A stretch of DNA of 62,957 nucleotides, taken from Candidatus Saccharimonadota bacterium. GTDB taxonomy: Bacteria > Patescibacteriota > Saccharimonadia > Saccharimonadales > SZUA-47. Below are positions 1-62,957 of the stretch, one piece after another. Below the pieces are notes generated by a model, which had not been told where the DNA came from, did not search any database, and worked only from the letters and a program-made list of their open reading frames with translations. The stretch spans positions 1-62,957 of the forward strand of contig JAGQMY010000006.1 in the NCBI GenBank assembly GCA_020428465.1, written 5' to 3'. Positions within the stretch are counted from its first letter, which is position 1, and every line of letters starts with the position of its first letter. A program made the translations under genes and the position numbers.

Positions 1-20
1 AATCTTTTGTAACTTTACCC

Positions 21-141
21 CTTAAAAATCTATGATTTTGTGGGGGACCCAGTTTTCCTCAACGCGCCAGGTGCGGAATAAATCCGCCACTTGGGCTGCT
101 CTTTTCCCTTTATTTAGGGGAGCAGTCGCGCTTAAAAATCT
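21..141. repeat. family-B intergenic repeat copy bounded by the 11-bp direct repeat cttaaaaatct (21-31 and 131-141)
   Basis: Segment 57-101 (cctcaacgcgc..gcggaataaatccgcc..ggctgctc) is visibly homologous to 25321-25366. The flanking 11-mers are identical. Confidence 0.5.
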
Positions 142-167
142 GGACTCTACCACCGAGCTCCACATCC
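131..167 (-). pseudogene. tRNA 5'-half-like fragment (acceptor strand, D arm, start of anticodon arm)
   Basis: Minus strand reads GGATGTGGAGCTCGGTGGTAGAGTCCAGATTTTTAAG. There is a GCTC/GAGT D stem, but no complementary anticodon-stem strand or T arm follows inside the window. Confidence 0.35.
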
Positions 168-241
168 TAAAGCGTTTTATTTTCTACTGTCCCACGTATC
201 CGCATTTGCTTAACGCGGCTGCGTGCGATTATAGAAAAGAA

Positions 242-490
242 TTATCTTCTCAAGCCTAATTTTTTAATCAAACTAAGATAAGATGCTGAGTCATTATCAG
301 CTAGGTATTTCAATAATTTTTTCCTCTTACCAACCATTACAATAAGTCCGCGTCGAGCCATGTGGTCTTTTTTGTTGACCTTTAGGTGTTCAGTAAGCTC
401 TTTGATGCGATCAGTGAGCGCAGTAACCTGCACTTCTGTCGAGCCAGTATCTACTACTTCTTTTTTAGATTTAACTTTCGTTTCAGTCAT
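242..490 (-). CDS. rpsO: 30S ribosomal protein S15
   Basis: Typical S15 C-terminal half: [31 protein letters not shown]. The ORF-track start at 502 is TTG; an ATG lies at 490. Confidence 0.9.
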
Positions 491-513
491 TGTTGAATGC
501 AATTGTAACAGAT

Positions 514-1215
514 CTACTCTGTTGTTGCAACCATTTTTTCTAAAAGAGTCAAATTAATTTCTGAAATTGGATATGCTTTATTAACGTCAAATTCATCAAT
601 TTTAATCCTTCTAAGTTTGCTTAAATAACCTCCGCAACCTAGCTTTTGCCCCAGATCCCTAGCAATACTTCGTATGTAAGTCCCTGATGAGACTTTGGTC
701 GTAAAACTCAATTTATTACCATTAATTTTTACGTTTTCAATTGAATATATTCTGACTTTGCGAGCTTTCAGCTCTGTTGTTCCGCCTTTTCTTGCTACTT
801 CATAGGCCTTTTTGCCGGCTACTTTTATAGCGCTATACTGTGGAGGCATTTGTTCAGATTCACCTACAAAACTCATAAGTGTCTTTTCGATATCAGTTTT
901 TGACTTTCGACATTCGACTTTTGACATAACTATGTTGCCTTCTGCATCGTCTGTGTCACTCACGGCACCAAGGGTTATTTCGGCTTCATAGGTTTTATCC
1001 TTTTTCATAAAGCTATCTTGTTGTTTGGTCATTTTACCAGTTAATACGATAAGTAGCCCTGTAGCCATAGGATCAAGAGTGCCAGCATGACCGACTTTGA
1101 TTTTTCGATTACTGGTAGCTTGCCTTATGTATTTTCTTACTATGGCGACAACATCAAAGCTGGTATACCCACTAGGCTTATCTATTAGCAAAACAAGGTC
1201 ACTATTACTTTTCAT
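514..1215 (-). CDS. truB: tRNA pseudouridine(55) synthase TruB
   Basis: Catalytic-Asp motif [14 protein letters not shown], length 233 aa, adjacent to rpsO. Confidence 0.9.
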
Positions 1216-1256
1216 ACTGGTTAGTATATAAGAAGACTTTGTTTGTCGTCCTGCTA

Positions 1257-2867
1257 TTAGTTGCTAGTTGGCGTAACTAGAGGATTGTCGTTCTTACCAT
1301 CGGCGTCAAAAAATTGGGGCTGATTAGACGGTGGCATTAATGGTGGTGGTACTGGTGGTGGTGAATTTGGGTTAACTACTTGAGGAGGTGGTTGGTCTGC
1401 TGGATTAACTTGATCTGGTTGTGCTGGAGTTTCTGGTGCATGTTGTGCCGGTTTTTGTCCCTCAGAAGTACTTTGCGCCTGTTCTGTTGCCTGCCTTGCA
1501 TCGTTAATTGCCTTTTCTACATCTGATTTTGCTTCAGTTTGATCGCCCACAAAGCCGTTTTTAACCATTCCGACGAATTCGTCAGGCACTTGGGGACTGT
1601 CACTTACGTGCGGGCTATCTACTGCTTGTTCCAAATCGGTTAAAGTCTGCGGACTTGAACTTACGGGCTCGGGCGTTGTCACATTTTGAGCTGACTGTTG
1701 TGGATCGCCTTCTGCTAAAGGTTGTATGACTTTTTTGCCGTGCGAGAACATAGATTTCTCATCCTCACTTATCACTGAGGGTTGCTCATCTAGTAACGGC
1801 TGAGCTGTTACGGTGCCACTGTCGTCTTGCGCAAAAAGCTTAGGTGGCTCTACCGGTGGTATAAAGCTGTGTTCTTCACTCTCATTTGTAGGCTGTTGAG
1901 CTGTTAAAGGTTCGACGGGCTCCACAGGATTTACATCTGCAGTCTGTTGGTTTTCTGAAGCAGGCATCTCAGATGGCTGTTCTGGAAGTTTCAAGTTTCC
2001 ATTATCGTCTATGTGTATATCCTGAATCTCGTTTTCGTCATGGCTGATTTCTAATGCTCCATCATTATCGCTGTCGTCACTAGAACCGTACTGCAAAGGA
2101 GCAACTGGTCCTGAATGATCAGGTTCGTCTAGTTTTTCTGCTATAAGCTGTTGGTTAGCTCCCTGACTCATCAGTTGAGCGCTGATTGATAATACCTGTG
2201 GTGTCGTATAACCGTTTCTGAACCTATCAGTTTCGGCCACTATACCTGTCATAAGTGCTGTAGCTATTTGTCCGTCTACAAGGTTATCACCAAGTTGACC
2301 GGATATGCTTGCTATCATCTCGGAAATACTGCTCGCTTGTTGCTCCTGCCAATTAATTGCACCGATATTACTAACAATGTCGTGGTTAGTCAGTGCGACT
2401 ACAGTAGCATCATGTAGAATTCTCCCATGTGCTGTTATAGCTGTGTCGAAATCTTCTTTTTGTACTACTCCTAGGGCCACTACAGCATCGACGTTGAAAT
2501 CACCCTGGCTGAAGTCTAGATCTTTTTCGCTGATTGAAGTCTTATAAGGTGTTATAAAAATTCTGACTACATTATCTTCGACTTTATATCGCAGTTTGTC
2601 AGCCTTAGATTTATCCAGTGCAATTATGAAATCTCTCAAGCTATCGGTGTTTGAATCAATCGCCATTTCAGGCTGCAAAAACTCAATTGTTGAGGGTACC
2701 CTACCGCTAAATACCGTGATCGAATGCTTTCCCATGTGATTTAGCATTAGGGTTAGTCCGATCGCTGCAGTCAAATCGTCAACAGATGGGTTATTCTTAA
2801 CAGTCACCAATACATTATTGGAGTCCTTTAATACTTTTACTACTTGTTCGGCTGCCGGATTTTGCAT
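1257..2867 (-). CDS. DHH-family (NrnA-like) phosphoesterase-like protein with a roughly 290-aa acidic/Pro-rich low-complexity tail
   Basis: The N-terminal ~245 aa have a DHH-domain layout (PSVDDLTAAIG, VVALTNHD, GIVAETDRFR). I found no GGGH/DHHA1 region, and the C-terminus is low complexity. Confidence 0.55.
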   Translation of the reverse strand: MQNPAAEQVVKVLKDSNNVLVTVKNNPSVDDLTAAIGLTLMLNHMGKHSITVFSGRVPSTIEFLQPEMAIDSNTDSLRDFIIALDKSKADKLRYKVEDNVVRIFITPYKTSISEKDLDFSQGDFNVDAVVALGVVQKEDFDTAITAHGRILHDATVVALTNHDIVSNIGAINWQEQQASSISEMIASISGQLGDNLVDGQIATALMTGIVAETDRFRNGYTTPQVLSISAQLMSQGANQQLIAEKLDEPDHSGPVAPLQYGSSDDSDNDGALEISHDENEIQDIHIDDNGNLKLPEQPSEMPASENQQTADVNPVEPVEPLTAQQPTNESEEHSFIPPVEPPKLFAQDDSGTVTAQPLLDEQPSVISEDEKSMFSHGKKVIQPLAEGDPQQSAQNVTTPEPVSSSPQTLTDLEQAVDSPHVSDSPQVPDEFVGMVKNGFVGDQTEAKSDVEKAINDARQATEQAQSTSEGQKPAQHAPETPAQPDQVNPADQPPPQVVNPNSPPPVPPPLMPPSNQPQFFDADGKNDNPLVTPTSN

Positions 2868-3029
2868 ATTTTTGGTTTTTAAATGCTTACGTTTTTGATT
2901 GTACCATGATTTTTACCGGTATGTCTATAGTATTTACTTATCTGTTAAACTTCGGTATAATTACCTGAAAAGTTCAATAAACAATTTCGCATACATTACT
3001 AGGCGAATATAACAGGAGTGAATTAACAT

Positions 3030-3392
3030 ATGCCAATTATCAAATCAGCCAAGAAGCGTGTCCGTGTTGCTAAGCGACAATCGACTGCAAATGCAAAAAC
3101 CAAGCGATCATTACGGAACGCAATTCGCAATTTTCAGACAGTACTAACAGGCAAAAAAGAAACTACTAAGTCTCAGTCCGAAGCGTTCAGTGCAATAGAT
3201 AGAGCTGTTAAGAATGGCGTGATTAGTAAAAACAAAGCTGCTCGAAAGAAGCGACAGCTTAACGCAAAGTCAAAAGCAGCCGGTACAACCAAAGCAGGTT
3301 CTAAGGCAAAATCTTCAGTAGCGAAGCCAGCAACTAAAAAAGCAGAAGCTAAGAAGCCAGCTGCCAAGAAAACTACAGCTAAGAAAAAATAA
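3030..3392 (+). CDS. rpsT: 30S ribosomal protein S20 with Lys/Ala-rich C-terminal extension
   Basis: Typical S20 N-terminus MPIIKSAKKRVRVAKRQ. AGGAG-like SD upstream. Confidence 0.85.
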   Translation: MPIIKSAKKRVRVAKRQSTANAKTKRSLRNAIRNFQTVLTGKKETTKSQSEAFSAIDRAVKNGVISKNKAARKKRQLNAKSKAAGTTKAGSKAKSSVAKPATKKAEAKKPAAKKTTAKKK

Positions 3393-3396
3393 TCTA

Positions 3397-4305
3397 CTAG
3401 ATATTTAGTAGATACAGTTCGAGACAGGCATCGGCATCGGCGCCTGTTTTTATTTGAGCATCAAGCTCACTTAAATCTTTGATTAATTTACGTATTTTTT
3501 TCTTATTAATTCGACTTGCTAGAGCGAGTGATTTTCGGGCCGTATAGGGTGACATTCCGCCAGACACTAGACTGCTTTCAGTTTTTTCATCCGAAAATAC
3601 AGCTAGCGCTAGAGTTGTTAACTGCCACACGAACATAGAGATTATATACTGAGGATCGAGTTTTGCTTCGCGTAAATTTCTATAAGTTAAAGTAGCAAGC
3701 TCTTTCTTCCCGGAAAATGCCGAGTCTAAAAGATCAAAAATAGTATTTTGTAGCGACAAATCCGTTAGCTTGTCTATACTACTACGCGTAATGTTCTCAT
3801 CGTACAGCGCTAGCTTGTCTAACTCGCTCGCAAGTTGTTGTTGATTATTGCCTACTCGGCCAATTAGATAATTAGCATCACTAATAGAAACTTTTGCATT
3901 TATTGACTGAGCATATTCAACAACCCATTTATCTAAATCATTTTCATTGAGTTCACGAAAATCAGTAAGTTCGGAATTTTTTTGCAGAGTTTTGAATAAA
4001 GTCTTTCTCTTATCGAGATTCTGTTCGAGAAGAATTACCTCAACACCATCAGCTACCCTATCAATTAGTTCGTCGATTCTCAAGGCAAAATCACTATTGG
4101 ACTCTATATCAGATACTATTACTAGTTTCTTCGACGATAAAAATGGAAGAGACTGAACGGCTTGCAGGATCGAGTTCATATCCGTTTCAGATGCATCGAT
4201 TTGCTCTACAGAGAAATCGCCGACTTCTTTAACAAAGGAACTAATAATTTTGTTCAGCTCTGCTTTTAAGGCAAATGTGTTCTTGCCAGTAAATGTTTTT
4301 ACCAT
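3397..4305 (-). CDS. holA: DNA polymerase III delta subunit
   Basis: 302 aa. N-terminal FxGxN..L....I pattern, the SLPFLSSKKLVIV block and a C-terminal helical domain are typical of HolA. Confidence 0.7.
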   Translation of the reverse strand: MVKTFTGKNTFALKAELNKIISSFVKEVGDFSVEQIDASETDMNSILQAVQSLPFLSSKKLVIVSDIESNSDFALRIDELIDRVADGVEVILLEQNLDKRKTLFKTLQKNSELTDFRELNENDLDKWVVEYAQSINAKVSISDANYLIGRVGNNQQQLASELDKLALYDENITRSSIDKLTDLSLQNTIFDLLDSAFSGKKELATLTYRNLREAKLDPQYIISMFVWQLTTLALAVFSDEKTESSLVSGGMSPYTARKSLALASRINKKKIRKLIKDLSELDAQIKTGADADACLELYLLNI

Positions 4306-4349
4306 ACTTAACTACTAGTATCTAATATTTCCTACACACATATCCAGCG

Positions 4350-5228
4350 TTAGCGTTTTATTTTATTCTTTTGACATACTGGACAATAGTGCGTTCCTCG
4401 TCCTGCTACCCTTGTTTTTTTTATAATTGCGCTACACCTAGGACACAATTTTCCCTCTCGCCTAAACACTTTAGCAAATTGCAAATAGCTCCCCTTTTTG
4501 CCCTCAGCATCAACATAATTTTTGTCAGTACTTCCACCTTTTTCGATGGAAAGCTTTAATACGAATAACATTTCATCATATAGCGTTTCTAGCCGTGATT
4601 TATTAATCGATTTAACTAACTCGCCAGGAAATATTTTTGCGCCCCACAAACTTTCGTCCGCATAAATATTTCCAACACCAGCTAAGATAGTTTGGTCGAG
4701 CAAAACAGCTTTGATAGTAGTGTTTTGTCTTTTATGAATTCGGGCTAAAAACTCAGTTTTAGTAAAGTTCTTACTAAGTGGTTCAGGGCCTAATTTTTTT
4801 ATGAATTCATGATTATTTACTTGAGATGTCGGGATTAACTTGACCCATCCGAACTTTCTTTGATCATTGAAGAATAATTTTGAACCATCAGAAAAACTAA
4901 AAATAACTCTTGTCGATTTATCAGGTAGACTACCAACAAGCGAATTGTTTGGGTGACCTGCTCCAAAATTTTGTTCACCACGATACACTAGTTGCCCAGT
5001 CATCTTTAGGTGAATAATAAATGAGTATTCACTATTGAGGCCCAGTATCAGTGCCTTACCTCTCCGTTCGACATTTACTATCTCTGCACCAACAACGAAA
5101 TTATCTACGTCATTTGGATTATTAGGAAAACTTTTCAGCCAATCATGATCAATTGATTTTATTAACTTACCTACAATTAATCCATTAAGGCCTCGTTTAA
5201 CTGTTTCGACTTCTGGTAGTTCTGGCAT
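4350..5228 (-). CDS. mutM: formamidopyrimidine-DNA glycosylase
   Basis: N-terminal MPELPEVE (catalytic Pro2/Glu3) and a C-terminal CPRC-x16-CPVC zinc finger. Confidence 0.9.
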   Translation of the reverse strand: MPELPEVETVKRGLNGLIVGKLIKSIDHDWLKSFPNNPNDVDNFVVGAEIVNVERRGKALILGLNSEYSFIIHLKMTGQLVYRGEQNFGAGHPNNSLVGSLPDKSTRVIFSFSDGSKLFFNDQRKFGWVKLIPTSQVNNHEFIKKLGPEPLSKNFTKTEFLARIHKRQNTTIKAVLLDQTILAGVGNIYADESLWGAKIFPGELVKSINKSRLETLYDEMLFVLKLSIEKGGSTDKNYVDAEGKKGSYLQFAKVFRREGKLCPRCSAIIKKTRVAGRGTHYCPVCQKNKIKR

Positions 5229-5250
5229 ATAATAAGTTTACATTTTTATC

Positions 5251-5493
5251 ATGGACTCATTAAAGGATATATTCACTAATTCGAAATCAGCCTCTGAGCC
5301 ACCTCAATTATCTGCACTCAAAAAATATTTAAACGAAAAATATAATGATAAATTTATTGTTGGTGTGAGCAAGGATCGATATTCTGTTATTGCACCAAAT
5401 TCCAGCTTAGCTGGATTAGTTCGTATGCACCAAAATCAAATAGTCAAGGAATGTAACCTAGACAAAGAATTAGTTATCACCATTCGACATTAA
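5251..5493 (+). CDS. small hypothetical protein, possibly DUF721/DciA-like
   Basis: 80 aa. The pattern VGVSKDRYSVIAPNSSLAGLVRMHQNQIVKECN resembles the DUF721 core. Weak assignment. Confidence 0.3.
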   Translation: MDSLKDIFTNSKSASEPPQLSALKKYLNEKYNDKFIVGVSKDRYSVIAPNSSLAGLVRMHQNQIVKECNLDKELVITIRH

Positions 5494-6060
5494 CATCGGT
5501 TCAATTTCTTTGATAAATTGCTCAAAAGATTCATACTTAATAGCACTCATGCCGGCATCAATAGCACCCGTAACGTTTTTCTCCAGGTCGTCTATGAATA
5601 CACATTCACTAGCATCAACACCGAGTCTATCCGCAGATAGCTTATAGATTCTTTCATCAGGTTTTACTAGACCAACATCACTGCTAAGAACTATATCGTC
5701 GAAATAGTCGCTAGCAGGTCTTTCTACGAACATTCTTTCAATAAACCCATGACCCACATTTGATATCATGCCTATTTTGTATTTATTTTTATGATTATCT
5801 ATAAAATCTAGAATTCGTCCATCTAAACCGCTAAATTGTTTGAGCCTGCTATAAACCTCTTCTTTTGTAACTCCTACAATTTGTGCAAATTCACCCCATA
5901 GCTCATCGCGTGTTATCAGTCCAAGGTCGACTTTTTTTACTAAATTATGAAGCTCGTCTCTGTATTCGTTAATTCTCTGACCTAAATACTCATCAGCCAT
6001 CAACCAGTAAGTATCTGGATATAGCACTCCAAAGCAGTCGAAAATTATGGCCTTAATCAT
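5470..6060 (-). CDS. HAD-superfamily hydrolase
   Basis: Motif I IIFDCFGV, motif III/IV region CVFIDDLEKNVTGA. Paralogue of 8074-8655. Confidence 0.8.
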   Translation of the reverse strand: MIKAIIFDCFGVLYPDTYWLMADEYLGQRINEYRDELHNLVKKVDLGLITRDELWGEFAQIVGVTKEEVYSRLKQFSGLDGRILDFIDNHKNKYKIGMISNVGHGFIERMFVERPASDYFDDIVLSSDVGLVKPDERIYKLSADRLGVDASECVFIDDLEKNVTGAIDAGMSAIKYESFEQFIKEIEPMLMSNGDN

Positions 6061-6112
6061 ACTAATAGTCTATCAGAGAGTTAGTTACTGAATTATGAAG
6101 TTGCTCTTTTTT

Positions 6113-6712
6113 TTAGAGAGTTAGGCCTGTGTTTTTGACCAATTCGTCAAAATCTGGAACTTGCTTAGCAAACAGAACTCGCATCGTAGTCATCATACCT
6201 GCTGCTGTACCATCAGCCCTGTCACAAGAATCTGTCCAACGTCTCTCATTGTCTCCGACTTCTAGAATGTAGCGTTTTCCTCGAGGACATGATCCTTCGT
6301 CCATATAATCATCATCCGAAGTTGTGCCCGCATATCTATCTAGTGCCTTTGCCTTCTCGAGAGATTTTATAAAATTGTCGTATGATTGTACGTTATTTAC
6401 ATATGATTTTTCTGCTACTACCTTCAGTCCGTAGTCTGAAAATACTTTCATCTTGACAGTTTGGGCTGTAACTTCGATAGCGTAGCTACGATGTTCAGAA
6501 CTGGCCACAATAGGACCATCAACAATATATCGAACAACTTTAACATCATCTAAATTAGTTGTGTTTTCCTCGATATTAACTGTGGTAGGCGTATCTGATT
6601 TTTTGTTAAATACAGAACGAGCGATTGAGCTTAATCCCCAACCTACAAAAACCAAAACAACCAATAATAATAGAGTGGCTATAATCCATTTGAGCTTTGA
6701 ACCAAATCCCAT
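6113..6712 (-). CDS. hypothetical membrane-anchored protein
   Basis: Single N-terminal TM helix (WIIATLLLLVVLVFVGWGL). No recognisable domain. Confidence 0.5.
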   Translation of the reverse strand: MGFGSKLKWIIATLLLLVVLVFVGWGLSSIARSVFNKKSDTPTTVNIEENTTNLDDVKVVRYIVDGPIVASSEHRSYAIEVTAQTVKMKVFSDYGLKVVAEKSYVNNVQSYDNFIKSLEKAKALDRYAGTTSDDDYMDEGSCPRGKRYILEVGDNERRWTDSCDRADGTAAGMMTTMRVLFAKQVPDFDELVKNTGLTL

Positions 6713-6752
6713 AATGCTTATATTATATCACCAGTTAAACATAATTGCAATA

Positions 6753-7154
6753 CTATTGTAGTATTTCAGACACTATCCGTCTTATTTCGTCATTTATGCC
6801 GACTTCTGGGATATCCTCGAGCTTATTTACCCATATATATTCACTGTGTTCGTTGCTAAGCGCAACTTTTGATGGCACCTTGGCCTCAACTCTAAAAAAT
6901 ATTAATATCAAGCCTGTATTTTCTGCTACATCTACTGGTACCCTGTACGAACCAAGCATATCACCGATAGAAATTACTTTAGTTTCAGGTAATTCTTCAC
7001 TTATTTCCCGCCTCAAAGCACCCTCGAAAGATTCATCGCCATCAATCCTGCCACCAGGAACGTCAATTATTCGCGGATCTTTCAGTAATAAAACACCTCT
7101 TTCGGGGTCATTTATTATCGCCTTAACTCCTACATAAAATTTTTTCATTGCCAT
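6753..7154 (-). CDS. NUDIX hydrolase
   Basis: Nudix box GGRIDGDESFEGALRREISEELP. Confidence 0.8.
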   Translation of the reverse strand: MAMKKFYVGVKAIINDPERGVLLLKDPRIIDVPGGRIDGDESFEGALRREISEELPETKVISIGDMLGSYRVPVDVAENTGLILIFFRVEAKVPSKVALSNEHSEYIWVNKLEDIPEVGINDEIRRIVSEILQ

Positions 7155-7174
7155 ACGGCAAGTATATCAGTAAC

Positions 7175-8023
7175 TTAAGCTTTTGACGCTGATTGCGGTT
7201 TCGGTGACTGGCTTGCCCCTTGTTTATTTTTGGGTATATATTTACGAAGTATGTAAAGGACCGCTGCAATTACACCGAAAACAATCGCAGTGCCGAGCAT
7301 GTACGGACTTATTAGGTTCTGAATCGCTTTAACCGCTGACTTTATTAGTTCAGTCGTATCAATGTCGCCTTCTTTAGGAGAATTTAGTTTATTTGTAAAT
7401 GTGACCGGTAAGAATACCGTAATAACCCAGAAGAAAAACAACCAGATACTTGTGTGCAAAAATATCCTGCCGATTCTTTGTAGTTTCTTGCCTTTTTCGG
7501 CTACAAACCATTCTCCAATCAAAAGTAGTATACATATAATAACTCCGGCAATTTTTATCTTAGTAAATGTCTCGTAGAAATCATGCAGTTTATCTAACTG
7601 ACCATCCTCATTAATCTCAATCGGCTTAGTAAAGTCGTCAATCATCTTCTGGTCAACTTCAATACCTGCAGCCTGTAATTTTTGTGGGAAATCACTTAAA
7701 TCAATTGTTGGTTCAGGCGTACCTTTCTTTAGAAACTCAGACAATGATGATGTTAGGTTCGTTACTTTTGTTGTTACAAAATCTTGATCTACTATCCTAA
7801 TTATTTGTTGTTTCATATTTTCTAACTCTTCGATTGGAGCGTCCTTCGTAGCTATATCGGGCAATATATTTGTAATTTCTGTATTCACACCGGAGTTTTT
7901 TAATGCACTAGTTAGTTTATCGGTATTCAACAACACGTTATCTACCAAGAACGTGAAAAAAGTCGCTATTAAAAAGAAAACAGCTAATGTTATTAATACG
8001 TGAGAAAAAATTCGTCTCGCCAT
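7175..8023 (-). CDS. hypothetical integral membrane protein
   Basis: N-terminal TM plus three or more C-terminal TM helices. The ATG at 8023 is preceded by AGGAGA. The ORF-track start at 8074 lacks an SD. Confidence 0.5.
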   Translation of the reverse strand: MARRIFSHVLITLAVFFLIATFFTFLVDNVLLNTDKLTSALKNSGVNTEITNILPDIATKDAPIEELENMKQQIIRIVDQDFVTTKVTNLTSSLSEFLKKGTPEPTIDLSDFPQKLQAAGIEVDQKMIDDFTKPIEINEDGQLDKLHDFYETFTKIKIAGVIICILLLIGEWFVAEKGKKLQRIGRIFLHTSIWLFFFWVITVFLPVTFTNKLNSPKEGDIDTTELIKSAVKAIQNLISPYMLGTAIVFGVIAAVLYILRKYIPKNKQGASQSPKPQSASKA

Positions 8024-8073
8024 TTTTATATCTCCTATTAAATATTTGCTAAAGACATAACCGTATTGTAGCA

Positions 8074-8655
8074 CTAATTTGTTCGGGCAACTTCAGATAG
8101 CAAACTTTCCAGTTTTTTCTTAAAATCAGCAGTGTCTTTAAACAGAATAGCTTTCATCCCTACGCCTATTGCTCCGTCAATGTAAGGCTGTCTATCATCA
8201 GTGAAAACACATTCTTCGAGCCGAACACCCAAGCTATATGCTACTGCCTCGTATGCTTGAGCTTCTGGTTTAGCATATCCAAGCTTGCCAGACTCTACTA
8301 TCACATCAAAATAAGGCTCGATCACAGTTCTATCGAAAAATGCTTCCAGACCTTCAGGCCCGATATTTGTCAGCATCCCTATTTTATATTTTTTACTAAG
8401 CTCTGAAATATAACTTAGGAGCTCCGAATTATATCCTGCGTATTTTTCTCTAGCCTCAAGCCACTGCTCCTTGGTGACTCCTAGCCTTTGTTTTATACCC
8501 TCATACCAATTAATTTTTCCCTTACTAACATCAAAGAAAAACTGCTCTATATACTCCGCATCTTTAGCAGAATCACCACCAAAATGGTCATATAGCGCAG
8601 CAAAATCATCAAAATACACAACCCCAAAACAGTCAAAAATTATGGCCTTAATCAT
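8074..8655 (-). CDS. HAD-superfamily hydrolase
   Basis: MIKAIIFDCFGV has the same N-terminus as the 5470-6060 paralogue; CVFTDDRQPYIDGA. The ORF-track start at 8697 adds 14 unlikely residues. Confidence 0.8.
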   Translation of the reverse strand: MIKAIIFDCFGVVYFDDFAALYDHFGGDSAKDAEYIEQFFFDVSKGKINWYEGIKQRLGVTKEQWLEAREKYAGYNSELLSYISELSKKYKIGMLTNIGPEGLEAFFDRTVIEPYFDVIVESGKLGYAKPEAQAYEAVAYSLGVRLEECVFTDDRQPYIDGAIGVGMKAILFKDTADFKKKLESLLSEVARTN

Positions 8656-8693
8656 GTTGTCCCCACTGGAATTGTGGTGCAAAACTAGGTGCT

Positions 8694-9242
8694 TCAATCA
8701 TTAATTTCTACTTCCTTACACACGGCGTTCGGCATGTGATAATATTCATCAAATTCAGTAATTTTTCTGTAGCCCTTGGCAAGCTGTTGCAGATAAAACC
8801 CAGCTGTAACATGACCCACGACCAACACATTCCCACTTGCATCATTGCATTCTTTTTTTATCATTTCCAACGCGACTAAAAGTCGTTTTATCAAGGTCGC
8901 TTGCGGTTCAAATCCGCGTTCGGTATCGATAGTAATATACTTTTCGCTCTCCATGTCTTTTGGTTTACCTTCGCACTCTCCCAAGCTACGCTCGGTTAAC
9001 TCATCGACTACCTCAATATCCCCTACATGAAGACCCAGCTCGGAGGCAATTATTTCGGCTGTCTGACGTGCTCGGATAAGGGGTGATGTTAGGATTTTTG
9101 TGATTTTTATGTCCTTAAGGCTATTGGCTGTTTCGATAGCTTGTTCCCTACCAAGCTTCGTCAGTTTCGGCGTGCTATCAGCAATTAAACGCGCAGCATT
9201 TGCCTCGCTCTGCCCATGCCGTACAAAATAAAATTTAATCAC
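8694..9242 (-). CDS. histidine phosphatase family protein (phosphoglycerate mutase-like)
   Basis: RHGQSEAN catalytic motif at the N-terminus and a downstream GH motif (VVGHV). GTGA start/stop overlap with the upstream gene. Confidence 0.8.
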   Translation of the reverse strand: MIKFYFVRHGQSEANAARLIADSTPKLTKLGREQAIETANSLKDIKITKILTSPLIRARQTAEIIASELGLHVGDIEVVDELTERSLGECEGKPKDMESEKYITIDTERGFEPQATLIKRLLVALEMIKKECNDASGNVLVVGHVTAGFYLQQLAKGYRKITEFDEYYHMPNAVCKEVEIND

Positions 9243-9817
9243 ACGTATATCCTTGCTAATATTAATATCTGAAATAATACTGCATAAACCTGTTGAGCTC
9301 TTATAACTTGTTTATTAGACTTCTCTCCATGAAGACCCCATGTTTCTGTTATAACCATAATGACAAGGATCGCGACTCCGAAAATTTGAAATACTCCACT
9401 GACTTGAGCAGTTCTATCTGTATAATTGCCTTCGACAAGCAGTAAGGCACCGAGCGGTAACATAAAGTGTGCCAATAGCCATGATGAATACCAGTGAATC
9501 AGGTGCTTTTTACCAGGTAGTTCGGGCACCCAGGCTGTAATAATCTGCATTGTCAGTGCAAACGCATACAGGTAGTAATATAGCTCCGGTACGGTCAGGT
9601 TATAACGCATATAGCCATAGGTGCAGAGTGCGAGAAATATACCAGCCAACGAAATACCAGTAGCAAAAATGAAATAGTCTTTTTTGGATGTTACGGCTAG
9701 TTCACTTGTTGTTCTGACGTCAATGTGGCGTGTTCGCCATACCAGCCATGATCCAAAAACCCAGCTTATTAACACACCATAAAGCGCAAAATGTTTGAAA
9801 ATAGATTGCCATTCCAT
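9239..9817 (-). CDS. hypothetical integral membrane protein
   Basis: About six predicted TM helices. No recognisable family. Confidence 0.5.
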   Translation of the reverse strand: MEWQSIFKHFALYGVLISWVFGSWLVWRTRHIDVRTTSELAVTSKKDYFIFATGISLAGIFLALCTYGYMRYNLTVPELYYYLYAFALTMQIITAWVPELPGKKHLIHWYSSWLLAHFMLPLGALLLVEGNYTDRTAQVSGVFQIFGVAILVIMVITETWGLHGEKSNKQVIRAQQVYAVLFQILILARIYV

Positions 9818-9843
9818 CAACTTACTTTACCAGATATTTTTAA

Positions 9844-10347
9844 CTACTTCACTACTTTAACACTTGCTAAACTTTCCATCATTGATGGTACGAACTCATC
9901 AGGCTTAAGATTAATCCAATTTAGCAGATCCTCGATCAATAACCATCGATATGCTTCGACTTCGTCTGTCTGAATTTCGATTTTTGTCTTTTCTTTGTCG
10001 ATTTTCGATGAAAAGAACTGTACGAAAAACTTATGATTTCCATCATCAATAAATATCTTTTTTTCAATCATAAATTCAATATTGGATACACCAATTTCTT
10101 CTAAAGTCTCCTTTGCTATATTCGAATCGTAGGTTTCACCTTCCTCTACAGTGCCGCTAACCGCCATTATCCACTTGCCAGGATCGTTTTGTTTCGTCCA
10201 TTTGCGTTGAGTTATTAAACAATACTTACCGTGTAAATCTGTTAGCCACAGTGCAGTCACGCGGTAAATATCTTCATACCGAACATCTTTATATTGCTTC
10301 GAGCCGACTACTTCATCGTCGGTATTTACAATTAATATGTTGCCCAT
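9844..10347 (-). CDS. NUDIX hydrolase
   Basis: Nudix box GTVEEGETYDSNIAKETLEEIGV. ATG at 10347 with a GAGGA SD. The ORF-track TTG at 10380 would overlap polA. Confidence 0.75.
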   Translation of the reverse strand: MGNILIVNTDDEVVGSKQYKDVRYEDIYRVTALWLTDLHGKYCLITQRKWTKQNDPGKWIMAVSGTVEEGETYDSNIAKETLEEIGVSNIEFMIEKKIFIDDGNHKFFVQFFSSKIDKEKTKIEIQTDEVEAYRWLLIEDLLNWINLKPDEFVPSMMESLASVKVVK

Positions 10348-10354
10348 TTTATCC

Positions 10355-13045
10355 TCAAAGTTCGCCCCAATTATGGCCAATACTCACATCGACTTTTAGA
10401 TGAACACCTAGCTCAGGATAAATTTGCTCCATGGTTTCTTTCATCATTTTACCGATTTTTTCTGCGTCCCCCTCCATACACTCAACCATAATCGAGTCGT
10501 GTATCTGCATTATCTGCTTTGGAAAAGCAGAATTTCGGATTTCGGATTTCGGATTTCGTGCTTTTGACCAATATTCACGCTCAAATATCTCGTCGATTTT
10601 ACTCATAGCTAATTTCGTAAGGTCAGCCGCAGACCCCTGTATTGGCATATTTATAGCTGCACGGTAAGCTCCCTCGCGTACCATAAAGTTACTCGACTGC
10701 ACATCGGGTGTTGGCCTCCTGCGACCCATGACTGTTTCGACATAACCTTTGTCTTTGGCGTCCCTACGAAATCTATCGATCATTTCTCGAAGCTTCGGTC
10801 GAACCTCGAAATATTTATCGATAAACTGCTTCGCATCAGCATATGATATGCCCGTTCCTTCACTCAAACCGTGCACACCTTGCCCATACAGAATACCGAA
10901 ATTTACTGCCTTAGCTGCGTAGCGCATTTCCTTAGTCACATCATCCGGTGTGACACCCTGAATTAAAGCAGCTGTTTCGGTATGAATATCCCTATCATCG
11001 TTAAAGGCTTTAATCATTTGCTCGTCACCACTCATAGCAGCAGCAATTCGTAACTCGAATTGACTATAGTCGGCGCTTATCAGCACATTACCAGGTTCTG
11101 CGATAAATCCTTCACGGATTTTTCGTCCGAGTTCAGTGCGTACCGGAATATTCTGCAGATTTGGATCATTGCTAGATAACCTGCCGGTCGCAGCAACTGT
11201 CATGTTCATCGTGCTGTGAACACGAGAGTTTTCATCAACCATCGTCGGCAATGGATCGACATAGGTACTTTTAAGCTTGGTGTACTCCCTGTATTTCTCA
11301 ATTTCGTCAATGATTGGATGTGTACCTTTTAGTTTGCCTAGGACATTGCTAGCAGTGCTGTAGTGCCCTGCTTTACCTTTTTTAGTCACATTAGTTGGCA
11401 AGCCCAATTTATCGAACAAAATTTCACTTAACTGGCTCGGACTCGAGATGTTAAATTCCTGATCAGCATAGCCATAAATCGTTTGTTCCACATCACTAAT
11501 CTGATCTGTTAGTTGTTCAGATAACTTGCCGAAGAACTTTGTATCAAGTTTCATCCCGACTCTCTCAAGTCGAGCTAGTACCGGTATTACCGGCCAATCA
11601 ACAGTCTCTGCCATTTTAATTAAGCTCGTAACTTCACTCATCTGTTCACCCTGCAAATTAGCGAGCTCCCTGATAACTGCAACGATTTCGGCAGATTTGC
11701 TCAATAGCTCATCATCGTCCAAGTCTTCTAGCTCTACCTCGTAACCTAAATCATTTGATGCTTGTTCACTCAAAGTTTGATCACGTCTAAGAGCATCTAC
11801 AGTAAAAGCACCTATTAGAGTGTCGTGTGAAACACGAGGTAATTTATCTACGCCCAGCTCCAACAAAACCTTAAATGAATTTTTTAAGTCATGCCCGATT
11901 ACAGAAGTTGGAAAGTTGAAGGCTGATCCGCCAGCTGGCGGACGAAAGTCTAAAGTACGTAAGTCAATCGCATAGCAGGTTTCTGAATCAGCTAGTAGCA
12001 AAATGGTCGGGTTCTTGCCGTGCTTACCAGCGCAACGAGCGTGCAGTACGACATCACCCTCGAGCTTTATATTCTTAATTTCGTCGCTAGATTTTACATA
12101 TACGACTTTAGGTAGGTGTAGCTCATGCGTACTTTCCGCTGGCGCGATAGATTCGACATTATGATTCTGCATACCCGCTGGTAAATTTCGAAGTAAACTC
12201 TTGAACTCCAGTCTCTTCAAAATCGCCGCTAATTCTGCTGTGTCTAGTTTATCGACATCCATTTCCTCGAGATCTAATGGCACAGGCGCGTCATCATAGA
12301 GTTGCGCTACTTCTCGGCTAAGATAAGCCGAATCCTTCCCCATCTCTAGTTTTTTTGACACAACTGGTTTAATTAGTGCTAAATTCTCGTAAACACCGTC
12401 GAGTGTTCCGTATTCTCTGAGTAACTCACTAGCAGTCTTCTCCCCTATGCCCGGTACTCCTGGGATGTTGTCACTTGAGTCGCCCTTCAGAGCCTTTGAG
12501 TCAAGAAATTGCTCAGTTTTGATTCCGTATTTTTCTTCGAAACTTTTTGGATCAAATTTTTCTATATTAGTCAGGCCTTTTTTCAGCGCATACAGATGAA
12601 TATGCTCATCGATTGTCTGCAAAGCGTCCAGGTCTGATGTGATTAACATAGTTTCTAGTCCAGCCTTTTCGGCCTTTTTAGCCAGAGTATGCATAATGTC
12701 GTCAGCTTCATAATCGTCGTACTCATATAGTGGCCAATTAAACACTTCTAAAACCTCGTGAAGTATCGGGATCTGTGCATAAAAATCAGGGGGAGCAGGC
12801 TTACGTCCGGCTTTGTAATCTGGATAAATCGCCAGACGCTTTCTAATGTTAGTCTTAGGTTTATCCCACGCCACGCACACATAATCTGGTTTCAAGCGCT
12901 TAATTAGCTCTAAAGCCATGGCACAGAAACCATAAACTCCACCAGTAGGAGTTCCATCTTTAGTGCTGAGATTCGGCATGGCATAGTAGCCTCTATAAAA
13001 GACGCTTTTTCCATCTATTATCGCCAACTTTTTCCGCTCACTCAT
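10355..13045 (-). CDS. polA: DNA polymerase I
   Basis: 5'-nuclease N-terminus (LAIIDGKS..GVPGIGEKTA), motif A DYSQFELRI, motif B RYAAKAVNFGILYG, motif C QIHDSIMVE. Confidence 0.95.
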   Translation of the reverse strand: MSERKKLAIIDGKSVFYRGYYAMPNLSTKDGTPTGGVYGFCAMALELIKRLKPDYVCVAWDKPKTNIRKRLAIYPDYKAGRKPAPPDFYAQIPILHEVLEVFNWPLYEYDDYEADDIMHTLAKKAEKAGLETMLITSDLDALQTIDEHIHLYALKKGLTNIEKFDPKSFEEKYGIKTEQFLDSKALKGDSSDNIPGVPGIGEKTASELLREYGTLDGVYENLALIKPVVSKKLEMGKDSAYLSREVAQLYDDAPVPLDLEEMDVDKLDTAELAAILKRLEFKSLLRNLPAGMQNHNVESIAPAESTHELHLPKVVYVKSSDEIKNIKLEGDVVLHARCAGKHGKNPTILLLADSETCYAIDLRTLDFRPPAGGSAFNFPTSVIGHDLKNSFKVLLELGVDKLPRVSHDTLIGAFTVDALRRDQTLSEQASNDLGYEVELEDLDDDELLSKSAEIVAVIRELANLQGEQMSEVTSLIKMAETVDWPVIPVLARLERVGMKLDTKFFGKLSEQLTDQISDVEQTIYGYADQEFNISSPSQLSEILFDKLGLPTNVTKKGKAGHYSTASNVLGKLKGTHPIIDEIEKYREYTKLKSTYVDPLPTMVDENSRVHSTMNMTVAATGRLSSNDPNLQNIPVRTELGRKIREGFIAEPGNVLISADYSQFELRIAAAMSGDEQMIKAFNDDRDIHTETAALIQGVTPDDVTKEMRYAAKAVNFGILYGQGVHGLSEGTGISYADAKQFIDKYFEVRPKLREMIDRFRRDAKDKGYVETVMGRRRPTPDVQSSNFMVREGAYRAAINMPIQGSAADLTKLAMSKIDEIFEREYWSKARNPKSEIRNSAFPKQIMQIHDSIMVECMEGDAEKIGKMMKETMEQIYPELGVHLKVDVSIGHNWGEL
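10532..10559. repeat. heptanucleotide tandem repeat (atttcgg x3 plus atttcgt) inside polA
   Basis: Read directly from the sequence. It encodes RNPKSEIRN in a loop just upstream of motif C. Confidence 0.9.
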
Positions 13046-13114
13046 TACTACTAGTATACCCCTCAAGACTTATGAGGGGTAATACTTATGCTTTATGCTA
13101 CACAAAATTCTTAC

Positions 13115-13621
13115 TTAAGCCGAAGGTGGAAGGATTTCTGGACTAGGTGACGCAGGAACGCTATTGCCATTTTCCGCTTTGCTTGCTTCATAAGCAGCTG
13201 CTTCTTGTGAGTCTACGGGTAATTCTACAGTAGCAAGTCCTTCAGTTCCTGGTAATTGATCCCTAATTTCTGCATCGGGGCCTGTTCCCAAGTTCACACT
13301 AACATCCCCTCCTCCCTTTGATGCTTCGTATTTCCTGGCAGAACGTGCAGCCTCTGCACCAAACATTGCCATTAGTACACCGCCACCTGAATTAGGGTGT
13401 TCATTAAGCTTAGCTAATGTCTCAATTACATCTGCGGGTGCTGGCTCACCATCGGGTCCCACCAAGTTTCCGTTCGCGTCTGGATGATAATCAACAAATA
13501 AAGTTCTTACTTTATCGTCTGGACCAGAGGCTACAGCGTCGTTTGCTGCTTGGTTATTTGCAGCTTCTGTAGCATCTAAATCTACAGGCACTGCAGGTGT
13601 TTCACTTGGTATATTTGTCAT
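13115..13621 (-). CDS. hypothetical protein (Ala/Pro/Gly/Asp-rich)
   Basis: 168-aa ORF with an AAGGAA SD. Last gene of a three-gene operon. No recognisable domain. Confidence 0.5.
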   Translation of the reverse strand: MTNIPSETPAVPVDLDATEAANNQAANDAVASGPDDKVRTLFVDYHPDANGNLVGPDGEPAPADVIETLAKLNEHPNSGGGVLMAMFGAEAARSARKYEASKGGGDVSVNLGTGPDAEIRDQLPGTEGLATVELPVDSQEAAAYEASKAENGNSVPASPSPEILPPSA

Positions 13622-13711
13622 TTTTGTTATTCCTTTTTTTTATTTTTATTTAGCTAGTTTTTATTTTTCTAACTTGCATACATCTTATCACGTTTATGCT
13701 TAAATGTCAAC

Positions 13712-14815
13712 CTAGTTGCCTGAATTATTTTTCGTGATTACACAGTTGGCTAGAAAAGTTTTCAGATCTTCTAATAATGCACCTAATTCTTCACCTAACA
13801 GTTGGTGATCGTTATTGGGCTTATCTGTATCTCTATCAAGTGCAAAAGCTGTTAGAAATTCTTTTGCGGTTATACCTGGATATATATCCCTTTGGGGTTT
13901 ATTTATTCTGTTACCATTATCGTCATACTCATAGACAATCTCCTTAAACCAAACAAAACCATTTTGATCTATTTTGTACTCTTTTATTGTTCTTGTCCTA
14001 TTACCAGAGTCATTTATTCCAGCTTCTAGTTTTCTTAGCACTACTGTAGGTGCTACCGTAAAATTCTCATCTAGCTCATCCGCCTCTTCAAAACTAAAAT
14101 TCCAAGCCTCAGTACTATTAGGTTTATAGGCTAGTCGAGCACCGACTTTTTCATGCATCAATGCTTCTATCTTGTCTTGAGGTTCTCCGTAAAGTTCGTT
14201 GTCGCTAAACTTATCTACTATTTGTTCAGCAATTAGACGGCAATTCCCTACAGTTAATTTATCCTCGTCAGTGAGGCTTGGATGCCAATCGTATTGAGCA
14301 CTAATACGTTCACTCACTTCTTGTTGCTGATTCTTATAGTGGGAAAATGCTCCTATACCGTCTTGGTTTTTTATCTCACTAAAATCGTTTAAAGTTAGCA
14401 GAGTCATCAAAACTTGATCAACTGCTTTTTCAAGACCTAGTTCCTCCAGATCACCGTCTAGTGTAATAGTGTCCCCATCTTCAAATGCTAAAGATGAATT
14501 AGGTGTAATCGATGACTCATCAGCAAAAAATGAAACATAGTATTGTACATTAGTAGCGCTCTCAAATATCGTACTACCACTCATTGCTTCTAGATCAACT
14601 TGTGTAATTGGGTTTGTGTGTGCATTTTCGAAAAAATGGCAGTTGGCACGCAAACTTACTACTCTACCGTCCGATAGTTTATGAAATGCGATTCGGTCAT
14701 ATTCATCAGGAAAATCCGTTGGCAAGCTAACACTATTACTTAGTAGTCTCTGCATTTCCGATTCTATGCCCTTTCCAGGAATTTCAGCCCCCGTGTAAAT
14801 TGGTAAATTATTCAT
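13712..14815 (-). CDS. hypothetical protein
   Basis: 367-aa ORF, soluble, acidic. No recognisable domain. Confidence 0.55.
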   Translation of the reverse strand: MNNLPIYTGAEIPGKGIESEMQRLLSNSVSLPTDFPDEYDRIAFHKLSDGRVVSLRANCHFFENAHTNPITQVDLEAMSGSTIFESATNVQYYVSFFADESSITPNSSLAFEDGDTITLDGDLEELGLEKAVDQVLMTLLTLNDFSEIKNQDGIGAFSHYKNQQQEVSERISAQYDWHPSLTDEDKLTVGNCRLIAEQIVDKFSDNELYGEPQDKIEALMHEKVGARLAYKPNSTEAWNFSFEEADELDENFTVAPTVVLRKLEAGINDSGNRTRTIKEYKIDQNGFVWFKEIVYEYDDNGNRINKPQRDIYPGITAKEFLTAFALDRDTDKPNNDHQLLGEELGALLEDLKTFLANCVITKNNSGN

Positions 14816-14842
14816 ATTAATTAATCCGTTCTTAATAGTTAA

Positions 14843-15637
14843 TTATGATAGTTTGAATAGTCTTTTTGCAATTCGAATTTGGTTAATGTCTTTTGCCTGC
14901 TCATCTGCTGGTAATTCTACAAATGAAACTTCTAGACCTGGTTCAATCCAGCCACCGTTATCCTGCTGTCTTTGAAGCCAAGCAGAGTGAATTTCATCAC
15001 CGATTTCAGCAAACACTTGTTTGTCATTCAGATTAATATCACCATTTCGCGTTAATATTATTTCAACAACCTTTTTTGCTGCTTCATAATTATCTTTCTG
15101 CCAGTGAGGATGTAGATTTTCGAAATTGGTATTAGCTATATCTTGCGAAAATAATTTAATTTCACCAGATTCAGTTTTATCCTCATTAATCCACTTTTCA
15201 AAACCGTCACGAACTACTAGGCATTTCACTCTAGGCCTAAAAGTACCATCAGGATTTCCAAAGTTTTCCGTACGCCATTCATCGTGTAGAACAGAAGCAA
15301 GTAGAAATGACGCGCTTTCAAGCAACTCGACTTGTTCGCGCTCAATAAACTCCTTCACACCCTTAAGAGACACACCCTCAGGCGTAACAAATCCTGAATT
15401 CTTTAAAGACTCTGTTATCGAATCAGCCCATACTCTATTTACTGCTTTTTGTTTTCCTAGTGCGCCAATTGCGCCAGCAAGCCCTGATTCAGAACTAGTA
15501 GGAATCAAGCTACCATTACACTCAGCAATTTCCCATATTGATAAATTAGCTAGGCCCGATAATTTTGAGAGTTCTTCGCCAGCTCTACCAATCTCTACCC
15601 CTTTGTCTAATTGTGCTTGACTTGGTTCATATTCCAT
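14843..15637 (-). CDS. hypothetical protein with two RyR-domain-like repeats
   Basis: LHDEWR..IANTNFENLHPHWQKDNYEAAK and IHSAWLQRQQDNGGW..FVELPADEQAKDINQI resemble the RyR consensus iHe.W...GW...y.eLpeeeK..dr. Strong AAGGAG SD. Confidence 0.45.
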   Translation of the reverse strand: MEYEPSQAQLDKGVEIGRAGEELSKLSGLANLSIWEIAECNGSLIPTSSESGLAGAIGALGKQKAVNRVWADSITESLKNSGFVTPEGVSLKGVKEFIEREQVELLESASFLLASVLHDEWRTENFGNPDGTFRPRVKCLVVRDGFEKWINEDKTESGEIKLFSQDIANTNFENLHPHWQKDNYEAAKKVVEIILTRNGDINLNDKQVFAEIGDEIHSAWLQRQQDNGGWIEPGLEVSFVELPADEQAKDINQIRIAKRLFKLS

Positions 15638-15849
15638 TTCAATTTCTCCTTTTTTGGCATCAGAAAACAGACCTTCAAATAATTTATTAGGCTTACAAAG
15701 TTGTCTGAATCGTTAATTACTAATAGATTTTGTTGTGATTTTACTTGCTTTTTAAGGCAAGCCCACCCTATTAAATTTTTAACCTTCACCTAGATGTAAG
15801 TCAGAATGTAGGTATAGGTCTTTTGGTCCCCTCATTAGGAACTAAGTAT

Positions 15850-15878
15850 ATTTTACGATTTTAGTTACATATTGTCAA
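15850..15878 (-). promoter_or_regulatory. sigma-70-type promoter for the 15637-13115 operon
   Basis: On the minus strand: TTGACA, 17-nt spacer, TAAAAT. Confidence 0.45.
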
Positions 15879-15939
15879 TTTTAACTTATTATATGGTCTT
15901 AATAAGGTGTTTAGACTTGCTTTTTATGTCATTTGTTAC

Positions 15940-15968
15940 TTGACATAAAGATTTCGTTTTGATATAGT
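15940..15968 (+). promoter_or_regulatory. sigma-70-type promoter placed for a leaderless TrmB-like mRNA
   Basis: TTGACA, 17-nt spacer, TATAGT, then 7 nt to the ATG at 15976. No SD. Confidence 0.5.
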
Positions 15969-15975
15969 TTCATTT

Positions 15976-16761
15976 ATGAATGTACAGATTCTTACCGATA
16001 TTGGCCTAAGTGAAACACAGGCAAAGATGTATATTGCCTTAATCAAAAATGGAAACCTTACACCACCCAATGCTGCTGAATTGTTAAATATTAAACGTAC
16101 AAATGCATATGCAGTGCTTGAGCAATTAGATAATTTGGGCTTAGCGAAGAAGAAGGAGCTTAATAAAAAAGTAAGCTACTGGGCTGAAAATCCTACAGCT
16201 ATTGAAAAACTGGCAAGAGACAACCGTTCGCTAGCGCTTGAGCATGAGAGACAAGTCCAAGCTTCGATGCCTACCCTTCTTAACTTTTATTACACTTTCT
16301 CTGACCAGCCAGGAGTCAGATTTTTTCAGGGCCTAGAAGGCATAAAAGATATTTATAATGATATTCTCAGAACCAATAAAGATGTCTACGTGGTTAGATC
16401 TGCACATGACCAGGACTTAATGAGTGAGGTATTTTTCACCGAATTCAAGAAAAAGAAAGCCGACAGAGGTATAACAACTCACATGATTAATCCCAAAAAC
16501 GATCCGGCATACTGGAACAAACAAACCGACAAGCATCACCGAACAATCAGGACTCAAGTCCATCCGGAGCTTTACACGGCAAATGTAGAAATATGTAGTT
16601 ACGGTGATAAAGTATCAATCATATCATTTGGCGAAGAAGCTATAGGTATGATTATCGATAGTCCACAGATTGCCGAAGCTAATCGGCAGCTTTTTCACTT
16701 AGCAAAACTTGGAGCCGAAACGGCTAGTAAAAACCACAAAAAAAATGGTATTTATGCTTAA
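15976..16761 (+). CDS. TrmB-family winged-helix transcriptional regulator
   Basis: The N-terminus LSETQAKMYIALIKNGNLTPPNAAELLNIKRTNAYAVLEQLDNLGL is a typical TrmB-type wHTH. Confidence 0.7.
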   Translation: MNVQILTDIGLSETQAKMYIALIKNGNLTPPNAAELLNIKRTNAYAVLEQLDNLGLAKKKELNKKVSYWAENPTAIEKLARDNRSLALEHERQVQASMPTLLNFYYTFSDQPGVRFFQGLEGIKDIYNDILRTNKDVYVVRSAHDQDLMSEVFFTEFKKKKADRGITTHMINPKNDPAYWNKQTDKHHRTIRTQVHPELYTANVEICSYGDKVSIISFGEEAIGMIIDSPQIAEANRQLFHLAKLGAETASKNHKKNGIYA

Positions 16762-16792
16762 TTTCTATATACTTTAAAGTGAAAACCAAATT

Positions 16793-19108
16793 ATGAAACA
16801 TTATTTTGAGCTATACCTAAAATCAAATGTAGCAACTTCTGAACAGTGGCAAAGTTTCTTTTCGGCTCTTACGGCTCATATAGGATATATGAACAAGTGT
16901 CAGGTGATAATGTCCGTACAGGACAGTGTTATTCGGTATTTTGTCGGTTCAGATAAAGATTTAGGGGTACTAAGTAATAACATAGACATTGGAGTATTGA
17001 GACCAATAACTGAAGAGGCTATAGGAATTCCAAAAACAAAATCATCTGAGAGATTAGTTTTCTTCTCTGGAAATTTCTTAGATTTACGTGAGCGCATGAA
17101 GGTTAAGCGCGGTAAAGAACTCGAGTACATAGTCGTAAATTGCAGAAGAATCAACGCCGAAAAAACCTTTGCCAATACGTCCCTGTATTTCAAAAATCCT
17201 GCTGGTCATTTCAGTGTTAATAAGAAAAAGACGCTTTCCTTTCCAGCTCGTCAGCTTACGGTAAATTTTGACGAAAACTCACGTTACCTAAAGAAGGAAT
17301 TCCCTAAATATTTAAATATAGAAAAAGCTCTGTCAGTATTATCACCAGTCGCTAACAATGCTCTTTTTGAAGTAAATACTTTTCCCTATTTCGCGAACGA
17401 TTATTATCTCAACCTACTTGACTATGAGTTCGATAAACACTCCTTCATCGTGGGAGCAAGTGGCTCTGGAAAGTCTAAACTAATTGAGCTATTTATAGAC
17501 CGACTCTCGAAGTCGGCTTATCGTAACAACTACCGAGTTTTAGTCATTGATCCGCACGCATCACTCGGCAAAGAGCTACAAAATATCGAGGATTCTCAAG
17601 TGATAGATTTTTCAGGCGATAGTGCGCCAGAACTTTTCGGAGATTCAGCCAAGACAGACGTATCAGCATCAACCGAGTTGACTACTACATTAATGAAAGC
17701 GTTACTAGGTGATCAGTTCAATCCTAAAGTTGAGCGAGTGCTTAGATTTAGTTTGTTCGTATTGTTTACAGCACAAACTATGTCACTTGGTATGCTCAAA
17801 AGATTTCTAACTGAACTAGAGCTACGGAATCAGATTCTTGAACACGTGGCTGGGAACATTCCTCCTAATATCGAGAAGTTTTTTGGCGCTGATTACAATG
17901 AAATCCGCACGACTCATTATACCGAAGCAATTTTACCGATAATTTCACTAGTTGATGAAATGCAACTACAGCCTGGTATGGTTGGTGAAAGTGAGCTTTC
18001 CCTCTCAAAAGCTATTGAGCAAAATTTTTTGACTGTATTCTCGTTGAATAAAGTCAGTATGGGAGAGAAAGTAGTAAAAACTGCGGCGGGTATTTTAATG
18101 CAACAAATATTCTTACTTGCCCAAGCTAGATCATTTAACGAGAAGGTAATCTTGTTCGTAGACGAAGTATCGGTAGTACAAAGTCCGGCAATGGCCTCAA
18201 TTTTATCCGAAGCGCGAAAATATAATTTGTTCATAATCCTTACCCAGCAGTATTTCGGACAGGTTGAAAAACAGCTAAAAGACGCAATCTATGCAAATGT
18301 ATATAACTACTATGTTTTCCGCGTATCTGAAGAGGATGCTGAAGGTCTTATCGGTAACTTAAATATTGAGATTCCTAAAGAAATAATTGAGGAAGAGCAT
18401 AAAAAAGGTATTAAAGAAGAAACAATCAAAAAGCAGTTAATGACAGAGCTGCACCCCCGTGAAGTGTTGGTAAGAATTTCTGCTAATGGGCAAATAATCC
18501 CTGTGTTCAAAGGATGTACTCTCGACATTGGTACTGGCTCAAATGAAAGAATTAAAATTGACCCAGATAAACTAACTGCAGTTAACGCGCAGGAGCCTAA
18601 GGTTAAAAAGTTTGTTGAAAGTGAAGCTAAGTCTCTTAACGATGTGCCACAACTAAATAGCACTGAATCAAATGAAAAATCTCTAAATTTAGCAGAAATC
18701 TCCCATTTAGAAGTAGCATCGCCAAATCCAACACCTAGTACCGAAGAACTTGCTAAGGATTCCTATTCGGCATGGGAAAATGGCCCTAATGGTAATACAG
18801 TTAGCGAGAATTATGCCGAAAAGCCTTTTAACCCAGAATCTGAAGAATCATACTTAAATAACCCCGAAGTTGATCCGATTGAACGACGGCAGACTAAAGC
18901 CAGAAAAAAGCAGAATGCTGGTATTGTTGCATCTGTAATAACCAGGAGTGAGATTTCACTAGAAGCTGCTGAAGCCAACCCGATATCAGCAGAATTCTTT
19001 AAAACTTCAGGCTCTCCGTCAACATCATCTGGCTTTGGAAGTGGTAATCTGGCAAGTATCTTAGCGTCACAATCATCAAATAACGATTTAGCATCTAAAA
19101 GGAGTTAA
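16793..19108 (+). CDS. HerA/FtsK-superfamily (DUF87-like) P-loop ATPase with a disordered C-terminal tail
   Basis: Walker A DKHSFIVGASGSGKSKL, Walker B VILFVDEV, and EARKYNLFIILTQQ (the RKYG..TQ motif of HerA/VirB4-type ATPases). The last ~190 aa are low complexity. Confidence 0.7.
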   Translation: MKHYFELYLKSNVATSEQWQSFFSALTAHIGYMNKCQVIMSVQDSVIRYFVGSDKDLGVLSNNIDIGVLRPITEEAIGIPKTKSSERLVFFSGNFLDLRERMKVKRGKELEYIVVNCRRINAEKTFANTSLYFKNPAGHFSVNKKKTLSFPARQLTVNFDENSRYLKKEFPKYLNIEKALSVLSPVANNALFEVNTFPYFANDYYLNLLDYEFDKHSFIVGASGSGKSKLIELFIDRLSKSAYRNNYRVLVIDPHASLGKELQNIEDSQVIDFSGDSAPELFGDSAKTDVSASTELTTTLMKALLGDQFNPKVERVLRFSLFVLFTAQTMSLGMLKRFLTELELRNQILEHVAGNIPPNIEKFFGADYNEIRTTHYTEAILPIISLVDEMQLQPGMVGESELSLSKAIEQNFLTVFSLNKVSMGEKVVKTAAGILMQQIFLLAQARSFNEKVILFVDEVSVVQSPAMASILSEARKYNLFIILTQQYFGQVEKQLKDAIYANVYNYYVFRVSEEDAEGLIGNLNIEIPKEIIEEEHKKGIKEETIKKQLMTELHPREVLVRISANGQIIPVFKGCTLDIGTGSNERIKIDPDKLTAVNAQEPKVKKFVESEAKSLNDVPQLNSTESNEKSLNLAEISHLEVASPNPTPSTEELAKDSYSAWENGPNGNTVSENYAEKPFNPESEESYLNNPEVDPIERRQTKARKKQNAGIVASVITRSEISLEAAEANPISAEFFKTSGSPSTSSGFGSGNLASILASQSSNNDLASKRS

Positions 19109-19110
19109 AA

Positions 19111-19824
19111 ATGGCCGATATAAATAAAAAACCCGATACTTTAGAAGAAATACTTGATAAAATTTGTGCGAATGTATTTGGGTATAGAAATCCTTTCACT
19201 CCTGAACAATTTTTGCAGAAATTCGGGTTTGACATACGTCTTCCTAAGCCGATAAATGACTCGACAGACGGTAGCCAGACGTGGGCACAGTCAACTAATC
19301 CGACAAAATTTATAACATTTAAGAATGCACAAAAGCGAGCTGAAATTGATGATTTCATGATACCTAAGCGACCTATAAATTCGGTCGAAGATATCTTGGC
19401 AGCCTGGCAAGAAACAAACTATATGGCAACCGAACGCCAACTCGAGTCAATCGATATATTCGAATCAGACAATATTTATAATTCGCAGAATGTTTATCGA
19501 TCTATGGATGTTCATTTTAGTAAAAATGTTTTTGCTTGTGATGGATGTCATAAATTTGAGTATGTAGCCTGTTCGCAAAGGTCTAATTCGTCTACTTATT
19601 GTTTACGTATTGAAGACTCCAAGGAATGTAGTAACAGTTTCAATATCATTTGGTCTGGCAAGATTACTAATTGTCTATTTATAAATGATTGCTATGACAT
19701 GTATAAATGCATGTTTTGCTCGCATATGGCCGGTAAAAAATTCTGCATTGCTAATATGCAGTTTACCGAGGAGGAATACAATCACTGGGAAAAAATTATT
19801 AAACAGTGGATATTGAGTAATTAA
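19111..19824 (+). CDS. Cys-rich hypothetical protein
   Basis: Strong AAAGGAG SD, 2 nt after the ATPase stop. The C-terminal half carries about 12 Cys in repeated C-x2-C / C-x-x-x-C spacings (CDGCHKFEYVAC..CLFINDCYDMYKCMFCSH..FCIANMQFTEEEY). Confidence 0.55.
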   Translation: MADINKKPDTLEEILDKICANVFGYRNPFTPEQFLQKFGFDIRLPKPINDSTDGSQTWAQSTNPTKFITFKNAQKRAEIDDFMIPKRPINSVEDILAAWQETNYMATERQLESIDIFESDNIYNSQNVYRSMDVHFSKNVFACDGCHKFEYVACSQRSNSSTYCLRIEDSKECSNSFNIIWSGKITNCLFINDCYDMYKCMFCSHMAGKKFCIANMQFTEEEYNHWEKIIKQWILSN

Positions 19825-19841
19825 AATACATAGCCGAGACC

Positions 19842-20534
19842 TTAAAGATTATCTAAATTGCTCTGCTTTTTTTGTTCTTTCATGGCATACATTTCTCTAT
19901 CAGCACGAGCAATAAAATCATTAACTTTTTCGCCTGGTTTATGATCAACAATGCCATAGCTAACTCCTAGTTCTGGTATGCCAATCCTAATAGCTATATC
20001 TCTTATTTTATCGTTAATTCTTTGTGTGAAACCTTTAATCGCTTCTTCCTTTGAAATTGCTGGATTTCGTTTTCCGTTATGAGGGTTATTTGTGTTAATG
20101 ACTATACAGAACTCATCTCCGCCCCACCTTGCCGCGACTTCTCCAGACCTTAATTCTAAACTTTTCAAAAATTTTCCAAATTCAACCAGCACCTCGTCAC
20201 CAGTTTCATGACGCCCCGTTGACCTATCATTAACAGCTTTGAAATTATCCAAATCAATGAATACTAAGGATATATCCTCTGGATTTACGTTACTATTCGC
20301 ATTTAGTTGAGCTAACCTATCTTTCAGCCCGTTTCGGTCTAAAAGACCCGTCAAATGATCAGTCTCTGCCTTATCTCTGGCTAAAATCGCATTTGCTCCT
20401 ATAGGCCCTGCTAATTCCTGTATAAACGTCCATCTTTCCATTAAATCACTCGTTGGATTCAATAAATTACCCGGTGATATTTCTTGCAACATCGGAGTCT
20501 GTGGCATTGGGATATGACTTTGATTTTCTGGCAT
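19842..20534 (-). CDS. GGDEF-domain diguanylate cyclase
   Basis: LTGLLDRNGL, FIDLDNFKAVND and an intact RWGGDEFCIV active-site motif. Only a short (~60 aa) N-terminal region. Confidence 0.85.
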   Translation of the reverse strand: MPENQSHIPMPQTPMLQEISPGNLLNPTSDLMERWTFIQELAGPIGANAILARDKAETDHLTGLLDRNGLKDRLAQLNANSNVNPEDISLVFIDLDNFKAVNDRSTGRHETGDEVLVEFGKFLKSLELRSGEVAARWGGDEFCIVINTNNPHNGKRNPAISKEEAIKGFTQRINDKIRDIAIRIGIPELGVSYGIVDHKPGEKVNDFIARADREMYAMKEQKKQSNLDNL

Positions 20535-20598
20535 TTTCTAATTTATTGATTTCTAATTTATTGATAAGTAATTTTGTATGTTTTGTTAAGACACTTAT

Positions 20599-20628
20599 AC
20601 TATAGCATAGATTCTATTATTTTGTCAA
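20599..20628 (-). promoter_or_regulatory. sigma-70-type promoter of the GGDEF gene
   Basis: On the minus strand: TTGACA, 18-nt spacer, TATAGT. Confidence 0.4.
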
Positions 20629-20646
20629 TTTTAGATTATTATTACT

Positions 20647-21210
20647 TTATTCGACTAGTCTTGCTATTGCTTGTTCTAAATCAGCAATATTATCAAATTC
20701 ATTAGTTAGAAATTCATCAGCCTTTTCCTTAACGTCACCCATACTAAGTGTTGCAGAGTCTCCGCTATGGCTCATCTCGGCTTGTTCATGCTCTAAAAAT
20801 TCTTCATAAGTAATCTGATCATCAGCTCGCTGTCTAGATGTTATGCGCTCGTAACGAATTTTTGGGTCTGCATCAATCCAAATAACCTTACCTCCTAGAT
20901 CGTGAACCCGGTCATTCTCGCCAGGATTTCTCAGACTTGCGACAACTAAACCGGCGTACCTGTTGTCACCTCCCTGTTTTTCATAATAGTCAACAGATTT
21001 ATTTATAAGCACTCCTAGACCTGATTCCCTACGCCATTCAGCGCTAATAGTTCGCAAGACTTCCCTACTGGTATCAAGTTTTCTACTCAAGGCTTCTTCT
21101 CTCAACATGTCAGTCATAGAAATGAACAAAAAATTGTGTTTATCGGCTAAAATTTGTCCAACTGTATCCTTACCACTGCCGTTAGTTCCCGATAATCCAA
21201 TAAGCTTCAT
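20647..21210 (-). CDS. P-loop nucleoside/nucleotide kinase family protein
   Basis: Walker A GLSGTNGSGKDT. Size and layout match small dNMP/adenylate-kinase-like kinases. Confidence 0.6.
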   Translation of the reverse strand: MKLIGLSGTNGSGKDTVGQILADKHNFLFISMTDMLREEALSRKLDTSREVLRTISAEWRRESGLGVLINKSVDYYEKQGGDNRYAGLVVASLRNPGENDRVHDLGGKVIWIDADPKIRYERITSRQRADDQITYEEFLEHEQAEMSHSGDSATLSMGDVKEKADEFLTNEFDNIADLEQAIARLVE

Positions 21211-21243
21211 ATTACCTAGTTTACGACTTTAGTGTCGTTCAGT

Positions 21244-21618
21244 CTATTGTCTACTAATAGTCTGCAGCGCTGGAGCGGTATTTGTAACTGACAAAGTCAC
21301 CCCACCGAATAGTGCGAATTGTGCCCAATCTATTTCACTACCAACTTCTAAAGGTGTTTCAAGCCCAATTACAGAAACCGTAGTGTCTAGATCTAGCAGT
21401 CTTGGGCTATGAGTGCGAATATTTGTATCAACTTGTAAAATTTGTGTTTCGCTACCCCCATCATAATAGGCATCCAAAAGCAGTATTCCGTCTGGACCCT
21501 CATGAACGCTAACACTCCCTGTTAAAAATCCGTGGTGCGCACTAGACCCCTTCACCGTACTAATAGTTAACGAACCTTGGCATTCAATGCTTATCAAAGG
21601 AATTTCTCTACGTCTCAC
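21244..21618 (-). CDS. hypothetical protein translationally coupled to rpoD
   Basis: The GTG start overlaps the rpoD TGA (GTGA). 124 aa. No recognisable domain. Confidence 0.4.
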
Positions 21619-22760
21619 TTAAGGTACTCCATAAATTTACGAGAGTCTTTGTGCTTCTTTAATTTAGCAAGCGCCTTAGCCTCAATCTGACGGATACGCT
21701 CACGAGTAACGCTAAATTCTTGGCCAACTTCCTCTAGTGTGTGTTGTTTACCATCTTCGAGTCCAAAACGAAGTCTCAATATCTTCTGCTCTCTTTCGCT
21801 TAGACTGCTCAACAAATCACGAACTTGTTCTTTAAGTAGTTGCCCAGTTGCTGACTCCTCTGGAGTAACCGTATCTTCGTCTTCAATAAAGTCTTGTAAT
21901 ACAGAATCTTCCTCGTCATCACGCACACTAGCATCTAACGAACTGATATCTTGTTTGATTTTCATAATGTGTTCGACTTTTTCAACGTCGATTTCCATCG
22001 CTTCGGCGATTTCTTCGTTGGTTGGTTCACGATTAAGATCCTGTGTAAGTCGTCGCTGAGTTCTGAGCAATTTATTTATTGTTTCGACCATATGAACAGG
22101 AATTCGGATAGTACGTGCCTGGTCAGCAATCGCCCTGGTAATAGCTTGTCGAATCCACCAAGTAGCATAAGTTGAGAATTTGAATCCTTTGTCTGGATCG
22201 AATTTCTCAACAGCTCTCAACAAGCCTGTGTTTCCTTCTTGAATAAGGTCGAGCAAATCAAGTCCACGACCGACATACCTCTTAGCTATAGACACTACCA
22301 GTCGCATGTTAGCTTCAGCCATTTTGTCTTTGGCTCGTTTATCACCCGATACCACTTTTTGTGCTAGTTCAAGTTCTTCTTCTGCTGAAAGTAGTGGAAT
22401 TTTACCAATCTCTCTAAGGTATAGACGGACCGAATCATCAGCAATGTCTTCTAGGTAAGAAGTATCCTGCACATACGTATCTTCTTCGATTTCGGCGTCT
22501 TCCTCATCTGCCCATTCGTTAGTAAAAAGTTCTGGGTTTGGCTCGCCTACCCCTGTAACGTCCACGCCTGCTTCAGCTAAATCGTTATATAGTTTATCTA
22601 ATAAATCTAAATTTTCAGGCTTTTCTGGGATGTCTTTGACAATGTCTTTATTGTCGATTTTTCCATCCTTAACACCCTTTTCCAATAATTGCTTAGCTGA
22701 TTCAATTAATGCTGGGTTTTCTTTAGCTGGTTTATCTTTTTTTGCCATAATAATTCTCAT
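21615..22760 (-). CDS. rpoD: RNA polymerase sigma-70 factor RpoD
   Basis: Region 2 ([37 protein letters not shown]), region 3 and region 4 ([20 protein letters not shown]). Confidence 0.95.
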
Positions 22761-22798
22761 TTAACTTCCGGGAGATTGCCCGGTCGTAATACTCCTTC

Positions 22799-24532
22799 TT
22801 AATTGTGTTTCGAAAACTGAGAAACCAAATCATCTAGCTGTTTAATCGCAAGCAAAATAGTTTTTTGGTTACCGTCTTCGGTAGTTGATAATTCTGATGC
22901 AAGAGTTTTCTTTTTGTCTTTTGCGTATTCTGCAACCAGTCTGGCGAGAAGCATTTTAGCCTGATAGACTAATTCGTCAAGCGCAGTATGCTGGTAATAT
23001 TCCTCGAATAGAAGTGTTAACATCTTAGCATACTCTGATTCAATTGGCGATACCCCTGGATGCTGTTGTATGTAGGAAGCGGTTTCGCGTGATTCATCTG
23101 AGAATACGTCTAATGGTAATCCAACTAATAACTTACCGACTTCTTCGGTTTTCATCCCCATAGCAAGCAAATGTTGCTCGCGTATTCGTTGTTCTAGCAC
23201 ATTGCTTGGTTCATTGACTTTGTTTTTAATTTTCCTGAGGTATTTATTAGCATTACCTGCTGATTGTTGAAATTTTTCTTTTATAGTTTCGTAGCTGGTG
23301 TTAGTGCGTTTTGCAATTAGCTTTAAGTAATGTTCCTGTTCAATGGGATCTTTCAGCAATTTTACTAATGCCATGACTTTGGCGCTAAATTGACGCTTAC
23401 CCTGAGCTGTTGTTAAGTCTTCGTTACTTGCTACCTTTTCTATCATCCAATCAACCATATATTGAGATTGTTCTATGATTTTTTGCCATGATTTTGAATC
23501 TTTGCGTATTAATTCATCTGGGTCTTTGCCTGAAGGTATGCTTATTATTCCCAGCTCGATACCGAGTGACTGGGCAAGTGGAATTGAACGTTCTAAGGCT
23601 TCCTGACCCGCCCTATCTTCATCGAAACATAGTCTAACATCACCCGTAAATCTTTGTAGGCTTTTCAAATGATAAGTCGTAAGCGCCGTTCCTGCTGAAG
23701 CAACGACTTGTTTTATGCCTGCTTGATGACTAGCTACAACGTCTAAATTACCTTCAACAACCACAACAAACCCGCTCTTGCGAATCGCTTCTTTGGCTTG
23801 CGACAAACCAAACACTTGTCTTCCTTTGTCGTACAGAATTGTAGCAGGCGTATTTATGTACTTTGGAGAATTATTATTATCCTTGAGCTGTCTAGCTGTA
23901 AATCCTACAGGTCTGCCCTGCGCATCAAGAAGCGGTATCATTATTCTTCCTCTAAACATATCACGAAGCTCTAAACCTCTTTTTGTAACCAGCCCGGCTT
24001 TTAATAACTCCTCGTTCGTAAAACCTCTTGAAATCAAAAAATTATAGAGAGCAGTTCCGCTTTCTGGCGAATAACCAAAGCGAAAATCAATCAATGTCTG
24101 TTTTTCGAAAGCCCGTTTTTCTCGTAGGTACTTAAGAGCTGTTGTGTTTTTTGTTAATTGCACCTGGTAGTAGCTAACAGCCGTCTCAATTGCTCTATAG
24201 AGTCGGTCTTTGAAGTTTTTTTGTGAGCTCTCTGAATTATTTTTTGTTCGGAAATCATCTAAATCTACACCGGCTTTACGTGCAAGCAATTCGAGTGCTC
24301 CCTTGAAATCCAAACCTTCGACTTCCTGTATAAAACTGAATATATCACCGCCTTTTCCTGAGCTGAAATCATGCCATATTTGCTTCTCTGGACTTACCAT
24401 GAAACTAGGTGATTTTTCGTTAGTAAAAGGACTTAGACCTTTAAAGTTTCTGCCAGAACGCTTCAACTGGACATATTCACTAACTACGTCTTCGATATTA
24501 ATTCGTGATTTTATTTCAGCAACTGCATCCAT
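22799..24532 (-). CDS. dnaG: DNA primase DnaG
   Basis: The N-terminal domain aligns with the zinc-binding domain (NEKSPSFMV..EKQIWH). TOPRIM VVVEGNLDV..DEDRAGQ. Lies upstream of rpoD as in the classical operon. Confidence 0.9.
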   Translation of the reverse strand: MDAVAEIKSRINIEDVVSEYVQLKRSGRNFKGLSPFTNEKSPSFMVSPEKQIWHDFSSGKGGDIFSFIQEVEGLDFKGALELLARKAGVDLDDFRTKNNSESSQKNFKDRLYRAIETAVSYYQVQLTKNTTALKYLREKRAFEKQTLIDFRFGYSPESGTALYNFLISRGFTNEELLKAGLVTKRGLELRDMFRGRIMIPLLDAQGRPVGFTARQLKDNNNSPKYINTPATILYDKGRQVFGLSQAKEAIRKSGFVVVVEGNLDVVASHQAGIKQVVASAGTALTTYHLKSLQRFTGDVRLCFDEDRAGQEALERSIPLAQSLGIELGIISIPSGKDPDELIRKDSKSWQKIIEQSQYMVDWMIEKVASNEDLTTAQGKRQFSAKVMALVKLLKDPIEQEHYLKLIAKRTNTSYETIKEKFQQSAGNANKYLRKIKNKVNEPSNVLEQRIREQHLLAMGMKTEEVGKLLVGLPLDVFSDESRETASYIQQHPGVSPIESEYAKMLTLLFEEYYQHTALDELVYQAKMLLARLVAEYAKDKKKTLASELSTTEDGNQKTILLAIKQLDDLVSQFSKHN

Positions 24533-24639
24533 ACAACTTAGAATATAGATTTTATAGCTGTTTATCTAGCATGAGCAGTTACATAATCAAGCAATATAGA
24601 TTTGTAGCAATAGCGTAAGCACGATAAAATATCTTTAAC

Positions 24640-25248
24640 ATGGAACCACAAAATCAAAATCCATATGATTTTATAGTTAATCCTAATGGACCACAACACG
24701 GTAAAAGTCCAGGGATAAATTTTAGTAGCGGAAAAAACAAGATTTTAATATATGCTGTTTTTGGATTAGTAGCAATAATACTTTTAATAATTGGCATCTC
24801 CGTAATTTCATCACTGGGCAAGACTAATAACCAAGATTTAGTAGAGGTTGATGCTCAGCAGACAGAAATTGTTCGAATTATTGAGCTAGGACAAAAAGAT
24901 GCTAGAAGCGCAGACGTATTGAATCAATTAGCCACACTAAATGTATTAATATCTTCAGATAAATCAGCGGTAGAAAGTCTGCTAACAAAAAGATCTGTGA
25001 AACCAGATAAAAATGCATTAGCCAGTGCTAAAAACTCAGATACCGATAGTGCCTTAGATAAAGCTAAGCAAATCGGCAATTACGACGATGTTATTATTCA
25101 GCAAATCTCAAAGCAAAGCAACGAGTATTACCAATCATTAAAAACTGCTCTACCAGATGCTTCTACGAGTGCAGAAAAGAATTTACTCAACACAGCTATT
25201 TCTAATATCGAATTATTCGCAAAAAATATTAGCGTTAATAGTAATTAA
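24640..25248 (+). CDS. hypothetical membrane-anchored protein
   Basis: One TM helix (ILIYAVFGLVAIILLIIGISVI) followed by a soluble domain. No family recognised. Confidence 0.5.
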   Translation: MEPQNQNPYDFIVNPNGPQHGKSPGINFSSGKNKILIYAVFGLVAIILLIIGISVISSLGKTNNQDLVEVDAQQTEIVRIIELGQKDARSADVLNQLATLNVLISSDKSAVESLLTKRSVKPDKNALASAKNSDTDSALDKAKQIGNYDDVIIQQISKQSNEYYQSLKTALPDASTSAEKNLLNTAISNIELFAKNISVNSN

Positions 25249-25257
25249 TTAAAATTT

Positions 25258-25425
25258 GGGACGTGGTCTTTGTTTCCGATGACTAAGTTATAGCTATGGT
25301 TTTTGAGAGGGGAGTATACCCTCTCAACGCGCGGTATGCGGAATGAATCCGACATTCCGGCTGCTCACCCCTAATTTATATTCGGGACGTGGTCTTTGTT
25401 GCCAATGACTAAGTTATAGCTATGG
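25258..25425. repeat. 42-bp direct repeat (25258-25299 and 25384-25425, 2 mismatches) flanking an 84-bp family-B insert
   Basis: Both copies encode HSYNLVIGNKDHVP of the yjbR-like gene in frame. The insert segment 25321-25366 is homologous to 57-101. Confidence 0.85.
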
Positions 25426-25730
25426 ACTATTAAATCTTTAATTTCTTCATCAGATAACTGCCCTGTTAGTAATATGGTATTCCAATGTTTTTTATTTAGA
25501 TGATAACCTTCCATCACTGACTCGTATTTATTACGCAATAGTACTGACAATTGCGGATCGCATTTTAAACTAAGCCGAATAGGCTCGCCTTTCTCTTGAA
25601 CTAAAGCGAACATTTTATCGTCTTCATCTAGTGGCACTTTAAAAACTGCGACTTCATCGCCAAATGGATAATCTAACCGAGCATTCGGCATAGATAGTAT
25701 TATTTCTTCGAGCTGTTTACGATTCACCAT
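25371..25730 (-). CDS. MmcQ/YjbR-family protein
   Basis: 119 aa. Pattern YPFGDEVAVFKV..KMFALV..LSLKCDP..HLNKKHWNTI is typical of YjbR. Confidence 0.7.
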   Translation of the reverse strand: MVNRKQLEEIILSMPNARLDYPFGDEVAVFKVPLDEDDKMFALVQEKGEPIRLSLKCDPQLSVLLRNKYESVMEGYHLNKKHWNTILLTGQLSDEEIKDLIVHSYNLVIGNKDHVPNIN

Positions 25731-26277
25731 GGTTTTTAAACCATTCTAAATAATATTGAAGTTCAGCGATGCTGGCCTGTATATCTTCAAAAGCTCTATG
25801 GACTTCTGGTTTTTCGAACTCAACGCCGTATTTACTCTGCATGACCAGTTTCCAGCTAGACACATCAAGCATTCTATAGTGAAGTTTGAGATCAAGTTCC
25901 GGCATCCATTTTTTTATGAATGCTCTATCGCTATGTATGGAATTTCCTGCTAGAACAGCCGGCTCACTGCCAAAATTATGTGCGACAAACTGAATTAATT
26001 CTTTCTCTACTGCTTCTAGTGGCTTACCAGAAGACAGGTTTTTTAAAAATTCATCACGGTTATCTGGGAAATCTTGCCACCAAGTATTATCCTGCATTAA
26101 TTTTGCAACTAACTCTCGCGAGTATTGTATGTGCGCTTCATAGCTATCAACTGTTTCGAAGTTCTCATCCGTAATTTCTGCTGCCACTTCCAAAATTACG
26201 TCTTTATCCGGTATTAATCCAGTCATTTCTAAATCAATCCATAAAAACTTATGCGGGATAATATTATTTTTTACCAT
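25717..26277 (-). CDS. orn: oligoribonuclease
   Basis: DEDDh exonuclease motifs WIDLEMTGL, GNSIHSDRAFI, HRAFEDI. 186 aa. Confidence 0.85.
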   Translation of the reverse strand: MVKNNIIPHKFLWIDLEMTGLIPDKDVILEVAAEITDENFETVDSYEAHIQYSRELVAKLMQDNTWWQDFPDNRDEFLKNLSSGKPLEAVEKELIQFVAHNFGSEPAVLAGNSIHSDRAFIKKWMPELDLKLHYRMLDVSSWKLVMQSKYGVEFEKPEVHRAFEDIQASIAELQYYLEWFKNHGES

Positions 26278-26322
26278 TACATTAGATTATATCTTATAAA
26301 AGTAGTTGTAGGGGTAGATTAG

Positions 26323-26703
26323 CTACATTTTGTTTTTAATAAAGTCTAGAGACAAGGAATTTATACAGAACCTCATGCCAGTGGGTTGATCAGGAGCATC
26401 GTTGAATACGTGACCTAAATGTCCATCGCATTTGCGACATACTACCTCAACTCTGTGCATTCCATGGCTAGTATCCTCAATCAGCTTGATAGCTTTAGTA
26501 TCTCTTACATCATAGAAACTCGGCCAGCCACAGCCAGCATCAAATTTGGTTTCAGCACCAAATAGAACGCTTCCACAATTTGCGCACACATAATCGCCAT
26601 CTTCCTCGTTATATAGAAAAGTACCGGTAAATGGCGCCTCTGTGGCCTTGTTAAACAAGACATCTTTTTGTTCATCTGTCAGTTTTGGGTTAATTTGTTT
26701 CAC
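26323..26703 (-). CDS. msrB: peptide-methionine (R)-S-oxide reductase
   Basis: CxxC pairs (CANCGS, CRKCDGHLGHVF) and the RFCINS catalytic-Cys motif. Confidence 0.9.
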   Translation of the reverse strand: MKQINPKLTDEQKDVLFNKATEAPFTGTFLYNEEDGDYVCANCGSVLFGAETKFDAGCGWPSFYDVRDTKAIKLIEDTSHGMHRVEVVCRKCDGHLGHVFNDAPDQPTGMRFCINSLSLDFIKNKM

Positions 26704-26715
26704 GCTGAGTTTTTG

Positions 26716-27039
26716 TTAGTCTTTCTTCTTATCAATTTTGTTAAGTCCAGCTTTATCGACAATTAGATAAACAACAAATGCAGTTGCTACTAAGGTGATA
26801 GCTGCTTGGATAATTTCACCCCATCCGAAAACTTGTTGCTCACCTTTAACTTCTACGACTGTTCGGATTCCGCTCAGGTCGGTACCCTGAAGAAGGATGC
26901 CGACAATTGGATTAATAAAGTATTCAACCACCGCTGACACTAATGCTGCTGCCTGAATTCCTATTGCTAAGCCGACGGCAAGTCCTATAACTCCTTGCTC
27001 TCTAATAAAAACAACTAGTTCTTTAGCTAACTTTTTCAC
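26716..27039 (-). CDS. mscL: large-conductance mechanosensitive channel
   Basis: FIREQGVIGLAVGLAIG..FINPIVG is typical of MscL TM1. GTG start with an AGGAG SD. Confidence 0.85.
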   Translation of the reverse strand: MKKLAKELVVFIREQGVIGLAVGLAIGIQAAALVSAVVEYFINPIVGILLQGTDLSGIRTVVEVKGEQQVFGWGEIIQAAITLVATAFVVYLIVDKAGLNKIDKKKD

Positions 27040-27109
27040 TACAAAACTCCTTCAATTTATACACATAGATTACAACAAAATATAGTTTCTATAAATACTG
27101 AGGTTATTA

Positions 27110-28618
27110 TTATATGTAATATGCGGTTTTTTCTCGCAAGAAATCTTCAGCTCGGTATTTAGCTATACGGCGCCTGTTCTCAGGCACTCTTTCTAATTGA
27201 TGGACAAGCATTCTTGTCTGGGCATTTTTCGAGAACAGATCGCTGTTGTTACTTATAAACTCCCAATAAAGCCCATCCCACACATCGGCCCATTCGTCGC
27301 GCTCATACCAGCTCATACTAAGTATATAGTTGCTACTGCTAACATTCGGTTTGCTTAAATTTATATCCTGGAGTTGTCCAATACTGTAAACATTGGGCAC
27401 AACTGCCCAGTCATAGGCATCGACAAACATTTCCATAAACCACCTGTACATGTCATCTGGATGTATTTCACTTAAAAACATTATATTACCCAATATCATC
27501 GATCGCTCAACTGCATGCGCATAACCCCTGCTTAAGACTTTTTTAATAACATCGTCTAATGGTTTTACGCCAGTGTTTGCCGTATACCAGTCATTTGTTA
27601 AATGGCGCTGGTGATCAAACGTGTTTATCGTTCGTATTTTAACTTGCTTATCGACATAAAGCCCCCTAGCAAATTCACGCCAGCCAAGGATATCTCTGAT
27701 AAATTTCTCGAGACTTTCGAGAGGTTGAGCTGTTTCGTTGTGTAGTTTTACGGCCCTCTCAACTACCTCCATTGGGTCAAGTAGGCCTATGTTTAATACT
27801 GGAGATATTGCACTATGAAAAACCCAAGGCGCTTGACCATCAATAGCTTCTTCATAAATAGCAAAATCACGAAGTCGATTAGTCAGAAAATCATCAAGCC
27901 AATCGCTAGCTTCTTTGTGATTCGTCGGCCATGGAAAATCCTCTACACTACCTGCGTTATCTGGGAAATATTTATGTACATAGTCTTTAGCTTCATCAAC
28001 AAACTTATTTCCGCCGTAAACTTCGAATGTCGGTAGAACGAATTCTGCAGATAAGCGTTTATGTGATTTTGGCTCATGCATTAGTTTGCCACCCACTGGT
28101 TTATAGCTCTCCTGATCAATTAAGATATTGAACCTCTCTCGTTGCCACTGGTAGAAATTAACAAAGTCAGATTTATCTTTTTTAGCAAAAAAGTTCTTAA
28201 CTTCGTCTCTAGTTAAAAAGAAATTAGGTGATTCTATTTTGTTGATAGTAGGTTTATTCTCCAGACCGCTTAGCGCACTAGTAAGGTTTCTCTCAAGCAT
28301 GTCATCTGTTGGATCAAAAAACTCAACTCTCTCGATATTTGTAAGCTTATTAACAATGTCGCCAGTCTCTTGCATGTGATGAAATTCGATATACTCAACC
28401 TGGTACCCGGCCGGCCATAGTACTTCTTCAACATATCGCCTCATACTCGCACGGTGTAGTACAAGTTTTTGTTTATGAGTAAATAGTGGATATTTTGGAT
28501 CTCGCCCAAACATCAATGGGTCTTCAATCATAAAAACCCTGTCTACATCTCGTGGTAGTTTATCAACTGGATAGAGCTGATGAGGATAGAGCAAAAGTAC
28601 ACTTTGATTCTGAGACAT
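27110..28618 (-). CDS. cryptochrome/photolyase-related protein (COG3046 / FeS-BCP-like family)
   Basis: GYAHAVERSM, DAYDWAVVPNVYSIGQ and SSSNYILSMS blocks resemble the PhrB/CryB-type family. 502 aa. Confidence 0.7.
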   Translation of the reverse strand: MSQNQSVLLLYPHQLYPVDKLPRDVDRVFMIEDPLMFGRDPKYPLFTHKQKLVLHRASMRRYVEEVLWPAGYQVEYIEFHHMQETGDIVNKLTNIERVEFFDPTDDMLERNLTSALSGLENKPTINKIESPNFFLTRDEVKNFFAKKDKSDFVNFYQWQRERFNILIDQESYKPVGGKLMHEPKSHKRLSAEFVLPTFEVYGGNKFVDEAKDYVHKYFPDNAGSVEDFPWPTNHKEASDWLDDFLTNRLRDFAIYEEAIDGQAPWVFHSAISPVLNIGLLDPMEVVERAVKLHNETAQPLESLEKFIRDILGWREFARGLYVDKQVKIRTINTFDHQRHLTNDWYTANTGVKPLDDVIKKVLSRGYAHAVERSMILGNIMFLSEIHPDDMYRWFMEMFVDAYDWAVVPNVYSIGQLQDINLSKPNVSSSNYILSMSWYERDEWADVWDGLYWEFISNNSDLFSKNAQTRMLVHQLERVPENRRRIAKYRAEDFLREKTAYYI

Positions 28619-28743
28619 TTAAATTACACCCACATTACATTTACTTTATATTTTGCCAGTGATAAGTAATATACACAAGCTTATTTCACATTTGCTCCGG
28701 ACAAAAACTGCAAATAGTATTTGGTGTAATCTATAATTTTTTA

Positions 28744-29103
28744 CTACCAAATTATGGGCAAATCTTGACTTGGATTCGGTGACCTAGGAACTTGGTCTTT
28801 ATGACCTAATGCTAGTCTTCCCATATCTGACGGCAGTAGATTAGAGGGATGTAATTTAGAATATTTATCCGGGTTGTCTATCTCTAACGGTTTATAGTCC
28901 GAACCTTCTACAAGATTTACTAGATCGCAAAAGAACTGTGGTGCGTCGTGCCAGGGTATCAATTTAACATTTTTAAATCTCGCTTGCATGATATCAAAAA
29001 CCTTCATATATTGCTCGCCTATTATTACGTATTTGAAGCCTTCTTTCCCACTTCGGTCATCCATACCAAAAACCGTCACAAGACCACCCTTAACGAACGG
29101 CAT
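28744..29103 (-). CDS. hypothetical protein (possible C-terminal part of a frameshifted gene)
   Basis: ORF of 119 aa. Its frame stays open upstream (SGGAIGAD-M) to a TGA that lies inside the overlapping 29076-29594 ORF. Confidence 0.4.
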   Translation of the reverse strand: MPFVKGGLVTVFGMDDRSGKEGFKYVIIGEQYMKVFDIMQARFKNVKLIPWHDAPQFFCDLVNLVEGSDYKPLEIDNPDKYSKLHPSNLLPSDMGRLALGHKDQVPRSPNPSQDLPIIW

Positions 29104-29594
29104 ATCAGCACCAATAGCACCACCGCTTCAGGATTGTACATTAGTTCCGTTGTATAAAAAATTCTGTCAGGCTCTACACCATTTTGCAACAAAGTATCTA
29201 GCTCGGTACTGGAGGAGCCACTTTTTCCCGTAATTCCATGACCTTGAAACCTACTGCCGACTTCTTTTGGCATCTGGTTTAATGCTTTTGTTAACCCTTC
29301 GTCGATATGTGCTACCCCGGGTAAACCTGTTTCTGCTCTAATTCTTCTTTCTTCAGTCGTTCGTACAAAATCAAACAAAATCCGCTCTGCATTAGCCTCT
29401 CGTTCTTCTGGCGTCTCGGTATTCCATGGCTCTCCTTCTCTCCACTCTGGCCATAAGCTATCGAGGTCGGCTACGGTTAATTGATCGACTGGATTATATC
29501 TTGTAATATCTACAAGTTCACTATCCTGTTCCATTAGTGAATCTGTGGACACGTCTATCGTCGCGTCTGTCGGTTGTGCTATATTATCGGACAT
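29076..29594 (-). CDS. hypothetical protein (possible N-terminal part of a frameshifted gene)
   Basis: 172-aa ORF with an acidic N-terminus. It ends in an implausible hydrophobic tail (VVLLVLICRSLRVVL) that overlaps the next ORF by 28 nt. Confidence 0.4.
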   Translation of the reverse strand: MSDNIAQPTDATIDVSTDSLMEQDSELVDITRYNPVDQLTVADLDSLWPEWREGEPWNTETPEEREANAERILFDFVRTTEERRIRAETGLPGVAHIDEGLTKALNQMPKEVGSRFQGHGITGKSGSSSTELDTLLQNGVEPDRIFYTTELMYNPEAVVLLVLICRSLRVVL

Positions 29595-29653
29595 CTTTTT
29601 GTTTTAAGTTTACGAGTATTATTTTAGCAATTTTTGATTGTTTTGTCAATACA

Positions 29654-31315
29654 CTACATCTTTTCTGGGGCGTGGATACCTAGCAAGTTTAATCCATTTT
29701 TAAGCGTTTCTTTATATTGCTTAACTAAAGCCAGTCTAATTTCTTGACGTGCATCGCCTATAACTTTGTTTTGTTCGTAAAAACGGTTAAATTCTTGAGC
29801 TAGTTCATACAAATATGTACAAATATGATGAGGTGCTAATTCAGCAGTAGCAAGTTCGACTACATCTGAAAACTGAGCCAACTTGCGAACTAAAGTTCTC
29901 TCCCCCACCTCAAGATTTGATTTTTTAGATTTTAGATTTGAATAGTCTTCGACTTTCAACAAGATGCTACAAGCTCGGGCGTGCGCATACTGCAGATAAG
30001 GCCCACTATTGCCCTCGAGAGCAATTGAATCGTTTGGATCATATATAATATCTCCCCCGATACGATTTTTAAGTAGAGCATACTTTACTGCGGCAAGTAC
30101 CGTGTCCTCGCTCGCACTACTTCCTGCTACATCTCGTGCGGCTTGCAAAATATCAAATGCGCTCAAAATATTTCCTTTTCGTGAGCTCATTTTTACTCCG
30201 CCGGATAACTTTACTACTCCGTGAGTCAAATGTCTCGTCGTTTTAGATGCCTCAGGTGCGAATTGCTCCAGGGCTTTCATTACTACTTGCATATACTGGG
30301 CTTGTTCGTTGGCTGTAATGATTATTGATTGATCAGCGTGATATTCGTTCCATTTAAGTAAACTTAAGCCGACGTCCTTCGCCTCGTAGGTCGGTAAACC
30401 TTCATTATTAATAAACACTCTAGTATGAAATCCGTAAACCTCACCATTAAAAACTACTGCTCCGTTACTGTTTTCAAAAACACTTCCGATATGCTTCCTG
30501 ACTGCTTGCAAACCCGGTTCTGAGACTTCACTCTCAGGGATAAATCTATCGAATGGTACAACCTGAAGTTCAGAATACAATTTTTTAAAAAACTCATAGC
30601 TTTGATCCCGCAAATACCAGTAAATTTGTGCAAAAGCAGAATTATGATCGTTCTCTTTATGAATTTGGTAAACTCTTTTGTTCACTGTTCTTATTTCATC
30701 GCGCGCAGTTTCATTATCTTCGTAGGCGTTATTACCTTCTACATACCGCTCGCCCATCCAAACACCAAGGCTATCAATCTGTAAATCTTTAACTGCTTGT
30801 ACGTCTTCACCGCCTAATTTGTTCAGAATTGCCCACATGGTTTTACCGACATGCATACCAACGTCACCGCCAAAATTAAGGCGAATTGTTTCGGCGCCAG
30901 CTGATTCAACCATTCTAGCCAACACATCGCCAACCAAAGTTGTATATAGATGCCCCGCATGCAACGGTTTGAATGGGTTCGGGTCTGAATACTCAACTAG
31001 TACTTTTTTCCCAATAAGAGGCTTGGGCGGTTCTGAATCTACAAGGCTTAAAAGATACTCATCTCTGAATCTGATGTTTATAAACCCCGGCCCAGCTACC
31101 GATACATCCTGAACGCTGTCTTCTTGTTGCAGGTTTTTTGCAATAAGTTCCGCAATCTCTCGAGGTTGCTTACGCACCTGTTTAGTTAATTGCAAGGCTA
31201 TATTACTGGCAACATCTCCAAATTTTTCCTCGGGAATATCAGTAGCAACGTCAATTGAAATATCGAAAAGCTCACTAGCTACTCGCTCTATAGTTTGTTT
31301 AATCTTTAACTCCAT
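29654..31315 (-). CDS. argS: arginine--tRNA ligase
   Basis: HIGH-type motif PLHAGHLYTT, class I architecture, typical ArgRS N- and C-termini. Confidence 0.95.
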   Translation of the reverse strand: MELKIKQTIERVASELFDISIDVATDIPEEKFGDVASNIALQLTKQVRKQPREIAELIAKNLQQEDSVQDVSVAGPGFINIRFRDEYLLSLVDSEPPKPLIGKKVLVEYSDPNPFKPLHAGHLYTTLVGDVLARMVESAGAETIRLNFGGDVGMHVGKTMWAILNKLGGEDVQAVKDLQIDSLGVWMGERYVEGNNAYEDNETARDEIRTVNKRVYQIHKENDHNSAFAQIYWYLRDQSYEFFKKLYSELQVVPFDRFIPESEVSEPGLQAVRKHIGSVFENSNGAVVFNGEVYGFHTRVFINNEGLPTYEAKDVGLSLLKWNEYHADQSIIITANEQAQYMQVVMKALEQFAPEASKTTRHLTHGVVKLSGGVKMSSRKGNILSAFDILQAARDVAGSSASEDTVLAAVKYALLKNRIGGDIIYDPNDSIALEGNSGPYLQYAHARACSILLKVEDYSNLKSKKSNLEVGERTLVRKLAQFSDVVELATAELAPHHICTYLYELAQEFNRFYEQNKVIGDARQEIRLALVKQYKETLKNGLNLLGIHAPEKM

Positions 31316-31328
31316 AACTTATCTGTTA

Positions 31329-32612
31329 CTATACGCTATCTTCACTGTTTGGACCAGATTTATGATTTGCCAGCGCGACGGAATAGGCTGTTTTCTGAGC
31401 CAAAGCATGTAGTTCTATAAAACCAGCTGAGGCGTTTTGGTTGAACTCAGCGTTTTTATTGAAGGTTGCCAGATTTTCATCAAATAATGAATATGGTGAA
31501 CCAAGTGCTACAACTGTAATTTGTCCTTTAAACAATTTAACTTCAACCCAACCACTGACCTTCTTATTATGGTCTTTAATATAGGCGTGCAAATGCTCCA
31601 TAACTGGATCGAACCAGTTTGCAGCGTAGGTTAAATAAGCCCACTTGCTGTCGAGGAAATGTTTTAGCTCGTTCTCTTGTCTGGTACTGACTAATTTTTC
31701 TAGTTTGTCGTGGGCGGCAATTAAAATGCTAGCCCCTGGGTTTTCATACACTCCCCTGACCTTCAAACCTACCATCCTGTCCTCAATTAGTTGTGTCACT
31801 CCCACGCCGTGTTTTGAGCCGATTTTGTTTAAAGTTGCAATGAGCTTGCTCAGTTTCATCTTCGTGCCGTTTATTGATATTGGTACTCCTCTTTTAAATT
31901 CGATCTGCACAGTTTCCGGTGAGTTCAGGCTTTTTTCGACCGTATTGCACCACTGCAAAATGTTATGAAGTGGCGGAATTAGTTCTGGGTTTTCTATTGA
32001 ACCGCCCTCGCCGGTATTACCCCATAGATTTTCGTCGTAGCTGTAGGGTTTGTCGCTAGTTTGTTTGACCGGAATTCCATGCTTTTCGGCATAGGCGATT
32101 TCCTCATCTCTACCCATCGACCACTCTCTAACTGGTGCGACAATTTTAAGCTTCGGTGACAGCGTGGTGATATAGGTTTCAAACCTTACTTGATCGTTAC
32201 CTTTACCAGTACAGCCGTGAGCAATGACCTGGCAATTTTCTTTGGTGGCAATATCTACCGCTATCTGCGAAATCACTACCCTACCGAGTGGCGTACTCAG
32301 CGCATAGCCGCCCTGATAATCAGCATTTGCCATGATCGCCAAGGATAGAAGCTCATCAGCAAATTTATCTTTCGCATCATAAACAATAGCTTTAACAGCG
32401 CCAAGGTTTAGAGCTTTTTGCTTTATTTTCTCCAAATCATCGGCTATCTGACCGATATCAAGAGTCAGTGTCACCACTTCGCATTCATATTCTTCCTGCA
32501 GCCATTTGAGCATTACACTTGTGTCCAAACCGCCTGAATATAACAGTAGACATTTTTTAAATTCACCTTTTTTCGCCTCGTATGATGTAACTTTTTTATA
32601 GTTAGATTTCAT
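31329..32612 (-). CDS. argG: argininosuccinate synthase
   Basis: LLYSGGLDTSV ATP-binding motif, GCTGKGNDQVRFE. Confidence 0.95.
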   Translation of the reverse strand: MKSNYKKVTSYEAKKGEFKKCLLLYSGGLDTSVMLKWLQEEYECEVVTLTLDIGQIADDLEKIKQKALNLGAVKAIVYDAKDKFADELLSLAIMANADYQGGYALSTPLGRVVISQIAVDIATKENCQVIAHGCTGKGNDQVRFETYITTLSPKLKIVAPVREWSMGRDEEIAYAEKHGIPVKQTSDKPYSYDENLWGNTGEGGSIENPELIPPLHNILQWCNTVEKSLNSPETVQIEFKRGVPISINGTKMKLSKLIATLNKIGSKHGVGVTQLIEDRMVGLKVRGVYENPGASILIAAHDKLEKLVSTRQENELKHFLDSKWAYLTYAANWFDPVMEHLHAYIKDHNKKVSGWVEVKLFKGQITVVALGSPYSLFDENLATFNKNAEFNQNASAGFIELHALAQKTAYSVALANHKSGPNSEDSV

Positions 32613-33799
32613 TTCAAATACTCCTTCTTAACTTTCATATATTCATCCCTAAACGAACCGCCGGCAGCCACCGAATTATTAACTTTTTCAGTCGCATGTA
32701 GTTCAGGCGTCATCGCCTTGTCCAAGGATTTTTTATTAACTTCTAAATTTTCAACTACCTTTTCCCAGATATTCAAGACATCTTCTACCAACTGTATGGC
32801 CTCTATTAACGGCTTTTTAGCTAGCTGTAAATCTCGCTGGTAGCCGCTGGTTTTTTTCTCAATTATTCCGTGGATTTGCTCGACATATCCCCAATAAATT
32901 GACTCTTTGCCCCGCATAATTTCCAGCACGTCGTAGTTATGTTTTTGTGGCATAATCGACGATCCGGTAGTAAACGAAACCGGCAGCGAAAAGAAATTGA
33001 ATTCAACTGTTGTATACAGCAGCAGGTCACTGGCGAAACTGCTAGCCAGCAATACTAGGGGTTCCAGATTTTGCAGCAAGATTATTTCAAAATATCCTCT
33101 GCTTAGGCCTGCATACATGGGATTTTGCTGAACTTCCGAAAAGTTCAGTTTTTTAGCCGTAAATTCTTTGTTCGGCTGCAGTTTCTGACCGTCAAATCCG
33201 AATCCGGCTCCCGAACCGAGCGGGTTCTGGTCCAGGATATGCTTCGTAGCCTCTTGCAGAATCAACGAATCCTCTAAGGCATCAAGATACGATCCCAGCC
33301 ATGCTCCAACTGTTGTCGGCATAGCTTTTTGCATATGCGTGTAGCCGGGCATTTTTTGCGATTTATGTATCTTCGACTGTTCTGCCAAGGCTTCGATTAC
33401 GCTAGCTGTTTTGGTAGTCATTAGTTCCAATTTTTGTTGCATGAATAATCTAATCATCGTTAGCGATTGATCATTTCTACTCCTTAAAAAATGAATTTTT
33501 CTAGCTAACTTGTTGCATGATTTATGCAATTCGAACTCAATGAAACTATGTCCGTCCTCGTACTTTTCTGGAATTTTAAATCCTTTTTTGCTCACTATTT
33601 TTGATAGCTCATTCAGTCCATTTTCTATATCGGCAAGTTCATTTTTGCTTAACAAATTCAAACTTGCAAGCATCTGCACATGCGCAAGCGTGGCTTTGAT
33701 ATCATGCGGTAGCAGTTTGGTATCTACTGCTAAATCATCACCGACACAAAACTTCTCTAATTCTTTATCCGGGGTTATATCACCCCATAGTTTATTCAT
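32609..33799 (-). CDS. argH: argininosuccinate lyase (short form)
   Basis: Fumarate-lyase signature GSSIMPQKHNYDVLE. ATG at 33799 with a GGAGG SD. The ORF-track GTG at 33808 lies inside that SD. Confidence 0.9.
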   Translation of the reverse strand: MNKLWGDITPDKELEKFCVGDDLAVDTKLLPHDIKATLAHVQMLASLNLLSKNELADIENGLNELSKIVSKKGFKIPEKYEDGHSFIEFELHKSCNKLARKIHFLRSRNDQSLTMIRLFMQQKLELMTTKTASVIEALAEQSKIHKSQKMPGYTHMQKAMPTTVGAWLGSYLDALEDSLILQEATKHILDQNPLGSGAGFGFDGQKLQPNKEFTAKKLNFSEVQQNPMYAGLSRGYFEIILLQNLEPLVLLASSFASDLLLYTTVEFNFFSLPVSFTTGSSIMPQKHNYDVLEIMRGKESIYWGYVEQIHGIIEKKTSGYQRDLQLAKKPLIEAIQLVEDVLNIWEKVVENLEVNKKSLDKAMTPELHATEKVNNSVAAGGSFRDEYMKVKKEYLK

Positions 33800-33845
33800 T
33801 ATTATCACCTCCGTCAGGTATGACTTTTCATTTGTGCAAAACCTG

Positions 33846-33885
33846 AAAAATTAAAATCGCCCTCGTAATTCATTAACGAGAGCGA
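33846..33885 (-). terminator. intrinsic terminator inside the argH leader (attenuator segments 3:4)
   Basis: RNA reads UCGCUCUCGU, 9-nt loop, ACGAGGGCGA (10 bp), followed by UUUUAAUUUUU. Confidence 0.65.
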
Positions 33886-33906
33886 CGATGAAGGCGAATT
33901 AATTAT

Positions 33907-33981
33907 TTAAATATTACAAGCACCGCTCTCGAAAATACGAGTGCGGCGTACTGAATTAAACTTGTAATTTATGTTAAACAT
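33907..33981 (-). CDS. candidate 24-codon leader peptide MFNINYKFNSVRRTRIFESGACNI
   Basis: ATG lies 7 nt after a -10 box. Codons 12, 13 and 15 are CGC CGC CGU and form the 5' strand of the first leader hairpin. Confidence 0.45.
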   Translation of the reverse strand: MFNINYKFNSVRRTRIFESGACNI

Positions 33982-33988
33982 AAATACT

Positions 33989-34016
33989 ATATTATCACGA
34001 ATCTAATCTTTGTCAA
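33989..34016 (-). promoter_or_regulatory. sigma-70-type promoter of the arg operon leader
   Basis: On the minus strand: TTGACA (34016-34011), 16-nt spacer, TAATAT (33994-33989). Confidence 0.55.
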
Positions 34017-34025
34017 ATTATTGTT

Positions 34026-34053
34026 TTGAAACCCGTTTTCTCTACTGTAAAAT
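34026..34053 (+). promoter_or_regulatory. sigma-70-type promoter placed for a leaderless mRNA of the 34060 gene
   Basis: TTGAAA, 16-nt spacer, TAAAAT, then 6 nt to the ATG at 34060. Confidence 0.45.
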
Positions 34054-34059
34054 AAGCTC

Positions 34060-34710
34060 ATGAATGATCCAATTGAAAATATTGTCAACGGTGTGCGAGT
34101 CATGATGAGTCGTCTTGCTCATATACTAAATGTCATTTTTAAAGGTAAGCTTAAACCCTCACATATTACATTATTTTCTCTGCTCGGTCATATTCCGGCT
34201 GCTTGGGCTCTTTGGCAGGGACGAACTGTACTGGCTTGCATTTTTATTGCCGTTTTCGGGCTTATGGATGCTCTTGACGGTGCACTTGCCCGCGAGCAAA
34301 AGTCACCTAGCAAATTTGGGATGTTTTTTGATGCCGTGACTGATCGAATCAAAGAAATAATTCTTTATTCAGGATTAGGAGTTTATGCTTTCAGATTTGA
34401 ACCTCGAGTTGCTGCTTGGGTAATTCCTGCGCTAGCCGGAACAAGTATTTTGGTCAGTTTTGTTAAGGCTAAAGGCGAAATGGCGATCGCTGAGTCTACT
34501 AATGATAGACAGACGCTAAATCGCACTTTCTCTAGTGGTTTTGCTCGATATGAAATACGAATGAGCTTATTGATAATAGGTTTGTTATCCAACTACTTTG
34601 CTTCAATCCTAAATTTGATTATCGCCTTAAATCTAATAACTGCCTCTGAGAGATTTAGCGAAATTGCCAAACAGCTAAATAAAGAAGATTCAAAAAATCG
34701 AAGCAAATAA
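34060..34710 (+). CDS. CDP-alcohol phosphatidyltransferase family protein
   Basis: Signature D-x2-DG-x2-AR...G-x3-D-x3-D, seen as MDALDGALAR..FGMFFDAVTDRIKE. Multi-TM. Confidence 0.8.
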   Translation: MNDPIENIVNGVRVMMSRLAHILNVIFKGKLKPSHITLFSLLGHIPAAWALWQGRTVLACIFIAVFGLMDALDGALAREQKSPSKFGMFFDAVTDRIKEIILYSGLGVYAFRFEPRVAAWVIPALAGTSILVSFVKAKGEMAIAESTNDRQTLNRTFSSGFARYEIRMSLLIIGLLSNYFASILNLIIALNLITASERFSEIAKQLNKEDSKNRSK

Positions 34711-34713
34711 TTA

Positions 34714-35367
34714 ATGATAAAGACTGACTTTCATACTCATTCTATTGCTTCACCGGACGGAAGTATAACCAGTGAGCAGTACAAAAATTTAATAAATTCC
34801 GGCGTAATTGACTGTGTTGCCGTCACTGATCATAACCGCATCGATTTTGCTCTAAAATTACAAAACGATCTCGGAGCTGAAAAAGTAATCGTCGGCGAAG
34901 AAATTGAAACAACTGAAGGTGAAATTATCGGCTTATTTTTAACCGAAAAAATAGCTCCCTATCTAAGCCCAGAAAAAACTATTGAAGCCATAAAGGCTCA
35001 GAACGGAATTGTCTACATCCCCCACCCTTTTGAAACTGTTCGCAAGGGTATTAGTCGTGAAACATTAAATCGCATAAAAAGTAACGTCGATATAATTGAA
35101 AGCGCCAATGGTCGAGCTTTTTTCCAAAATTTTGGGCCGGAATCTCACGCTTGGTCACACATCAACAGAGTCGCTTCCTTTGCATCGAGTGACGCTCATC
35201 GCAGTAAAGCATTATGTAAAACATATACAGATCTTGCGGAGTATCCAAATCGCAAAAATATACTCGAACTCTGTGCAACCGCACGCAAGCACTACTCACG
35301 CCCAAGCTTGCTTGATATACTAGCACCAAAGCTTAACCGTATACGTAAAGCTTTAAATTTATTATGA
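34714..35367 (+). CDS. PHP-domain metal-dependent phosphoesterase
   Basis: N-terminal DFHTHSIASPDG, later VTDHN and IPHPF motifs typical of the PHP fold. Confidence 0.8.
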   Translation: MIKTDFHTHSIASPDGSITSEQYKNLINSGVIDCVAVTDHNRIDFALKLQNDLGAEKVIVGEEIETTEGEIIGLFLTEKIAPYLSPEKTIEAIKAQNGIVYIPHPFETVRKGISRETLNRIKSNVDIIESANGRAFFQNFGPESHAWSHINRVASFASSDAHRSKALCKTYTDLAEYPNRKNILELCATARKHYSRPSLLDILAPKLNRIRKALNLL

Positions 35368-35918
35368 AAGATATACTATCAATTATTTGGATATTCCTGC
35401 CCGCCGGCATAGCGAATATGAGTCCTGTCATCGCCAATAACATCCCAGTACTTAGAAATTTAAAAACACCCCTAGATTTTGGTAAAACTTTCCGAGGTAA
35501 AAGGATTTTTGGCGATCATAAAACTTTTCGTGGGTTATTCGCCGGTATAATTGTTGGTTTATTGGTAGCGGGGCTACAAATGCTCCTTGCAAAGTTATTT
35601 AGTTGGCCTAAGGATTTATCGTTAAGTCTAGATTATTCTTCCCCGGTAATTTTAATTATGGGCATGGCATTGGGGTTCGGAGCATTAGCTGGAGATGCAA
35701 TAAAAAGCTTTTTTAAGCGCCAGATTAATATAGAGCCAGGTAAGCCCTGGGTACCTTTTGATCAACTAGACTTTTTGCTTGGAGCAATATTGGTAAGTCT
35801 ATTATTTTTCCAATTACCTATAAGGTTATACGTGATAGGACTCCTAATAGGGCTTTTCCTACATCCGACCGTGAATATTATCGCTTGGCTTATGCGACTA
35901 CAGGATAAGCCGTTTTAA
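35364..35918 (+). CDS. CDP-archaeol synthase (CarS/DUF46)-like membrane cytidylyltransferase
   Basis: PAGIANMSPV..PLDFGKTFRGKRIFGDHKTFRG..GDAIKSFFKR matches my recollection of the CarS family consensus. ATGA overlap with the PHP gene. Confidence 0.55.
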   Translation: MKDILSIIWIFLPAGIANMSPVIANNIPVLRNLKTPLDFGKTFRGKRIFGDHKTFRGLFAGIIVGLLVAGLQMLLAKLFSWPKDLSLSLDYSSPVILIMGMALGFGALAGDAIKSFFKRQINIEPGKPWVPFDQLDFLLGAILVSLLFFQLPIRLYVIGLLIGLFLHPTVNIIAWLMRLQDKPF

Positions 35919-36589
35919 GCTTTATAGATGTACTTAGGCGAACTTTTCAGTTCAGCTAAGTATGATTCTAGTTTCTCTAGATAATTTTGACGTTCGTCAT
36001 CCATTGCTGTTGTTATACCGGTAGCAATATAAGGTTTTAACACATTCAGACCAGCATGAGCCAGTGTGCTATGTAGTAGTGGATATAAGTGTTGTTCTAC
36101 TGTAGCACCGTGAATTCCTTCAGGAGTGTAGTGTTTATTCGGATCACCTGCACTAACGATTACCAAAACCTGCTTGCCCTTTAGTAAGCCTTTTGAATAG
36201 CGATGATCACTATCCCATGCTACTCCTAGAGCAAAAACCTTATCAAACCAGCCCTTGAGAACTGCTGGTGGTGCACTCCACCAAAGCGGAAACTCCACTA
36301 AAATTAAATCTGCTTGCCTTAGCTTTGTAATTTCTTCTTTAATGTCCTCGGCAAAGGCATTCATGTCGCCAATATCGGTAATTCTCTTTTGTTCCTGAAG
36401 GTAGTTCTGATGAGGACCGCCACTAGTTTTAAAATCCCACTTAGCGGCTACAGCCTGAAATCCTGAGGCATATAAATCACTAACAACAGTAGTGTGACCT
36501 TCCCTCTCAAAATAACTTAATGCTCTATTGTGCATAGCCGCACCAAAAGATATTGGGTCTTCGTGAGCATAAACGAATAATATATTCAT
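35915..36589 (-). CDS. flavodoxin-like NAD(P)H dehydrogenase (quinone) family protein
   Basis: MNILFVYAHEDPISF, FPLWWSAPPAVLKGWFDKV are typical of the Flavodoxin_2/NQO1-like family. The ORF-track start at 36607 is TTG. Confidence 0.75.
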   Translation of the reverse strand: MNILFVYAHEDPISFGAAMHNRALSYFEREGHTTVVSDLYASGFQAVAAKWDFKTSGGPHQNYLQEQKRITDIGDMNAFAEDIKEEITKLRQADLILVEFPLWWSAPPAVLKGWFDKVFALGVAWDSDHRYSKGLLKGKQVLVIVSAGDPNKHYTPEGIHGATVEQHLYPLLHSTLAHAGLNVLKPYIATGITTAMDDERQNYLEKLESYLAELKSSPKYIYKA

Positions 36590-36609
36590 GAGTGTATTAT
36601 CGCACAACC

Positions 36610-37056
36610 TTAAGCATGGTGATAAGGGTGATTTTCGTGAATTGCATATGCACGATAAATTTGTTCAGCGAGCATTAATCTAACAATTTGATGTGGAAAG
36701 ACTAACTTTCCTAGCGACCAAACTATATCTGACTTATTTCTGACCGCATTAGTAACTCCGTAGGCCCCACCTATAACAAATGTAATGTCGCCTCCAGTAA
36801 ATAGCATTTTTGAAAACTGAGTTGATGAAAATTGTTCACCTTTTTCGTCCAATAAAATTACCCTACTATTATTTGGCAAGTTTCTCAGAATCAACTCAGC
36901 CTCTTGTTGTTTACTTTGCTCATTAGACCCATGACCGTGTTTAATATACAGCCATGAGAGTTTAATATTTTTTGGTAAACGACCAGTGAACTCATTTATT
37001 AATGAGCTCGATGCTGGTTTAGATTTATCACCGACTGAAATAATTAAAACTTTCAT
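36610..37056 (-). CDS. rlmH: 23S rRNA (pseudouridine1915-N3)-methyltransferase
   Basis: SPOUT fold with typical RlmH size, the FVIGGAYG motif and an HPYH C-terminus. Confidence 0.8.
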   Translation of the reverse strand: MKVLIISVGDKSKPASSSLINEFTGRLPKNIKLSWLYIKHGHGSNEQSKQQEAELILRNLPNNSRVILLDEKGEQFSSTQFSKMLFTGGDITFVIGGAYGVTNAVRNKSDIVWSLGKLVFPHQIVRLMLAEQIYRAYAIHENHPYHHA

Positions 37057-37091
37057 TAATTATAATTTTAACAGATAAAAAAGTTGTAATT

Positions 37092-37118
37092 TTAGCACTC
37101 CCCACAAGGTATTGCTAA
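37092..37118. promoter_or_regulatory. half-degenerate CIRCE-like inverted repeat overlapping a candidate promoter
   Basis: TTAGCACTC, 9-nt spacer, TATTGCTAA. The left arm is perfect and the right arm matches 6/9. TTGCTA-17-TATCAT follows and overlaps it. Confidence 0.3.
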
Positions 37119-37190
37119 TAAACTTCAGTTGGTGTATCATACTTTGACGAACGCTACTCAGGCTATAAAAAGCCGGTACAAGGAGGGAAA

Positions 37191-37634
37191 ATGTATTCAG
37201 CAGCAGTTAATGCACATATACGCGAACTAATTGAACAAGTAATGGAATACCGCGATCAAGGTCAGTGGACTAAACTTGAACAATTATTCACTGAAACGCC
37301 TTATATTGATGAAAGTATGTTTAATAAAGAAGCACCAGGTAAAAAACCTACACCTAGTGTTCTTTATGGATGGCGACGAATGATTAGAGATCTATATTAC
37401 AGCGCTAAGCATAAATTAGGTGCGATGGATATCGAGAGAACAGGCAAAAAAGAAGTGGCAGCAACTACAGAGGTAGAAGCACGTTATTATACGCTTAAGG
37501 AAGGCCAGCGATATGTTCACAGGATGGATGGAGTCTATGAGTACAATTTTCGTAAAGTCGCAGGTCGATGGAAAATCGATAGCTTAAAACTAAAGGTTAA
37601 TAAACAGTCTTTTGAGCCAGTTGGCGTAAGATAA
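37191..37634 (+). CDS. SnoaL/NTF2-like fold protein
   Basis: 147 aa. N-terminal helix plus a C-terminal RWKI beta-strand pattern typical of SnoaL_4-like proteins. GGAGGG SD. Confidence 0.45.
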   Translation: MYSAAVNAHIRELIEQVMEYRDQGQWTKLEQLFTETPYIDESMFNKEAPGKKPTPSVLYGWRRMIRDLYYSAKHKLGAMDIERTGKKEVAATTEVEARYYTLKEGQRYVHRMDGVYEYNFRKVAGRWKIDSLKLKVNKQSFEPVGVR

Positions 37635-37688
37635 GTTTTATATAATCCTTGGTAAATCTATCGACTAGTGAATAATCAAAAAATTAAG

Positions 37689-38345
37689 TTATCTGATTTT
37701 TTCTTTTAGTTGATATTCACGAATTGATGTTTCAAGCTGGTCGGCAGTGTCTACAATTCTATCTGGTGGGGTATCTTCTAGACCAATACGTCCTCCAACT
37801 CCCCAAGTGACGCCAATTACCTTGATGCCGGCTTTGTAGCACGCCGTTACATCGCGAGGTTCATCGCCCACATAAACTACCCTATGAGCTTCAAGCTTAT
37901 GACGTTTAATTATTTTGCGAAGTGCCTTTTCTTTGCCAAATAGAGTCTTCTCACTGACTATAAAGTCAAATACCGGGAAATTGTTATTCTTAAAAAATTC
38001 ATTAACCAAAGCTGCATTATTTGAAGTTAAAACACCAATTGAGATTCCGGCTTTTTGTAGGTTTTTCAGCATATTTACAACCCCCGGATATGGAGGTACC
38101 TCAGCCATATGTTGCTTCATTTCTTTACTAACAAATAGCACAAGCCTTGGTAAAACGGTCCACCTTATTTTGGCTTTCTTCATGGCTTTTTTATAGCCAA
38201 GTTTTCTATAAGCATCTAAGTCTGTTAGATCTACTGGGATAGCTCCAAATTCGTGAGCATGATTATTATAAATCTTACCAACTAACTCAATCGTGTTCGC
38301 AAGCGTACCATCGAAATCAAATATTACTGTAAGTTTATCTTCCAT
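37689..38345 (-). CDS. HAD-superfamily hydrolase (phosphoglycolate phosphatase-like)
   Basis: Motif I FDFDGTLANT, motif IV YVGDEPRDV. Confidence 0.8.
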   Translation of the reverse strand: MEDKLTVIFDFDGTLANTIELVGKIYNNHAHEFGAIPVDLTDLDAYRKLGYKKAMKKAKIRWTVLPRLVLFVSKEMKQHMAEVPPYPGVVNMLKNLQKAGISIGVLTSNNAALVNEFFKNNNFPVFDFIVSEKTLFGKEKALRKIIKRHKLEAHRVVYVGDEPRDVTACYKAGIKVIGVTWGVGGRIGLEDTPPDRIVDTADQLETSIREYQLKEKIR

Positions 38346-38396
38346 TGATTAAAGTATAGCCTAAACAATAGTGAAAACTGAACTATTTGATAGGAG

Positions 38397-39200
38397 TTAT
38401 TTGCTTTTTGGCAATGGGATAAGTACACTCGTTGAATTCTTGTAGTGCAAATAGTTCTTGTCACTACCCCACTTTTTGTCTGCTGCTTTTTCAAGAAGTG
38501 GAATCCCACTAATAAATAAAAGCATGGATGTTATAAATAAAGGACTAGCTAGTGCTATATAAACTTCTGGGGAATCAATCCAGTGCGCAACCGATAAGTA
38601 AACGCCCAACCACATTAGGATTTCGCCAAAATAATTAGGGTGTCTCGAATAAGCCCATAAACCTGAATCTATCCATTTGTTTTTATTAGCTGGATTCTTA
38701 ATAAATTCAAATTTTTGTTTATCTGCAAGTGCTTCGATCAAAATACCAAAAGCCGAAATAAGAAGTCCAAGAATTACCATTGATGAAATTTTTGTGTTAC
38801 CAGTTGCACTAGATAATAGGACAGACGGCAACATCACGACCCAGACTGTTATTGCCTGTAGTAACCAAAATCGAAGAAATTTCCAAAAGTATTCTCGCAT
38901 GCCATCAAATCTTTTATCACGACCCATGAAATTTATTCTAATTAATAAATACGTACCTAGCCTTATGGCCCAAATTACGATTATTGAATTAACCAGGATT
39001 CGCACACTGTCCAACTTTGTGGCCGTAATAGTGTTATAGATAACTATACCTATGAACGTTAAAGCGTATGATATATCAGTAAGTTTGTCTGTTTTATTAC
39101 GAAAAGCAATTAAAAACATTACCAAATTTAGAACTAGTGCGAAAATTAATGCAAATAACATATTTTTATTATACATTCGCTTAACTAAACTTTTAATCAT
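38397..39200 (-). CDS. DUF1295 / steroid 5-alpha-reductase-like membrane protein
   Basis: YSRHPNYFGEILMWLG motif. Multi-TM. The ORF-track start at 39209 is TTG; an ATG lies at 39200. Confidence 0.7.
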   Translation of the reverse strand: MIKSLVKRMYNKNMLFALIFALVLNLVMFLIAFRNKTDKLTDISYALTFIGIVIYNTITATKLDSVRILVNSIIVIWAIRLGTYLLIRINFMGRDKRFDGMREYFWKFLRFWLLQAITVWVVMLPSVLLSSATGNTKISSMVILGLLISAFGILIEALADKQKFEFIKNPANKNKWIDSGLWAYSRHPNYFGEILMWLGVYLSVAHWIDSPEVYIALASPLFITSMLLFISGIPLLEKAADKKWGSDKNYLHYKNSTSVLIPLPKSK

Positions 39201-39310
39201 TAATAACAAGTCAAATTTAAGCTATGCCCTTAATGCAAACATGCCTAAGATGTTTTGTCTGATTTCAGAGTAAATATACCGTGATAAACAGGAAATATTA
39301 GTTTTGCTCA

Positions 39311-39485
39311 AGAGGGAGGGATTCGGTCACCTTCGGCGACCCCCGAACTTCATTCTTGGCAACAAGTTGCCAGAAGAAGATTCGCTTCCGAACTGCCACC
39401 GGCAGTTCTCACCCTATCGGGTTCGAATTCGCAATTCACAATCCTTCATAGCTCACCCGTTGTTAACGGGATGAGCGACGAAGGA
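39311..39485 (-). repeat. tRNA-3'-flank structured element: terminator-like hairpin, inverted T-arm-like piece, 68-nt two-hairpin core, and a 15-nt copy of the tRNA-Ser(UGA) 3' part
   Basis: 39311-39325 (agagggagggattcg) equals 39492-39506 inside the tRNA. The core 39341-39408 is 55/68 identical to the reverse complement of 60092-60159. Confidence 0.75.
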
Positions 39486-39575
39486 TGGCGGAGAGGGAGG
39501 GATTCGAACCCTCGAGACCCTTGCGGACCTGCCAGTTTTCAAGACTAGTGCACTAAACCACTATGCGACCTCTCC
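39486..39575 (-). tRNA. tRNA-Ser(UGA), CCA encoded
   Basis: Manual fold: acceptor GGAGAGG, anticodon loop CUUGAAA, long variable arm, T arm GAGGG-TTCGAAT-CCCTC. Confidence 0.9.
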
Positions 39576-39615
39576 AATTCTGGAGAATTATAACAGAGAT
39601 AGATGACAAAATAAA

Positions 39616-39705
39616 TGGCGGAAGATGTGGGATTTGAACCCACGATGGAGTTGCCCCCAAACCGCCTTTCCAAGGCGGCGCCATAGACCACTAGGCGAAT
39701 CTTCC
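39616..39705 (-). tRNA. tRNA-Ser(GGA), CCA encoded
   Basis: Manual fold: acceptor GGAAGAT, anticodon stem CCGCC/GGCGG, loop UUGGAAA, long variable arm, T arm GTGGG-TTCAAAT-CCCAC. Confidence 0.9.
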
Positions 39706-39835
39706 TTATGAAAGCTATTTTAACAAAGTATCGAGCAACTACCGACATGGTTATGGTGTATGAAAGATTTTTTTTAATTTCTTATGCTTGTGTATTTATA
39801 AATAACAGATGTAAAATAAGAGTAAAGATTAATTT

Positions 39836-40699
39836 ATGACAAGCAAATCACCACTAATCAGTATTGAAGAAGTGTCCAAAGTTTATGGCTTTGGTGATGC
39901 TACAACTGTTGCATTAGAAGAAGTCAGTTTAACGATTAATAAAGGTGAATTTATAGCGATTATGGGTCCGAGCGGTTCAGGTAAGACAACACTAATGAAT
40001 ATCATCGGCTTACTCGACAGGCCAACTCACGGAAACTATAAGCTAAATGATAAAAATGTTGCGCGCATCGGTAAAATAAAACAAGCAAAATTACGCAGAG
40101 ATAACATTGGTTTCATATTCCAGTCATTTAACTTGCTCCCTAGATTGACCGTGCTTGAAAATGTAGCCTTACCGCTAGCATATAAAGGAGTTATGCAAAC
40201 CCGTAGGCTTAAAGCTGCTTCAAATGCCCTTGCAGAAGTAGGATTAAAAGACAGAGAATACTACCTACCAAGCCAACTTTCTGGCGGGCAATTACAAAGG
40301 GCAGCTATCGCTAGGGCTTTAGTAAACGGTCCAAGCATAATAATTGCCGATGAACCAACTGGTAATCTCGATAGCGTTTCAGCAAGGGTAGTGATGGAAC
40401 TATTAAGTGATATCCATAAATTAGGAAATACTGTCTTGATGGTAACTCATAACCCTTCCCTAACCAGATACGCGGATCGGATTATATATATGCTAGATGG
40501 GAGCATTGTTTATGATGAGGCTACAGCTGTTGGTGAAATACCTAAACGCGTACAGAATGCCGTCAACTCACTTCGTAGCTCGGATGAAGAAGAAAAGTTA
40601 GCTAATGTGAGCGCACTAATGGAAACAATGCCCGGACCAGATAAGGAAAAGCCAAAAGCAAAAAAGAAAAAATCCAAAAAACGAGGTAAGAAGAAATGA
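39836..40699 (+). CDS. ABC transporter ATP-binding protein (MacB/LolD/FtsE-like) with a Lys-rich tail
   Basis: Walker A GPSGSGKTT, signature LSGGQLQR, Walker B IIIADEPT. Confidence 0.9.
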   Translation: MTSKSPLISIEEVSKVYGFGDATTVALEEVSLTINKGEFIAIMGPSGSGKTTLMNIIGLLDRPTHGNYKLNDKNVARIGKIKQAKLRRDNIGFIFQSFNLLPRLTVLENVALPLAYKGVMQTRRLKAASNALAEVGLKDREYYLPSQLSGGQLQRAAIARALVNGPSIIIADEPTGNLDSVSARVVMELLSDIHKLGNTVLMVTHNPSLTRYADRIIYMLDGSIVYDEATAVGEIPKRVQNAVNSLRSSDEEEKLANVSALMETMPGPDKEKPKAKKKKSKKRGKKK

Positions 40700-41913
40700 T
40701 TACTGAATATTTCAAAATGGCATTATCGTCTATTCGGGGCGCGAAATTCAGAAGCTTACTTACGATGTTTGGCATTATAATCGGCGTAAGTTCTGTAGTT
40801 ACGATTGTCAGTCTCGGCGAAGGAGTTAAGCATCAAGTAGCTTCTAAGGTTGATGAGGTATCTGATTCCTTGGTTGTTATCCGTCCCGGTAAGAAAACAG
40901 AGGCCAAGGCATTTAACCTCGACTCACTCCGAACATTTATCGGCAACACTGGTTCACTGAGCGAAAAAGATTGGCGCGATACCGAGAAAGTTACAGGAGT
41001 TAAATCGGTTGTACCTATAGGGATTGTGAGCGGGATAGTTACATATGACAGTCAAGAATACCTGGATGGAAATATCATTGCTACGACAAAAGATTTACCT
41101 TCATTATTAAATCAAAAGCTGGCGTTCGGAGAATTTTTCGATGAATCACAATATACCCGTAATGTAGCGATAATTGGTGTAGACATAGCTGAAAAGCTTT
41201 TTCAAGAGAATGTGCCGATCGGAAAAAGCTTAAATATTCGCGGTAAAGACTTTATTGTCCAAGGTGTGTTTGAACAGCAAAAATCAGCAACATTTGCCGA
41301 GCTTAATCTTAATAACTCGATTCTGATTCCTTATGATGCTGCCAGACAAATAGGCGGGACGATTCAGTTGATGCAACTCTATGTAGAGGCAGAAAGTCCT
41401 GAGAAAATTTCTGATGTTGCAAAGAATATAACTTCGACTTTAACCAAAAACCACGCCGGTCAGGAGGATTTCACAATCCAAGGCAAAGAAGAGGCTCTTA
41501 AAACTACCAATGCGGTTTTCTACCAAATAACACTTTTTATTGCTGGCGTGGCATTCATCTCATTCATAGTCGGTGGTATTGGGATCATGAACATTATGTT
41601 TGCTACGGTTAGTGAAAGAACGCGTGAAATCGGTATTAGAAAAGCCATCGGCGCAACAAATGCTCAGATTCTCGGACAATTTATTATGGAATCGGCCGTT
41701 CTTAGTTTTGTTGGTGGTTTTATCGGAGTGTTATTTGCGCTCATAGCGAATGCTATTTTCAGAGTAACGACAGATTTACAGCCAGTTACCACTTTGAATA
41801 TTGTGTTGATAGCAGTAGGGTTGTCATCTTTTACAGGAATTGTGTCTGGTCTACTGCCTGCTGCTAAAGCTGCTCGCAAAGACCCAATAGCTTCACTACG
41901 AAGCGAACTTTAG
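40696..41913 (+). CDS. ABC transporter permease, FtsX/MacB family
   Basis: N-terminal TM, large periplasmic-type domain, and a C-terminal three-TM FtsX domain (ERTREIGIRKAIGA). Confidence 0.85.
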   Translation: MITEYFKMALSSIRGAKFRSLLTMFGIIIGVSSVVTIVSLGEGVKHQVASKVDEVSDSLVVIRPGKKTEAKAFNLDSLRTFIGNTGSLSEKDWRDTEKVTGVKSVVPIGIVSGIVTYDSQEYLDGNIIATTKDLPSLLNQKLAFGEFFDESQYTRNVAIIGVDIAEKLFQENVPIGKSLNIRGKDFIVQGVFEQQKSATFAELNLNNSILIPYDAARQIGGTIQLMQLYVEAESPEKISDVAKNITSTLTKNHAGQEDFTIQGKEEALKTTNAVFYQITLFIAGVAFISFIVGGIGIMNIMFATVSERTREIGIRKAIGATNAQILGQFIMESAVLSFVGGFIGVLFALIANAIFRVTTDLQPVTTLNIVLIAVGLSSFTGIVSGLLPAAKAARKDPIASLRSEL

Positions 41914-41957
41914 CACTTGATGCGTCATACATAATACGTGATACTAAATAGACACAC

Positions 41958-42560
41958 ATGACATTAAGAAGATTCAATAATTTACTCTCAATCTTGGTCA
42001 TTATGCTTGGTGTGTATATCGCGATTTCCCCATTCATACCAGAGATAACTTATAAATTCCGTGATAAAAGCCCCGAACATGTTGCACCCTATAGCGGTGA
42101 ACTGGCAAAGGAATATGGTAGCAGAACAGAAGTTTCACCTCCGACAGAAAATAGATTAGTTATACCTTCTATAGGTTTAAATGAGATTATCAAAGAAGGT
42201 AATTACATCAATGTAATCAAGGATGGTGGTACGTGGCATCGACCCAATACTGTCACACCAGATCAATCAGGTAATTCTGTTATAGTCGGTCATCGATTCT
42301 ATGGAAGTAATCTTTCAACTTTTTATAATCTCGATAAAGTTGTAGCTGGTGACAAATTAGCGATTTATTGGGATGGGGTTGAGTTATTATATGAAGTCTT
42401 TGAGGTGAAGGTAGTCGATCCTACGGCGGTAGAGATCGAGTCTCCAACAGCTACAAGACAACTCACACTCTGTACTTGCCACCCGTTGTGGACATCTTCT
42501 CAGAGGCTCGTTGTTATAGCTAGACCAGTAAATTTGGAGGAAAACGTCAATGCTGAATAG
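41958..42560 (+). CDS. sortase family transpeptidase
   Basis: N-terminal TM anchor, catalytic His context VIVGHRF, and the TLCTCHP (TLxTC) active-site motif. Confidence 0.8.
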   Translation: MTLRRFNNLLSILVIMLGVYIAISPFIPEITYKFRDKSPEHVAPYSGELAKEYGSRTEVSPPTENRLVIPSIGLNEIIKEGNYINVIKDGGTWHRPNTVTPDQSGNSVIVGHRFYGSNLSTFYNLDKVVAGDKLAIYWDGVELLYEVFEVKVVDPTAVEIESPTATRQLTLCTCHPLWTSSQRLVVIARPVNLEENVNAE

Positions 42561-42704
42561 AACTAAGTCGATTCTTAACAAACTTTTCAGTTGGAGAATT
42601 TCTGAAAGACAACGAACCGTAATATTAATATTACTTTTAATTTTCGCTGTTGGGTTTATATATTGGACTAAGCATAACTATTCAGCAAACTTCGTTGATA
42701 GTTT

Positions 42705-43145
42705 TTAAGATTCGCCACGTTCTTTTTTGCGCTGTTCTGGTGTTTCATCAGGTCTAGAATAATCATCTTCGAGTCGCCATGTAGTTCCGAGTTCGGGAGT
42801 TGAAACTTCGATAATGTCACAATCTGTAATTCCCTTTAAGCGATGTTTTTGACCAACTTTTGTCGTATAACCCATCCCAGATTCTAGCTTAGTTTCTATA
42901 AGCTCACCCCTGTTATTTTCCCATATAACAGCAGCTTCGCCATTTATTAAAAACCAACTTTCGCTTTTTTCGTCATGTATTTGCAGGCTTAGTCTGGATC
43001 CTGAATTAATATGTAGCACTTTCCCCATGTATGGAGCGTCTTCTGGTACCCAGTGCAGCTCATAACCCCAAGGTTTTTCGACACGTTTTACATATGAATC
43101 ATTGCTGAAATTCGTTGGATCAAATTTTGGTGCATCCTGACTCAT
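42705..43145 (-). CDS. cupin-domain protein, type II phosphomannose isomerase-like
   Basis: KPWGYE..GSRLSLQIHDEKSESWFLINGEA..HRL..IIEVSTPE matches the PMI type II cupin pattern. Confidence 0.7.
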   Translation of the reverse strand: MSQDAPKFDPTNFSNDSYVKRVEKPWGYELHWVPEDAPYMGKVLHINSGSRLSLQIHDEKSESWFLINGEAAVIWENNRGELIETKLESGMGYTTKVGQKHRLKGITDCDIIEVSTPELGTTWRLEDDYSRPDETPEQRKKERGES

Positions 43146-44188
43146 GCTGGATGTCCTAGCTCATTTTTAAATCGCTCAATAATATCATCATCACCCATAT
43201 CTATTGGGCTAGTTCCGTTAATTAAGGCAGTATACACGCTTACAAAATCACCTAGCGTGACGGCCCAGAGTAACTGCTCCAATCTTGTTTCGCCTCCAAC
43301 TTCAATGCGATGAGGCGAAGGCCAGCGTCCACTCAACAATTTATCACTCAGCTCAAAACGCTTTTTAATCCTATCATTGTCGTATGATGAAAGTAGGTAA
43401 AATATTTGATAAGGCTTTTCTACTGGATGTGATGTCCAACCGGTAAATTCATTGTGATTAAACTCGGGGAAACTATATTCCCAAGCTACGTTTTTTGCAT
43501 TTTCATTAAAGCCTATCTTCCATTTATGTGCTGCTGGTGCGAGTAAAGGACCACTATAAATTACTATCGATTTTCCAGCGCATTCATTGGCTAACTGTTT
43601 AGCTAAATTTTGCGAAGTTGGCACGTCTGCCTTCCAGCCATCAATAGCTGTTTTTACAAACTCACTAGCTCTTTCTAATTCGTTCAGGCAATCTTTCTCG
43701 ACAGTTAAATCAAGTTGCTCGGCTAATTGAACCAAACCTTTCAGGCCATTAAACATTCCGTACCTAGGCGGTCTGACTTTTGGCAACTCTATTAATGGGT
43801 ATCCCTTTTCAATTGCAATTTCAGCAAGTTTTCCGCCCGAAGCTATAACAACCACAAAAGCACCCTTTTCTTCTGCCTGATTAAGGCATGAGATTGTTTC
43901 CTCTGTATTACCAGACACACTTGCGGCAATAAATAAAGTATCCTCATTGACGTACGGAGGAATATCATAGCCTTTAACTATTTCGAAAGGTAATTTAAAA
44001 CCAGGCCAACTAGAGCCGACTATGGCCCATAGAGCAGATCCACCCATTCCGGAATGAACAACATTAGCAAATTTTCTTTTAATTTCCGGCAATTCGTATT
44101 TCTGTAAAAGTTGTTGCCACTGTTTTTCTACGACACCTAATGCATCGTATTTATCTTTTGTGTGAATATATTTTAAGTCATCTAACAT
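43142..44188 (-). CDS. bifunctional phosphoglucose/phosphomannose isomerase (SIS domains)
   Basis: About 348 aa. SIS motif GMGGSA..FIAASVSGNTEET. ATGA coupling with the downstream cupin gene. Confidence 0.75.
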   Translation of the reverse strand: MLDDLKYIHTKDKYDALGVVEKQWQQLLQKYELPEIKRKFANVVHSGMGGSALWAIVGSSWPGFKLPFEIVKGYDIPPYVNEDTLFIAASVSGNTEETISCLNQAEEKGAFVVVIASGGKLAEIAIEKGYPLIELPKVRPPRYGMFNGLKGLVQLAEQLDLTVEKDCLNELERASEFVKTAIDGWKADVPTSQNLAKQLANECAGKSIVIYSGPLLAPAAHKWKIGFNENAKNVAWEYSFPEFNHNEFTGWTSHPVEKPYQIFYLLSSYDNDRIKKRFELSDKLLSGRWPSPHRIEVGGETRLEQLLWAVTLGDFVSVYTALINGTSPIDMGDDDIIERFKNELGHPA

Positions 44189-44357
44189 ATTTTCAGTATA
44201 CCGTATTTAGTATCAAGTATTTTGTATAAATTACTGGCGAAAATTTAGTAAACCATGTAAAATTAGCGTAAGCAATATTTGTCTTTAGACAAGTAAATTG
44301 TAAAATGATAAACGTAAAAAGATAATTGAGGCCGGCTAAGGCCGTCCTGGGGGTGGA

Positions 44358-45035
44358 ATGTTAGGAGTTAATGATAATCAGTCGACATCTGGATCTACAG
44401 GGCATCCGTCGATGCTTGATAACGTTACACCTCAAGATTTTCAAACACAGCCTACTAATGACAACTCGGCCGGGGCTCAGCAAGTACCAGCACCACAACA
44501 ACCAGTGCCACAATATATGAGTACCCAGCCTCAAAACACCGTATATCAAGCACCGGCACAGAGTCAGACATCTCCGTCAGATGTCCCAGATACTTCAGCA
44601 AGCACATCCTTTAATCCTTTTAATCAAGACCCTATTGGCATGTCTTCAACTCCCCAAGAACCCCCAGCCACGGAGAACCAGACTAAAGAAGAACTCATAA
44701 GTGATTTTACAAATGGAACTAGCACGACACCGCTAGATGATGTCGCAGATAGTACATCTACCAGTCAGACTCCGGCAATTGACCTAAATAAACTAGCCAG
44801 CATGAAACAGCAGGCACTAGCACACCTTGAGCCTCTCGCTGATAAATTAGACGGGACTCCAGAAGAAACTTTCCGGACAACTATGATGATGATTCAGGCT
44901 AATGATAATCATCCTTTGCTTGAAAAAGCTCTAGAGGCGGCAAAAAAAATCGAAGATGATAAAGTTCGCGCTCAAGCAATGCTCGACATCATTAACGAGA
45001 TTAATTACTTTTCACAAAACTCAGATAATCTCTAG
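44358..45035 (+). CDS. hypothetical protein with a Q/P/S/T-rich N-terminal half
   Basis: 225-aa ORF with a GGGGGTGGA SD. The C-terminal ~90 aa look helical. No family recognised. Confidence 0.5.
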   Translation: MLGVNDNQSTSGSTGHPSMLDNVTPQDFQTQPTNDNSAGAQQVPAPQQPVPQYMSTQPQNTVYQAPAQSQTSPSDVPDTSASTSFNPFNQDPIGMSSTPQEPPATENQTKEELISDFTNGTSTTPLDDVADSTSTSQTPAIDLNKLASMKQQALAHLEPLADKLDGTPEETFRTTMMMIQANDNHPLLEKALEAAKKIEDDKVRAQAMLDIINEINYFSQNSDNL

Positions 45036-45547
45036 TTAAATAGTTTATTAAAAGCCATTTTTATTTGTTCCGGATAGCCAGGATATGAAAATTCAATTTT
45101 TCCTAAATCGGCAATTTCACAAAACATAGTGCTCTCAACATCATCCAATGCTTTCAGTTTTTCAGGATTGTGTATTTTAGCTGTGAAAACTAAATTCAAT
45201 GTATAAATATCTTCCTTACTAAATCGATAACCATCTCCGTTCCAGCTCGTGCAATAAACTGGAGATGTAAAATCACTAGCCGTTAGACCAAGTTCCTCTT
45301 CAATCTCTCGCAGAAGTCCATTTTCGACTTTTTCACCTAGATTGAGAAATCCACCCGGTAAATCATATTTACCTTTATTAGGTTCAATTCCTCTTTTGGC
45401 GAGAAGAATACGGCCCTTACTGTCAAATAACGCTATCTCCACAGTAGGAGAAGAGTTCAAAAAGTGTTCATTACCACATTTAGAGCAGAGCCAGGGCTGT
45501 TTTCTGCCTTGCACATATTTACCACCACATAAACTACAATATTCCAT
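45032..45547 (-). CDS. NUDIX hydrolase with an N-terminal zinc ribbon (NudC-like architecture)
   Basis: CSLCGG..CSKCGN ribbon and Nudix box GGFLNLGEKVENGLLREIEEELGL. Confidence 0.8.
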   Translation of the reverse strand: MEYCSLCGGKYVQGRKQPWLCSKCGNEHFLNSSPTVEIALFDSKGRILLAKRGIEPNKGKYDLPGGFLNLGEKVENGLLREIEEELGLTASDFTSPVYCTSWNGDGYRFSKEDIYTLNLVFTAKIHNPEKLKALDDVESTMFCEIADLGKIEFSYPGYPEQIKMAFNKLFN

Positions 45548-45575
45548 ATAGTAGAATTATACGACTCTCAAATAA

Positions 45576-46061
45576 CTATTGGTTAGCTTTTTGTTTTCTT
45601 AAGCTTATTCGGTAGCTTAAAACAAATACACTTGCAATCACTACTAGGGCTGACTCCCCTGGGCCGGTATTTGGAATGTTTGAGTTCGTTGTAGATGTAT
45701 TTCTGACGTTACTTGGCACACTTGTCGATGCCGCTTGATCGCTTACTACGCTTGGGAAATCAGTCGAGCTCTCTTTATTTGAGCTATTTGAAGGTGTTGT
45801 AGCCGAGTTTGTATTTGAACTGTTGCTTGAGGCAGTGCTCGTCGTCTGTGTAGTTGTTTGTTTTGTGTCGTTTCTGTGTGCAATCTTTTGGTACACCCAA
45901 CGGCCACCAAAAAACAATCCAGATACGACTGCAACCGTAATAAGAAGGCTTATTATAGCCATGATCCATGCCATAATTGGTCGGTTCTTTTTACCCGAGT
46001 AATACTCTTCTAGCTCTGTTATAGTCTTTTCTTCTGGACTTTTCTTATTAAATATCGCCAC
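45576..46061 (-). CDS. Ser/Thr-rich surface protein with an LPXTG-type sorting signal (IPNTG)
   Basis: The C-terminus is IPNTG, then hydrophobic ALVVIASVFVLSY, then basic RKQK. N-terminal TM. GTG start with an AGGAG SD. Confidence 0.55.
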   Translation of the reverse strand: MAIFNKKSPEEKTITELEEYYSGKKNRPIMAWIMAIISLLITVAVVSGLFFGGRWVYQKIAHRNDTKQTTTQTTSTASSNSSNTNSATTPSNSSNKESSTDFPSVVSDQAASTSVPSNVRNTSTTNSNIPNTGPGESALVVIASVFVLSYRISLRKQKANQ

Positions 46062-46130
46062 GTTGGGAACTCCTATTCCCCACCCTTAATGACGATATTG
46101 TACTACATTTTTATATTTTATGCAATAATC

Positions 46131-47774
46131 TTACATATCTAAGCCGGCAGATCCAGGAGTGGCTACTTTCGGTTCAGGGACATCAACTACTAAAGCACCC
46201 ATTGTCATACTTGTTCCTGCTATCGAAACAGCGTTTTGTACTGCCTGTTTTGTTACTAATACCGGGTCAACAACACCCGCTTTTTTCATATCAACCAGCT
46301 TTGAAGGATTATTTACATTGACTCCCTGACCGTTGCCAGCTTTTCTAACAAGAGGCAACCACTCGTCGGCGTTCAAACCTGAATTTTCCATTAATGTTCT
46401 AAATGGTTGTTCTAGAGCTTTTGATAGTAATTGTGCTCCGGCATTTTCGGTTTCGCCGTTTAGTTGTTTAATTTGACCTGACAAGTTTACTAATGTTACT
46501 CCACCACCAGCAACAACACCCTCTGCCATAGCCGCCTTAACAGCCGCGACTGCATCATCGACGCGGAATTTCTTCTCTTCAATCTCGGTCTCTGAAGCAC
46601 CGCCGACTTTGATAACCGCTACTTTACCTCCTAGAGCAGCTCGACGCTTCTCTAACTCACTTTTGTCGTACTTACTTGTTGTCGATTTAATTTGTTCATT
46701 GATTTGAGAAATTCTAGTTTTGATAGCACTAGCTGAACCTGAACCTTCAACAATTGTTGTATTATCTTTATCAACAATCACTTTTCGTGCCGAACCAACA
46801 AAGCTCATATCTACTTTTTCGAAGCTATGACCTTGTTCTTCAGATATTACTGTAGCGCCCGTTAAAGTAGCGATATCTTGCAATATATCTTTTCGTCTAT
46901 CACCGAAGCTTGGTGCTTTAACGGCTACTGTACTGAACACACCTTTAAGCTTGTTTAAAACAAGCATAGTTAAAGCATCACCCTCGACTTCTTCGGCTAT
47001 TAATACCATGTCTTTCTTACCCGATTGAGCGAGTTGTTCCATTAGCCCGGAAATTTCCTGGATACTACTGATTTTCTTATCAGTAATTACGATAGCTGGC
47101 TTATTAAAGGCAGCCTCCATACGACTAGTATCGGTAACCATGTATGGGCTCACGAAACCTCGATCAAATGTGAAACCTTCAACAACTTCTGATTCGAGCT
47201 CAAGTCCCTGTCCTTCTTCTACAGTAACTACTCCGTCTTTGCCGACTTTAGCCATAACATCAGCGATTAGTTTGCCGATTTCGGCGTCGCCCGCACTTAT
47301 GGTTGCGACTTCTGCGACACGTGCACTATCGCCCGTGATCGTTTCGCTCATTTTTTCGAGTTGCTTTATCACGTCGCTAGATGCTTGTTCTAAACCTTTG
47401 CGTAACAACATGGGATTATGTCCAGCAGCGATGAGCTTATTTGCCTCGTTCAATATGTGATAAGTCAGCACAGTTACGGTAGTAGTACCATCGCCAGCGA
47501 CATCGTTCATCTTGCTAGCAGCTTCTTTTATTAACTCGGCACCGACTTTATAGCCTAGAGTTTCATCATCTCCACCAGCCGGTGGATCAGCGATTTCTAC
47601 TCCTTTAGCTACCGTTACTCCGTCATGAGTTACCGTTGGAGGGCCGTAGCTTTTACTAATTACGACATTTCGACCTTTCGGACCCATGGTCGTTTTAACG
47701 GCATCATATAGAATTTTTGCACCGCCCAATACTCTTCTTCGGGCGTCTTCATCATAAAAAACTTTCTTTGACAT
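46131..47774 (-). CDS. groEL: chaperonin GroEL
   Basis: Unambiguous GroEL sequence (AVKAPSFGDRRK, GGGVTLV). Confidence 0.97.
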   Translation of the reverse strand: MSKKVFYDEDARRRVLGGAKILYDAVKTTMGPKGRNVVISKSYGPPTVTHDGVTVAKGVEIADPPAGGDDETLGYKVGAELIKEAASKMNDVAGDGTTTVTVLTYHILNEANKLIAAGHNPMLLRKGLEQASSDVIKQLEKMSETITGDSARVAEVATISAGDAEIGKLIADVMAKVGKDGVVTVEEGQGLELESEVVEGFTFDRGFVSPYMVTDTSRMEAAFNKPAIVITDKKISSIQEISGLMEQLAQSGKKDMVLIAEEVEGDALTMLVLNKLKGVFSTVAVKAPSFGDRRKDILQDIATLTGATVISEEQGHSFEKVDMSFVGSARKVIVDKDNTTIVEGSGSASAIKTRISQINEQIKSTTSKYDKSELEKRRAALGGKVAVIKVGGASETEIEEKKFRVDDAVAAVKAAMAEGVVAGGGVTLVNLSGQIKQLNGETENAGAQLLSKALEQPFRTLMENSGLNADEWLPLVRKAGNGQGVNVNNPSKLVDMKKAGVVDPVLVTKQAVQNAVSIAGTSMTMGALVVDVPEPKVATPGSAGLDM

Positions 47775-47785
47775 TTCGCTACCTC

Positions 47786-48052
47786 CTACATTTTTGCATA
47801 AATATTTTCGTTTCTAACTAACATATGCTCGATACCATCGATTTTAATCTCCGTATTTGAATAACCACCAAACACAACGCGGTCACCTGGCTTAACATCT
47901 TTAACAGCCGGGCCTACAGCCAGAACCTTGGCTATTTTAGGCTTTTCAGATCCACTGTCAGGCAACAATAGCCCGCTCGCGGTTTTGTTTTTTGCTTCTT
48001 CTTGCTGTAACACAACATAGTCAGCAAGTGGCGTGATTGGAACTTTTCCCAT
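47786..48052 (-). CDS. groES: co-chaperonin GroES
   Basis: PLADYVVLQQ..ASGLLLP..KVLAVGP. ATG at 48052 with a GGGAG SD. The ORF-track start at 48103 adds 17 residues. Confidence 0.9.
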   Translation of the reverse strand: MGKVPITPLADYVVLQQEEAKNKTASGLLLPDSGSEKPKIAKVLAVGPAVKDVKPGDRVVFGGYSNTEIKIDGIEHMLVRNENIYAKM

Positions 48053-48128
48053 TTTTATAACTCCCTCTAGTAAATTAGACTCTATAAGATAGAGAACGAG
48101 CATTCTCGCAGTAAGTGATGCTCGTTAT

Positions 48129-48155
48129 CTAGCACTCATAATATACGAGTGCTAA
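48129..48155. promoter_or_regulatory. CIRCE operator (HrcA binding site) overlapping the groES promoter
   Basis: CTAGCACTC, 9-nt spacer, GAGTGCTAA versus the consensus TTAGCACTC-N9-GAGTGCTAA. On the minus strand, TTGACT (48167-48162), 16-nt spacer, TATATT (48145-48140). Confidence 0.85.
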
Positions 48156-48207
48156 TTAACTAGTCAAGCCCTGTTTCAGTATTAATATTTATTATTGTCT
48201 GAAATTG

Positions 48208-48783
48208 CTATCCTATAACTGGCCGATTAAACTCACCATTAACTTTCATTCCATCTTCCATTCCCATCAAGCAAATTTTCACAAAAGACGTCGCCTCAAC
48301 GGCTGTAACACCGTCTTGGGGGAAAAATCTTCTTCCTCTAATTCCGCCAATAATAATTCGTTCATCAAAGAAATATGCACCTACAGCATCTAAGCCTGTA
48401 ATTTCACCCCGCTCATCACCAAAAAAGCTTTTAGTTTCCGCTGCCTTACCTCTCCGATTATGATGGTAGGTTGGTAATCCTAGATTTGGAATTACAGTTT
48501 TATCTTCGGGCCTTGCAATTATTTGTACGGCATTACCTACTCCTTTAGCAGGGCCTACAACCTGTTCAACTCCTATAACTAGACTTTTCCAATCTCGCTT
48601 TTTGTTAAAATTACAAAAAAAGCCATACCTGTTAACTCCATCAATAGTGAAAACGGGTGCTCTACAAATAGCACTATGCCCAACAAGCCGCTTTGCTCGT
48701 TCGTGAGAGTTGGATAAACTACTCGGGTCAACGGAAATCATACATCTTTCAAATGCTCCATTATCAACAGAATTAATAAACAT
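48208..48783 (-). CDS. hypothetical protein
   Basis: 191-aa ORF. No recognisable family. Confidence 0.45.
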   Translation of the reverse strand: MFINSVDNGAFERCMISVDPSSLSNSHERAKRLVGHSAICRAPVFTIDGVNRYGFFCNFNKKRDWKSLVIGVEQVVGPAKGVGNAVQIIARPEDKTVIPNLGLPTYHHNRRGKAAETKSFFGDERGEITGLDAVGAYFFDERIIIGGIRGRRFFPQDGVTAVEATSFVKICLMGMEDGMKVNGEFNRPVIG

Positions 48784-48869
48784 AGATTTTTATTTATAAG
48801 CTCTTAATTAAAAATTACTCTATCCTATTTTTAGCAAACTTGCAAGATATATGATAAAATATCCCTGTT

Positions 48870-49730
48870 ATGACTAAAATAAACACACGAGTTTTAATGT
48901 CCGGTGCGGAATTTTTCGGTGATTACGATGCTATCAACGCCTATATGGACGACCATGTTCCAGTAGATGTTAATAAAGCGGTAGAAGAACATACGGCTAT
49001 TCGTGAAGCATTCTCCGAAGCAGGAATCGAAGTAGTAAAAATCGAAGCTCCTGAAAGATGCCAAGATGGTGTGTATACGGCTAACTGGGCACTGATTTCA
49101 GGCAATAAAGCTATTATGTCGAACTTACCGAATAAGCGACTAGGTGAGTCGCCCTATGCCGAAAAAGTACTTAATGATTTAGGTTATGAAATTGTGAAAA
49201 TACCAGAAAAATTACGTTTTAGCGGTCAAGGGGACGCACTTCCTTGTGGTCGATACTTATTTGTTGGTTCTGAATACCGTACATCTAAAGAGGTTTGGCC
49301 GCTTCTGGCAAGAGAAACGGGATTGGAAGTTGTAGGTGTACAGGCTGTGCCTGCTCTAGATGAGCACGAAAATCCAGTGATTAACCCTGTGACCGGCTGG
49401 CATGATAGCTTTTTTTACGATTTAGATTTAGCTATTGCTGTTATTAAACCCGACCTAATAGCCTGGTGTCCAGAAGCACTAACACTAGAGAGCCAAGAAC
49501 GGATCAGAGCTTTGAGAGATTTAGATAAAATTGAAGTTTCGCTGGATGAGGCGATGCATGCTAGCGCTTGCAACTTGGTTTCTACCGGAGAAGTCGTGGT
49601 TATGGGCAACCGTGCACCAAATTTGCAAAAAGCCCTCGAAGACAAGGGATTGGTTGTACGAACAGTTGATGTAACCGAGCTTATGAAAGGTGGCGGATTC
49701 ATCCGCTGTACATCACTAAGTTTGATTTAG
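48870..49730 (+). CDS. amidinotransferase-superfamily (guanidino-group modifying) enzyme, DDAH/arginine-deiminase-like
   Basis: The C-terminal GGGFIRCTS catalytic-Cys motif and the overall 286-aa layout fit the superfamily. Confidence 0.7.
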   Translation: MTKINTRVLMSGAEFFGDYDAINAYMDDHVPVDVNKAVEEHTAIREAFSEAGIEVVKIEAPERCQDGVYTANWALISGNKAIMSNLPNKRLGESPYAEKVLNDLGYEIVKIPEKLRFSGQGDALPCGRYLFVGSEYRTSKEVWPLLARETGLEVVGVQAVPALDEHENPVINPVTGWHDSFFYDLDLAIAVIKPDLIAWCPEALTLESQERIRALRDLDKIEVSLDEAMHASACNLVSTGEVVVMGNRAPNLQKALEDKGLVVRTVDVTELMKGGGFIRCTSLSLI

Positions 49731-49949
49731 AGTTTATTATTTTCATAAAAAATGTTACAAAATAATCATGGAATCAAACTTTAGTACAACTAATTTAGAC
49801 CAACGTCATGCAAGCTATATGGAGAGAATAGATGGTCTAACTAAAGTAGTTTTTGGCGGTTTAAAAGTTCATGAAGTTGATGAAATTTTACAAACCACAA
49901 CAGATGTAGAAATACAGAAAATATTAGATTAATTCTATAAAGCTTATAC

Positions 49950-49978
49950 TTGCATTTTTAGCAATAATATGCTAATAT
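49950..49978 (+). promoter_or_regulatory. sigma-70-type promoter placed for a leaderless mRNA of the 49985 gene
   Basis: TTGCAT, 17-nt spacer, TAATAT, then 6 nt to the ATG. Confidence 0.45.
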
Positions 49979-49984
49979 TATGCT

Positions 49985-50737
49985 ATGTCAAGTGCACCCA
50001 CTACCCCTAATCAAGAATTTCCAAATTTTGACCAAGCAAATAGTTATGTTGAGACTGTAAGAGAACTATACCGCAATGGCGCCGGAGAATATAGGGGCAG
50101 AAGAAATGAAGATCAACAACTTATTGCCGAAGTTACAAGTGACGAGGCGCGTTTGTTGGTTGATGGTGTGATGCTAGGACTATTAGCTTTAAGTGGAACA
50201 GATGATAAAAAAACAACAGCCAATCTAGATAGTGACGAACAGATAATAGGAAGCCACTCATGGAAAAGTTTCCGTGGAGAGTTTGAAAGACTATTAGTTG
50301 GTTTCGGCGTTCTAACTAATCGATTACATAGGGATGGATTCGGTGTCCCAAGTTATGCTGACCTGGGTGAAGCAGATAGAATAAAAGCAGCCTCGGTTAT
50401 GTTGACCGACTTTTTAGCACACAATGCATTGCGATTCGGAGTAGATACATCTGGAGTACATAAAACTGACTTTAAAACCATACATACAGATGACGGTGGT
50501 ATTAAGCACGAAAGAATTACGTATGATAAAGATAAAGCTAAAACTCGCCACGAACTTGATAAAAATATAAGAAAAAGAGGATTTTCTTCATCACCCGCAA
50601 CGCATCAAGCTGGTAAAATATCTCCTAAAGAATATGTAAAATTAAGAAGAGAGCATCCAGAAATGGACGCGGATGATTTTAACCAAGCTGTAAGTTTTTA
50701 TACAGATGTACGTAAAGAACTTGAAAATAGGGAGTAA
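49985..50737 (+). CDS. hypothetical protein
   Basis: 250-aa ORF. No recognisable family. Confidence 0.5.
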   Translation: MSSAPTTPNQEFPNFDQANSYVETVRELYRNGAGEYRGRRNEDQQLIAEVTSDEARLLVDGVMLGLLALSGTDDKKTTANLDSDEQIIGSHSWKSFRGEFERLLVGFGVLTNRLHRDGFGVPSYADLGEADRIKAASVMLTDFLAHNALRFGVDTSGVHKTDFKTIHTDDGGIKHERITYDKDKAKTRHELDKNIRKRGFSSSPATHQAGKISPKEYVKLRREHPEMDADDFNQAVSFYTDVRKELENRE

Positions 50738-50741
50738 ATTG

Positions 50742-52127
50742 TTACCTTTTGGATTTTAAAGCAAGCGTAGCTACAGTTACTTCATCATAGTCACGTTTCA
50801 ATACCCGGCGCTCATCGCCATCATCCTGTGGCAAATGTCTTAACTCAGTAGCTTGAGGGCCGTTATAGAGTATTGATTTCTCGTGACCTTTACCTAATAG
50901 AATTACTAGGTCGTCTTTTTTTGCCATATTAATAGCTGTCTTAACTGCCTCTTCCCTATCGTGGACTAAAAACAAATCTTTTTCACGGATTTTCCCAGAT
51001 TTCTCAGCGCCACCAGCAATCTGATTCATGATCTCCATGCCATCTATATCACGGTCGTCTTCCTCTGTAACAACAACTATATCGCACCACTTTCCGGCAA
51101 TAGCCCCCTGCTTTGCCCGCTTTTCTTCATCACGTCTTCCAGCCGAACCAAATACGCAAATTAATCGGTTCTTAGCTAGAGGCTTAACTTCAGCGAATAT
51201 CTTGTCAAAACTTTCTGGGGTATGCGCATAATCGACGATTACTGTAAAATCCTGCCCCTCATCCACGCGTGTCATTCGTCCTTCAACCGATTTTAAGCTC
51301 CCAATACCGTCAATAATATGCTCTTTATTCAGGCCTTCGACTACGCCGACAGTTAAAGCTGCCAAGCTGTTATAGACATTAAAGCTTCCTGGCAGATGAC
51401 ACTCTACATGATATTCGGTATTTGTAACATCGTCGTTATCAGCCCCAAAACTAGGTACTTTAGCTACATATCGGCTACCAGCAGGTGTTAGTTTAATACT
51501 AGTTGCTCTTATTCCTCCAGATTTTATCCCATACAGTACGGGAGATTCTATATCACTTGCGAACAATTCCGCTGAAGGATCATCGGCATTTATAATTCCC
51601 GTGCGCAGACCTTTTTTATATTTATTTGCGAGTTTAAATAGCATTCTTTTTGCGTCACGGTAATTTTCGAAAGTACCATGATAGTCTAGATGTTCGTGTC
51701 CGACGTTAGTCATAACTGCTACGCTAATCGGAACGCCCCAGATTCGATGTTGGTGAAGCGCGTGCGATGTAACTTCCAGCACTAGATATTCGACGTCTTC
51801 CCTTTTCATTCTTTTGAGTGAATCAGTAAGTTGTTTTGCACCGAAAGTAGTTAGTCTGGTTGGATTCGGTCTTGCTCCTTCTCCGTCCCCGAAATCTACC
51901 GAAATTGTAGTCATCATTGCGACTTTCTTACCCGCATTCCTCAACATCTGGGTGATAAGTGTACTAGTGCTTGTTTTACCATCTGTTCCAGTAACGCCAA
52001 TTACCTCTATATCACGAGCTGGGAAGCCAGCAATTAATTGATAGAATACTGAATTTAACAGATGCCAATACGGCATTAACCTCTTAAAAAGTCCAGATGG
52101 GATCAAACGTTTTAGTAATTTTCTCAT
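50742..52127 (-). CDS. murE: UDP-N-acetylmuramoyl-L-alanyl-D-glutamate--(2,6-diaminopimelate or L-lysine) ligase
   Basis: GVTGTDGKTSTS P-loop, DYAHTPES, FGSAGRRDEEKR. Confidence 0.85.
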   Translation of the reverse strand: MRKLLKRLIPSGLFKRLMPYWHLLNSVFYQLIAGFPARDIEVIGVTGTDGKTSTSTLITQMLRNAGKKVAMMTTISVDFGDGEGARPNPTRLTTFGAKQLTDSLKRMKREDVEYLVLEVTSHALHQHRIWGVPISVAVMTNVGHEHLDYHGTFENYRDAKRMLFKLANKYKKGLRTGIINADDPSAELFASDIESPVLYGIKSGGIRATSIKLTPAGSRYVAKVPSFGADNDDVTNTEYHVECHLPGSFNVYNSLAALTVGVVEGLNKEHIIDGIGSLKSVEGRMTRVDEGQDFTVIVDYAHTPESFDKIFAEVKPLAKNRLICVFGSAGRRDEEKRAKQGAIAGKWCDIVVVTEEDDRDIDGMEIMNQIAGGAEKSGKIREKDLFLVHDREEAVKTAINMAKKDDLVILLGKGHEKSILYNGPQATELRHLPQDDGDERRVLKRDYDEVTVATLALKSKR

Positions 52128-52163
52128 AGCAATATTGTACCCGATATCTGTAAACTAATATCT

Positions 52164-53219
52164 ATGATTGTTCTGGGTATTGAGACCAGCTGCGACGAGA
52201 CAGCGGCTGCAGTCGTTCAAGACGGTAATATTTTGCTGTCTAATGTAGTTGCGAGTTCTATGGACTTGCATAAAGCTTACGGTGGTGTTGTGCCAGAGAT
52301 TGCAGCGCGCTCCCATATAGAATCGATCTTGCCCGTTATCGATGAAGCTGTTTCGGTTGTTGGGTGGGATCAAATCGATGCTATTGCTGTAACCTACGGC
52401 GCTGGACTTGGTGGCAGTTTGCTTGTCGGAGTTATGACGGCCCGTACACTAGCAATAGTTAAAAACAAGCCACTTTATGCCGTTAACCATGTTCATGGTC
52501 ACGTCGCTGCTAATTTCATCACAGAAACTGATTTAGAAAATTATTCACTCCCAAACAAACAGCCAGAATTCCCGCTAATAGCCCTTATAGTAAGTGGTGG
52601 ACACACGCAACTAGTACATTTCAGGAGTATGTTTGATTACGCCCTTCTAGGGAAAACACGCGATGACGCAATTGGTGAAGCATTTGATAAAGTAGCCAAA
52701 ATTATAGGCCTCCCCTACCCTGGCGGGCCAAGTATATCTAGTACTGCTAAAAATGGTGATGCACAAAAGTACAATTTCCCAAAAGCAAAATTAGATCATC
52801 CTTATGAATTCAGTTTCAGCGGCTTAAAAACAGCCGTTTTAAGACTAGCTCAGAGCGAAATTGGGGAAGATTTCACATTTCCATCTAAAGCCTTGCCAGA
52901 GAGACTATCAGAAGCCCAGAAAGCAGATATTTCGGCTAGTTTTCAGCGTATTGCTATAGAAACTGTCGTAGATAAGGCTGTGAAAGCATGTATGGAATTT
53001 AGTCCAAAATCATTTGTGATTGCCGGAGGTGTCGCAGCAAATCAAGAACTACGCAAACAATTAACAGAAAAACTACCGATAGTGCCCACATATACTGATA
53101 TAAAACTTTGTACCGACAACAGTGCCATGATAGCCGAACTTGGCTGTCTAATGGCGATGTCCGATCAACCGACTGCCGACCCCTACTCTCTCGATATACA
53201 GCCGAATTTAAGTATGTAG
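52164..53219 (+). CDS. tsaD: tRNA N6-adenosine threonylcarbamoyltransferase
   Basis: ILGIETSCDETAAAV, HVHGHV and SGGHTQL motifs. Confidence 0.95.
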   Translation: MIVLGIETSCDETAAAVVQDGNILLSNVVASSMDLHKAYGGVVPEIAARSHIESILPVIDEAVSVVGWDQIDAIAVTYGAGLGGSLLVGVMTARTLAIVKNKPLYAVNHVHGHVAANFITETDLENYSLPNKQPEFPLIALIVSGGHTQLVHFRSMFDYALLGKTRDDAIGEAFDKVAKIIGLPYPGGPSISSTAKNGDAQKYNFPKAKLDHPYEFSFSGLKTAVLRLAQSEIGEDFTFPSKALPERLSEAQKADISASFQRIAIETVVDKAVKACMEFSPKSFVIAGGVAANQELRKQLTEKLPIVPTYTDIKLCTDNSAMIAELGCLMAMSDQPTADPYSLDIQPNLSM

Positions 53220-53277
53220 TTTCTGGTTTACCAACACTAGTGGAGTTTGTTATTTAAGATTTTTAATATTTTTAAAA

Positions 53278-54189
53278 TTAATTAAATTCATAGACAGCAT
53301 TAAACGTACTAGTAGTATGGAAAGATCCGTCTTCTGCCTTGGTTTTGGTTGGTATTGGTACGTTAACCTCTTTGGCCCCGTCAATAATTTTCACAGTGAA
53401 TGGTTGCATCGCCACTACATTGCCACCGCTATCGATTATTCGTATTGGGTTTGCTGGATCGTACAACACACGTTCTCCTTGAGGATTATTAAAAGTTATG
53501 AATACGTGGGCTTCAGTGGTCGGCTGTCTATCTGCATTTTCTTTATATAAACTTCCAACTTCTAATCTCGAGTCGACACCAAGAATCTTAAGTGCGTTAT
53601 GAACAACCCCCGATCTCTCCATGCAAACTGCAACTTTTTTCAAATTTGCGATATGTGTTCCATCGATTTCTGGTGGATCATCGTTTAAAAAATCACCCGT
53701 CATCGAAACTAGCGCATTAAGATCGCCATAATATGACCCAAAATAGGATGCTTGCCCGTGATAGGTCCCATTAATTGTTGCCTGGTAAAAGGCTCTGATT
53801 GGTGGTAAACCCTTGTGAATGAACTTATCGTATGAACTTCTAGTAAATCGAATTAATGTTGCATATGCTGTGGGATCATCCAGGTAAAACTCCTTGTCGA
53901 AATCATTTCTAATCATTTTTGTATCAGATGATATAAAACTCCCAGTGGCTTCGCTATCATTTTTTATTGTATCGGGAGAATGTTCTTCCTTTGTTAATAC
54001 TGAGGCTCTTTTTTCAATAAATCCTGGTAGTGCCTCTTCAAAATCTGAATCGCCCAGACTAAATAGCTCAATGGCTTCGTCTATTGGGTTCTTTTCTTTC
54101 ATCTCAATTTCAGGGTTATTAGTAATATCAACTCCTACTGTAGATAGTCCTTGCACGTCAGTAATTGGAGGTTGTACTATGTCGTTCAT
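53278..54189 (-). CDS. hypothetical protein, possible transglutaminase-like Cys-His-Asp fold
   Basis: The spacing VCMERSGVVHNALKILGV..EAHVFITF..VLYDPAN is compatible with a transglutaminase-core triad. Weak. Confidence 0.35.
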   Translation of the reverse strand: MNDIVQPPITDVQGLSTVGVDITNNPEIEMKEKNPIDEAIELFSLGDSDFEEALPGFIEKRASVLTKEEHSPDTIKNDSEATGSFISSDTKMIRNDFDKEFYLDDPTAYATLIRFTRSSYDKFIHKGLPPIRAFYQATINGTYHGQASYFGSYYGDLNALVSMTGDFLNDDPPEIDGTHIANLKKVAVCMERSGVVHNALKILGVDSRLEVGSLYKENADRQPTTEAHVFITFNNPQGERVLYDPANPIRIIDSGGNVVAMQPFTVKIIDGAKEVNVPIPTKTKAEDGSFHTTSTFNAVYEFN

Positions 54190-54243
54190 CTTGTTTGTTT
54201 CGATTAATCGTAGATTTATTTTAACATATTAATACCATATTTG

Positions 54244-54999
54244 TCAATACTCAACTGGCAGTGTAACCCTGCCAAGCGCTACCGATCGGGAAAGGCTTGT
54301 AGTCGTACGCCATTCCCCACTTTGTTCGTCGCTAACAACTACATTTGTCGTGTGAGTTGCAAAAATCCTTGAACACGGGTCTCCAATACCGTTAAAAAAC
54401 ACAGCGACATCGCCAAAATTTACCCGAGCCTCTGTCTCCCGTAGTGTAATAAATTCGAAGGGCTTAATTTGATCGGACAAAAATTCTTTGTCTATCCCAG
54501 ATTCTTGCCCAGTTGAAGGGTCTGCTGGTCTTTGTACTAGAATATATTGATCATAATCATGAACATCTAAGTCATCAAAGGTCCTTAAGAGGTCTCTAAT
54601 GGTCTTAGGGTGAGGTATACCGACTAATTTTAGTTTAAAATCGACTGCCCTATTAATTCCATCTTTTACTCTGTCATACTTTTTATCTGCACAAGAAGAG
54701 TTTAATTGTAAATAAGTTTTAGCTTTACCATCAACATGCTCTGAGACTCCAGTAGATAATTTCTTGTTACCAATTTCAGGTTTATAAATTCCTCCTAGCA
54801 TTTGAGCTATAGTTTCTCCGACAATCCTCACCCTATATTCACACTCCCCCGGCTGAGCTTTTGGTTTTAAGCCATCAAAACCCTCAAACTCAATAATCAC
54901 TAAGGGTGCAGTCGCTAGAGCTTCAGGGGTTATTCGAGTTAGTTCAGCACGCGGGACACGTAAAGCTCCCCAAGGCATATCTGGGCTTAAATTAATCAT
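54244..54999 (-). CDS. hypothetical protein
   Basis: 251-aa ORF. No recognisable family. Confidence 0.5.
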   Translation of the reverse strand: MINLSPDMPWGALRVPRAELTRITPEALATAPLVIIEFEGFDGLKPKAQPGECEYRVRIVGETIAQMLGGIYKPEIGNKKLSTGVSEHVDGKAKTYLQLNSSCADKKYDRVKDGINRAVDFKLKLVGIPHPKTIRDLLRTFDDLDVHDYDQYILVQRPADPSTGQESGIDKEFLSDQIKPFEFITLRETEARVNFGDVAVFFNGIGDPCSRIFATHTTNVVVSDEQSGEWRTTTSLSRSVALGRVTLPVEY

Positions 55000-55369
55000 A
55001 ATTTTACTTATATTATAATATTATTAATTATTTTACAATTTTACGATGCGTTTCTCTCTGTTATAATGGTTATGTAAAACAAAAATGTGAGTAATGCTCT
55101 GCCAGCTAACAGAGTTGTACATTCTAAACAAAAAGCGAACACTTTTCACGAAGAGAGTTCGTATACAATTTGGGCACATGTATGAGGGGTTTTGAGAAAT
55201 AAACTTTTGATGTAGTTTGCCAAAATTTCACGTGAAAACATAACCAGAATCAACAATAAGTTATTTATCCTTTTTAACAGAGGTTAGACTTTATTTGGTA
55301 AAGCGTGCAGTTAGAATACTACAATTACCCCTGTTAAATCCGCCCGTAATGGTGTAGACTGTTAGTAAT

Positions 55370-57931
55370 ATGAAATTACCAAAAACATACATTCCAAAAG
55401 ATTTTGAGTCTGATATTTACGATTTATGGGAAAAAAGTGGAGCATTTACGCCAAAGGGTAAGGGTGAACCATTTACTGTAGTGATGCCACCGCCTAACGC
55501 CAATGCTTCACTGCACATTGGTCATATACTTTTTTTTAGTATTCAGGATACAGTAATTCGTTACCAGAGAATGAAGGGTAGGGATGCACTATGGTTACCG
55601 GGTGCTGATCACGCCGGATTCGAGACGCAAGTAGTTTATGAAAAACATCTAGCCAAAGAAGGTAAAAGTCGGTTCGATTACAGTAGGGAAGAGCTATATA
55701 ACCAAATCTATGACTTTGTCGGCCAAAACCGCCAAAATTTTAATGATATTTTTAGAAAATTAGGTGCCAGTTGTGACTGGAGTAGATTTACTTTTACGCT
55801 TGATGAAAAAGTTGTAACCACAGCCTACCAAACGTTTAAAAAGCTATGGGATGACGGCTTAATTTACAGAGGTGAGAGACTTGTTAATTACTGCACGCAT
55901 CACCGAACTGGTTTCGCCGATATTGAAGTCCAGTACGAAGACCAGACGTCTCCACTTTATTACCTCAAATACGGCCCATTTACCCTCGCCACCACCCGAC
56001 CCGAAACAAAATTTGGGGATACAGCAGTAGCAGTTCATCCTGACGATGATAGGTACAAAGAATTTGTAAACAAAGTTATTACCGTAGAAGGGGTTAATGG
56101 GCCATTCGAAATTAGAGTTATAGCTGATGAAATGGTTGACAGAAAATTCGGAACTGGTGTGGTTAAAATCACCCCTGCCCACGACTTCAACGATTGGGAA
56201 GTCGCCCAGCGACATAACCTAGAAGCAGTTAGAGTAATTAATCACGACGGTACCATGAACCACAGAGCAGGGCGCTTTGAAGGCATGCCTGTAGCAGAAG
56301 CCCGAAAGGCTATCGTTGAAGCCATGAAAGAAAAAGGCTTACTCGAGAAGGTCGACGAAAAATACCAGAACCGGGTAGGGAAGTGCTACAAATGCGGTAC
56401 TACAATTGAGCCGATGCTAATGGACCAATGGTTCATAGATATGCGCAAAATTGCCGAACCTGCTATAAAAGCTCTGAGGGATAAGAAAATTAAATTCTAC
56501 CCTGAAGCCAAGCGAAACCAGACTATAGAGTATTTAAAAAACGTTAAAGACTGGAATATTAGCCGGCAGATTGCCTGGGGCATCCCTATTCCTGCTTTTC
56601 AGAATATTGATGATAAAGATGATTGGATTTTTGACGAACGCGTTGATCAAGAAATAATTGAGATTGATGGCAAAACCTATAGTCGTGACCCTGATGTTTT
56701 TGATACCTGGTTCTCAAGTGGACAATGGCCTTATATCACTACAAATTACCCTGAAACAGAAGATTTCAAGCGATATTATCCAACCAGCTTGATGGAAACA
56801 GGTGTGGACATTCTATATCAATGGGTCGCTCGCATGATTTGTCTCGGTCTATATGTAACTGGAGATATTCCGTTCAAAGAAGTGTACTTACATGGAATGG
56901 TCCGCGCTGAAGATGGACGAAAGATGAGTAAAAGTCTAGGAAATGTTGTCGATCCACAACCTTTAATCGAAGAATTTGGTACTGATGCCGTGCGCATGGG
57001 TATGATGGCAGGCAGAAGCCCGGCTGATAGTGCAGCATTCTCTCCAGGAAAGATCTTAGCTGCCCGAAATTTCTGTAATAAGCTATGGAATATTGCCCGT
57101 TTCACAGAAGTTATCCTAGAGGGTAAGCAAGTTGATTTAGGCAAAGTCAAAGCAGTAACACCAGCTGATAATTGGGTGTTGAGCAAATTACAACATGCAA
57201 TTGAATCTATTTCTAACCATCTAGACAATTACCGTATGAATGATGCCTATGAAGCCTTATACCATTTCGTTTGGGACGACTTTGCCGATTGGTACATAGA
57301 AGCAAGCAAGAAGGAGCTTAACCCGGATTTATTAGTACACTGCCTTGAGTCAGTTCTTAAATTAGCACATCCTTTCGCTCCTTTTGTAAGCGAGACAATC
57401 TGGCAGACTCTCGAAATATCAAATGAGTCTATGTTAATAAGTCAAAATTGGCCCGAAGCAATTTCATTTGATCAGAAAATGGTAGATGAATTCGAGGAAA
57501 TCAGAAACATTGTCACCGAAACCAGAACAATCATGTCGGCAATGCAATTAGAAAAAAGTACCCTATACCACACTGGTGTCGAGTTCCTAACTCAACACTC
57601 TGATCTAATAAGTCAGCTTGCTCATATAGAAGGAGTACATGAAGTCGAAGACGGGAAGGGGCTTCACCTAACCACTACGAGTCATCGTTGCTGGCTAGAC
57701 GTAGATCGCGAGCGAGCTGCGAAATATACACAAAAGCTAACAAACACACGAGACGAAGCACAAAAGCGCTTAGAGAGCCTAAAAAAGCGTTTAGAGAATA
57801 AGAATTATGTTAAGCAAGCCCCCAAAGCGCTGGTTGATGAGACAAAACAACAATTAGCCGATACAGAACAGATGATAACGAACATAAGTAATGAAATCGA
57901 AAGAATTTCAGCAGCTGAGAACTTAGGCTAG
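55370..57931 (+). CDS. valS: valine--tRNA ligase
   Basis: HIGH (PNANASLHIGH), KMSKS, and a C-terminal coiled coil. Confidence 0.97.
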   Translation: MKLPKTYIPKDFESDIYDLWEKSGAFTPKGKGEPFTVVMPPPNANASLHIGHILFFSIQDTVIRYQRMKGRDALWLPGADHAGFETQVVYEKHLAKEGKSRFDYSREELYNQIYDFVGQNRQNFNDIFRKLGASCDWSRFTFTLDEKVVTTAYQTFKKLWDDGLIYRGERLVNYCTHHRTGFADIEVQYEDQTSPLYYLKYGPFTLATTRPETKFGDTAVAVHPDDDRYKEFVNKVITVEGVNGPFEIRVIADEMVDRKFGTGVVKITPAHDFNDWEVAQRHNLEAVRVINHDGTMNHRAGRFEGMPVAEARKAIVEAMKEKGLLEKVDEKYQNRVGKCYKCGTTIEPMLMDQWFIDMRKIAEPAIKALRDKKIKFYPEAKRNQTIEYLKNVKDWNISRQIAWGIPIPAFQNIDDKDDWIFDERVDQEIIEIDGKTYSRDPDVFDTWFSSGQWPYITTNYPETEDFKRYYPTSLMETGVDILYQWVARMICLGLYVTGDIPFKEVYLHGMVRAEDGRKMSKSLGNVVDPQPLIEEFGTDAVRMGMMAGRSPADSAAFSPGKILAARNFCNKLWNIARFTEVILEGKQVDLGKVKAVTPADNWVLSKLQHAIESISNHLDNYRMNDAYEALYHFVWDDFADWYIEASKKELNPDLLVHCLESVLKLAHPFAPFVSETIWQTLEISNESMLISQNWPEAISFDQKMVDEFEEIRNIVTETRTIMSAMQLEKSTLYHTGVEFLTQHSDLISQLAHIEGVHEVEDGKGLHLTTTSHRCWLDVDRERAAKYTQKLTNTRDEAQKRLESLKKRLENKNYVKQAPKALVDETKQQLADTEQMITNISNEIERISAAENLG

Positions 57932-58785
57932 AATTCTAAAGCACTTTTAATTCTTCTAACTGATTCTTCAGGTCGTAAATCGTCAAACCACATAACTTTC
58001 CATCCGAACTGTTCTGCTGCCATCAAATTGGTCCTACTATCGTCTATAAACAATATTTCGTCGCCCGGAACACCCGCTTTACTACTGGCAATAGAGTATA
58101 TCTGTGGCTCGGGCTTTATATAGCCTACCTCAGAAGAATCAATGATAACGTCGTAAGAGATTCTCGGGAGGAGACCTCTGTCAATCATTTGTTTAATGTA
58201 ACCCGGCATAATATTTGATAGTAAACCAACTTTGTAGTTTTTCGACAGCCAGCTCATCAGCTCAATCATCTCCGTAATAGGCTCGACGGAGTCCATGTAA
58301 TAAGAAGTCCAGTCAATAGAATCTACCCTAAGTTGACGGGCAAAACTCTCATTAAACGCCTCTAGTGACATCTCTCCTTTACAAACTGCGTCGTTGTAGT
58401 GCCAAAAAGCAGTTTCTACCAATTCTGCAGAGACTCCCTTGTCCATTGAAATTCTGGAAAATGCCGAGTGAAAAAAGTGCACTAGACAGCCATTGATATC
58501 TACATACACAAATGATATGCCTGAGCGACTGCGCTTTTTTATCATTGGCTGAGTTGAAATATCCGAGCCATCTAACAGAGAATCAAGCGGTACGCCCAAG
58601 GAGGATGCAATTCGCGCAACGGTGAATACCGAAGGCGTCTTTATCGCTCCACGCTCGATTTTTGTTAGGGTTGAATATGATAAACCAGCAACATTACACA
58701 ACTCTTGTTGCGTCATCCCAAAGGCCTGCCTAGCTCGCTGAATAGCCTTGCCTAGAGCCTTTTCCGAAGCCTCACTCCCACTCAT
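57928..58785 (-). CDS. XRE-family HTH domain fused to a HAD-like hydrolase domain
   Basis: The N-terminus IQRARQAFGMTQQELCNVAGLSYSTLTKIERG is HTH_3-like. The C-terminus ILFIDDSRTNLMAAEQFGW is HAD motif IV-like. Confidence 0.65.
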   Translation of the reverse strand: MSGSEASEKALGKAIQRARQAFGMTQQELCNVAGLSYSTLTKIERGAIKTPSVFTVARIASSLGVPLDSLLDGSDISTQPMIKKRSRSGISFVYVDINGCLVHFFHSAFSRISMDKGVSAELVETAFWHYNDAVCKGEMSLEAFNESFARQLRVDSIDWTSYYMDSVEPITEMIELMSWLSKNYKVGLLSNIMPGYIKQMIDRGLLPRISYDVIIDSSEVGYIKPEPQIYSIASSKAGVPGDEILFIDDSRTNLMAAEQFGWKVMWFDDLRPEESVRRIKSALEF

Positions 58786-58847
58786 ATAGGCCTAATAGTA
58801 CCAGTTTTCCTGTTCTATTTCTAGTAAATTAGTATTAAACGGCTAGC

Positions 58848-59018
58848 TTATCCAACGAGGGAAAGTACGCTTAGCATTATTAAGAATATTAATACTCCAG
58901 CTACTGCTGCTGCGGCAAAACTTGAGCCACTGTTACCGCCGGTTTTTTTGTAAAACATACTACCAATCCATACAGCTGCACCAACGGAAAGGATTAATGC
59001 AATTAAGACATTGCTCAT
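58848..59018 (-). CDS. small two-TM hypothetical protein (56 aa)
   Basis: Not in the ORF track because it is under 60 aa. ATGA overlap with the stop of the TM2 gene. Two hydrophobic helices. Confidence 0.35.
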   Translation of the reverse strand: MSNVLIALILSVGAAVWIGSMFYKKTGGNSGSSFAAAAVAGVLIFLIMLSVLSLVG

Positions 59019-59218
59019 TTAGCATTTCTTTCTAGCTCGCCGAGTTCTTTGGTCCACATAAGTGCATCAATAATCCACCATACACCAACGCCTCCGACTG
59101 TTAGTAGCTTCAATACACCTAACCCAGTCTCACCTTTATAGAATCTGTCAGCACCGAAATAGCCGAAAGACCAGCTAATGATTGTCCCAACTAATGTATA
59201 ACGCCATTCATTTTTCAT
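59015..59218 (-). CDS. TM2-domain membrane protein
   Basis: FGADRFYKGETGLGVLKLLTVGGVGVWWIIDA is the TM2 domain pattern. Confidence 0.75.
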   Translation of the reverse strand: MKNEWRYTLVGTIISWSFGYFGADRFYKGETGLGVLKLLTVGGVGVWWIIDALMWTKELGELERNAK

Positions 59219-59264
59219 AAGTATTCCTTTTTGTTACTAGTTATATATTATCACTATAGAAAAA

Positions 59265-59318
59265 TCCTCCATAGCTCCGTAAATACGGAGCGACAGAGGA
59301 TGGCGGAGAGGGGGAGAT
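59265..59318 (-). repeat. displaced tRNA-Ser(CGA) 3'-end copy (18 nt) with its conserved terminator hairpin
   Basis: 59301-59318 (tggcggagagggggagat) is identical to 59454-59471. The hairpin at 59265-59300 is the reverse complement of 60001-60035 with 2 substitutions and 1 indel. Confidence 0.8.
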
Positions 59319-59453
59319 GAGAAGGACCTAAATAATCTGTGCGCCGAGCATGTTAACCCGGGCAACAGACTATTTAGCGAACTCGCCTCGAGAATTCGAA
59401 TCTCTTCTCCAAAAGAAGAAAACGACCAGGATAAAACCTGGTCGCCCTTCTCC
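59319..59453 (-). repeat. 135-bp insert between tRNA-Ser(CGA) and its displaced 3'-end copy; carries its own terminator and an inverted degenerate tRNA-Ser copy
   Basis: Terminator CGACCAGG-UUUUAU-CCUGGUCG plus a U-tract (59411-59444). Then GGAGAAGAGATTCGAATTCTC...GCGCAC...GGTCCTTCTC mirrors the tRNA in reverse orientation. Confidence 0.65.
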
Positions 59454-59544
59454 TGGCGGAGAGGGGGAGATTCGAACTCCCGATAGAGTTGCCCCTATAC
59501 TGCATTTCGAGTGCAGCGCACTAGACCAACTATGCGACCTCTCC
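59454..59544 (-). tRNA. tRNA-Ser(CGA), CCA encoded
   Basis: Manual fold: acceptor GGAGAGG, anticodon stem CTGCA/TGCAG, loop CUCGAAA, long variable arm, T arm GGGAG-TTCGAAT-CTCCC. Confidence 0.9.
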
Positions 59545-59610
59545 AAGCTCTGGTAATTATACTATAATCATGCTAATATTACCCCTGTTTGAGTAAGATG
59601 TAGCTTCCCC

Positions 59611-59725
59611 AAAATCGAGAAAGGATTCTCGATTTTGAAGAAACGGCGACTTCCTAGGATCGTCATGAGTTTTAGGGAACTTGTTTTGCTAAAACTTCGG
59701 CGATCCTAGGTTTACGCGCCGTTTC
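59611..59725 (+). repeat. two strong hairpins abutting the tRNA-Arg 5' end
   Basis: 59611-59636 is a 10-bp perfect stem. 59640-59725 is a three-segment stem (9+10+8 bp: gaaacggcg/cgccgtttc, cctaggatcg/cgatcctagg, agttttag/ctaaaact) with an apical AACTTGTT motif. Confidence 0.7.
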
Positions 59726-59802
<77 letters not shown>

Positions 59803-60194
59803 ATAAAAATGACTCAAGTTATCTTGGGTCTTTTTTATTGGACCATCCAGTATCTTTGAACGTACGACCGTAGGCGAGAAAGCTCGGGGAGCTTTCGAGT
59901 TTTCCTTGCTTGGCCACCCGAGATGCTTTAGCTCTCGAGGGTGCGAAAAATAATAAGTTTCTCGTTCAATCCGCCAGATGTCGGAGTATCGGGTGTACCG
60001 TCCTCCGTCGCTCCGTGTTTACGGAGCATGGAGGATTTTACGTTCTATACAGTTTTCACGCTATCGAGCTTCAGCTGAAGGGAGTACATGAGAATGTCCG
60101 GTGGACATTCGCAAGGAAACCTTCTTCTGGCAACTTGTTGCCAAGAACGAAGTTTCGGGCCCGCGCTTGCGTGGGCAAATCGTATCGGGTGTAC
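59803..60194 (+). repeat. nested tRNA-3'-flank insertions at tRNA-Arg
   Basis: 3'-end copies at 59986-59999 (14 nt) and 60176-60194 (19 nt). Inverted tRNA pieces at 59855-59869 (15 nt, T arm) and 59938-59948 (5' end plus flank). Displaced terminator hairpin at 60001-60035 plus TTTT. 68-nt core at 60092-60159. Confidence 0.75.
59811..59836 (+). terminator. intrinsic terminator after tRNA-Arg
   Basis: GACTCAAG-TTAT-CTTGGGTC followed by TTTTTT. Confidence 0.75.
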
Positions 60195-60261
60195 TACCAT
60201 CTTTCGTAACATTCTATGTGGAGTAATAGGGGTTTTTAGATTGTTTTGATACTCTTTATTC

Positions 60262-60654
60262 ATGAGTCACCCAATAAAACATTACTCTCATCTATTTTAT
60301 AAAGAGTTAGCATTGTCTTTATTGGCACTTTTAAGTATAGCCCTCGTAATTATTGAATACCTCCTAAATGTAAGTGAACCAATTAGGGCAAGTATTATTC
60401 GTTTTGATATCCTAGTAGCTATTATATTTTTGATAGATTTCACTTGGTACTTCTCGAAGAGTAAGAGAAAGCTAAAATATATTAAATCTAACTGGTTTTT
60501 ACTACTAGCTTCTATTCCAATTGTAGATAGTTGGGCTGAACTTTTGAGGGGTCTTAGGTTATTCGAGTTAGTCAGACTGGTTCGTGCGGGAGAGCATTTA
60601 AACTATGTAATTAACGGGCAGGGAGGTAAGAATGCTAATACACGTAGGCTCTAA
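60262..60654 (+). CDS. stand-alone voltage-sensor-domain-like membrane protein (ion-transport family S1-S4 without a pore)
   Basis: Four hydrophobic segments. The last one, LLRGLRLFELVRLVRAG, has Arg at every third position like an S4 helix. 130 aa. Confidence 0.5.
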   Translation: MSHPIKHYSHLFYKELALSLLALLSIALVIIEYLLNVSEPIRASIIRFDILVAIIFLIDFTWYFSKSKRKLKYIKSNWFLLLASIPIVDSWAELLRGLRLFELVRLVRAGEHLNYVINGQGGKNANTRRL

Positions 60655-61162
60655 AAATCCGACAAAAATCAATGGAGTTAAAAATGTACTTGCTAAAAGT
60701 GAGGAGTATAAAGATGCTGAAATAGTCGGTATTGATGCGAAGGTCGAAGAGTTTGGGCACCCAAAAACTCTCGAGGAGACAATTGCGGGTGCGAAGGAGC
60801 GAGCTAAAAATGTTTTTAACGGTGCCGAGCTAAGCTTTGGCATTGAGAGTGGACTTTTCCCGGTAGAATCTGCGAAAAGTGGATATTTAGAAACGACTGT
60901 TTGTGCAATCTACGACGGGAAACAATTTCATCTAGGTATCGCACCCGCTTTTGAATGGCCGAAGGGGATGACCGAGCTAATCTTAGCCGGGCAAGACGGA
61001 AGCCAAGCTTTCAAGGCCATGGGACTAACTTCACATGAAAAAATCGGCACTGCGAAAGGCGCAATTTTCGAGCTAACACATGGTAAAATCGACCGTACAA
61101 AACTTAATGAGCTGGCCGTTATGATGGCTCTAATACACCTCGAGAACCCTGATTTATATTAG
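60632..61162 (+). CDS. inosine/xanthosine triphosphatase (YjjX/DUF84 family NTPase)
   Basis: HVGSKNPTKINGV..GIESGLF.. pattern. Strong GGGAGG SD. Confidence 0.7.
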   Translation: MLIHVGSKNPTKINGVKNVLAKSEEYKDAEIVGIDAKVEEFGHPKTLEETIAGAKERAKNVFNGAELSFGIESGLFPVESAKSGYLETTVCAIYDGKQFHLGIAPAFEWPKGMTELILAGQDGSQAFKAMGLTSHEKIGTAKGAIFELTHGKIDRTKLNELAVMMALIHLENPDLY

Positions 61163-61165
61163 TTT

Positions 61166-62116
61166 TTAAAACATTTTCTTAAGATAGTATTTTGTAACTC
61201 GTACAGTATACTCCCAGAGATCGTTTTGGTGTTTTTCTTTTTCTTTTACGAATCCCTGCTTATTTAGGTATCGCTTGATCAAGAAAAAACAGACAAGGTA
61301 CACAAATACCTCAATAATCATTACTATCCCCATACGCTCAATAACCTCGTTTTTTATAGGGACCACACTTAGTGCGCCGGCAAGTCCGGCTTTCGGGTAA
61401 ATTGAAATTCTGTTGGCCAAAAAACTCCAGAAAATATAAGAGGTAGTAAATGATATAGGCAATGAGATTATTGAATAGTAGAACATTCGTTTAATCCAAA
61501 AAAGAAGGTCGTTGCGCGATGGATGAAAGTACCACAGCGACATAGCCAACAACACAAATAAAAGTGGCGCAACCAATGTAGCCCACCAGAAGTATCTATA
61601 AAGTCTTTGCAGGAAGAGCTTTATAGACGAATGAGCTGGGTCGTATTCAACGACAAAATGACCGTCTTTCAGAAATGCTGTATCTATTTTTGGGTTGATA
61701 CTCTTAATTTTTTCTTCCTGCTTTGTGGCTAGATAGCTAAATCTGAAAGCACTACTTCCACTACTAATCCACTCGTGAAAATCTACTGAGAACTGGCTAT
61801 TGATGTCAGCTTTTATGGATGGTGTGAAGGTTTCGTCTACTGCTTGATTAATGTCTCCCTCTGATAGAACACCTTCGCTTATTTTTATGTTATTTGTCCT
61901 GATTGCCATATTGTTTATTAGGTTTTTTTCGAGTCCGCTTCGCTTAATAACGCCTGATACAGCACCAGGGGATGAAACAGTACTCCAAAATAAAATCGCC
62001 AAAAATGATAAGCTCAAAAATACCCCAAGATAAGACACAATGTAAGCGGAAATAAGCCGTTTTAATCGGGCAAATGAAAAAATGCTTTTAAATTTAGCTT
62101 TGAACCATGCAAGCAT
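61166..62116 (-). CDS. hypothetical integral membrane protein
   Basis: 316-aa ORF: N-terminal TM, extracytoplasmic segment, then about four C-terminal TM helices. Confidence 0.5.
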   Translation of the reverse strand: MLAWFKAKFKSIFSFARLKRLISAYIVSYLGVFLSLSFLAILFWSTVSSPGAVSGVIKRSGLEKNLINNMAIRTNNIKISEGVLSEGDINQAVDETFTPSIKADINSQFSVDFHEWISSGSSAFRFSYLATKQEEKIKSINPKIDTAFLKDGHFVVEYDPAHSSIKLFLQRLYRYFWWATLVAPLLFVLLAMSLWYFHPSRNDLLFWIKRMFYYSIISLPISFTTSYIFWSFLANRISIYPKAGLAGALSVVPIKNEVIERMGIVMIIEVFVYLVCFFLIKRYLNKQGFVKEKEKHQNDLWEYTVRVTKYYLKKMF

Positions 62117-62121
62117 CAGTC

Positions 62122-62634
62122 TTAGAAACGAATCCTCTTCGTGAATCTATCTATCAAATCAAGATTTCTTGATTCAAATGGCAAATATTGCTCTAGCTTG
62201 GATTGAATTTGTTCTTCATCCTCAGGAGGGAAGTACATAACAATTGTTGGTGATATCCGATTAAGCCGTTTTAGCCATATACTATCTAACGCTCCTTCTT
62301 CGACTACCGAAAAAGACCTAAATTCTGAGTAAGGGAAAAATTGATTGTCGATTTTGACTCCCGATTCATCAAGTTCATAATTTTTCTCTGATGGCTTTTT
62401 CTTAGCATATGAGCTCATTGCGAACGCCGATGCTACTATGACAATAACAGCGAGCTTGTCGTGCGATATCAGAAAAACAGCCACAGCTAAAACCGCTGCA
62501 GCGCCAAATAAAATCCCATGCCATCCCATAGATTTTTCATGAACTATATACTCTGATGCTGTCCAGGAAATAGTCTGTTTGTCGACTTCAGGTTGAGCAA
62601 TCTGATTTGTTTGCTGACTTGAAGTTTCTTCCAT
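62122..62634 (-). CDS. hypothetical membrane protein
   Basis: Two central TM helices. The ORF-track start at 62682 is TTG; the first ATG is at 62634. Confidence 0.45.
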   Translation of the reverse strand: MEETSSQQTNQIAQPEVDKQTISWTASEYIVHEKSMGWHGILFGAAAVLAVAVFLISHDKLAVIVIVASAFAMSSYAKKKPSEKNYELDESGVKIDNQFFPYSEFRSFSVVEEGALDSIWLKRLNRISPTIVMYFPPEDEEQIQSKLEQYLPFESRNLDLIDRFTKRIRF

Positions 62635-62718
62635 AAGCAATATTGTAGCATGTATTACTGTGTTGGTAAGTTTATGGTTCAAACTAAAACAACCGTGGCA
62701 AGCACGGTCATTTTAGTC

Positions 62719-62957
62719 TGGCTCAAGAGAGAGGTGAAAAAGTCCAGTGGACTTTTGCAAGACCGGAAACGCTGCGCAAATTATTGCTAGAGCTGAGGTG
62801 GGGTCGCGGAATTTGGCTTTAGCCAAATATCTGTGACTTCGTTCGAATCCCGTCCCGTGATCACGAAAAAACGTCTTTGAAAACAAGTTTTCAAGAGTTT
62901 GTTTCCTTGCAAAATGCCACAAGCATTTATCACCCACGCAAAGCACTCAATGTGCTT
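62719..62957. repeat. further copy or copies of the tRNA-flank element family, running off the window end
   Basis: 62874-62930 (tctttgaaaacaagttttcaagag + tttgtttccttgc + aaatgccacaagcattt) parallels the core at 39351-39408. An inverted partial arm lies at 62737-62769. A T-arm-like gttcgaatcc lies at 62841-62850. Confidence 0.55.

Follow-up and report, generated by a model that had tools for sequence, protein, structure and literature searches.

Chromosome segregation, DNA repair and conjugation are powered by ring ATPases of the FtsK-HerA superfamily, as are virus packaging and several anti-phage systems, and in each of these settings it is the partner protein that defines the job of the ring. 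The locus described here, in which the gene of such an ATPase lies between a TrmB-type regulator gene and the gene of a small third protein, raises the question of which of these genes belong together and what the resulting unit may do. The locus is part of a window of 62,957 nt from a Candidatus Saccharimonadota bacterium, the window being the whole stretch of DNA that was analysed. The only sequencing runs in which this stretch was found are of DNA from wastewater and activated sludge. A sequence-only reading had grouped the three genes into one module.

Locus layout and the TrmB-type regulator

All three ORFs were confirmed by an ORF check on the + strand (15976-16761, 16793-19108 and 19111-19824), with intergenic gaps of 31 nt between the TrmB gene and the ATPase gene and of 2 nt between the ATPase gene and the partner gene. 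The features are as follows.

15924..15948, + strand: perfect inverted repeat TTATGTCA-N9-TGACATAA, read from the sequence, overlapping the -35 box
15940..15968, + strand: sigma-70-type promoter-like site, TTGACA-17-TATAGT with TG, 11/12 consensus matches (consensus match only)
15976..16761, + strand: TrmB-type winged-helix regulator P0001, 261 aa (Pfam TrmB), lineage-specific neighbour of the pair
16793..17407, + strand: N-terminal alpha/beta domain of the ATPase P0002, aa 1-205, basic (pI 9.4, net charge +8), pLDDT 80-93
17408..18547, + strand: ATPase core, aa 206-585, Pfam DUF87 and TrwB_AAD_bind above cut-offs
17453-17476, + strand: Walker A of the ATPase, GASGSGKS, residues 221-228
18161-18166, + strand: Walker B (DE) of the ATPase, residues 457-458
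18548..19108, + strand: C-terminal tail of the ATPase, aa 586-771 and stop, low-complexity and mostly disordered, pLDDT <50 over most of it
19100..19104, + strand: Shine-Dalgarno sequence AGGAG of the partner gene, read from the sequence within the last codons of the ATPase gene and 6 nt ahead of the partner's ATG
19111..19824, + strand: partner P0003, 237 aa, AlphaFold model with pLDDT 81
19138-19425, + strand: N-terminal alpha/beta domain of the partner, aa 10-105 (AlphaFold model)
aa 118-219 of the partner, + strand: beta-solenoid of 17 hexads (AlphaFold model, period 6/12)
19768-19812, + strand: C-terminal helix of the partner, aa 220-234 (AlphaFold model)

Upstream of the first gene, the -10 end of the promoter-like site lies 7 nt from the ATG, a leaderless-type geometry. 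The -10-to-start distance is identical upstream of the TrmB orthologues in loci L026 and L027, where TGTCA-N9-TGACA also stands at the equivalent position, and promoter and palindrome upstream of the TrmB gene are conserved across three genera. The window has a single copy of the palindrome's core pattern, where 0.05 copies would be expected. The inverted repeat is a candidate operator of the TrmB-type regulator. In family f1, to which this genome belongs, the pair of ATPase and partner genes has come to lie behind the gene of a putative TrmB-type repressor, and because the leaderless-type promoter carries the palindrome over its -35 box, the TrmB, ATPase and partner genes are probably one autoregulated transcript.

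P0001 matched Pfam TrmB (PF01978) with an E value of 7.7e-12 and 45.3 bits (cut-off 25.6) over residues 6-65, so that the N-terminal TrmB winged helix-turn-helix is present and the first gene had been identified correctly. Residues 70-261, in which a sugar-binding effector domain was sought, matched no Pfam or NCBIfam family. The regulator gene adjoins the ATPase gene only in three genomes of family f1 (G000, G306 and G440), its orthologues are also present in genomes without the pair, and in other lineages AraC/GyrI-like and Lrp/AsnC regulators occupy its upstream place. The TrmB gene is a local, lineage-specific addition, and lies outside the conserved unit.

The surroundings consist of housekeeping genes, namely those of PolA, sigma-70 and DnaG here and of UvrB and GatCAB elsewhere; in family f1 the pair sits in a slot with variable ORFans. 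As the sequence-only reading had stated, none of the usual HerA or VirB4 partners is nearby: NurA, Sir2, DUF4297, VirB6/VirD4 and terminase are missing from the nine flanking ORFs, and Pfam and PADLOC detected no linked nuclease or NADase in these ORFs or in the partner itself. Likewise, no channel, conjugation, packaging or known defence genes turned up among the flanking genes that were looked up. Searches for signs of a mobile element around 13-22 kb found no tRNA, no integrase and no convincing flanking repeats, and the GC content is unremarkable. A viral origin of the pair was considered and rejected, as none of the 21 pattern matches on viral contigs encoded a relative of the partner and the PHROG matches are weak. 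Altogether, the pair is best explained as something other than a conjugation, phage-packaging or recognisable defence cassette.

The ATPase and its partner protein

P0002 is a soluble P-loop ATPase of the FtsK/HerA/VirB4 class with a length of 771 aa. It carries KHSFIVGASGSGKS at residues 215-228 and ARKYN..TQQ at residues 474-486, where the motifs described earlier were accordingly located. GASGSGKS (221-228), DE (457-458), ARK (474-476) and QQ (485-486) are invariant in 35 ATPase orthologues; the RecA-like core, Walker A/B, the Arg after Walker B and the Gln of the FtsK-HerA superfamily are all present. Like VirB4/VirD4 ATPases, the protein has a helical insertion that separates Walker A from Walker B (aa 290-410). 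VIA-align gave Z scores of 17-24 across FtsK, HerA, VirB4, TrwB and EccC, with 20-24 for the core against VirB4, HerA, DndH-C, TdpA and TrwB. The best score was 23.9 for VirB4 (4ag6, 313 residues), of which only the C-terminal ATPase domain aligns well, followed by about 23 for HerA and 20 for TrwB over about 360 residues. The ATPase belongs to the FtsK/HerA/VirB4/TrwB branch, as had been proposed. By sequence and profile, the P-loop stretch alone matches the PDB (E 0.004), and the core has a weak match to phrog_5156, a PHROG of unassigned function.

Outside the core, the N-terminal domain had been described as about 210 aa long and unique. The length is roughly right, as the well-folded part of the model covers about 170-205 aa, but the domain is not unique: similar N-domains occur in other DUF87/TrwB_AAD ATPases of the ESM Atlas (TM 0.57-0.64). 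With VIA-align, no solved chain aligned convincingly to it. In the whole-model alignment, where a HAS barrel was sought, HerA chains aligned only from about residue 170 on. The disordered tail of about 190 aa was borne out by low confidence after about residue 590 (pLDDT <50 at 594-679 and 716-753); short motifs are conserved within it, KF.E near aa 606-609 as well as L757 and S761, and distant orthologues, at 563-630 aa, have a shortened tail or none.

How close is this ATPase to described systems? HerA-NurA, Sir2-HerA/Nezha, DUF4297-HerA and TdpAB are HerA hexamers with a docked partner, and the present locus resembles them in that a soluble FtsK/HerA-superfamily ATPase gene lies beside one strictly linked partner gene, catalytic motifs are intact and the cores superpose with Z 21-23 and an rmsd of about 3 A over about 250 residues (Foldseek E about 1e-13). 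However, sequence identity is only 12-18% and the profile match is confined to the P-loop stretch, no alignment of the N-domain with the HAS barrel came out of the whole-model comparison, the partner, a predicted beta-solenoid, lacks a nuclease or NADase fold, and the pair is slow-evolving and lies outside a defence island. In the case of the type IV secretion ATPases, TrwB shares Pfam TrwB_AAD_bind above cut-off, whereas NCBIfam family profiles stay far below their cut-offs, both for VirD4/TrwB (TIGR03743, 22 bits against 366; TIGR02759, 13 against 521) and for VirB4 (TIGR00929, 15.6 bits against 643, again with no T4SS neighbours). Unlike these ATPases, P0002 lacks an N-terminal TM anchor, no TM segment being found (maximum 19-residue Kyte-Doolittle mean 1.45, at the Walker B strand), and no VirB3, VirB6, VirB8, relaxase or pilin genes lie nearby; a membrane-anchored paralogue of that kind is a separate gene, on contig C58 of this genome. 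Among defence libraries, the best match of the ATPase core was Mad8 of the methylation-associated defence system (MADS) in PADLOC (E 3.5e-12, residues 214-516), but this match covers the generic ATPase core only and the neighbourhood contains no methyltransferase or other Mad genes.

The partner had been read as a 237-aa protein, starting 2 nt later and packed with about 12 Cys in its C-terminal half. Size and spacing were confirmed, but the protein has 11 Cys, more than most of its relatives: counts run from 4 to 11 over 44 orthologues, so that it stands at the maximum. Invariance is limited to C203 and C212. Of the other positions, C194 is retained in 41/44 sequences, C200 in 34/44 and H205 in about 90%, C173 is nearly invariant, and the remaining Cys alternate with Ser, Ala or Val. 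The idea of a Cys-packed module therefore did not hold. A zinc-finger or Cys-cluster protein was likewise rejected, as the partner falls short of at least four conserved Cys/His ligands; a single terminal C-x2-C-x-H-x6-C site is possible. The repeating Cys spacing follows instead from the period-6/12 repeat of a beta-solenoid and not from a metal-cluster pattern, the periodicity having z scores of 4.5 for period 6 and 6.4 for period 12, with period 12 stronger than period 18. According to the AlphaFold model, the partner is a narrow beta-solenoid of no described family, in which each coil of the narrow rod takes up 12 residues, with a small alpha/beta head in front of the rod and a helix at its end. 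The hallmark of the family is F-C-x8-C-I-A-N-x-Q-[YF], and this C-terminal motif is its most conserved part.

No Pfam, NCBIfam or PADLOC family, including Pfam Hexapep, matched the partner, its only PHROG match is sub-threshold and weak (phrog_15341, E 5e-4), and a sequence search against the PDB gave no match; the statement that the combination corresponds to no named system thus stands. The GenBank label of the family, ‘CaiB/BaiF family protein’, is a mislabel. Fold matches are almost all beta-helices and weak, the best having Z 4.3-4.5 (LpxD, CbpF) and a Foldseek E of about 1. Narrow solenoids such as the left-handed beta-helix of LpxD/GlmU and insect and plant antifreeze proteins share the period of 6/12 and small inward residues (Ser, Cys, Ala, Val), but since Z is at most 4.5 we make no claim of homology. 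In contrast to these proteins, the partner shows no acyltransferase active-site features, is cytosolic, has its own N-terminal head and C-terminal helix and is always paired with the ATPase. No TM segment was found in the partner, no signal peptide in either protein, and no enzymatic or nucleic-acid-binding motif was recognised. At a net charge of about -4, the solenoid is only mildly acidic, which does not make a DNA mimic compelling.

Linkage, distribution and conservation of the pair

Among 151 Saccharimonadales genomes, the partner is present in 26 (about 17%) and a full-length ATPase in 24 of these 26, the two remaining partner loci lying at or near contig ends. Wherever both genes were found in this set they are adjacent, and no genome has the ATPase alone. 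In metagenomes, a P0002-type ATPase lies directly upstream of the partner in 55/55 distinct loci, counting those with at least 900 nt of upstream DNA, even though these partners are only 28-54% identical to the query. In each of the 21 genome loci and 55 metagenome loci, both genes share a strand and the ATPase stop codon overlaps or nearly overlaps the partner start; for 53 of the metagenome loci the stop-to-start spacer falls between -11 and +21 nt, with a mode of -4. This adjacency holds across at least five flanking contexts. The conserved unit is the pair of ATPase and partner and not the trio. Of the module proposed earlier, the strict co-occurrence of these two genes remains, whereas the TrmB gene does not accompany them in other genomes.

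Regarding evolutionary rate, mean identities in eight syntenic genomes are 66.8% for the ATPase core and 62.2% for the partner, compared with 67.9% for GatA and 64.0% for GatB. The pair occurs in Saccharibacteria and in at least one Bacillota genome bin from the gut, as well as in metagenome DNA of unassigned origin; Micrarchaeota-type archaea appear as carriers by ESM Atlas taxon labels alone. Related genomes retain the UvrB-GatCAB slot without the pair. This patchiness in the sampled order counts against a motor-partner reading, and patchy distributions are also typical of defence or conflict genes. Overall, the pair is best explained as an accessory cellular module that is mostly inherited vertically and frequently lost. 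As carrier genomes in the Saccharimonadales measure only 0.7-1.6 Mb, the 3 kb spent on the pair are a real cost.

Possible functions of the pair

The reading that we favour, with slightly better than even confidence, is that of a two-gene operon encoding a stoichiometric complex of ring ATPase and solenoid protein, an accessory module which would be TrmB-autoregulated in family f1. The functional unit would be the soluble P-loop ATPase, probably a hexameric ring by likeness to its solved relatives, and a translationally coupled partner of 230 aa. The two proteins would form a stoichiometric complex in which the solenoid protein, serving as adaptor, regulator or cargo, docks on the ATPase like the HerA partners NurA, Sir2, DUF4297 or TdpB. 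The ring may then carry out ATP-driven work on a polymer. DNA is the most likely one, as it is what most solved relatives act on; it is a base-rate guess, since some of these relatives (VirB4, EccC) act in protein secretion. Complex prediction is consistent with binding: ATPase and partner reached an ipSAE of 0.39 compared with 0.00 for the best control, a weak pass (values up to 0.60 count as weak) at a mark that is attained by 58/80 solved complexes and 2/110 mismatched pairs. Runs agreed to at least 39% with a partner pLDDT of at least 85, the output being a score without interface or contacts. No public description of the pair was found in the literature. Once worked out, its function would add a new partner type for HerA/VirB4 machines and explain recurrent ‘dark matter’ of episymbiotic bacteria; the window contributes the variant with TrmB-type regulation, the finding that the order is polymorphic for presence of the pair, and the distinction of two ATPase subfamilies.

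A bolder account, which we hold only tentatively, sees in the pair an undescribed two-part machine in which the solenoid rod acts together with the ring ATPase or from within it, in a cellular task without known counterpart. It would be common to Saccharibacteria, other Patescibacteria and the gut Bacillota bin (and, by Atlas labels alone, Micrarchaeota-type archaea), and double-solenoid arrays would be its expanded version. In these arrays, found in other Patescibacteria, the gene of a sister-subfamily ATPase stands at the head of as many as 10 double-solenoid genes in tandem, the paralogues having diverged to 33-52% identity. The sister ATPases have weak VirD4/TraD/CedD-like matches and are 32-36% identical to the C58 paralogue compared with 23-25% to P0002. 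The idea that other Patescibacteria carry the identical pair was thus only partly true, the ATPases heading the arrays being nearer to the C58 paralogue. Patescibacteria proteins of 570-590 aa, considered as ATPase-solenoid fusions, turned out to consist of two solenoid domains with no ATPase similarity.

An undescribed anti-phage or conflict system is in our view unlikely. Here the HerA-like ring would act on invading DNA, either sensing or translocating it, with the solenoid as sensor or effector and the upstream transcription factors as stress-responsive switches. The nearest solved relatives of the ATPase do include Sir2-HerA, DUF4297-HerA, TdpAB and DndH, and the Mad8 match, the empty slots in relatives, the variable ORFans around the pair in family f1, the recruitment of three unrelated regulator families in different lineages and the occurrence in lineages as distant as a Bacillota gut bin all point in this direction. 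However, no nuclease, NADase or other effector domain is recognisable in the partner, and neither a known defence family nor the other MADS components were found among the genes looked up around the pair. Moreover, both proteins evolve as slowly as GatA/GatB and UvrB-GatCAB synteny is kept across many families, unlike typical fast-turnover defence islands.

More doubtful still is a coupling or secretion motor, cf. VirD4 and EccC, with the partner as cargo, whose conserved C-terminal part would be recognised and fed to a type IV secretion-like or pilus-like membrane channel encoded elsewhere. Pfam TrwB_AAD_bind, sub-threshold NCBIfam matches to TraD and EccC, VirB4 as top structural match and the strong conservation of the C-terminal motif fit such a motor, and one sister ATPase with up to 10 solenoid paralogues looks like one motor with many substrates. 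Yet both proteins lack a TM segment or signal peptide, no channel genes were among the neighbours looked up, and the single-copy partners of Saccharimonadales are conserved like housekeeping enzymes, unlike secreted effectors. An incidental adjacency, with three unrelated genes each doing its own job, is very improbable: the TrmB gene is indeed separable, but the strict co-occurrence and adjacency of ATPase and partner, co-stranded in every genome and metagenome locus counted, contradict this for the pair.

No solenoid gene lies beside the C58 paralogue, which also speaks against secretion of solenoid cargo. A keyword search of the Tn-seq table of Southlakia epibionticum returned no P0002-type gene and only a 921-aa C58-type ATPase, which is scored non-essential.

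Linkage and distribution of the ATPase–partner pair

The sequence-only reading had proposed a three-gene module. Its genes, and the flanks obtained by ORF look-up, are as follows:

15976-16761, + strand: TrmB-type regulator ORF, 261 aa, stop-free translation, Pfam TrmB
16793-19108, + strand: ATPase ORF (P0002), 771 aa, stop-free translation, DUF87 and TrwB_AAD_bind
19111-19824, + strand: partner ORF (P0003), 237 aa, stop-free translation, no match in Pfam, NCBIfam or PADLOC
Upstream of the TrmB gene, opposite strand: PolA gene and three ORFans
Downstream of the partner gene: GGDEF protein, nucleotide-kinase-like protein, sigma-70 and DnaG

AGGAG lies 6 nt before the ATG of the partner gene, which starts 2 nt past the end of the ATPase gene. 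The gap between the TrmB gene and the ATPase measures 31 nt, and a sequence scan of this gap showed no terminator-like site.

Among 151 genomes of the order Saccharimonadales, the partner is present in 26. A full-length ATPase orthologue (defined by E <1e-130) was found in 24 of these 26, always adjoining the partner, and no such orthologue without a partner was detected among the 151 genomes. In the two remaining cases, the partner lies 51 nt from a contig end (G304) or the assembly is fragmented (G332). The order ATPase to partner, on the same strand, was kept in all 21 fetched loci, and three genomes carry tandem copies of the partner gene (2, 3 and 4 copies). A metagenome scan for distant partners (28-54% identical to the scan query, 25-38% to P0003) gave 71 distinct partner loci; a P0002-type ATPase was located directly upstream in all 55 loci with at least 900 nt of upstream sequence, with spacers mostly of -11 to +21 nt and a mode of -4. 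Overall, the conserved unit is the pair of ATPase and partner. This part of the proposed module therefore holds, but the membership of the TrmB gene does not, as its orthologue immediately precedes the ATPase in G000 (the genome of the window), G306 and G440 alone, all of the same family (f1). In one locus (L029, G314:C5:31000-49000), the ATPase orthologue is broken into two ORFs (270 and 419 aa, with an overlap of about 100 nt) next to an intact partner, probably a frameshift or an assembly error.

To describe constraint, mean pairwise identities were compared in eight genomes with the context UvrB, pair, GatCAB. The ATPase core (66.8%) and the partner (62.2%) compare with GatA (67.9%), GatB (64.0%) and UvrB (79.7%). 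The pair occurs in about 17% of the sampled genomes of the order, its presence is mixed within families, and at least five kinds of flanking context were seen. In five pair-less genomes, from three families that each include a sampled genome with the pair (two of them in the same slot), UvrB and GatA are 1.3-2.4 kb apart, versus about 5 kb with the pair. In f1, the slot is flanked by PolA on one side and the kinase/sigma-70/DnaG block on the other, and it contains further ORFans that differ genome by genome. Constraint, patchy presence and pair-less slots together fit an old accessory module under strong constraint, with frequent loss.

One distant partner corresponds to GenBank CDE09173.1, ‘caib/baif family protein [Bacillus sp. 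CAG:988]’, which carries a Bacillota label and belongs to a gut/rumen locus with an AraC-type regulator. This name is unrelated to CoA-transferases and accounts for the automatic ESM Atlas cluster names. Microcaldota archaea are suggested as further carriers by ESM Atlas taxon labels alone. DNA runs containing the stretch came from activated sludge and wastewater, and the host genome comprises ~1 Mb in 111 contigs.

Upstream regulators and promoter-like sites

The N-terminus of the TrmB-type protein gives the Pfam TrmB match (E 7.7e-12). Two further genomes have the f1 context without a TrmB-type gene at that place, and close orthologues of the regulator also occur in genomes without the pair. 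In the case of the Bacillota-labelled gut lineage, a co-directional 264-aa regulator with AraC-HTH and GyrI-like domains precedes the pair by 40-90 nt in 20 loci (L173, 2252-3043, and 19 similar loci). A divergent Lrp/AsnC regulator adjoins the pair in two other loci, and the remaining loci have an unrelated gene in front of the pair (UvrB, SOD, NUDIX, NMN transporter or ABC ATPase). Therefore, the regulators were recruited independently and none is part of the module.

The TrmB gene is preceded by a strong promoter-like site with the -10 box ending 7 nt before the ATG, and a perfect 8-9-8 palindrome spans the -35 box; both are present again in G306 and G440. This arrangement suggests that the TrmB-type protein may repress its own promoter-like site and that a leaderless transcript could span the regulator, ATPase and partner genes.

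Several smaller observations concern the surroundings. The interval from PolA to the TrmB gene contains three ORFs (13115-15637, - strand; 168, 367 and 264 aa) that match no Pfam family; they are absent from other f1 genomes, where different ORFans occupy the same place, so that this slot is variable. A stand-alone short GGDEF protein of 230 aa (19842-20534, - strand) is convergent with the partner gene and lies 18 nt past it. A 24-nt element, ATATTGTCAATTTTAACTTATTAT, is found at 15869-15892, within the divergent promoter region that precedes the TrmB gene, and again, at 88% identity, at 20619-20642 ahead of the GGDEF gene. On the minus strand, the element includes a TTGACA box; it could be a shared promoter/operator or a chance match in AT-rich DNA.

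The ATPase, its solenoid partner and a second subfamily

Both Pfam domains of P0002, DUF87 and TrwB_AAD_bind, score over the cut-off, and NCBIfam and PADLOC gave sub-threshold, P-loop-level matches only (TraD, EccC, VirB4, HerA, mad8). A structure model built with a 35-sequence alignment was confident over residues 1-270 and much of the remaining core up to about 580; residues 590-771 are mostly disordered in the model. The top Foldseek matches were HerA complexes (E about 1e-13). VIA-align, spanning residues ~170-585, gave statistically tied scores: the VirB4 C-domain (4ag6) reached Z 23.9, Sir2-HerA and DUF4297-HerA about 23, DndH-C 21.6, TdpA 21.5, TrwB 20, FtsK 17 and EccC 16.9. These fold scores place the modelled P0002 in the VirB4/HerA/TrwB branch of the FtsK-HerA superfamily, with no single family within it assignable. 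None of the motifs Walker A, Walker B, ARK and QQ varies in the orthologue alignment, so the enzyme should be active. No TM segment was found in P0002. The N-domain is basic (pI 9.4) and, although initially regarded as unique, resembles those of other DUF87/TrwB_AAD ATPases in the ESM Atlas (TM 0.57-0.64).

P0003 matched no family in Pfam, NCBIfam or PADLOC. Its AlphaFold model (pLDDT 81) consists of these parts:

aa 10-105: alpha/beta head, the confident part
until about aa 215: short strands at 6-residue spacing, then a lower-confidence repeat region
aa 220-234: terminal helix

Across 44 orthologues, autocorrelation peaked at lags 6 (z 4.5) and 12 (z 6.4), and also at 18 and 24. The stretch 118-219 can be divided into 17 hexads whose positions 2 and 5 hold small residues. 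Fold searches returned weak matches only (Z at most 4.5), nearly all beta-helices such as LpxD, GlmU, adhesins and antifreeze proteins. The protein had also been described as packed with cysteines. Its 11 Cys are the family maximum (range 4-11), but only C203 and C212 are invariant and the others alternate with Ser, Ala or Val, which argues that they mainly occupy inward-facing solenoid positions rather than a metal cluster. A putative metal site, C200-x2-C203-x-H205-x6-C212, could exist at the terminus. The family hallmark, F-C-x8-C-I-A-N-x-Q-[YF]-x3-E-Y at the solenoid end, holds down to 25% identity.

Outside the order, the solenoid domain occurs in 19 of about 380 sampled Patescibacteria genomes as multi-copy proteins, mostly of 530-620 aa with two solenoid domains each. 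Several arrays, of up to 10 tandem solenoid genes, lie directly 3' of a soluble ATPase of about 750 aa, and the double-solenoid paralogues are 33-52% identical among themselves. The array-heading ATPases show 32-36% identity to the second DUF87 ATPase of G000, on contig C58, versus 23-25% to P0002. This C58 protein (921 aa, L135 7441-10938, - strand) has an N-terminal TM segment and weak TraD/VirD4/CedD-like profile matches. The genes upstream of it encode two proteins, one of 112 aa that has four hydrophobic segments and one of 115 aa; gyrA/gyrB and a PKD-domain protein are neighbours, and no solenoid gene was found in this neighbourhood. As solenoid proteins are located beside both ATPase subfamilies, the association predates both. 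In the array L115 (G497:C1:360000-379999), ten double-solenoid genes (561-617 aa) stand in close succession behind the ATPase gene and in the same orientation. An N-terminal CxxC...FY(E/K)K motif is found in many double-solenoid proteins of the arrays L117 and L120.

Predicted complex and possible function

One controlled complex prediction paired the partner with residues 1-762 of the ATPase, using a separate alignment for each. The ipSAE values were 0.36, 0.43 and 0.39, versus 0.00 in all three controls, with run agreement of at least 39% and partner pLDDT of at least 85; the output contained no interface. The tool rates this as weak support, as it does any pass at or under 0.60; its mark was reached by 58/80 solved complexes and 2/110 mismatches. 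Taken with genomic linkage and translational coupling, this prediction makes a physical complex likely. In the favoured reading, the ring ATPase and the solenoid would form a stoichiometric complex acting on a polymer, with an architecture like that of HerA and its docked partner. DNA would be the base-rate guess for this polymer, as VIA-align's nearest solved structures are mostly DNA-acting enzymes.

The usual HerA/VirB4 partners had been noted as missing, and the neighbourhood of the pair indeed lacks conjugation and packaging partners as well as known defence partners; in viral contigs, none of 21 pattern matches encoded a partner relative. Two rival readings are less likely: the pair may be a defence system not described so far, or a coupling ATPase together with its cargo. 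Patchy presence and paralogue arrays speak for both, whereas slow evolution and stable synteny speak against them.

The literature search found no description of the pair, in agreement with the view that the combination matches no nameable system. This window newly contributes the variant headed by the TrmB gene, whose operator-like palindrome is conserved, the presence figure together with the pair-less UvrB–GatCAB slot in relatives, three regulator families recruited independently of each other, a period of 12 in the partner repeat, the controlled binding prediction and the division into two ATPase subfamilies. A keyword search of the Tn-seq study of cultured Saccharibacteria gave no P0002-type gene. 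SEML1_0293 is the Southlakia counterpart of the C58 ATPase, a pairing based only on equal length and matching domain positions, and was scored non-essential in the Tn-seq data (PMC10633639 supplement).

Follow-up and report, generated by a model that had tools for sequence, protein, structure and literature searches.

According to the textbook view, arginine biosynthesis genes are repressed by ArgR, and in some Firmicutes they are controlled by T-boxes instead. In fungi, the upstream ORF of arg-2/CPA1 encodes the arginine attenuator peptide, a conserved nascent peptide that stalls the ribosome at high arginine and blocks scanning. Bacterial attenuators of the trp, his, thr, leu, pheA, ilv, pheST, and, in some bacteria, trpS/leuS type have a short leader ORF with clustered cognate codons, four RNA segments that form the alternative 1:2, 2:3, and 3:4 helices, and an intrinsic terminator that precedes the structural genes (the classical principle is set out in PMC1183508). 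Attenuators in front of aminoacyl-tRNA synthetase genes were mentioned in a 2005 survey of Actinobacteria, which also listed arginine as T-box-regulated elsewhere (PMC1262725). In both Salmonella (speF orf34; PMC6386406) and S. aureus (rbfL; PMC13009471), a short upstream ORF senses arginine supply: ribosomes that pause at two or more of its Arg codons reshape the mRNA further downstream. Finally, in mycobacterial poly-Cys leaders (bioRxiv 10.1101/834739) the first cistron is a short leaderless ORF with a sensory role, and stalling on its cognate codons unmasks a downstream ribosome-binding site otherwise sequestered in an RNA duplex, a design common to several operons (the 'ribulon').

The locus described here lies in the window, i.e. 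the whole analysed stretch of 62,957 nucleotides from a Candidatus Saccharimonadota bacterium. We consider it quite probable that an arginine-specific, ribosome-mediated (leader-peptide) transcription attenuator controls the argH-argG-argS operon of this ultrasmall, Saccharibacteria-like organism. A sequence-only reading of the same DNA had already applied the trp/his attenuator logic to these arg genes and argS, and the proposal gained support from 31 leaders, covarying helices, and the geometry of the element. Similar to the classical systems, the locus combined a codon cluster, a 1:2 hairpin over these codons, an intrinsic terminator in front of argH, an antiterminator excluding it, and cognate genes that included biosynthetic enzymes as well as an aminoacyl-tRNA synthetase. 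Unlike them, it was related to arginine, showed no sequence or Rfam relationship to the known leaders, and had a leader ORF without a Shine-Dalgarno sequence that abutted the promoter.

The other systems resembled the locus in part. As in the mycobacterial poly-Cys leaders, a leaderless sensory ORF was predicted as the first cistron, stalling on cognate codons would be the signal, and the design was shared by several operons; the mycobacterial duplex also resembled an anti-SD:SD pairing found here. However, the poly-Cys system acts on translation, while the core of the present element was a covarying terminator/antiterminator pair, and the amino acid and the phylum differed. Instead of arginine synthesis, orf34 and rbfL control ornithine decarboxylase and a biofilm regulator, and they act through RNase G sensitivity, Rho termination, or occlusion of the ribosome-binding site rather than through an intrinsic terminator. 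The fungal arg-2/CPA1 uORF likewise ties arginine level to an arginine-pathway gene via ribosome stalling, but in the present model stalling would be expected at low Arg-tRNA, and the peptide was not conserved beyond RNA constraints. Arg T-box leaders and the ARG boxes of ArgR/AhrC have the same physiological role, linking arg biosynthesis and argS with the supply of arginine or the state of Arg-tRNA, whereas the model proposed here needs no protein or tRNA partner.

At the gathering score, Rfam gave only tRNAs and noise for the whole window and for seven related loci, and the curated leader families (His, Trp, Thr, Leu, and similar) had no match in either. When the leader was searched at E <= 10, the best sub-threshold match was an unrelated sRNA (E 0.85), and there was no T-box match even at this threshold. 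ARG-box palindromes (TNTGAATWWWWATTCANW, up to 3 mismatches) were not enriched, as 36 were found in the window and 44 were expected; a single site, with 3 mismatches, fell in the leader, within its ORF, and the promoter had none. The sequence-only reading knew of no description of leader-peptide attenuation as the control of arg genes or in CPR bacteria, and no Arg leader-peptide attenuator was found in Rfam 15 and the literature searched, in which subscription journals were thinly covered, so that an earlier Russian comparative-genomics description is possible.

Architecture of the argH-argG-argS leader

The operon was located on the minus strand. Its first gene, argH (33799-32609, minus; ATG at 33799), encoded a short argininosuccinate lyase of 396 aa with the Pfam Lyase_1 domain; the product scored 258 bits with TIGR00838, just below the curated cut-off of 279.5, and 64 bits with purB. 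The start of argG (argininosuccinate synthase; 32612-31329, minus) overlapped the argH stop codon, and argS (arginyl-tRNA synthetase; 31315-29654, minus) began 13 nt after argG. Both products had clear Pfam matches.

The predicted promoter consisted of a consensus -35 hexamer TTGACA (34016-34011, minus) and, after a 16-nt spacer, a -10 hexamer TAATAT with TG just before it (33994-33989, minus). It was followed after 7 nt by the leader ATG, exactly as the sequence-only reading had it. This was the sole minus-strand 10/12 promoter match in the 78-nt divergent intergenic region, and promoter-like consensus matches in general were not enriched in the region (3 found vs 3.2 expected). The leader ORF MFNINYKFNSVRRTRIFESGACNI (33981-33907, minus) had 24 codons and a stop codon. 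Three of its codons within a run of four specified arginine, and the cluster CGC CGC (ACU) CGU (33948-33937, minus), placed at CGC 33948-33946, CGC 33945-33943, and CGU 33939-33937, was read again as first reported. The window also encoded tRNA-Arg(GCG), the reader of these CGC and CGU codons, at 59726-59802 on the plus strand, confirming the gene noticed earlier at 59726.

Segment 1 CGCCGCACUCG (33948-33938, minus) overlapped the Arg codons and formed the 5' arm of the 1:2 hairpin. Its partner was segment 2 CGAGAGCGGUG (33931-33921, minus), which could pair with either segment 1 or segment 3. The previously proposed 1:2 helix was found with one A.A mismatch, and in the minimum-free-energy fold the hairpin was lengthened by an outer helix AUUACAAGU/GCUUGUAAU. 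Segment 3 CGUCGCUCUCG (33887-33877, minus) served as both the antiterminator partner of segment 2 and the 5' arm of the terminator. Its complementarity to segment 2 was indeed 11 bp including two G-U pairs, but it had been placed 1-2 nt off, at around 33885-33876. Similarly, the reported terminator hairpin and U-run were present, but the stem was 11 bp rather than 10 bp long, with GUCGCUCUCGU (33886-33876, minus) pairing with segment 4 ACGAGGGCGAU, the 3' arm (33866-33856, minus). The following U-run UUUAAUUUUU (33855-33846, minus) was interrupted. A simple terminator scan missed this terminator because its loop exceeded the 8-nt limit of the scan. Immediately 5' of the terminator there was an anti-SD-like box UCGCCUUC (33897-33890, minus) that could pair with the argH Shine-Dalgarno sequence GGAGGUG (33812-33806, minus), located 33 nt past the end of the U-run. 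In agreement with the earlier spacing, the leader stop codon began 12 nt past the last base of segment 2. This placement differs from trpL, where the stop codon lies between segments 1 and 2.

A family of related leaders

We gathered 30 more distinct leaders with this design, almost all of them in Saccharibacteria-type genomes, so that the comparison set comprised 31 leaders with that of the window counted in. Each leader was followed on its own strand by arginine-related genes, with 10-60 nt between it and their Shine-Dalgarno sequence. The genes downstream of the relatives' leaders included argG, argH, argF, argJ, argB, argS, and genes for GNAT and AstE/AspA-type deacylase proteins.

MAFFT misplaced segment 3 of the window, and hence a model without the window (A2, R1) and a model-based alignment (A3) were used. 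Covariance model R1, built on 25 relatives and not on the window itself, matched the window leader at 33851-33960(-) with 45.7 bits (E 3.7e-9), and this was the sole significant match in 63 kb. Over 200 fetched loci, its matches were confined to Saccharibacteria- or Patescibacteria-type leaders. A genome-wide pattern scan had returned mostly chance matches in high-GC genomes; these were rejected by the model and therefore used as a specificity control, with no match at E <= 0.001 in the pattern-fetched loci of unrelated high-GC genomes (L101-L200). Among nine metagenome pattern matches, four were chance coding matches and one (L205) was the window's own sequence. A separate covariance-model search took in the window and the ArgH loci L001-L080. 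On closer analysis, two of the covariance-model matches (L028 and L054) proved to be plain terminators.

The putative attenuator of the window is a member of a family and is not peculiar to one genome. Similar Arg leaders were also found in Gracilibacteria, Paceibacteria, Marinimicrobia, and Lentisphaeria. Those of Marinimicrobia and Lentisphaeria were analogous to the window's type, and their single-sequence antiterminator duplexes were not significant against shuffles (z from +0.8 to -2.9).

Covariation and folding of the alternative helices

The relatives allowed an answer to the question raised by the sequence-only reading, namely if the Arg-codon run is kept and the helices covary, and for the 31 distinct leaders it was positive. 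The antiterminator helix 2:3 was paired in 97.1% of the cells, and 7 of its 10 pairs were changed on both sides, with 34 such cells in the 31 leaders. Slid controls were 38-55% paired. This covariation was reached by 0/500 shuffles, as was that of the helices 1:2 and 3:4 taken together (95.7% paired, 8 of 15 pairs changed on both sides), but these shuffle-based statistics overstate the number of independent events since the leader sequences share kinship. Separately, the 1:2 helix was 92.6% paired with 3 of 8 pairs changed on both sides, and the terminator helix 3:4 was 99.1% paired with 5 of 7. Most of the extra leaders had been fetched by a pattern fixing segments 1 and 2, which left segments 3 and 4 and the variable 3' half of segment 2 unbiased. 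The outcome was unchanged on a plain MAFFT alignment without the window. A GC-rich stem followed by a U-run was kept in all 31 aligned leaders.

The 191-nt leader folded with -57.4 kcal/mol (z = -5.2), and none of 200 shuffles was as stable; the 2:3 duplex had -16.0 kcal/mol (z = -3.9; 0/200 shuffles). In the window, the 1:2 region had -21.3 kcal/mol, and the 3:4 terminator region had -16.9 kcal/mol vs -14.8 for the antiterminator 2:3. Among individual leader sequences, the minimum-free-energy fold alternated between 1:2 plus 3:4 on the one hand and 2:3 on the other. When segment 1 of the window was masked by a ribosome footprint in equilibrium folding, the terminator remained and the 2:3 helix was not formed. 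Since masking of segment 1 alone did not favour 2:3 at equilibrium, the switch in the window would be kinetic, as in the trp attenuator, and the case for the 2:3 helix rests on covariation and the order of synthesis.

Leader ORF and its Arg codons

The leader ORF was open in 31/31 leaders and contained 3-4 Arg codons within 4-6 codons. This run had a fixed place relative to segment 1, being located in it and just before it. Almost all leader Arg codons (101 of 102 in the 31 leaders) were CGY and none was AGR; in the genes of the window, CGY made up 28% and AGR 48% of the Arg codons. In this respect the Arg leaders differ from rbfL, where the Arg codons are the rare AGA and AGG (PMC13009471). 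The third base of the first leader Arg codon was unpaired, yet it was always C or U.

In 30 of the 31 leaders, the distance from the leader ATG to the conserved CGU downstream was 39-45 nt, and a -10-like box was present 5-13 nt before the ATG in most relatives (TTTAAT by eye in L001 and L002). No Shine-Dalgarno sequence preceded the leader ATG, the SD:anti-SD energy being about 0. Since this sequence was absent and the ATG followed the -10 box so closely, the ORF was probably translated in a leaderless or nearly leaderless manner. The stop codon was 8-11 nt past segment 2 in 24 of the 31 leaders. In one relative (L017) the ORF ended before segment 2, and in another (L014) there was a frameshift after the Arg run. 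Both kept every helix despite the altered ORFs; conservation thus applied to the RNA rather than to the peptide. The N-terminal half of the peptide was not conserved, and the C-terminal half was alike in many relatives; where other leader peptides had GSCPC, the window's clade had ...GSDAC.. or ..ESGACNI.

Proposed mechanism of attenuation

According to our model, transcription would start at or a few nucleotides from the leader AUG, and the ORF would be translated without a Shine-Dalgarno sequence. If no ribosome is present or the ORF is read quickly, segment 2 would be held by segment 1, or else a ribosome standing at the stop codon would cover part of segment 2. With segment 2 occupied, segments 3 and 4 would make the terminator, and transcription would end at the U-run. 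If the charged tRNA-Arg that reads CGY is scarce, the ribosome would be expected to stall on CGC CGC (ACU) CGU and mask segment 1. Segment 2 would then be free to pair with segment 3 once the latter is made, so that the terminator would be blocked and RNA polymerase would enter argH-argG-argS.

In addition, a translational second layer of control via the anti-SD box was likely. The duplex between UCGCCUUC and the argH Shine-Dalgarno sequence had 8 bp and -12.2 kcal/mol and was part of the minimum-free-energy fold of the window. Cognate box-SD pairs were more stable than permuted ones, being matched by only 24/5000 and 1/10000 permutations, and the pairing was weak or missing in several relatives. 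While the terminator hairpin is formed, the box could pair with the Shine-Dalgarno sequence and in this way silence transcripts leaking past the terminator.

Alternative explanations

The strength of the box-SD pairing raised the possibility that control is mainly translational, i.e. that the box sequesters the argH Shine-Dalgarno sequence, that stalling in the leader relieves it, and that the hairpin with the U-run is a weak or constitutive terminator. The stable duplex in the window, the permutation results, and the precedent of the mycobacterial poly-Cys leaderless ORFs (bioRxiv 10.1101/834739) were in line with this explanation. We still found it improbable, given that the stem and U-run were present in all 31 leaders, that the 2:3 pairing fell exactly on the 5' arm of the terminator and covaried with it, and that the pairing with the Shine-Dalgarno sequence was not general among the relatives. 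Moreover, transcriptional and translational layers are compatible with each other.

At least as improbable was the same switch being set by an RNA-binding protein, an uncharged tRNA, or a small ligand, with the short ORF being incidental. A leader ATG without a Shine-Dalgarno sequence would fit an incidental ORF, and the helices alone would account for most of the sequence conservation. On the other hand, the ORF was open in every leader, with its ATG at a nearly fixed distance. The first two Arg codons were largely outside the helices and were nevertheless invariably CGY CGY, with the unpaired third base always a pyrimidine. Matches to T-boxes or riboswitches were absent, and the element consisted of about 100 nt of simple hairpins without a conserved core resembling a ligand pocket.

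The likeness of the C-terminal halves (...SRI.GSCPCN motif) could alternatively reflect a functional Cys-containing micropeptide, in which case the hairpin would be only its terminator and the Arg codons would be ordinary. This likeness, however, coincided with segments 1 and 2 and changed along with segments 3 and 4. Together with the truncated ORF of L017, the frameshift of L014, the lack of GSCPC in the window's clade, the variable N-terminal half, and the constant same-strand position 10-60 nt from the Shine-Dalgarno sequence of arginine genes, this made a micropeptide very improbable. That a short ORF and two similar hairpins had come together by chance was effectively excluded by covariation, by the match to a model that had not included the window, by the fold z-score, and by the design being kept at 30 other distinct loci, all beside arginine genes, even though AT-rich intergenic DNA is rich in short ORFs and hairpins and promoter-like sites were not enriched.

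Implications for Patescibacteria

If the attenuation model is correct, then arginine joins the amino acids sensed by leader-peptide attenuation, both for arg genes and for argS, and the element would be among the first mechanisms of cis-regulation to be defined in Patescibacteria (CPR). A recent perspective states that the mechanisms behind the growth of these bacteria on host cells and the control of their cell cycle 'remain virtually unknown', and it calls the arginine deiminase pathway essential in a Saccharibacterium (PMC11665869). The leader family would also provide indirect evidence for the translation of leaderless mRNA in the organisms that carry it. It has been suggested that attenuators choose among synonymous codons the one whose tRNA responds most sensitively to starvation (PMC1183508); the CGY-only codons and the unusual tRNA-Arg(GCG) offer a test case for this idea. 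Being short and self-contained, the switch might also find use in Saccharibacteria genetics as a native part for controlling expression.

On a larger scale, we see about an even chance that these elements constitute a widespread and undescribed 'Arg leader' regulon, where leaderless CGY ORFs and terminator/antiterminator switches precede several operons in Saccharibacteria, with an analogous form in Gracilibacteria, Paceibacteria, Marinimicrobia, and Lentisphaeria. Such a regulon would act on both transcription and translation and would replace ArgR-type repression in reduced genomes. The leader family may flag unnamed genes as arginine-related, namely those for GNAT acetyltransferases, an AstE/AspA-type deacylase, and a 278-aa protein without a family match.

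The operons assigned to the proposed regulon comprised genes for arginine biosynthesis, arginyl-tRNA synthetase, the uncharacterised GNAT proteins, the deacylase, and the 278-aa protein.

Leader anatomy and predicted folds

The leader upstream of argH had the anatomy of a trp/his-type attenuator, and the sequence evidence supported it as a candidate leader-peptide attenuator for arginine genes. A sequence-only reading had described an arginine-codon attenuator controlling argH-argG-argS; all of its parts were located on the minus strand, while its placement of segment 3 (1-2 nt off) and its stem length had to be amended. A gap of 78 nt separated the leader from a divergent CDP-alcohol phosphatidyltransferase gene (start 34060, +). 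The top-scoring minus-strand promoter match in this gap consisted of TTGACA (34016-34011), a 16-nt spacer with TG at its end, and TAATAT (33994-33989), which stood 7 nt before the leader ATG. The 24-codon leader ORF, MFNINYKFNSVRRTRIFESGACNI, ran from the ATG at 33981 to a stop at 33909-33907 and contained the Arg codons CGC, CGC and CGU at 33948, 33945 and 33939. Segment 1 (33948-33938) could pair with segment 2 (33931-33921), for which segment 3 (33887-33877) offered an alternative partner with 11 bp of complementarity. The terminator was formed by a 5' arm, GUCGCUCUCGU (33886-33876), and a 3' arm, ACGAGGGCGAU (33866-33856), followed by the tract UUUAAUUUUU (33855-33846).

In the minimum-free-energy fold, the 191-nt leader formed the 1:2 hairpin and the 3:4 terminator (-57.4 kcal/mol; z = -5.2 against 200 dinucleotide shuffles). 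Folding energies of the sub-regions were -21.3 kcal/mol for 1:2, -14.8 for the 2:3 antiterminator and -16.9 for 3:4. The 2:3 duplex had z = -3.9, and its stability was equaled in 0 of 200 shuffles.

A leader family in Saccharibacteria

Upstream of argH or argG, related loci contained short ORFs encoding the motif RR(R)xSR, and a terminator came after each of them. Further leaders were collected by a degenerate pattern scan of genome and metagenome contigs, which also retrieved the window sequence itself from a JGI contig (L205). In total, we obtained 31 distinct leaders including that of the window (alignment A3), nearly all of them from genomes that bore the label Saccharibacteria, Saccharimonadales, Patescibacteria or Parcubacteria, and four from unlabelled metagenome contigs. 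A covariance model (R1) built from 25 relatives with the window omitted matched the window at 33851-33960 (-) with 45.7 bits and E 3.7e-9, the second-best match there having E 0.05. Among the pattern-fetched loci L101-L200, mostly chance matches from high-GC genomes, the model matched leaders of CPR bacteria only. By this match, the window leader is a predicted member of an Arg-leader family spanning Saccharibacteria. The runner-up within the window (59256-59307, -; 16.5 bits) comprised a hairpin, GUCGCUCCGUAUUUACGGAGCUAU, and a U-rich tract after it; it resembled the 1:2 hairpin with a CGUAUUU loop, adjoined a tRNA-Ser and was probably a mere terminator.

Both alternative structures were retained in the family. 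In a MAFFT alignment without the window, 1:2 and 3:4 were 96.0% paired, with both partners changed at 7 of 15 pairs, and 2:3 was 98.0% paired, with such changes at 6 of 10 pairs. These values were matched by 0 of 500 shuffles and slid controls were 37-54% paired, although the shuffle statistics overstated independence because the leaders share kinship. The 31 sequences of A3 gave 97.1% pairing for 2:3 (both partners changed at 7 of 10 pairs, in 34 cells) and 95.7% for 1:2 and 3:4 (8 of 15 pairs). Several clades differed in segments 2/3 (…GCGAUG/CAUCGC…, …UUGUC/GACAG…, …CUGCC/GGCAG…, …CUAUC/GAUAG…). The window itself carried a triple compensation, where GAG in segment 2 (GGG in relatives) was accompanied by U in both segment 1 and segment 3 and by A in segment 4. 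Since the minimum-free-energy fold was 1:2 plus 3:4 in some single sequences and 2:3 in others, the two states were near-equal in energy. The comparative evidence for an attenuator was strong, and every sequence-level feature of a leader-peptide attenuator was found.

Arginine codons and their decoding

The open frame was kept in all 31 leaders, with three Arg codons in 22 and four in nine, spanning 4-6 codons. The peptide was not conserved, the N-terminal halves varying among leaders. Two leaders retained all helices with an altered frame: L014 was frameshifted past the Arg run, and in L017 the stop preceded segment 2. The stop codon began 8-11 nt past segment 2 in 24 of the 31 leaders; therefore, a terminating ribosome would sit over the 3' portion of segment 2.

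The 102 leader Arg codons comprised 51 CGC, 50 CGT, one CGA and no AGA or AGG; in the window's genes, CGY made up 28% of Arg codons and AGR 48%. Elf and Ehrenberg argued that sensitivity depends on which regulatory codon is chosen and on how little that codon is used in general (PMC1183508), and the single synonymous class in the leaders fits their analysis. The first Arg codon ended in a pyrimidine in all leaders though this third base lay outside every helix, which points to selection on decoding. The match of these codons to a tRNA-Arg(GCG), already proposed from the sequence, held: this tRNA was present at 59726-59802 (+) and reads exactly CGC and CGU. The usual bacterial tRNA-Arg anticodon is ACG, edited to ICG. 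Given the GCG anticodon, TadA-type editing may be absent from these organisms.

Predicted translation initiation of the leader ORF

The distance from the leader ATG to the conserved CGU was 39-45 nt in 30 of 31 leaders. Between a -10-like hexamer and the ATG lay 5-13 nt, and the hexamer often had a TTGNNN box 16-18 nt ahead of it. The SD:anti-SD energy upstream of the leader ATG was about zero, with an SD-like purine run in one leader only (L083), and the structural genes downstream had clear SDs. Most simply, the mRNA would be leaderless or almost so, with the leader ORF as its 5'-terminal cistron. This reading fits the promoters close to the ATG of the 34060 gene, where a TTGAAA-16-TAAAAT match ended 6 nt before the start, and of several other window genes. 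SD-less starts with a TTGNNN-16/18-TANNNT match ending 6-10 nt before the ATG were seen at 34026-34062 (+) and also at 6712 (-), 15976 (+), 24640 (+), 49985 (+) and 54999 (-), and this organism may make frequent use of leaderless mRNAs. Leaderless Cys attenuators have been described, and mycobacteria provide a precedent for leaderless sensory ORFs (bioRxiv 10.1101/834739).

Proposed switch and relation to known systems

The window terminator was slightly stabler than the antiterminator, and it persisted in the equilibrium fold with segment 1 masked. Because the terminator outcompeted the antiterminator even then, the switch must be kinetic: 2:3 would have to form ahead of the transcription of segment 4, as in classical attenuators.

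Rfam has no family for the Arg leader. Our literature search, whose incomplete coverage leaves priority uncertain, found no described Arg leader-peptide transcription attenuator and none for CPR bacteria. A survey of Actinobacteria reported no RNA element for arginine and, for other species, cited arginine T-boxes (PMC1262725). The upstream ORFs speF orf34 (PMC6386406) and rbfL (PMC13009471) also sense Arg codons, but their targets and outputs differ from those of the Arg leader. The element appears to be a new form of a well-known mechanism, seemingly leaderless and predicted to be arginine-specific.

A box directly 5' of the terminator, UCGCCUUC (33897-33890, -), could pair with the argH SD, GGAGGUGA (33812-33805, -), in an 8-bp duplex (-12.2 kcal/mol) that was present in the minimum-free-energy fold. 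In relatives, changes in the box went with changes in the first gene's SD (GUUCC/GGAAC, GCUCCA/UGGAG(C), CCUUU(C)/(G)AAAGG), and cognate pairs were stabler than permuted ones (24 of 5000 and 1 of 10000 permutations matching). The pairing was weak in several relatives and independent changes were few. It is no more than suggestive of a translational layer atop attenuation, in which the terminator conformation would sequester the argH SD. In the antiterminated state, the box would lie within the 2:3 loop and its pairing with the SD would require a pseudoknot.

Possible leaders in other groups

In four groups or MAGs outside Saccharibacteria, short ORFs with RRR runs and then terminators were found 60-100 nt upstream of argG: Marinimicrobia (e.g., MLNNRRNNRQNRRRSNHMEGHR), Lentisphaeria (…NNRRRHP…), an unclassified MAG (L030) and a Paceibacteria MAG (L026, 1618-1741). 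The Marinimicrobia/Lentisphaeria set included L034, L040, L045, L047, L052, L055 and L066 (about 1580-1730), as well as L065 and L071. Similar leaders occurred in Gracilibacteria-type MAGs (L025, 628-724; L067, 2370-2475). The leaders of all these groups appeared to obey the same logic, with segment 1 resembling 3 and 2 resembling 4 (e.g., GGAGGG/CCCUCC to GGGGGG/CCCCCC), but their sequences differed from the Saccharibacteria family, and single-sequence duplex scores were not significant. We considered them putatively analogous to the Saccharibacteria leader.

Downstream genes

In the window, argH (33799-32609, -; Pfam Lyase_1) scored 258 bits with TIGR00838 (argH) against 64 bits with purB. 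Its product was a short 396-aa form scoring slightly below the curated TIGR00838 cut-off. The argH stop was overlapped by argG (32612-31329, -), and argS (31315-29654, -) started 13 nt beyond argG. ArgH had at most 55% identity to any protein in GTDB representative genomes, with top matches in Saccharimonadales; ArgS was 71% identical to that of a Saccharimonadales MAG also among the top ArgH matches. Short ArgH proteins (about 396 aa, 40-48% identity to that at 32609-33799, -) were found across CPR bacteria, DPANN and other archaea, Francisella, Marinimicrobia and Lentisphaeria (loci L005-L011 and L029-L080), a patchy distribution that suggests horizontal spread of the argG-argH pair.

The leader preceded argH-argG-argS in the window, L001, L002 and L153; GNAT-argG-argH-argS in L012; argG-argH-argF-argJ-argB in L014 and L022; argH-argF, with or without argJ-argB, in L016, L023 and L027; GNAT-argS in L107 and L115; and argJ in L176. 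In L140, no long ORF came before argS, which lay about 320 nt downstream. The arginine theme shared by these genes provides independent functional evidence.

Some genes behind the leaders were not recognisable arginine enzymes. With positions counted relative to the leader, these were small GNAT acetyltransferases (L003, L012, L019, L083 and L085), an AstE/AspA-family deacylase (L085, 621-1436; also L111 and L159, the order in these three being GNAT, deacylase and, where the contig extended, argS), and a 278-aa protein before argS in L190 (119-955) that matched nothing in Pfam or NCBIfam. Such genes may supply missing steps of CPR arginine metabolism. In L003, a Saccharibacteria MAG contig, the leader and downstream genes were exactly duplicated (72-2935 and 4310-7173) in a 4238-nt direct repeat, which may be a tandem duplication or else an artefact of assembly.

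On the other side of the window leader, two genes beyond that for CDP-alcohol phosphatidyltransferase (34060-34710, +) in the downstream direction, we observed a protein with a CarS-like CDP-archaeol synthase domain (35364-35918, +; PF01864, E 4e-38), a member of an archaeal-type lipid enzyme family in a CPR-like bacterial genome.

Follow-up and report, generated by a model that had tools for sequence, protein, structure and literature searches.

Small structured repeats are a known general kind of element, as are tRNA-targeted insertions in which the tRNA is restored. We describe here a structured core, in a module directly 3´ of a tRNA-Ser(UGA) gene, that shares properties with both. Like the IS200/IS605-derived PATEs and the REP/BIME sequences with their RAYT transposases, which are non-autonomous repeats mobilised as single-stranded DNA, the core is ~100 nt in length, has no ORF and is present in many copies per genome. 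It has hairpins at both ends, with helix P1 starting 4 nt from the 5´ end and helix P4 at the 3´ end, and P1 and P4 have similar loop-proximal GCC/GGC and GC/GU pairs. Further likenesses are one-strand folding with G.T pairs, the lack of a target duplication made by the element, and the occurrence of nested copies and inverted pairs. Unlike PATE/REP sequences, every core lies within tRNA-derived sequence in an orientation fixed to that of the tRNA; the core swaps two target nucleotides for U...C and conserves its long central hairpin; its left-flank motif is just G-U, not a defined tetra- or pentanucleotide; and no cognate HUH transposase was identified when the ORFs within 3.5 kb were clustered.

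The T-loop and the anticodon loop are the classic tRNA sublocations for tyrosine integrases. Like tRNA-targeting integrative elements and their integrase-less derivatives, which include cis-mobilisable elements, the modules that carry the core duplicate the tRNA 3´ end and restore the tRNA together with a terminator, use T- and anticodon-loop targets, accrete in tandem and can carry cargo (locus L003). Unlike those elements, the modules are typically 150–200 nt and gene-less, the core interrupts the att-like T-arm, an inverted tRNA copy is present, and upstream modules duplicate the 5´ part of the tRNA and bring a promoter. Archaeal non-canonical tRNA introns are similar in their cloverleaf positions and in the presence of several inserts per tRNA-like sequence; by contrast, the host of the core is never a complete tRNA, an intact gene adjoins it, there is no bulge-helix-bulge, and the host organisms are bacterial. 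Like integron attC sites and the CTX phage attP, the core conserves its structure and not its sequence, folds on one strand only, and has inverted repeats by the recombination point. Unlike attC, which is one long hairpin, the core is a three-helix junction with a consensus that lacks RYYYAAC/GTTRRRY boxes, and neither cassette ORFs nor an integron integrase were seen. In the families that we checked, we did not find a three-helix element in the tRNA loops of duplicated fragments, an inverted tRNA copy, two mirror-image module types, or restriction to one candidate phylum.

The module behind tRNA-Ser(UGA) and other copies in the window

The window, by which we mean the whole 62,957-nucleotide (63-kb) stretch of DNA that was analysed, contains genes for tRNA-Ser(UGA) (39486–39575, minus strand), tRNA-Ser(GGA), tRNA-Ser(CGA) (59454–59544, minus strand) and tRNA-Arg(GCG) (59726–59802, plus strand). 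The module directly 3´ of the tRNA-Ser(UGA) gene consists of the following parts.

39486–39575, minus strand: intact tRNA-Ser(UGA) gene, CCA encoded (ARAGORN; Rfam tRNA, 57 bits)
39442–39485, minus strand: long terminator-like hairpin that abuts the CCA end of the intact tRNA (fold, −26.8 kcal/mol)
39419–39430, minus strand: inverted (reverse-complement) T-arm remnant GAATTCGAACCC (sequence reading)
39411–39416, minus strand: forward T-stem 5´ strand plus U54 (UAGGGU), the left flank of the insert (covariance model alignment)
39325–39410 (about 39325–39411), minus strand: structured core (covariance model, 109.3 bits, E 3.7e-19)
39391–39407, minus strand: helix P1 with triloop GGU, after junction GAGA (covariation)
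39344–39384, minus strand: helix P3, a long bulged hairpin, after junction UCGGAAG (covariation)
39325–39341, minus strand: helix P4 with a GAA triloop and a conserved G.U pair, after junction GG (covariation)
39311–39325, minus strand: displaced tRNA-Ser(UGA) 3´ fragment, C56 to the acceptor 3´ strand, without CCA (exact 15-nt repeat of 39492–39506)

The layout of the locus is tRNA, hairpin, inverted T-arm remnant, T-stem with U54, core, and displaced tRNA 3´ end. The core is ~87 nt long on the minus strand, has three helices, and has an RNA fold z-score of about −2 to −2.9. The first C of the displaced 3´ fragment doubles as the closing base of P4, and the chance of an exact 15-mer repeat between 39311–39325 and 39492–39506 is ~4e-6. 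At this locus the inverted copy is reduced to the 12-nt piece listed above, and the displaced 3´ end stops before CCA. We found no gene in the module (39311–39485), where the overlapping ORFs are only small mechanical calls of 56–73 aa. The terminator-like hairpin belongs to a family found in a repeat search of the window, and a separate search gave a 43-nt match at 91%; hairpins of the same type (TCCTYCGTCGCTC...GAGCTATGRAGGA) also lie 3´ of tRNA ends at 59262–59300 and 59998–60040.

A preliminary description of this DNA had noted the terminator-like hairpin, an inverted T-arm-like piece and a 15-nt copy of the tRNA's own sequence, and had placed between the last two a core of two hairpins. 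The folding energy of the hairpin, the reverse complementarity of 39419–39430 to the T-arm and the exact identity of the 15-nt repeat all bear out the first three observations. Both hairpins of the core are likewise present, but its extent has to be revised, a third conserved hairpin (P4, 39325–39341) having been left out. Beyond that first reading, we found that the core interrupts the T-loop of a duplicated tRNA fragment, that the inverted T-arm piece is the remnant of an inverted tRNA 3´ part that recurs across loci, and that the 15-nt repeat is the displaced tRNA 3´ end.

The covariance model described below detected four copies of the core in the window. The other three, together with related modules, are listed here.

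60089–60176, plus strand: second core, behind tRNA-Arg(GCG) (covariance model, 90.9 bits)
60093–60109, 60116–60156 and 60159–60176, plus strand: helices P1, P3 and P4 of the second core
60077–60089 and 60176–60199, plus strand: flanks of the second core, namely a forward T-stem copy and the displaced tRNA-Arg 3´ end
60036–60072: inverted copy of the tRNA-Arg 3´ part, immediately upstream of the second core (sequence)
59839–60040, plus strand: earlier tRNA-Arg module, with a structured insert unrelated to the core (sequence)
59300–59453, minus strand: module of the same architecture behind tRNA-Ser(CGA), with a different structured insert of ~65 nt (repeat family, sequence)
62842–62937, minus strand: third core (78.7 bits, E 2.3e-13)
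62730–62822, plus strand: fourth core, degenerate, tail-to-tail with the third (42.7 bits, E 1.5e-6)

tRNA-Arg is followed by two modules in tandem. The earlier one contains an inverted T-arm copy, an exact 15-mer at 59855–59869, as well as a third copy of the tRNA-Arg 3´ end (~59985–59999) and a long-hairpin terminator. In the tRNA-Ser(CGA) module, the displaced tRNA 3´ end lies at 59300–59323. Neither the tRNA-Ser(CGA) insert nor the first tRNA-Arg insert has homologues among the loci that we sampled. The genes that neighbour the cores of the window are ordinary (DUF1295, an ABC ATPase, an ion-channel-like protein and an HTH-HAD protein).

Comparison of the tRNA-Ser(UGA) and tRNA-Arg(GCG) cores had suggested that they are related: 39341–39408 had been aligned by hand to the reverse complement of 60092–60159 with 55 of 68 positions identical, and our recount agrees. 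A repeat search independently recovered an ungapped 76-nt match at 80% between the two copies, and a 27-mer common to both occurs twice in the window (none expected, 100 shuffles). The three compensatory pairs reported for one stem, CTG/CAG versus TGT/ACA, are real (39393–39395 with 39403–39405). Four further differences are compensatory at the base of the long hairpin (39344/45 with 39383/84), such that 10 of the 13 differences between the two cores, located in five base pairs, keep the pairing.

A covarying fold found almost entirely in Saccharibacteria

We scanned database contigs, taking one genome per species, with two patterns, one matching the exact hairpin apex and the other anchored at the 5´ end. 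The exact-apex scan returned five further copies, all from Saccharibacteria and all adjoining tRNA genes. The 5´-anchored pattern, which left the long hairpin (P3) and the third hairpin (P4) free, returned more than 118 loci among the matches listed, often several per genome. All but two of the listed loci were labelled as Saccharibacteria or as related Patescibacteria/unclassified; the exceptions, labelled Gallionella and Bacillota, had no family member on inspection. Overall, the number of Saccharibacteria genomes in which we saw the core is at least about 85. A covariance model trained on 79 distinct copies identified 114–115 members at 68–111 bits among the sampled loci, and no sequence in 379 kb of control loci scored above 19 bits. 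The proposal that the Ser and Arg copies form one family thus holds on a much larger sample.

We searched for the core among described sequences. A scan of the window against Rfam 15 at the gathering score returned the four tRNAs only, and a scan of 39250–39500 with E up to 10 returned chance matches only (Xist, JPX and a snoRNA). Apex-anchored and 5´-anchored patterns gave 0 matches in the 2.9 million viral contigs of IMG/VR. In the literature on Saccharibacteria/CPR tRNA introns, T-loop insertions, structured RNAs and repeats, we found no description of the core. The element, with its three hairpins and ~90 bases (87–91 nt) and its absence from Rfam, looks previously undescribed.

The consensus reads, in order, G-U, the junction GAGA, P1 of 7–8 bp with an RGY triloop, the junction YGSAAR, P3 of 17 bp with bulges and the tip C-U-N-K-G, the junction GG, and P4 of 7 bp with a GAA triloop. 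Alignment columns 15–41 were fixed by the scan pattern; hence, conservation in these columns is not evidence. The preliminary description had argued from two copies that the stems covary, and the 79 distinct copies amply support this: pairing is kept in 97.6% of cells, versus 78.6% when partners are shuffled and 28–46% when partners are slid, and 19 of 31 pairs have double changes (450 double-change cells, versus 137 in shuffles). RNAalifold, unaided, recovered the same helices, with compensatory changes in 21 of 33 pairs. The strongest mutual-information pairs were all helix pairs, and a mutual-information search for tertiary pairs or pseudoknots returned helix pairs only, plus an alternative GNRA mini-hairpin register. 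In the third core of the window (62842–62937), compensatory changes extend to the segment of the helix that the scan pattern had kept constant. Downstream copies, although they lie behind an intrinsic terminator, are paired to the same degree as upstream copies (98.3% versus 97.8%).

Within the helices, G.U and U.G pairs together number 168 versus 28 for A.C and C.A, which indicates folding of the tRNA-sense strand alone, be it RNA or single-stranded DNA. A particular G.U pair of P4 persists in about 85–90% of copies. The left flank G-U is near-invariant (G in 112 of 113, U in 110 of 113); the unpaired purine-rich junctions GAGA and GG are conserved, and a GNRA-like GCAA/GAAA segment is present. 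The AACAAGTT centre of the long hairpin, which the preliminary description had emphasised, is conserved only here and in a small number of other genomes; in the family as a whole, by contrast, the tip of this hairpin covaries and varies freely. The broader proposal that the folded form is under selection, and is not junk, stands on the larger sample: there are many further copies, and the substitutions in their stems are compensatory rather than random. The core is a well-supported nucleic-acid fold, with strong covariation over more than 100 sequences, that is not in Rfam.

Insertion into duplicated tRNA fragments

Each core interrupts a partial tRNA copy, and an intact tRNA of the same kind lies 36–97 nt away. 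The orientation of the core is that of the nearest tRNA in all 107 delimited copies. The modules are of two types. In downstream modules (n = 46), the intact tRNA ends 66–97 nt upstream of the core, and the tRNA's own 3´ end (C56 to CCA) resumes directly past the core. In upstream modules (n = 41), the core directly follows a copy of the tRNA 5´ part, in many cases together with its leader, and the start of the intact tRNA lies 36–82 nt past the core. The full downstream plan is tRNA, intrinsic terminator with a stem that reaches CCA, inverted tRNA positions ~76–44, a short loop, forward positions ~44–54, core, positions 55–76 and the native terminator. The inverted ~76–44 copy in the spacer scored above the 95th percentile of shuffles in 34 of 42 downstream modules, and it is closer in sequence to the intact tRNA than to the fragment. 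The core can be used to flag pseudo-tRNA fragments that could mislead tRNA annotation or binning of candidate-phyla-radiation genomes.

At the insertion site, the core replaces two nucleotides by U...C. The commonest site is the T-loop, at G53-UU-C56, where the register of the T-stem halves that flank the core is ambiguous at U55/C56. Other sites are the D-stem/anticodon-stem junction (GAG-CA-CC), the D-loop, the anticodon loops of tRNA-Pro(GGG) and tRNA-Leu, and the variable loop of tRNA-Thr. The preferred target is GG(G/U)U^CG. G-U is present at the left flank in >97% of copies, with GGGU^CG preferred, and we found no longer left-flank motif; the short target motif alone does not account for the tRNA specificity.

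Duplicated fragments are widespread around the tRNA genes of the sampled loci. For 51 of 158 tRNAs, a second copy of the 3´ end lies no more than 320 nt downstream; for 40 of 158, the 5´ end is repeated upstream; and 82 of 158 tRNA genes, over half, have a duplicated fragment on at least one side. Even among tRNAs with no adjoining core detected by the pattern, about a quarter have a duplicated fragment. Divergent cores or other insert families are carried by ~28 of the tRNAs with duplicated fragments, and some of the other inserts in the same scaffold position share a hairpin of the P1 type, GCC-RGY-GGC. The host tRNA fragments decay, and the neighbouring gene stays intact. The same tRNA can have the same module type across species (tRNA-Lys(UUU) downstream in six, tRNA-Gly(GCC) D-arm upstream in four). 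Saccharibacteria genomes are about 1 Mb with little spare DNA. The recurrent pairing of tRNA and module in such compact genomes suggests that the scaffolds are old and maintained by vertical descent, and is a hint of some function for the host.

The insertion sites in the D-arm, anticodon loop, variable loop and T-loop, with up to 2–3 inserts per tRNA-like sequence, resemble those of archaeal non-canonical introns, raising the idea that the core is an intron, archaeal-type or self-splicing, of functional tRNA genes. We consider this extremely unlikely. The host copy always lacks its 5´ or 3´ part, and an intact gene for the same tRNA adjoins it; Rfam gave no group I or group II signal; and the 5´ junction is the unpaired GAGA and the 3´ boundary lies within P4, which is not a bulge-helix-bulge arrangement. 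In-silico excision of 114 cores, at several boundaries, restored an ARAGORN-detectable tRNA once, and that case is doubtful, effectively refuting the idea.

The same setting bears on whether the modules could be scars or miniatures of integrase-driven elements that target tRNAs, with the core as an att-site arm by the crossover and the tRNA repeat as attL/attR. Copies of the tRNA 3´ end flank the inserted DNA as direct repeats, the restored tRNA has a terminator of its own, the T-loop and anticodon loop serve as targets as they do for tyrosine integrases, modules have accreted in tandem behind tRNA-Arg, and the repeat-to-repeat length ranges from ~150 nt to 4.5 kb, in the latter case with cargo genes. 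However, no integrase is present inside any module or inside the 4.5-kb island of L003, and the core does not adjoin an intact att core but falls within the T-arm, which it divides, so that tRNA sequence flanks it to the left and right. Insertions into the D-arm and into other cores do not suit tRNA att sites, duplication of the tRNA 5´ part and leader in upstream modules does not fit, and covariation that includes G.U pairs is unexpected for a double-stranded protein-binding arm. The core was also on no phage or viral contig (IMG/VR). Taken with the repeats, these observations make an integrase-derived origin distinctly unlikely in our assessment.

Turnover, transcription and possible origins of the core

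We observed several features of the kind expected of a mobile element. At five loci (L091, L092, L130, L157 and L167), a core lies inside P4 of another core at GGGU^CG, in agreement with the preferred target. One tRNA-Leu is associated with five cores within 2.3 kb, and its pseudo-copy has been struck in both the anticodon loop and the T-loop. Tandem duplicated units (L088), tail-to-tail pairs (62730–62937 in the window, L078 and L136) and truncated copies also occur. For 13 of 56 cores (0.9 expected), the nearest relative lay in the same genome, but for only 1 of 50 (1.6 expected) did it lie at the corresponding tRNA site of another species; this kinship of the sequences indicates turnover or gene conversion inside genomes. 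Identity between the copies of one genome is just ~78%, but their pairing is ~98% in downstream and upstream modules alike, which suggests selection on structure in place.

Whole modules differ between strains. In a closely related strain, from one sludge metagenome, 19 nt correspond to 320 nt of the window that include the whole module, and in another contig the native terminator runs straight into the T-arm of the intact tRNA, without the tRNA-Ser(CGA) module of the window. At L003, a 4.5-kb cargo island lies between tRNA-Glu and a core followed by an exact 22-nt tRNA repeat; the island contains no recombinase. We found no free, circular or excised forms in the assembled DNA contigs, only this strain-level replacement of whole modules.

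To look for an enzyme, we took the 577 ORFs that lie within 3.5 kb of any of 107 cores, clustered them, and sought families that recur near many different tRNAs. No recombinase, transposase or reverse transcriptase was linked to more than 4 of the 107 loci. Beyond housekeeping genes, the clusters included large serine recombinases at four loci and an HTH protein with a LAGLIDADG-like motif at three, the motif match being weak (I-DmoI, E 0.5). Neither protein is encoded in the window, and both are too rare to be the driver.

We tentatively favour, at close to even confidence, the reading that the core is an insertion element, non-autonomous and dependent on its structure, which works as a folded single strand and survives only in redundant tRNA fragments. 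The folded strand that is recognised and moved would be the tRNA-sense strand, either as single-stranded DNA on which a trans-acting recombinase or transposase operates, or as RNA copied back to DNA. Its landing sites would be exposed G-NN-C(G) sequences in tRNA genes, mostly in the T-loop between U54 and C56, with the D-arm, anticodon loop and variable loop as further sites. An interrupted tRNA is useless and insertion into a working copy would be lethal, so the core would persist only in redundant pieces. In downstream modules, the intact tRNA with its own terminator is followed by the inverted 3´ part and then by the insert-bearing forward fragment, which keeps the native terminator. In upstream modules, the 5´ fragment with the native promoter bears the insert; next come a new promoter-like spacer and the intact tRNA. 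The partial duplication, along with the inverted copy, may have arisen by Campbell-type integration of a small circle bearing a core-interrupted tRNA part, or by template switching at the palindromes of the terminator and T-arm. The modules offer a test case for how a selfish insert coexists with an essential single-copy gene that is rebuilt with its own terminator or promoter, the interrupted piece being kept. If a mobilising enzyme does read the folded strand and a short target, the core could represent a compact site-directed insertion system.

The core might instead be a structured RNA that benefits the host within tRNA precursors, in the 5´ leader when upstream and in a read-through trailer when downstream. 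The pseudo-tRNA arm would then be a scaffold or processing signal, and the RNA would bind a protein or ligand, or serve tRNA maturation or regulation. The conserved GAGA and GG junctions, the GNRA-like GCAA/GAAA segment, the conserved G.U pair and the freely covarying stems would suit such a role, as would the filling of the same tRNA sites in many species with pairing kept at ~22–27% divergence. RNA data, in the form of assembled contigs that carry no strand or end information, also bear on this. RNA-derived contigs ≥97% identical to Ca. Saccharimonas aalborgensis span the core, the spacer and the start of an intact tRNA-Lys; at this locus (L127), RNA contig depth is 5–13 over 743–926 and zero over the flanking coding DNA. 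At least one upstream module is thus transcribed together with its tRNA. Core-like sequences are also present in four wastewater metatranscriptomes. By contrast, the upstream core of L113 has no RNA coverage, and downstream copies lie behind strong intrinsic terminators without a promoter of their own, with one partial read-through contig the only RNA seen for a downstream module. Contig depth reflects expression poorly, and some of the signal may stem from carried-over DNA. Nested cores, truncated copies and pile-ups are unexpected for a functional gene, host tRNA fragments decay beside a preserved intact gene, and unrelated inserts can fill the same site. On balance, we regard a host-beneficial RNA as rather unlikely; should the core prove to be a functional RNA, it would define a class of tRNA-linked RNAs restricted to an uncultivated phylum.

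A further reading, which we judge very unlikely, is that the core is a self-targeting single-stranded element of a new kind, homing to loops that are exposed in tRNAs or in tRNA genes. It may be a small catalytic RNA that inserts by reverse splicing and is then fixed by reverse transcription, or the modules may be integrated, permuted copies of a rod-like circular replicon of ~200 nt. The tRNA 3´ part, terminator and inverted copy form one long hairpin, and hence a replicon strand would mimic the 3´ half of a tRNA. Judging by base complementarity, the 3´ strand of P4 could act as an internal guide, since it is complementary to the preferred target GGU^CG.

Duplicated tRNA fragments and their trailers in the window

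Two modules, each a duplicated tRNA fragment carrying an insert, and a conserved long hairpin (TCCTYCGTCGCTC ... GAGCTATGRAGGA) lie behind tRNA genes in the window:

59300-59453 (-): module behind tRNA-Ser(CGA), with the same architecture as the core-bearing modules
59839-60040 (+): first of two modules in tandem behind tRNA-Arg(GCG)
39442-39485, 59262-59300 and 59998-60040: long hairpin, also present at the comparison locus L002

The tRNA-Ser(CGA) module consists, in order, of a terminator, an inverted T-arm copy, a forward copy, the displaced 3' end and the long-hairpin terminator. Its structured insert of ~65 nt is unrelated to the three-hairpin core, and the module is absent from a related strain in the sludge metagenome (run X1). 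The first tRNA-Arg(GCG) module carries a third type of insert, together with an inverted T-arm copy that is exact over 15 nt (59855-59869); the 3' end of tRNA-Arg is also present there in a third copy. Different tRNAs of this genome, and one tRNA in another genome, have the long hairpin 3' of their CCA end; the hairpin is a repeated tRNA-trailer element in its own right.

In the dominant related strain of run X1, 19 nt (GTAGTTGTTTATAGCTTAT) replace the window's 320 nt at 39166-39485. Therefore, the whole region behind tRNA-Ser(UGA) is an indel hot spot.

Clustered cores and other insert families

Cores also occur in close groups, at the end of the window and at the comparison locus L157:

62730-62822 (+) and 62842-62937 (-): two additional core copies, tail-to-tail, at the window's end
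L157 1-2320 (-): five cores in 2.3 kb around tRNA-Leu(UAG)

No intact tRNA for the tail-to-tail pair (62730-62937) is visible within the window; on its left, the better copy is flanked by sequence that resembles an anticodon arm and T-stem. At L157, a pseudo-copy of tRNA-Leu(UAG) bears cores in both its anticodon loop and its T-loop, and the fragment downstream of tRNA-Leu(UAG) holds a nested core.

Within the same scaffold, the T-loop of the duplicated fragment also hosts other insert families (loci L142, L147 and L172; L081, L099, L161, L139 and L069). One non-core group starts with a hairpin, GCC-RGY-GGC, that resembles the first core hairpin (P1), and another recurs at tRNA-Phe, tRNA-Arg(GCG) and tRNA-Ser(GCU).

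Protein genes and cargo near modules

Protein-coding sequence accompanies the modules at several comparison loci:

L097 3571-4233, L119 7322-7972 and L145 6789-7421: gene for a 220-aa protein, between tRNA genes near modules
L003 2134-6781: 4.5-kb island between tRNA-Glu and a core plus 22 nt that repeat the 3' end of the tRNA exactly

The 220-aa protein combines an N-terminal HTH with a LAGLIDADG-like motif (GLGLWIGEGS), and matches I-DmoI weakly (E 0.5); it is a possible free-standing homing endonuclease. Genes for large serine recombinases lie ≤3.5 kb from cores at different tRNAs (L080, L104, L132 and L144); their presence there is probably unrelated and due to prophages or islands that integrated at tRNA clusters. 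The L003 island contains no integrase; its cargo is an ABC transporter along with several small ORFs of no known function.

Follow-up and report, generated by a model that had tools for sequence, protein, structure and literature searches.

The tRNA-Ser(CGA) gene studied here is followed by an insert of 135 bp and by a second, displaced copy of its own 3' end. With a probability of about 55%, we consider that a structured cassette without genes and without a recombinase, which targets tRNA genes, lies at this tRNA-Ser(CGA). The locus belongs to a window of 62,957 nucleotides (the whole stretch of DNA that was analysed), at positions 1 to 62,957 of contig JAGQMY010000006.1 of a Candidatus Saccharimonadota bacterium. 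Coordinates given without a contig or locus name refer to this window.

The cassette would have been inserted into the T-loop region of the tRNA gene. It would have brought its own copy of the tRNA 3' end and a terminator. Because the insert would supply both of them, the tRNA gene would stay intact, and the former 3' end would be pushed downstream. Such units would form a Saccharimonadales-wide class with several module types, encoding no enzyme of their own. They would be exchanged among tRNA genes as DNA, through recombination at the tRNA 3' end. We infer that the unit arrived by insertion and that movement occurs by recombination at the tRNA end. The module would be the selected part, either as a recognition structure or as a cargo RNA. 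The best reading of the unit is a variant of the tRNA-targeting integrative elements, of a kind for which we found no description in Rfam or in papers.

If the units are insertions, the Saccharibacteria contain a large number of gene-less elements that have gone unrecognised. These would have remodelled nearly half of the tRNA loci and left the tRNAs unbroken. With Saccharibacteria that can be cultivated, one can test what moves a cassette of 150 bp that restores its target every time.

The tRNA-Ser(CGA) gene and its displaced 3' end

All the features of the Ser unit are on the reverse strand (-). The intact tRNA-Ser(CGA) occupies 59454..59544 and has its CCA encoded. It was recognized by ARAGORN and by the Rfam tRNA model (57 bits). 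Sequence comparison and blastn-short place an exact direct copy of its last 18 nt, from tRNA position 59 to CCA, at 59301..59318. This repeat had been reported by the initial annotation, and it is confirmed here. The match has an E value of 0.001 when all the tRNAs are compared with the whole 1-Mb genome (blastn-short), and the boundary of the repeat is exactly the CCA.

The displaced copy is not the bare 18-mer described at first. To the left of the module lies a partial direct T arm, GAGTTCG (59378..59384, read from the sequence and the fold), which copies the 5' half of the T-stem and the first bases of the T-loop. Therefore, the displaced copy is a split fragment of 25 nt. It consists of a T arm and an acceptor strand, and its T-loop is split by the hairpin of a conserved module, module D. 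Among 17 copies of this module, GTTCG is invariant or nearly so.

There are 153 bases from the CCA of the tRNA to the distal CCA, with 135 bp between the two repeats. On the sense strand, the order after the CCA is: terminator, UGGAGAAGAGAUUCGAAUUCUCGA, GGC, GAGUUCG, the hairpin CUAAAUAGUCU...AGAUUAUUUAG, a 9-nt linker, and the 18-nt direct copy. The piece UGGAGAAGAGAUUCGAAUUCUCGA is an inverted and decayed 3' end of a Ser tRNA. The insert does not code for proteins, since it only presents spurious open reading frames of 42-68 aa that overlap the tRNA too. No integrase gene is found within its 135 bp.

Contigs from other runs present the identical layout. Record 20 of X6 spans 58800-59483, and records 2 and 3 of X17 span 59183-59333 and 59368-59678, all with 0 differences; the best DNA holder among the compared runs may be the source sample. 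This speaks against a misassembly of the repeat, which would have refuted the initial annotation. It is true that the genome is a metagenome bin of 111 contigs, many of them ending in tRNAs or units. Nevertheless, chance similarity and misassembly are very unlikely causes of the Ser layout and keep a nearly negligible probability. The exact 18-nt repeat terminates at CCA, the layout is the same on contigs of other runs, and homologous units are known in many genomes.

The contigs of 4 runs show no joint that skips the Ser insert, keeping in mind that contigs drop rare variants. Neither an empty-site allele nor a circular form was seen in them. Several contigs of the genome have an end inside a tRNA or a unit, which probably means that these repeats interrupt assemblies at tRNA genes. 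The units also create fragments of tRNAs by which annotation is misled. ARAGORN finds 34 tRNAs in this bin (G000, 98.6% complete), with none for Asn or Asp.

Directly after the tRNA, a terminator-like hairpin with a T-run occupies 59409..59448 (stem 59448-59419, 12 pairs). It agrees with the new terminator that had been proposed for the insert. Related units in two other genomes (G013 and G009) have terminators homologous to this hairpin. On the other side of the direct copy, a two-tier hairpin with a T-run at 59261..59300 belongs to the TCCTYYGTCGC family. The genome has four hairpins of this family, every one starting right behind a tRNA end or an end copy. The counterpart of the Ser hairpin behind the first end copy of tRNA-Arg (59998-60039) differs from it by 2 substitutions and 1 indel, and a similarly built hairpin also follows tRNA-Ser(UGA). 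Both observations were already made in the initial annotation. The interpretation of the hairpin as the old terminator is not supported. The family is also found directly behind the intact tRNA-Ser(UGA) and tRNA-Leu(CAG), so sharing the hairpin cannot date either end.

The insert had also been described as carrying an inverted degenerate copy of the whole tRNA. Of this copy, about 24 nt are real (59388..59411), comprising the complement of CCA, the acceptor strand and the T arm. They match the reverse complement of tRNA-Ser(CGA) at 20/26 positions, with a score of 27.5 that is reached by 2/1000 shuffles. The inverted piece fits the reverse complement of tRNA-Ser(UGA) slightly better (30.0 vs 27.5). 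The remainder is at chance level as tRNA: the reverse complement of tRNA positions 1-57 gives a score of 17.0 against the rest of the insert, equalled by 411/1000 shuffles. Likewise, GCGCAC and GGTCCTTCTC had been assigned to the pseudo-tRNA. GCGCAC, like the GGTC of GGTCCTTCTC, belongs to the conserved part of module D, and the trailing CTTCTC of GGTCCTTCTC falls in the variable linker past the module.

We compared 24 units that have an exact end repeat of 13 nt, taken from this genome and from loci that were fetched because of their similarity, and thus not a random sample. In 23 of them, the 3' region of the tRNA is also present as an inverted copy with 13 or more identical positions. This recurrence fits the common mechanism that had been suggested. 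The inverted copy begins 31-67 nt past the tRNA end in most of these units. The mismatches of the inverted pieces are AT-biased, and the transitions are wobble-compatible in 23 cases vs 27 incompatible ones. RNA-level selection on the pairing between the inverted and direct arms was rejected, as there is no wobble bias. Given the AT bias and the lack of wobble preference, the inverted arm looks like a by-product of the formation of the unit and not like a selected pairing partner. Inverted tRNA pairs were also sought along the genome, as the initial annotation had recommended. At 9/30 tRNAs, the inverted match to the cognate tRNA is among the first two of 34, and it is absent at the tRNAs of this genome without units.

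Modules and units in related genomes

Module D is a conserved hairpin with a variable apical stem, located at 59328..59377 (model R2 match 59311-59385, E 4.4e-15). A variable linker, GUCCUUCUC, lies between the module and the direct copy (59319..59327) and corresponds to poorly conserved alignment columns. The name type D is our own label for this element of about 50 nt, of which 13, then 17 copies were aligned. In the alignment, 96.4% of the cells are paired, and 9/20 pairs present double changes, a value equalled by 0/500 shuffles. The slid controls pair at just 30-44%. The lower stem is invariant, the apical stem covaries, and one G.U pair is invariant in 17/17 copies. The predicted fold of the tRNA-sense strand has -45.1 kcal/mol (z -5.2, 0/200 shuffles), and that of the opposite strand -35.6 kcal/mol (z -1.4). 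According to these predictions, the structure of module D is strand-specific.

In other Saccharibacteria, module D adjoins the genes of tRNA-Ser(UGA, GGA, GCU), Lys, Tyr, Asn and Gln. It sits in the T-loop of partial tRNA copies. With the covariance model, type D is detected in 23/41 related genomes (22/39 without the unpublished G010 and G022). These two genomes are included in our tallies of type A, type D, Y1_Tnp, and the tyrosine and serine recombinases. This genome has a single copy of type D, which therefore gives no sign of recent activity here. The exact pattern of the module was found at 12 loci among the genomes of 185,579 species; nine of them have titles of Saccharibacteria or Saccharimonadales, and three are titled just as bacterium. 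At one locus (L055:385-560, -), a degenerate full-length copy of tRNA-Gln(UUG) carries module D inside the T-loop, and there is no intact tRNA within 400 nt.

Most displaced pieces are split by type A, a three-helix module of ~95 nt. Its alignment shows compensatory change at 22/29 pairs. This genome has 19 strong copies. Type A is present in 31/41 related genomes (29/39 without the two unpublished ones), including 23/24 genomes of the family. The 23 family genomes have 6-25 matches each, in genome sizes of 0.6-1.2 Mb for the 24 searched. Elsewhere, it was found in 1/150 other genomes sampled across the phylum, and that genome is of the same order. In the window, one type A module is inside the second tRNA-Arg end copy, in the same unit class (60078..60187, +; model R1, E 1.3e-29). 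Another one is behind tRNA-Ser(UGA) (39314..39422, -; model R1, E 3.2e-33). Types A and D are conserved structured RNAs or DNAs awaiting a function. We discarded a targeting of the tRNA elbow. Type A is found in the T-loop and the D-loop, but also at position ~26 and in the anticodon arm, and no one structural rule covers these sites.

The architecture of the Ser locus is not exclusive to it. Exact same-strand repeats of the 3' end, of at least 17 nt and 120-400 nt downstream, occur at 8/34 tRNAs of the genome. The initial annotation would have fallen with the lack of comparable cases, and they do exist. tRNA-Pro(UGG) has three of these repeats and tRNA-Arg(GCG) has two, while upstream 5'-end repeats are found at four tRNAs of this genome. 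The units measure 139-209 bp in 23/24 cases, and one has 378 bp. Tandem stacks of units without genes are also observed.

Units homologous to the Ser unit are located behind Ser(UGA), Ser(GGA) and Ser(GCU) in five other genomes, with 68-79% identity over 177-202 nt. The homology covers the T arm, the terminator, the inverted piece, the module and the distal CCA. Beyond this point, the sequences are unrelated. An insert with its own tRNA end and terminator predicts that homology ends at the distal CCA. Hence the comparative data, with homology from the T arm to the distal CCA, agree with the succession of tRNA, new terminator, insert and displaced 3' end that had been read from the single locus.

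The orthologous Ser(CGA) loci were compared in six relatives, as had been recommended, and they contain differing modules or a mere remnant. There is type A in G001 and G006, a type B-like module in G007, another module in G004, and a short remnant in G003. In G011, type D appears only after the adjacent Ser(UGA). On the other hand, the same type A subtype is found beside different tRNAs. The module of the tRNA-Arg unit is 94.7% identical over 76 nt to that of the tRNA-Pro unit in G001, 94.2% over 52 nt to that of the Leu(CAA) unit in G006, and 87.3% over 71 nt to those of the Ser(GCU) and Ser(GGA) units in G015. Each copy of this subtype has flanks that match the local tRNA. As orthologous loci differ, and one subtype is shared by different tRNAs with local flanks, the modules appear to move among tRNA loci.

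The flanks also weigh in the opposite direction. At the Arg, Asn and Gln units they match the local tRNA, inverted piece included. An element with a tRNA-specific end cannot simply hop to another tRNA, so the locally matching flanks count against the insertion reading. Alternatively, the two direct copies could have stayed identical through gene conversion under vertical inheritance.

The body of tRNA-Ser(CGA) (window 59454-59544) is strongly unlike that of three congeners (G001, G003 and G004) and resembles that of G011, from another genus (loci L024, L026, L028 and L030). The sequences of these bodies hint that whole tRNA genes may be exchanged. In G015, the same double type A composite, whose first module has no third helix, is behind both Ser(GCU) and Ser(GGA) (L066 and L067). 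The composite was therefore copied whole between the two tRNA loci. At the end of our contig, two convergent type A modules (62724-62829, +, and 62835-62943, -) present the T-arm-like GTTCGAATCCCGTCCCGTGATCA between them. A tRNA is probably located just past the contig end, next to these modules.

Known systems and candidate movers

The T-loop is a known crossover sublocation of the islands found in tRNA genes. Integrase-less derivatives flanked by att sites (CIMEs and miniature islands) are mobilised in trans. The units are similar to them: they are non-autonomous, have att-like repeats at their borders, and would need a recombinase in trans. However, a cognate integrase was not found, and the sole tyrosine recombinase is the universal Xer-like one. 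REP/REPIN sequences with RAYT, and the palindromic elements of Rickettsia, are short structured repeats without genes that reach many copies in small genomes and may lie within genes. Our units are also short, structured, gene-less and multiplied. Unlike those elements, they are tied to the T- or D-loops of tRNAs and bring copies of the target, and they do not match the hairpins on the two sides of the RAYT gene of this genome.

Group I introns of tRNAs have in common with the units a structured element in a tRNA loop. They differ because the modules are in the T-loop of non-functional partial copies. We rejected an intron in a working tRNA. The excision of type A restores the tRNA in 0/20 copies, and the Ser copy contains just 25 nt of tRNA. 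There was no intron match of Rfam in 57000-62957.

There is also a likeness with the Islander-type islands of tRNA and tmRNA genes (PMC4383910). In both, the insert carries a replacement 3' end and the gene remains intact. A displaced fragment, from the T-loop to CCA, marks the far border, and tandem stacking occurs. Among the units, the internal sequence is common between copies and becomes locus-specific beyond the distal repeat. Unlike such islands, the Ser unit has only 135 bp between its repeats, without integrase or other gene. Moreover, the units have a covarying module in the T-loop and an inverted copy of the tRNA end, and the same module is found at many tRNAs with matching flanks. 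The mis-called tRNA fragments of prokaryotes (PMC9897764) are also partial and non-functional tRNA pieces beside intact genes. The pieces observed here differ in that conserved modules split them and inverted copies accompany them.

No family of Rfam 15 corresponds to the unit. At E <= 1, the matches were just tRNA and two sub-threshold ones leaning on tRNA. A literature search for such units beside tRNA genes found no description. A wider proposal is that the modules (A, D and others) are new protein-less elements that propagate themselves. They would home to tRNA loops, mostly the T-loop and sometimes the D-loop or nearby, and generate the inverted and direct local copies of the tRNA end by a mechanism that copies the target and is known from no described transposon, intron or integrative element. 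We regard this proposal as tentative and somewhat unlikely.

The search for an enzyme considered six Pfam families across genomes. None of integrase, IS110, TnpB, reverse transcriptase, RAYT and serine recombinase tracks the modules. This genome, 98.6% complete, has one Xer-like tyrosine recombinase, of a type present in 39/41 genomes with or without modules. Large serine recombinases are present in 28/41 genomes, with two in this one, and are missing from the module-rich G002, G004 and G007. Among the 41 genomes, no cognate recombinase, either tyrosine or serine, was found to co-occur with the modules. A serine recombinase was discarded as the mover. It shows no correlation with the modules, and in contig C81 the recombinase island has the tRNA on one side and an older small unit on the other.

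Other routes were equally discarded. A guide RNA, composed of a scaffold and a 20-nt tRNA guide in the manner of the IS110 bridge RNA or the TnpB omega RNA, was rejected, with 0 matches of PF01548 and PF07282 in the genome. An origin by reverse transcriptase, as a snap-back cDNA of the tRNA end, was rejected too. The sole reverse transcriptase of the genome is on the contaminant-like contig C106, and the enzyme is present in 8/41 genomes, including the module-free G020. The open frame on this contig of 1,560 bp (C106:1-858) has 285 aa with LINE-like reverse transcriptase motifs. It is probably a eukaryotic contamination (animal LINE-type). A phage or plasmid vector was rejected as well, since 2.9 million viral contigs gave no match to either module pattern.

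Other explanations and further tRNA loci

The Ser unit might instead be a resident and immobile tRNA-like small RNA, transcribed by read-through of the terminator, processed by the tRNA enzymes, and evolving in place. Its parts would be an acceptor-like stem, a T-arm-like hairpin, a T arm with module D, and a free CCA. When the sense strand is folded at minimum energy, GGAGA pairs with UCUCC beside a free CCA, and a GAGA-UUCGAAU-UCUC hairpin is formed. The strand-specific structure and the invariant G.U pair of module D also speak for an RNA. Besides, record 19 of X20, an RNA library, covers 60107-60262 of the neighbouring type A unit (156 nt, 0 differences), where DNA carry-over is possible. 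X20 is a single RNA run with no contig on the Ser insert, and it says nothing on its expression either way. Nonetheless, we find a resident RNA unlikely. A terminator separates the tRNA from the unit, and the region 59150-60300 has 0 promoter-like sites vs 1.8 expected. The acceptor stem with free CCA that this copy shows in its fold seems not to be kept elsewhere, as several other units have a 5' arm of poor complementarity. The inverted arm has an AT-biased decay without wobble preference. Finally, the same tRNA bears different modules in relatives.

Two more explanations involve larger elements or repair. A prophage or island could have entered the T-loop of tRNA-Ser and suffered a later internal deletion, with attL, attR and 135 bp as its scar. 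A direct repeat of the tRNA 3' end is a standard mark of such islands (PMC4383910). The genome even has a real case in C81, where a segment of ~4.3 kb with a 523-aa serine recombinase extends from tRNA(CAU) to displaced tRNA-end fragments. A scar is still quite improbable: narrow unit sizes, a common internal order and covarying modules across genera are unexpected of random deletion scars, tandem stacks of units have no genes, and the module in C81 belongs to an older small unit distal to the island and not to the island end. We give little credit as well to a by-product of repair or replication, in which template switching at terminator hairpins would form the copies and a HUH transposase (RAYT-type) would spread REP-like modules. 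It would account for the inverted piece that starts right at the terminator end, so that the tRNA end, the terminator and the inverted copy form one long palindrome. It would also account for the 1-3 nt common to the target at the junctions between module and flank. A RAYT-like gene is present in the genome, and Y1_Tnp is found in 16/31 genomes with type A vs 1/10 without it, although kinship confounds this contrast. However, Y1_Tnp is missing in 15/31 module-bearing genomes, including G004 with its 19 copies of type A. The RAYT gene is bordered on both sides by a different hairpin, and the nine loci fetched around Y1 genes contain no type A module. Mobilisation by RAYT was rejected on these last two results.

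The RAYT-like gene mentioned above encodes a HUH transposase of 207 aa (C86:20972-21595; L071 1973-2596). The hairpin on both of its sides is GTTAAGGGTCGGACCCTTAAC, likely a REP pair unrelated to the tRNA modules.

In C81, different elements are stacked at one tRNA. The island of ~4.3 kb (C81:20270-24610), with its large serine recombinase of 523 aa, is convergent to the 3' end of tRNA(CAU). Behind it come two displaced fragments of tRNA ends, together with a degenerate type A unit. Therefore, islands and units share a target but are separate things. The same tRNA(CAU) (C81:24588-25267, -; locus L089) is broken at position 33 by a group I intron of 605 nt, recognized by ARAGORN with introns and by Rfam (Intron_gpI, 59.2 bits, E 1.7e-13). 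Inside the intron, on the opposite strand, there is an ORF of 142 aa with Cys-rich HNH-like motifs.

A palindrome of 16 nt, TCCGCCAGYTGGCGGA, is present at 12 loci of the genome, for example at C51:5039, C82:246 and position 11927 of the window. At tRNA-Trp and tRNA-Phe, it is in the D-loop of the upstream 5' tRNA copies. In another locus (C1:3840-4110), an intact tRNA-Leu(UAG) is enclosed by two parts of a Leu(CAG)-like pseudo-tRNA, a 5' piece on one side and the 3' two-thirds on the other. The arrangement looks like the insertion of one whole tRNA gene into a second one.
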